DNA of 61,669 nucleotides, the filler included, from Isurus oxyrinchus (Eukaryota): assembly GCA_026770705.1 (NCBI GenBank). It is 7 parts of 7 records of this genome, joined end to end, with 100 filler letters (N's around TTAATTAATTAA, not from the genome) between each part and the next. Parts side by side here need not be neighbours in the genome. Positions count along the whole stretch, not along the records: positions 25,217 to 48,397 come from JANJGN010000016.1; 6 more parts are not named here. One strand, 5' to 3'. Made by a program: the position numbers and the translations under genes. Under the pieces are notes generated by a model. The model did not search any database. It saw nothing but the letters and a program-made list of their open reading frames with translations, and was not told the DNA's origin. Below are positions 1 through 61,669 of the stretch, piece after piece (position 1 is the stretch's first letter; each line of letters begins with the position of its first letter).

Positions 1-33985: not shown

Positions 33986-34285
33986 CCAGATCTGCAGCTT
34001 CAGTGCTGTGTGAGCAGGACACTGCCAGTCATGGTGAAGGTGACTGTGACCCTCAACTCCTAAACAATGAGATCCTTCCAGACAGGAATAGGCCACATAT
34101 CCAACAGCTAGCAGTTCACCATCTGTAACTGGGTCAGAGAGGTGACAGACTCTGTCAACAGGAGACAGAAAATTCATTGTGTTCCCACTGGACAGAGAGA
34201 AGCAAGCAGGGCTCACATGTGGCATTATCAGGACAGTGAAAATCCCCATGGTGCAGAGTGCCAGTGATTACACACAACGTGGCAG
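33986..34285 (+). pseudogene. Harbinger/HARBI1-type DDE transposase remnant running into the first satellite unit
   Basis: PDLQLQ...TLPVMVKVTVTLNS*TMRSFQTGIGHISNS*QFTICNWVREVTDSV / KFIVFPLDREKQAGLTCGIIRTVKIPMVQSASDYT, colinear with HARBI1-family LPVAVKVT.ALNF...GSFQ...ISQ...REVT..L...FI.FP...RIAGFP.VQGAIDCTH. Confidence 0.85.
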
Positions 34286-37200
34286 TACCAGGAGAGTGGG
34301 TATCCCCATAGTGCAGGGTGCCAGTGACTACACACACACATGGTGTTACCAGGATAGTGATCACCGCCATGGTGCAGGGTGTGATACACTCACACGTGGT
34401 GTTACTAGGATAGTGGCACCCCATGGTGAAGGGTGCCAGTGACCAAACACACATGTGGCGTTACTAGGATAGTGGGTATCTCCATTATGTAAGGTGCCAG
34501 TGACCACACACACACGTGGCGTTACCAGGATAGTGATCACCCTCCTGCTGCAGGGTGCCAGTGACTACACACACGTGGCGTTACCAGGAGAGTGGGTATC
34601 CACATGGTGCAGGGTGCCAGTGACTACACAAACACGTGGCATTACCAGGATAGTGAACACCCCCTTGGTGCAGGGTTCCATTCACTAGACACACACGTGG
34701 CATTACCAGGATAGTGATCACACCCATGGTGCAGGGTTCCAGTGACTACGCACACGTGACATTAATGGGATAGTGGATATCCCCATGGTACAGGGTGCCA
34801 GTGATTACAAACACATGTGGTGTTACCAGGATAATGGGTATCTCAATTATGCAAGGTGCCAGTGACCACACAAACACACATGTGGCGTTACCAGGATAGT
34901 GATCACCCCCATGATGCAGGGTCCAGTGACTACACACACATGTGGCGTTACCAGGATAGTGATCACCTTCCTGCTGCAGGGTGCAAGTGACTACACACAT
35001 ATGGTGTTACCAGGACAGTTATCATTCCCATTGTGTAGGGTTCCATTCACTACACACACACGTGGCACATGTGACATTACAAGGATAGTGGGTATCCCAA
35101 TGGTGCAGGGAGCCAGTGACTACACACACACATGCTGTTACCAGGATAGTGGGTATCCCCATGGTGCAAGGTGCTAGTGACCACACACACGTGTGGTGTT
35201 ACCAGGATAGTGATCATTCCCATGGTGCAGGGTGCCAGTCACTACACATACCTGGTGTTACCAGGATAGTGATCACCCCCATGGTGCAGGATGCCAGTGA
35301 CTGCACAGAAAAGTGGTGTTACCAGGATAGTGATCACCCCATGATGCAGGGTGCCAGAGACTACACAGACACGTTGTGTTACCAGAAGAGTGGGCAGCCC
35401 CATGGTGAAGGGTACCATGGACTAAACAAACACGTGGTGTTACAAGTGTAGTAGGCATCACGATGGTGCTGGGTAACAGTGACGACACACTTACGTGGTA
35501 TAACCAGGATAGTGGGTATCCCCATGGTGCAGGGTGCTGGTGATTAAACGCACATGTGGCGATACCAGGATAGTGGCACCCCCATGGTGCAGGGTGCCAG
35601 TGATTAAACCCACACGTTGTGTTACCAGGATAGGATCACCCACATGGTGCAGGGTGCCAGCGTCAACACACACGTGGCGATACCAATATATTGATCTCAC
35701 CCCAGATGCAGGGTGCCAAAGACTACACACCCGTGGTGTTAGCAGGATAGTGCTCACCCCCATGGTACAGGGTGCCAGTGACTACACACACATGTGGCAT
35801 TACCAGGATAGTGATCACACCAATCGTGCAGGGTTCCAGTTACTACACGCACACGTGGTGTTACCAGGATAGTGATCACCCCAATCATGCAGGGTTCCAG
35901 TTACTACACGCACACGTGATGTTACCAGGATAGTGCTCACCCCCATGGTACAGGGTGCCAGTGACTACACACACATGTGGCATTACCAGGATAGTGATCA
36001 CCCCCATGGTATAGGGTGTCAGTGACTACACACAAACGAGGCAATAACAGGTTAGTTATCACACTCATGGTGCGGGGTTCCAGCGACTATGCACATGTGA
36101 CATTAAAAGGATGGTGGGTATCCCCATGGTGCAGGGTGTCAGTGACTACACACACACGTGTTGTTACCAGGATAGTGATCACAGCCATGTTGCATGGCCA
36201 GTGACCCCACACACACATTGTGTTACCAGGATAGTGATGACCCAATGGTGCAGGGCGCCAGTGACTACACGCACGTGATGTTAGCAGGATAGTGATAACC
36301 CCCATGGGGCTGGGTGCCAGTGACAGCTGACATATGTGGCACTAACAAGATAGTGGGTATCGCCATGGTGCAGGGTGCCAGTGACAACACACACACTTGC
36401 TGTTACCAGGTTAGTTATCATACCCATGGTGCAGGGTTCCAGTGACTACGCACATGTGACATTACAAGGATAGTGGGTATCCCCATGGTGCAGGGTGCTA
36501 GTGACCACAAACACACATTGGGTTACCAGGATAGTGATCTCCCCCATGGTGCAGGGTGCCAGTGACTACACACAGATGTGGTGTTACCAGGATAGTGATA
36601 ACCCCCATGGTGCAGGCTGCAAGTGACCACACACACACGTGGCATTACCAGGATAGTGATCAACCACATGGTTCAGAGTTCCATTCACTACACACACACG
36701 TGGCGTTACCAGGATAGTGATCACCCCCATGATGCAGGGTGCCGGTGACTACACACAAGTGGCGTTACCAGGAGAGTTATCATCCCCATGTTGCAGGGTG
36801 CCAGTCACTACACACAAATGTGGCGTTACCAGGATAGTTATCACTGTGTTGCAGGGTTCCAGTGATTACGCACACGTGGCATTAGCAGGATGGTGGGTAT
36901 CCCCATGGTGCAGGGTGCCTGTGGCTACACACACACGTGGTATTACCAGGATAGTGATCACCCCCATGGTGCAGGGTGCCAGTGACCACACACACGTGGT
37001 ATTACCAGGATAGTGATCACCCCATGGTGCAGGGTGCCAGTCACTACACACACGTGGTATTACCAGGATAGTGATCACCCCCATGGTGCAGGGTACCAGT
37101 CACTACACACACGTGGTGTTACCAGGATAGTGATAACCCACGTGGTACAGGGTGCCAGTCACTACACACACATGGTGTTACCAGGATAGTAGGTATCCAC

Positions 37201-40200
37201 ATGGTGCAGTGTGCCAGCGAGAACACAAACATGTGGCATTACCAGGATAGTGATCGCGCAAACGGTGCAGGGATCCATTCATTAGACACACACGTGGCAT
37301 TACCAGGATAGTGATCAACCCCCTGGTGCAGGGTACCAGTGACCATACACACATGTGGCATTACCAGAATAGTGATCAACCCCCTGGTGCAGGGTGCCAG
37401 TGACTACACACATGTGGTGTTACCAGGATAGTGATCACCCTCATGTAACAGGGTTCCAGCACAAAACACACACCTGGTGTTACCAGAATCGTGATCACCC
37501 CCATGGTGCAGGATGCCTGTGACTACACACACACAAGTGGTGTTACCAGGACAGTGATCACCCCCATGGTGCAGGATGCCTGTGACTACACACACACAAG
37601 TGGTGTTACCAGGACAGTGATCACCCCCATGGTGCAGGGTGCCAGTGATATCACACAGAAGTGGTGTTACCAGGATAGTGATCCCCCATGGTGCAGGGTT
37701 CCAATGACTACGCACACGTGGCATTACCAGGATAGTGAATATCCCCATGGTGCAGGGTGCCAGTGATTACGCACACGTGGTATTAACAGGATAGTGGATA
37801 TCCTAATGGAGCAGGGTGCCAGTGACTACACAAACATGTGGCATTACCAGGATAGTGATCACCCCCTTGGTGCAAGGTGCCAGTGACCACACACACACAC
37901 GTGGTGTTACCAGGATAGTGATCACCCCCTTGGTGCAAGGTGCAAGTGACCACACACACACACGTGGTGTTACCAGGACAGTGGTCACCCCCTTGGTACA
38001 AGGTGCCAGTGACCACACACACACACACGTGGTGTTACCAGGATAGTGATCACCCCCTTGGTGCAAGGTGCCAGTGACTACACACACACACGTGGTGTTA
38101 CCAGGATAGTTATCACACCCATGGTGCAGGGTGCCTGTGACTACACACACACATGGCATTACCAGAACAGTGAACACCCTCATAGAACAGTGTTCCAGTG
38201 ACTGCACACACACGTGGTGCTACCAGGATATTGATCACCTCCATGGTGCAGGATTGGCACCCTGCACCATGCCGATAACAATATCTTGGTATCTATTGAT
38301 CTCTTGATCACACACATGGTGCAGTGTGCCAGTAACTGCACAAACAAGCGGCATTGCCAGGATAGTGATCACACCCTTGGTGCAGGGTGCCAGTAACTGC
38401 ACAAACAAGCGGCATTGCCAGGATAGTGATCAACCGCATGGTGCAGGATTCCATTCACTAGACACACACATGGCATTACCAGGATACTGATCACCCCATG
38501 GTGCAGGGTGCCAGCCACAACACACACACACATTGGGTACCAGGATAGTGATCACCCCCATGGTTGAAGGTGCCAGTAACCACTCACACATATGACACTA
38601 CCAAGATATTGTTATTGCCATGGTGCAGGGTGCCAATGAATACACACACACGTGGCATTACCTTGATAGTGGCACCCCCATGGTGCAGGGTGCCTGTGAC
38701 TATACACATGTGGTGTTACCAGGACAGTTATCACGGTGTAGCAGGGTTCCAGTGACTACTCACACATGGCATTATCAGGATAGTGGGTATCCCCATGGTG
38801 CAGCGTGCCAGTGACTACACAAATGTGTTGTTACCAGGATAGTGATAACCCACATGGTGCAGCGTGCCAGTGACTACACAAACACGCGGCATTGCCAGGA
38901 TAGTGATCAACCGCATGGTTCAGGGTTCCATTCACTAGACACACACACATGGCATTACCAGGATACTGATCACCCCATGGTGCAGGGTGCCAGTGACTAC
39001 ACACACGTGGTGTTACCAGGATAGTGATCATCCCCATGGTGCAGGGTGCCAGTGACTACAAACACACAGTGGGTTACCAGGATAGTGATCACCCCCATGT
39101 TGGAGGTTGCCAGTAACCACTCACACATGTGGCACTACCAAGATATTGTTATCAGCATGGTGCAGGGTGCCAGTGACCACACACAAACGTGGTGTTACCA
39201 GGATAGTTATCACAGCCATGGTGCAGGGTGCCAGTGACCACACACACACGTGGTGTTACCAGGATAGTGATCACACCCATGGAGCAGGGTGCCAGAGACT
39301 AGACACACACACGTTGTGTTAACAGGAGAGTGGGCAGTCCCATGGTGAAGGGTGCCATTGATTAAACACACAGGTGGTGTTACAAGGGTAGTCGGTATCA
39401 CCATGGTGCAGGGTACCAGTGATGACATACATACGTGGTGTAACCAGGATAGTGGCTCCCCCATTGTGCAGTGTTCCAGTCACTACAAACTTACGTGGCA
39501 TTACAAGGATAGTGATCACCCCCATGGTGCCGGATTCCAGTCACTATACACACACGTGGCATTACCAGGATAGTGAACAGCCCCCTGGTGCAGGGTGCCG
39601 GCGACTACACACACATGTGGTGTTATCAGGATAGTGGGGATCCACATGGTGCAGTGTGCCAGTGACTACACACACACCTGGTGTTACCGGGACAGTGATC
39701 ACCCCCATGGTGCAGGTTGCCAGTGACTACACACACAAATGGTGTTACCTGGATAGTGGGGATCCACATGGTACAGTGTGCCAGTGACTACACACATGTA
39801 TTGTTACCAGGATAATGATCACCCCCATGGTGCAGTGTGCCAGTGACTACACACACACCTGGTTGTTACCGGGACAGTGATCACCCCCATGGAGCAGGGT
39901 GTCAGTGATATCACACACCTGGTGTTACCAGGATAGTGATTACCCATGGTGCAGGGTGTCAGTGATATCACACAGAATTGGTGTTACCAGGATAGTGATT
40001 ACCCATGGTACAGGGTTCTAATGACAACGCCCAGGTGGCATTACCAGGATACTGATCACGCCCATGGTGCTGGGTGCCAGTAACTACACAAACACGTGGC
40101 ATTACCAGGATAGTGATAACCCCATGGTGCAGGGTGTTAGTGACTACACAAACACGTGGCATTACCAGGATAGTGGGTGTCCACATTATGCAGGGTGGTA

Positions 40201-43200
40201 GTGACTGCACACACACTTGGCGTTACCAGGAGAATGATCATCCCCATGGTGCAGGTTGCCAGTGACAACACACACACGTGCTGTTACCAGGATAGTGATC
40301 ACCCCCATGATGCAGGGTGCCAGTGACAACACACACACGTGCTGTTACCAGGATAGTGATCACCCCCATGGTGCAGGGTGCTAGTGACTACACACACATG
40401 TGGCATTGCCAGGATAGTGATCACCCCCATCGTGCAGGGTTCCAGTCACTACACGCACACGTGGCGTTACGAGGATAGTGCTCACCCTCATGGTGTAGGG
40501 TGTCAGTGACTACACACAAACGAGGCAATAACAGGTTAGTTATCACACCCATGGTGCAGGGGTCCAGTGACTATGCAAGTGTGACATTACGAGATTAGTG
40601 GGTATCCCCCATGGTGCAGGGAGCCAGTGTCCACACACACACACGTGATGTTACCAGGATGGTGGGTATCCCGATGGTGCGGGGTGCTAGTGACCACACA
40701 CACGTGGTGTTACCAGGATAGTGGGTATCCGCATGGTGCAGGCTGACAGTGACTACCCGCAAACGTGGCATTACCAGGATACTGATCACCCCCATGGTGC
40801 AGGGTGCCAATGACAATGCACACGTGGTGTTACCAGGAGAGTGATCATCCCCATGGTGCAGGGTGCCAGTGACTACAAACACACAGTGGGTTACCAGGAT
40901 AGTGATCACCCCCATGTTGGAAGTTACCAGTAACCACTCACACATGTGGCACTACCAAGATATTGTTATCAGCATGGTGCAGGGTGCCAGTGACCACACA
41001 CACACGTGGTGTTACCAGGATAGTGATCACACCCATGGAGAAGGGTGCCAGAGACTAGACACACACACGTTGTGTTAACAGGAGAGTGGGCAGTCCCATG
41101 GTGAAGGGTGCCATTGATTAAACACACAGGTGGTGTTACAAGGGTAGTCGGTATCACCATGGTGCAGGGTACCAGTGACGACATACATACGGGGTGTAAC
41201 CAGGATGGTGGCTCCCCTATTGTGCATTGTTCCAGTCACTACAAACATACGTGGCGTTACAAGGATAGTGATCACCCCCATGGTGCCGGATTCCAGTCAC
41301 TACACACACACGTGGCATTACCAGGATAGTGAACAGCCCCCTGGTGCAGGGTGCCGGCGACTACACACACATGTGGTGTTATCAGGATAGTGGGGATCCA
41401 CATGGTGCAGTGTGCCAGTGACTACACACACACCTGGTGTTACCGGGACAGTGATCACCCCCATGGAGCAGGGTGTCAGTGATATCACACACCTGGTGTT
41501 ACCAGGATAGTGTCTCCCCCATGGAGCAGGGTGTCAGTGATATCACACAGAATTGGTGTTACCAGGATAGTGATTACCCATGGTACAGGGTTCTAATGAC
41601 AACGCCCAGGTGGCATTACCAGGATACTGATCACGCCCATGGTGCTGGGTGCCAGTAACTACACAAACACGTGGCATTACCAGGATAGTGATAACCCCAT
41701 GGTGCAGGGTGCTAGTGACTACACAAACACGTGGCATTACCAGGATAGTGGGTGTCCACATTATGCAGGGTGGTAGTGACTGCACACACACTTGGCGTTA
41801 CCATGAGAATGATCACCCCCATGATGCAGGGTGCTAGTGACAACACACACACGTGCTGTTACCAGGATAGTGATCACCCCCATGATGCAGGGTGCCAGTG
41901 ACAACACACACACGTGCTGTTACCAGGATAGTGATCACCCCCATGGTGCAGGGTGCGAGTGACTACACACACATGTGGTGTTACCAGGATAGTGATCACC
42001 CCCATCGTGCAGGGTTCCAGTCACTACGCACACGTGGCGTTAACAGGATAGTGAATATCCCCATGGTGCAGGGTGCCGGTGACTACACACATGTGTTGTT
42101 ACCAGGATAGTGATAACCCACATGGTGCAGGGTGCCAGTGACTACACAAACACGCGGCATTGCCAGGGTAGTGATCAACCTCATGGTTCAGGGTTCCATT
42201 CACTAGACACACACACGGGATTACCAGGATACTGATCACCCCCATGGTGCAGGGTGCCAGTGACAACACACACACGTGCTGTTACCAGGATAGTGATCAC
42301 CCCCATGGTGCAGGGTGCTAGTGACTACACACACATATGGCGTTACCAGGATAGTGATCACCCCCATGGTGCAGAGTTCCAGTCACTACACGCACACGTG
42401 GCGTTACGAGGATAGTGATCGCCCCCATCTTGCAGGGTGCCAGTGACAACACACACACGTGCTGTTACCAGGATAGTGATCACCCCCATCGTGCAGGGTT
42501 CCAGTCACTACACGCACACGTGGCGTTACGAGGATAGTGCTCACCCTCATGGTGTAGGGTGTCAGTGACTACACACAAACGAGGCAATAACAGGTTAGTT
42601 ATCACACCCATTGTGCAGGGTGCCAGTGACTACAAACACACAGTGGGTTACCAGGATAGTGATCACCCTCATGTTGGAGGTTGCCAGTGACTACAAACAC
42701 ATGTGGCACTACCAAGATATTGTTATCACCATGCTGCAGGGTGCCAGTGACCACACACATATGTGGCGTTACCTTGATAGTGGCACCCCCATGGTGCAGG
42801 CTGCCAGTGACTACACACGTGTGGCATTAGCAGGATAGTGATAACCCCCATGGTGCAGGGTCATAGTGGCAACTCACATATGTGGCACAGACAAGAAAGT
42901 GGGTATCACCATGGTGCAGGGTGCCAGTGACCACACACACATGGTGTTACCAGGATAGTTATCACACCCATGGTGCAGGGAGCCAGCGACTACACACATG
43001 CAGTGTTACCAGGATAGTGGCATCTCCAAGGTGCCAGTGATTAAACACACACGTGGCGTTACCAGGATATTGATCTCACCCCTGGTGCAGGGTGCCAGTG
43101 ACTACACACACGTGGCGTTACAAGGATAGTGATCACCCCCATGGTGCCGGATTCCAGTCACTACACACACACGTGGCATTACCACGATAGTGAACAGCCC

Positions 43201-46200
43201 CCTGGTGCAGGGAGCCAATGACTACACACACGTGGTATTACCAGGATAGCGCTCACCCCCATGGCACAGGGTGCCCGTGACTACACACATTTGTGGCATT
43301 ACCAGGATAGTGATCACACCAATCGTGCAGGGTTCCAATCACTACACACACACACCTGGCGTTACCAGGATAGTGATCACCCCCATGGTATAGGGTGTCA
43401 GTGACCACACACAAACGAGGCAATAGTAGGTTAGTTATCACACCCATGGTGCAGGGTTCCAGTGACTACGCACATGTGACATTACAAGGATAGTGGGTAT
43501 CCCCATGGTGCAGGATCCAGTGACTAAACACACACGTTGTGTTACCAAGGTAGTCAGTATCACCATGGTGCAGGGTACCAGTGATGACATACATATGTGG
43601 TGTAACCAGGATAGTGGCTCCCCCATTGTGCATTGTTCCAGTCACTACAAACATACGTGGCGTTACAAAGATAGTGATCGCCCCCATGGTGCCGGATTCC
43701 AGTCACTACACACACACGTGGCATTACCAGGATAGTAAACAACCCCCTGGTGCAGGGAGCCAATGACTACACACATGTGGTGTTACCAGGATAGTGATCA
43801 CCCTCATGGTGCAGGATGCCTGTGATGACACACACATGTGGTGATACCAGGATTATGGGTATCCCCATGGTGCAGTGTGTCAGTCACTACACACACACGT
43901 GGCGTTACCAGGATAGTGATCACCACCATAGAGAAGGGTGCCAGTGACTACACACACACATGGTGTTACCAGGATAGTGATAACCCCCATGGTGCAGTGT
44001 GCCAGTCACTACACACACGTTGTGTTACCAGGATAGTGATCACCCCCATGGAGCAGTGTGCCAGTCACTACACACACATTGTGTTACCAGGATAGTGATC
44101 ACCCCCATGGTGCAGGGTGCCAGTGACTGCAAAAACACGTGGCATTACCAGGATAGTGATCACCCCTATGGTGCAGGGTGCCAGTGACTACACACACGAG
44201 GTATTACCAGGAGACTGATCATCCCCATGGTGCAGAGTGCCAGTGACTACAAACACCCATTGGGTTACCAGGATAGTGAACACCCCCATGGTGGAGGGTG
44301 CCAGTATCCACTCATATATGTGGCACTACCAAGATATTGTTATCACCATGGTACCAATGACTACACACCTATGTGGCGTTACCAGGATAGTGGCACGCCC
44401 ATGGTGCAGGTTGCCAGTGACTACACACACATGTTGCAATAGCAGGATAGTGATAACCCCCATGGTGCAGGGTCAGAGAGGCAACTCACATATGTGGCAC
44501 TAACAAGATAGTGGGTATCGCCATGGTGCAGGATGCCAGTGACCACACACACACGTAGCAATGCCATGGGAGTGATCACCACCATGGTGAAGGGTGCCAG
44601 AGATTACACACACGTTGTGTTACCAGGAGACTGGGCACCCTCTTGGTGAAGGGTGTCATTGAGTAAATACACACATGGTGTTACATGTGTAGTGGGTATC
44701 ACCATGGTGCAGGTTACCAGCGACGACATACATACATGGTATAACCAGGATAGTGGCTCCCCCATTGTGCATTGTTCCAGTCACTACAAACATACGTGGC
44801 ATTACAAAGATAGTGATCACCCCCATGGTGCCGGATTCCAGTCACTACACACACACGTGGCATTACCAGGAAAGTGAACAGCCCCCTGGTGCAGGGAGCC
44901 AATGACTACACACATGTGGTGTTACCAGGATAGTGATCACCCTCATGGTGCAGGATGCCTGTGATGACACACACATGTGGTGATACCAGGATTGTGGGTA
45001 TCCCCATGGTGCAGTGTGTCAGTCACTACACACACACGTGGCGTTACCAGGATAGTGATCACACCCTTGGTGCAGGGTGCTAGTGACCACACACACACGT
45101 GGCATTACCATGAGAGTGATCACCACCATAGAGAAGGGTGCCAGTGACTACACACACACATGGTGTTACCAGGATAGTGATAACCCCCATGGTGCAGTGT
45201 GCCAGTCACTACACACACGTTGTGTTACCAGGATAGTGATCACCCCCATGGAGCAGTGTGCCAGTCACTACACATACATTGTGTTACCAGGATAGTGATC
45301 ACCCCCATGGTGCAGGGTGCCAGTGACTGCAAAAACACGTGGCATTACCAGGATAGTGATCACCCCTATGGTGCCGGGTGCCAGTGACTACACACACGAG
45401 GTGTTACCAGGAGACTGATCATCCCCATGGTGCAGAGTGCCAGTGACTACAAACACCCATTGGGTTACCAGGATAGTGAACACCCCCATGGTGGAGGGTG
45501 CCAGTATCCACTCATATATGTGGCACTACCAAGATATTGTTATCACCATGGTGCCAATGACTACACACCTATGTGGCGTTACCAGGATAGTGGCACGCCC
45601 ATGGTGCAGGTTGCCAGTGACTACACACACATGTTGCAATAGCAGGATAGTGATAACCCCCATGGTGCAGGGTCAGAGAGGCAACTCACATATGTGGCAC
45701 TAACAAGATAGTGGGTATCGCCATGGTGCAGGATGCCAGTGACCACACACACACGTAGCAATGCCATGGGAGTGATCACCACCATGGTGAAGGGTGCCAG
45801 AGATTACACACACGTTGTGTTACCAGGAGACTGGGCACCCTCTTGGTGAAGGGTGTCATTGAGTAAATACACACATGGTGTTACATGTGTAGTGGGTATC
45901 ACCATGGTGCAGGTTACCAGCGACGACATACATACATGGTATAACCAGGATAGTGGCTCCCCCATTGTGCATTGTTCCAGTCACTACAAACATACGTGGC
46001 ATTACAAAGATAGTGATCACCCCCATGGTGCCGGATTCCAGTCACTACACACACACGTGGCATTACCAGGATAGTGAACAGCCCCCTGGTGCAGGGAGCC
46101 AATGACTACACACATGTGGTGTTACCAGGATAGTGATCACCCTCATGGTGCAGGATGCCTGTGATGACACACACATGTGGTGATACCAGGATTGTGGGTA

Positions 46201-48397
46201 TCCGCATGGTGCAGTGTGTCAGTCACTACACACACACGTGGCGTTACCAGGATAGTGATCACACCCTTGGTGCAGGGTGCTAGTGACCACACACACATGT
46301 GGCATTACCATGAGAGTGATCACCACCATAGAGAAGGGTGCCAGTGACTACACACACACATGGTGTTACCAGGATAGTGATCACCCCCATGGTGCATTGT
46401 GCCAGTCACTACACACATGTTGTGTTACCAGGATAGTGATCACCCCCATGGTGCAGGGTGCCAGTGACTGCAAAAACACGTGGCATTACCAGGATAGTGA
46501 TCACCCCTATGGTGCAGGGTGCCAGTGATTACATACACGAGGTGTTACCAGGAGACTGATCATCCCCATGGTGCAGGGTGCCAGTGACTACAAACACCCA
46601 TTGGGTGAAGGGTGTCATTGAGTAAATACACACATGGTGTTACATGTGTAGTGGGTATCACCATGGTGCAGGTTACCAGTGACGACATACATACATGGTA
46701 TAACCAGGATAGTGGCACCCTCATTGTGCAGTGTTCCAGTCACTACAAACATACGTGGCGTTACAAGGATAGTGATCACCCCCATGGTGCCGGATTCCAG
46801 TCACTATACACACACGTGGCATTACCAGGATAGTGAACAGCCCCCTGGTGCAGGGTGCCTGTGACTACACACAAGTGGTGATACCAGGATAGTGGGTATC
46901 CAAATGGTGCAGTGTGCCAGTGACTATACACATGTGGTGTTACCAGGATAGTTATCACGGTGTAGCAGGGTTCCAGTGGCTTCTCACACGTGGCATTACC
47001 AGGATAGTGATCACCCCCATGGTGCAGCGTGCCAGTGACTACACACACATGTGGCATTACTAGGATTGTGATCAACCCCCTGGTGCAGGGTGCCAGTGAC
47101 TACACACGCGTGTTACAAGGATAGCGATCACCCGCATGGTGCAGGGTGCCAGTGACTACACACAAACGTGGCGATACCGGGATAGTGATCTCCCCCATGG
47201 TGCAGGGTGCCAGAGACTACACACATATGTTGTGTTACCAGGAGAGTGTGTAGCCCCATGGTGAAGGGTGCTGTGGACTAAACAAACAGGTGGTATTACA
47301 AGTGTAGTGGGTATAACCATGATGCAGGGTACCAGTGATGCCACACATACGTGGTGTAACCAGGATAGTGTATATCCCCATGGTGCAGGGTACTAGTGAC
47401 CACACACACATGTGGCTTAACCAGGATAGTGGCACCCCCATGGTGCAGGGTGCCAGCGTCAACACACACATGACGTTACCAGGATATTGATCTCACCTCT
47501 GGTGCAGGGTGCCAGTCACTACACACACACACATGGTGTTACCAGGATAGTGATCACCCTCATGGTGCAGGGTGCCAGTCACTACACACAAACGCGGCAA
47601 TAATAGGTTTGTTATCACACTCATGGTGCAGGGATCCTGTGACTAAGCAGCTGTGATATTACAAGGATGGTGGGTATCCCCATGGTGCAGGGTGCCAGAG
47701 ACTAGACACACACACGTTGTGTTACCAGGAGAGTGGGCAGTCCCATGGTGAAGGGTGCCATTGATTAAACACACAGGTGGTGTTACAAGGGTAGTCAGTA
47801 TTACCATGGTAATACTGGTACCAGGGTACCAGTGACGACATACATACGGGGTGTAACCAGGATGGTGGCTCCCCCATTGTGCATTGTTCCAGTCACTACA
47901 AACATACGTGGCATTACAAGGATAGTGATCACCCCCATGGTGCCGGATTCCAGTCACTACACACACACGTGGCATTACCAGGATAGTGAACAGCCCCCTG
48001 GTCCTGGGAGCCAGTGACTACACACATGTGGAGATACCAGGATAGTGGGTATCCACATGGTGCAGGGTGCCAGTGAAAACACACAGAAGTGATGTTACCA
48101 GGATAGTGATCACCCTCATGTGCAGGGTTCCAGTGACTACACACACGTGGCATTAACAGGATAGTGAATATCCCCATGGTGCAGGATGCAAGTGACTACA
48201 CACACACGTGGTGTTACGAGGATAGTGGGTATCTCCATTATGCAAGGTGCCAGTGACCACACGCACACACGTGGTTTTACCAGGATAGTGATCACACCCT
48301 TGGTGCAGCGTGTCAGTGATATCACACAGAAGTGGTGTTACCAGGATAGTGGCACCCCCATGGTGATGGGTTCCAGTAACTACACACGTGTGGCGTT
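34215..48397. repeat. ~14-kb satellite, ~60-bp unit CCATGGTGCAGGGTGCCAGTGACTACACACACGTGGTGTTACCAGGATAGTGATCACCCC, with higher-order repeats
   Basis: Direct tandem periodicity to the contig end; a 1200-bp higher-order duplication is visible. Confidence 0.97.
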
Positions 48398-48497
48398 NNN
48401 NNNNNNNNNNNNNNNNNNNNNNNNNNNNNNNNNNNNNNNNNTTAATTAATTAANNNNNNNNNNNNNNNNNNNNNNNNNNNNNNNNNNNNNNNNNNNN
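48398..48497. other. Artificial contig linker
   Basis: 44N-TTAATTAATTAA-44N. Confidence 0.98.

Positions 48498-61669: not shown

Follow-up and report, generated by a model that had tools for sequence, protein, structure and literature searches.

A tandem satellite probably born in place from the transposase gene of a decayed Harbinger element in Isurus oxyrinchus

The window analysed here is a stretch of 61,669 nucleotides (filler included) from the Isurus oxyrinchus assembly GCA_026770705.1, made of seven joined parts, and the locus lies in the 23-kb piece taken from JANJGN010000016.1 (positions 25,217 to 48,397). Two features dominate it: the remnant of a transposase gene, and a long tandem array that begins where the remnant ends and runs on the same strand to the edge of the piece (Table 1).

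Table 1. Features of the locus, in positions of the window.
Feature	Position	Strand	Basis and remarks
N-terminal and helix-turn-helix portion of a decayed HARBI1-like Harbinger transposase	33884..34171	+	Frame of 33986; profile HMM, tblastn
Transposase remnant continued after 1-nt frameshift, linker just before the catalytic domain	34172..34213	+	Frame of 33987; reads (K)FIVFPLDREKQAGL
First array unit, read as native transposase segment (codons for ...TCGIIRTVKIPMVQSASDYTQ)	34214..34276	+	Gap-free family alignment
Tandem array, at least 235 monomers, modal length 61 bp	34214..48397	+	Tandem Repeats Finder, nhmmer; ends at piece edge
Recent segmental duplication in the array, lag 1200 bp (about 20 units)	43915..46428	+	1086 shared 24-mers
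Further multi-unit duplications, lags 1575, 1756 and 1817 bp	39023..42000	+	Shared 24-mers, near-identical ORFs

The sequence directly upstream of the array is a decayed HARBI1-like transposase carrying two in-frame stops and one frameshift. Retranslation reproduced the flank peptide of the preliminary description: frame 1 reads ...RTLPVMVKVTVTLNS*TMRSFQ...REVTDSVNRRQK, is interrupted by stop codons at 34061-34063 and 34109-34111, and is left at a 1-nt frameshift at 34172, after which frame 2 reads FIVFPLDREKQAGLTCGIIRTVKIPMVQSASDYTQ and enters the first unit. The attribution of this flank to a Harbinger transposase is upheld by a family profile HMM, which matches it over positions 62-125 (23.8 bits, E 8.7e-10 in a single-sequence search); when all six frames of the 23-kb piece are scanned with the profile, the flank is its sole significant match, at 21.9 bits (E 7.8e-7). 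The remnant has gap-free blastp alignments to proteins source-named 'putative nuclease HARBI1', and individual fish proteins align without gaps to the flank and first unit over profile positions 62-161, at 27-33% identity. Homology extends upstream to 33884 in tblastn with metagenome Harbinger ORFs; because it continues there in the same frame, the splice-acceptor-like 'ttcag' at 33980-33984 was rejected as an exon boundary. The Pfam check proposed in the preliminary description came out negative: six stop-free pieces of flank and array gave no relevant match, and DDE_Tnp_4 was not recognised in them. In real family members the DDE_Tnp_4 model begins at the I-D of the G-A-I-D-C-T-H motif, and therefore only its first ~10 positions exist at the remnant. 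Profile positions beyond 165 were found nowhere in the six-frame profile scan of the 23-kb piece. The remnant is a truncated copy, not a gene.

The family profile was built from a comparison set collected with a degenerate DNA bait, which yielded 120 metagenome loci. The bait pattern was modelled on the family motif and served only to fetch real sequences, whose identity Pfam and the source names then confirmed: ORFs from bait loci carry DDE_Tnp_4 with E-values of 3e-38, 3.3e-25 and 4.9e-33, and one such ORF retrieved 120 proteins, mostly source-named 'putative nuclease HARBI1'. Half of the first profile derives from ORFs fetched by a bait that contains the motif itself, and a teleost-only profile of proteins found by homology served as control, its members having been found with one bait-derived query. 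A 46-aa junction peptide searched with phmmer against 1.84 billion proteins gave no transposase and three matches, all of them repeat proteins; the best, P0001 (E 1.5e-11), shares only a repeated motif of 13-20 aa, has no Harbinger profile match and was rejected as chance. For the junction ORF, a PDB sequence search found nothing, a search for homologous proteins by shared words gave no candidate and the ESM Atlas gave no usable match; the motif bait had 0 matches among viral contigs. Because Pfam is silent on the separate pieces and phmmer retrieved no transposase, the homology rests on the purpose-built profile and on colinearity.

When the two flank frames are joined with an X at the frameshift, the alignment is gap-free across HMM positions 63-158 and runs into the first unit, and the profile score climbs to 39.6 bits from 23.8, FIVFPLDREKQAGL by itself adding 13.3 bits. 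The same X-joined read scores 36.5 bits with the teleost-only profile, and single family sequences align to it gap-free over 97-98 residues (P0079, P0027, P0211 and the ORF of locus L027 at 2783-3286, +). The spacing that leads up to the (F)P-x-V-x-G-A-I-D-C-T-H motif, 18 residues from one Pro landmark to the other, is shared by 176 of 223 family members (79%). The first unit covers family positions of about 141-161, including the Asp of G-A-I-D-C-T-H, and is 84% identical to the second unit at a spacing of 60. It thus sits at the native register and spacing of the motif, as had been proposed. The junction is also found in other samples: a contig of organism A bridges it over 33904-34344 with 1 difference, and contigs of organism B from two studies do so over 33952-34358 (11 differences) and 33975-34320 (10 differences). 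Parent and array are physically continuous and in register at this proximal junction. The view that the parent is still attached to the array holds. This is no insertion-type junction, and independent contigs under two organism labels bridge it. The transposase had further been described as running into the array without a break, which is right for colinearity and wrong for the reading frame, given the 1-nt frameshift and two stops.

The array itself is a long head-to-tail series of monomers on a single strand, at least 14.2 kb in length. Tandem Repeats Finder reports a period of 61 over 34214-46597 (205 copies, 76% matches) and a further 29.4 copies over 46604-48387, while nhmmer with the unit as query finds 235 monomers between 34228 and 48394, every one on the + strand. 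A modal length of 61 bp is seen in 126 units, followed by 59 bp (47 units), 60 bp (22) and 63 bp (12). The earlier estimate of about 235-fold amplification over 14.2 kb is accordingly borne out, both figures being minima because the array reaches the edge of the piece. No monomer-like sequence was found by nhmmer over 9 kb upstream of 34200, and a full-text literature search with three monomer substrings found them in no paper. It is highly improbable that mis-assembly of repeats created the array or its length. Collapse and expansion are common in long arrays and the piece ends within this one, yet the junction and first units recur in short-read contigs from four runs under two organism labels, a pairwise identity of 74% is divergence sufficient for the units to be assembled uniquely, and the risk is limited to the near-identical 1.2-kb duplication.

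The monomer represents ~20 codons of transposase that hold the G-A-I-D-C-T-H motif, and this part of the preliminary description, which placed the first catalytic residue within the segment, is supported by comparison with the family. The array consensus peptide reads T-R-I-V-(I/G)-(T/I)-P-M-V-Q-G-A-S-D-Y-T-H. At the colinear offset it scores 18.1 bits ungapped, the best of 353 offsets (runner-up 6.7), and 18.2 bits with a second profile, again as the best offset; the variant with G-I and V-A-L reaches 23.9 bits. Trimming the last four residues lowers the score to 11.0 bits, with the next-best offset then at 9.6. The monomer translation given earlier stands for its core motif, whereas its tail (...HVAL) is confined to units of 59 nt, and HTWC takes its place in the 61-nt majority. 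The consensus retains the family Gly and His, both of which the first unit has lost, a pattern that would follow from descent of all units from an ancestor in a less decayed state.

An unrelated 61-bp satellite could in principle have come to lie beside a transposase remnant and resemble the Harbinger motif by accident. The match is short, isolated monomers score just 2-5 bits in HMMER local mode and Pfam is silent on the separate pieces. However, only 4 of 20,000 dinucleotide shuffles reach the monomer score anywhere in six frames, and 0 of 20,000 do so at the colinear offset (P ~2e-4 and <5e-5, respectively). In neither of two profiles does any other of the 353 offsets outscore the colinear one, the junction is gap-free with the family's own spacing, and the weak profile matches within the array all lie on the + strand and all fall on the same 25 profile positions (HMM 139-165). 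Chance resemblance is accordingly a very implausible account of the monomer.

The array evolves neutrally and is non-coding, with no function demonstrated. Mean identity is 0.84 to the consensus and 0.74 between pairs of units, level along the array, and conservation is flat across codon positions (0.843, 0.847 and 0.869). A modal period of 61 that is not a multiple of 3, short ORFs (the longest on the + strand being 112 aa) and the lack of a third-position bias show that this is not a gene for a tandem-repeat protein. Since each unit has diverged by ~16% from the consensus, the primary amplification would be ancient. Counting shared 24-mers per lag revealed the internal duplications of Table 1, and identical ORFs repeat 1200 bp apart within the array.

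These features are most readily explained if the satellite arose in place from its Harbinger parent, a reading to which we assign a probability of roughly 0.75. An old, dead copy of a HARBI1-like PIF/Harbinger DNA transposon would have lain at about 33884-34276, and ~59-61 nt of its transposase gene, comprising the last linker residues and the stretch (F)P-x-V-x-G-A-I-D-C-T-H with which the DDE_Tnp_4 catalytic domain opens, would have been duplicated in tandem at their own site. Replication slippage or unequal exchange then probably amplified the segment to hundreds of copies, and slippage of a (CA)n tract at the unit boundary may have generated the length variants of 59, 60, 61 and 63 nt. This primary amplification, presumably ancient, would have been followed by neutral drift and, more recently, by regrowth of the distal half through multi-unit duplications of 1.2-1.8 kb. 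What the data show is the array, the homology of flank and monomer to the family, the gap-free proximal junction, its recurrence under two organism labels and the neutral decay of the units. The origin in place, the mechanism of the first duplication and the relative timing are inferred, the distal end of the array lying outside the piece.

A pair of short, similar stretches of the gene ~59 nt apart, at codons ~141-144 and ~160-164, may have prompted the first duplication. The preliminary description had named 13 nt at 34214-34226 as one side of such a microhomology. These nucleotides open the first unit, so that their resemblance to later units simply reflects the period of the array; read as native transposase, they cover variable profile positions that score -1 to -4 bits and are uninformative. 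The proposal is partly supported through a second site, at the unit boundary, for which the evidence is independent and moderate: in the 59-nt register the transposase reading goes on with H-V-A-L, which scores 8.8 bits, and a random 12-mer attains 7 bits with p ~5e-4. Hairpin-driven slippage is not supported, as three units folded as single-stranded DNA formed no structure above that of shuffles (z 0.38).

An origin elsewhere is the most serious competitor of birth in place, and we regard it as unlikely. The satellite might have been born in another Harbinger copy, or as a dispersed internal repeat of a non-autonomous derivative, in which case this locus would be one of several arrays, or the array might have been gained by recombination or gene conversion through a homologous transposase segment. 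Internal tandem repeats in many transposons do seed dispersed satellite-like arrays (PMC7492417, PMC4079207, PMC9659126), and the far end of the present array lies beyond the piece. Summed contig depth, a poor proxy that does not give copy numbers, is low in bins of the flank, few-fold to several-fold higher in bins of the array and 1e5-1e6 at nearby LINE fragments, three to four orders of magnitude above the satellite; by this rough measure the flank looks low-copy and the array appears so too. A few contigs join 34209 to 34606, which could reflect an allele or a second locus. While this joint and the greater depth of the array would suit a dispersed satellite, the array's own 235 or more diverged units can explain the extra depth, and the 9 kb upstream hold no other monomer-like sequence. 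Recombination, moreover, would have had to land precisely in the family's register and re-establish a spacing of 18 residues.

The preliminary description also raised the idea that the array, if transcribed, could yield small RNAs against a conserved part of Harbinger transposase mRNA. In a fuller version, the host would retain the array as a transcribed trap whose small RNAs (piRNA or siRNA) target the first catalytic motif, the best conserved part of these mRNAs. If true, a single amplified segment would afford the host family-wide silencing of Harbinger elements. The idea has plausibility only in its favour: the array repeats a conserved transposase segment hundreds of times in sense orientation, and the locus is retained under two organism labels. 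The contigs of a single small run, guessed to be RNA, cover 33572-33755, have zero depth over 33824-34516 and do not exceed 2.3 on the array; the junction is thus empty and the array nearly so, and the proposal is left without support. The units are ~26% diverged from one another and unconstrained, and the DNA strand has no special fold. All units lie on one strand, so double-stranded RNA would require antisense transcription. A role as a small-RNA source is therefore quite improbable.

Few satellites can be observed at their beginnings, since the first unit usually disappears together with the unique sequence around it. Here the parent gene, a first unit in native register and a mature array lie within one continuous stretch, and this continuity makes the locus usable for testing models of the first duplication (microhomology versus non-homologous). 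It also allows primary amplification to be dated against later segmental growth. Such arrays, when translated, moreover yield hundreds of pseudo-matches to the DDE_Tnp_4 motif, and repeat annotation can overcount transposase fragments as a result.

The locus is a clear, yet not unprecedented, case of a transposon-derived satellite. PIF/Harbinger elements have terminal inverted repeats, a 3-bp target-site duplication and, as a second ORF, a Myb-like one (PMC9179366); the 3' half of the present element lies outside the piece. Compared with HARBI1-like transposases (DDE_Tnp_4, PF13359), the present remnant keeps ~100 of ~350 codons, with two stops and one frameshift, and the piece contains nothing of the catalytic domain past the first ~10 residues. 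DNA transposons are known as satellite building blocks that grow by unequal exchange. For instance, the Tetris foldback transposon of Drosophila virilis and the central tandem repeats of Helentron or DINE-1 elements feed satellites (PMC4079207, PMC7492417). Those repeats are non-coding terminal or central sequences, already tandem and dispersed by transposition, whereas the amplification described here acted on a unique coding segment, apparently at a single locus. Another example is the CficCl-61-40 satellite of Chenopodium, derived from the CACTA-like transposon Jozin with the Tnp2 transposase as source region (PMC9659126 Table 1). It too is a (mini)satellite born within a DNA transposon, in or near the transposase gene; however, it stems from a CACTA element in a plant host and is a major genome component, while the present array stems from PIF/Harbinger and appears low-copy. 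A Harbinger-derived case is absent from the review of TE-derived satellites (PMC9659126), and with the present locus PIF/Harbinger would be added to those superfamilies of transposons whose coding sequence is known to give rise to satellites. Satellites from coding parts of transposable elements include PROsat and Pvc20 (L1 ORF2), chicken HinfI (CR1 ORF2) and rye E3900 (gag) (PMC9659126). In these, as here, a non-coding array is built from monomers that began as a short internal coding segment of a mobile element. Their parents are retrotransposons, whereas the parent here would be a class II Harbinger transposase, and their in-register junction of parent and array has generally been lost, while at this locus the first unit is still colinear with the decayed gene.

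The flank of the satellite array holds a decayed HARBI1-like Harbinger transposase (33884-34213), and translation confirmed the peptide strings that a preliminary description, made by a model, had read there. Frame 1 from 33986 gives PDLQLQCCVSRTLPVMVKVTVTLNS, TMRSFQTGIGHISNS and QFTICNWVREVTDSVNRRQK, separated by stop codons, and frame 2, after a 1-nt shift at 34172, gives FIVFPLDREKQAGLTCGIIRTVKIPMVQSASDYTQ and continues into the array. Direct searches returned no transposase match for stop-free pieces of flank and array in Pfam, no match in a PDB sequence search, no homologue in a word-indexed protein search and no usable match in the ESM Atlas; phmmer with the junction peptide against 1.84 billion representatives returned just three matches, all repeat proteins.

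Family members were instead fetched with a degenerate DNA bait for the family motif, which served only as bait. The bait found nothing among viral contigs and 120 loci among metagenome contigs, and ORFs from these loci carry Pfam DDE_Tnp_4 (3e-38, 3.3e-25 and 4.9e-33). In them the Pfam model begins at the I-D of G-A-I-D-C-T-H, which explains why Pfam is blind to a segment that stops some 10 residues after the domain begins. The motif Asp is taken to be the first of the DDE triad, as is established for the family, and this start is consistent with it. One of the metagenome ORFs (L051) retrieved 120 proteins, mostly named 'putative nuclease HARBI1' in NCBI or UniRef; another (L037) retrieved a more varied set, mainly unnamed metagenome proteins but also 'putative nuclease HARBI1' entries from invertebrates, fish and amphibians. 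A first profile combined 63 full-length teleost proteins with 57 metagenome ORFs; a teleost-only profile used the homology-found teleost proteins and left out the bait-selected ORFs. P0001, a predicted protein of 1806 aa from the representative library that consists of long tandem repeats, was rejected as a relative: it has no Harbinger profile match, and the resemblance of its motif EHRAGITCGVVRT to EKQAGLTCGIIRT at the window junction (E 1.5e-11, summed over five repeats) was judged to be chance inflated by repetition.

The flank at 33980-34171, in frame 1, matches profile positions 62-125 with 23.8 bits, and was the sole significant match in a six-frame profile scan of the 23-kb piece (21.9 bits, E 7.8e-7). 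The same scan gave weak positive matches in the array, every one on the plus strand and at profile positions 139-165, and no match beyond position 165 anywhere in the piece. A tblastn search with metagenome ORFs carries the homology back to about 33884, with an insertion of 5 residues. A (GA)15 microsatellite at 33409-33438, where contig depth falls from high-copy LINE fragments to the low-copy stretch with the remnant, may lie close to the 5' limit of the Harbinger copy.

Flank and array are in register across their junction. A conceptual read scripted from the window sequence, in which an X at the frameshift links frames 1 and 2, gives one gap-free alignment of 39.6 bits over profile positions 63-158, through unit 1 (34214-34276) to the Asp; the teleost-only profile gives 36.5 bits, also gap-free. 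Single proteins (P0079, P0027, P0211 and the plus-strand ORF at 2783-3286 of metagenome locus L027) align gap-free over 97-98 residues with 27-33% identity. From the Pro of F-I-V-F-P to the residue before the Pro of (K)I-P-M-V there are 18 residues in the window, a spacing shared by 176 of 223 family members. Had a satellite been joined here in random phase, this register would arise with a chance of about 1 in 60, so this is not an insertion-type junction. A few contigs (sequencing runs X1 and X5) link the last flank bases, 34209, to 34606, a unit 396 bp deeper in the array; this joint may reflect allelic variation in array length, a second locus or ambiguous alignment of repeats.

Tandem Repeats Finder assigns a 61-bp period to 34214-46597 (205 copies, 76% matches) and to 46604-48387 (29.4 copies). 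A search of the whole piece with the unit (nhmmer) found 235 monomers between 34228 and 48394, all on the plus strand, with no monomer before 34200. Internal N's are absent and the array reaches the piece edge at 48397, which makes 235 units and 14.2 kb lower bounds. Units are mostly 61 nt long (n=126), followed by 59 (n=47), 60 (n=22) and 63 (n=12), and their length differences map to a (CA)n tract close to the unit boundary. In the relevant frame the consensus peptide is T-R-I-V-(I 134/G 45)-(T 123/I 55)-P-M-V-Q-G-A-S-D-Y-T-H; the tail HVAL that had been proposed to follow holds only in 59-nt units, the same bases reading HTWC in the 61-nt majority. Two palindromes of the consensus, the E-box-like hexamer CACGTG and CCATGG, are present in most units of 34214-48397.

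The monomer itself resembles the transposase at the expected place. Placed ungapped on the profile in the 59-nt register, the consensus peptide does best at the colinear offset, 145 (18.1 bits; runner-up among the 353 offsets, 6.7 bits), and matches there at the conserved P, V, G, A, D, T, H and V. Among 20,000 dinucleotide-preserving shuffles of the unit, read in six frames at all offsets, four reach this score anywhere and none at offset 145. With the teleost-only profile the peptide reaches 18.2 bits and its G-I / V-A-L variant 23.9 bits. Without its last four residues the peptide scores 11.0 bits against 9.6 at the next offset, so the monomer evidence is strongest combined with the junction. 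The Gly and His of the family are kept in the array consensus and lost in unit 1 (Ser and Gln), as would follow if every unit, the first among them, came from an ancestor that was less decayed. Unit 1 (0.82 identity to the consensus) and an average unit (0.84) are about equally far from the consensus.

The preliminary description had suggested a 13-nt microhomology at about 34214-34226 as a possible seed of the duplication. These bases are the start of unit 1, their likeness to later units is periodicity, and read as transposase they fall on variable, uninformative profile positions. The unit boundary offers separate support for such an origin. Beyond D-Y-T, the sequence in the 59-nt register goes on as H-V-A-L (8.8 bits) or H-V-V-L (7.15 bits), continuing the family's T-H-[VI]-A-[IL]; a random 12-mer of array composition reaches 7 bits with P about 5e-4, or about 1.5e-3 for three registers. 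The boundary sequence is thus similar to the upstream site (12/13 nt) as well as to the gene's expected continuation, exactly as predicted by a duplication between similar sites about 59 nt apart. That the first duplication arose between two such sites in the gene would seem somewhat better than an even bet. Hairpin-driven slippage was unsupported by single-stranded DNA folding of units.

Mean identity to the consensus (0.84) and mean pairwise identity (0.74) are flat along the array, and neighbouring units are barely more alike than distant ones, which points to an old primary amplification, not homogenised since. The distal half carries recent multi-unit duplications, seen as shared 24-mers by lag. 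With equal conservation across codon positions (0.843, 0.847 and 0.869) and a period not divisible by three, the array is under no coding constraint.

Part of 33300-34700 is present in 20 public runs from seven studies under two coded organism labels. Among contigs aligned to 32900-35200, one of organism A spans 33904-34344 with one difference, and those of organism B, from two studies, span 33952-34358 (11 differences) and 33975-34320 (10 differences); the junction is therefore present under both labels. The two differ there by about 3%, far below the 16% unit-to-consensus divergence, so the primary amplification would long predate their split, assuming that the labels are different species. 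Summed contig depth, which does not measure copy number, is low on the flank, rises only a few-fold on the array and climbs to 1e5-1e6 on LINE fragments at 32900-33200; this merely hints that the array is no major satellite of the genome. These fragments, extremely abundant in the runs, are related to the reverse-transcriptase fragments in the table. The only run taken, by guess, for RNA has contigs on 33572-33755, with zero depth over 33824-34516 and array depth of at most 2.3. The upstream GIY-YIG ORF is presumably a Penelope-like retroelement remnant, and the upstream 36-bp repeat has a higher-order unit of 144 bp (3.7 copies, 96%).

Repeats and elements upstream of the remnant, and duplications within the array
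Feature	Position	Strand	Details
Decayed LINE-like reverse-transcriptase fragment(s)	25664-26131	-	Pfam RVT_1, 1.4e-12
ORF with GIY-YIG endonuclease motif	27963-28292	-	Pfam PF01541, 2.7e-5
Decayed LINE-like reverse-transcriptase fragment(s)	29401-30124	-	Pfam RVT_1, 4.6e-9 to 2e-5
Unrelated tandem repeat	31548-32078	C-rich on +	36-bp unit, 14.7 copies, 91% matches
Multi-unit duplications	about 39.0-42.0 kb		lags 1575, 1756 and 1817 bp; shared 24-mers
Multi-unit duplication	43915-46428		lag 1200 bp; 1086 shared 24-mers

Satellites derived from transposons were tabulated in a 2022 review, in which a few have coding sequence as their source (L1 ORF2, CR1 ORF2 and gag), one entry for a DNA transposon, the CACTA-like Jozin of Chenopodium, names a transposase region, and the word Harbinger is absent (PMC9659126). 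Neither a Harbinger-derived satellite nor a paper with the monomer sequence came up in full-text literature searches. The array adds to the known transposon-derived satellites, and its unusual trait is that parent and array still stand in register.
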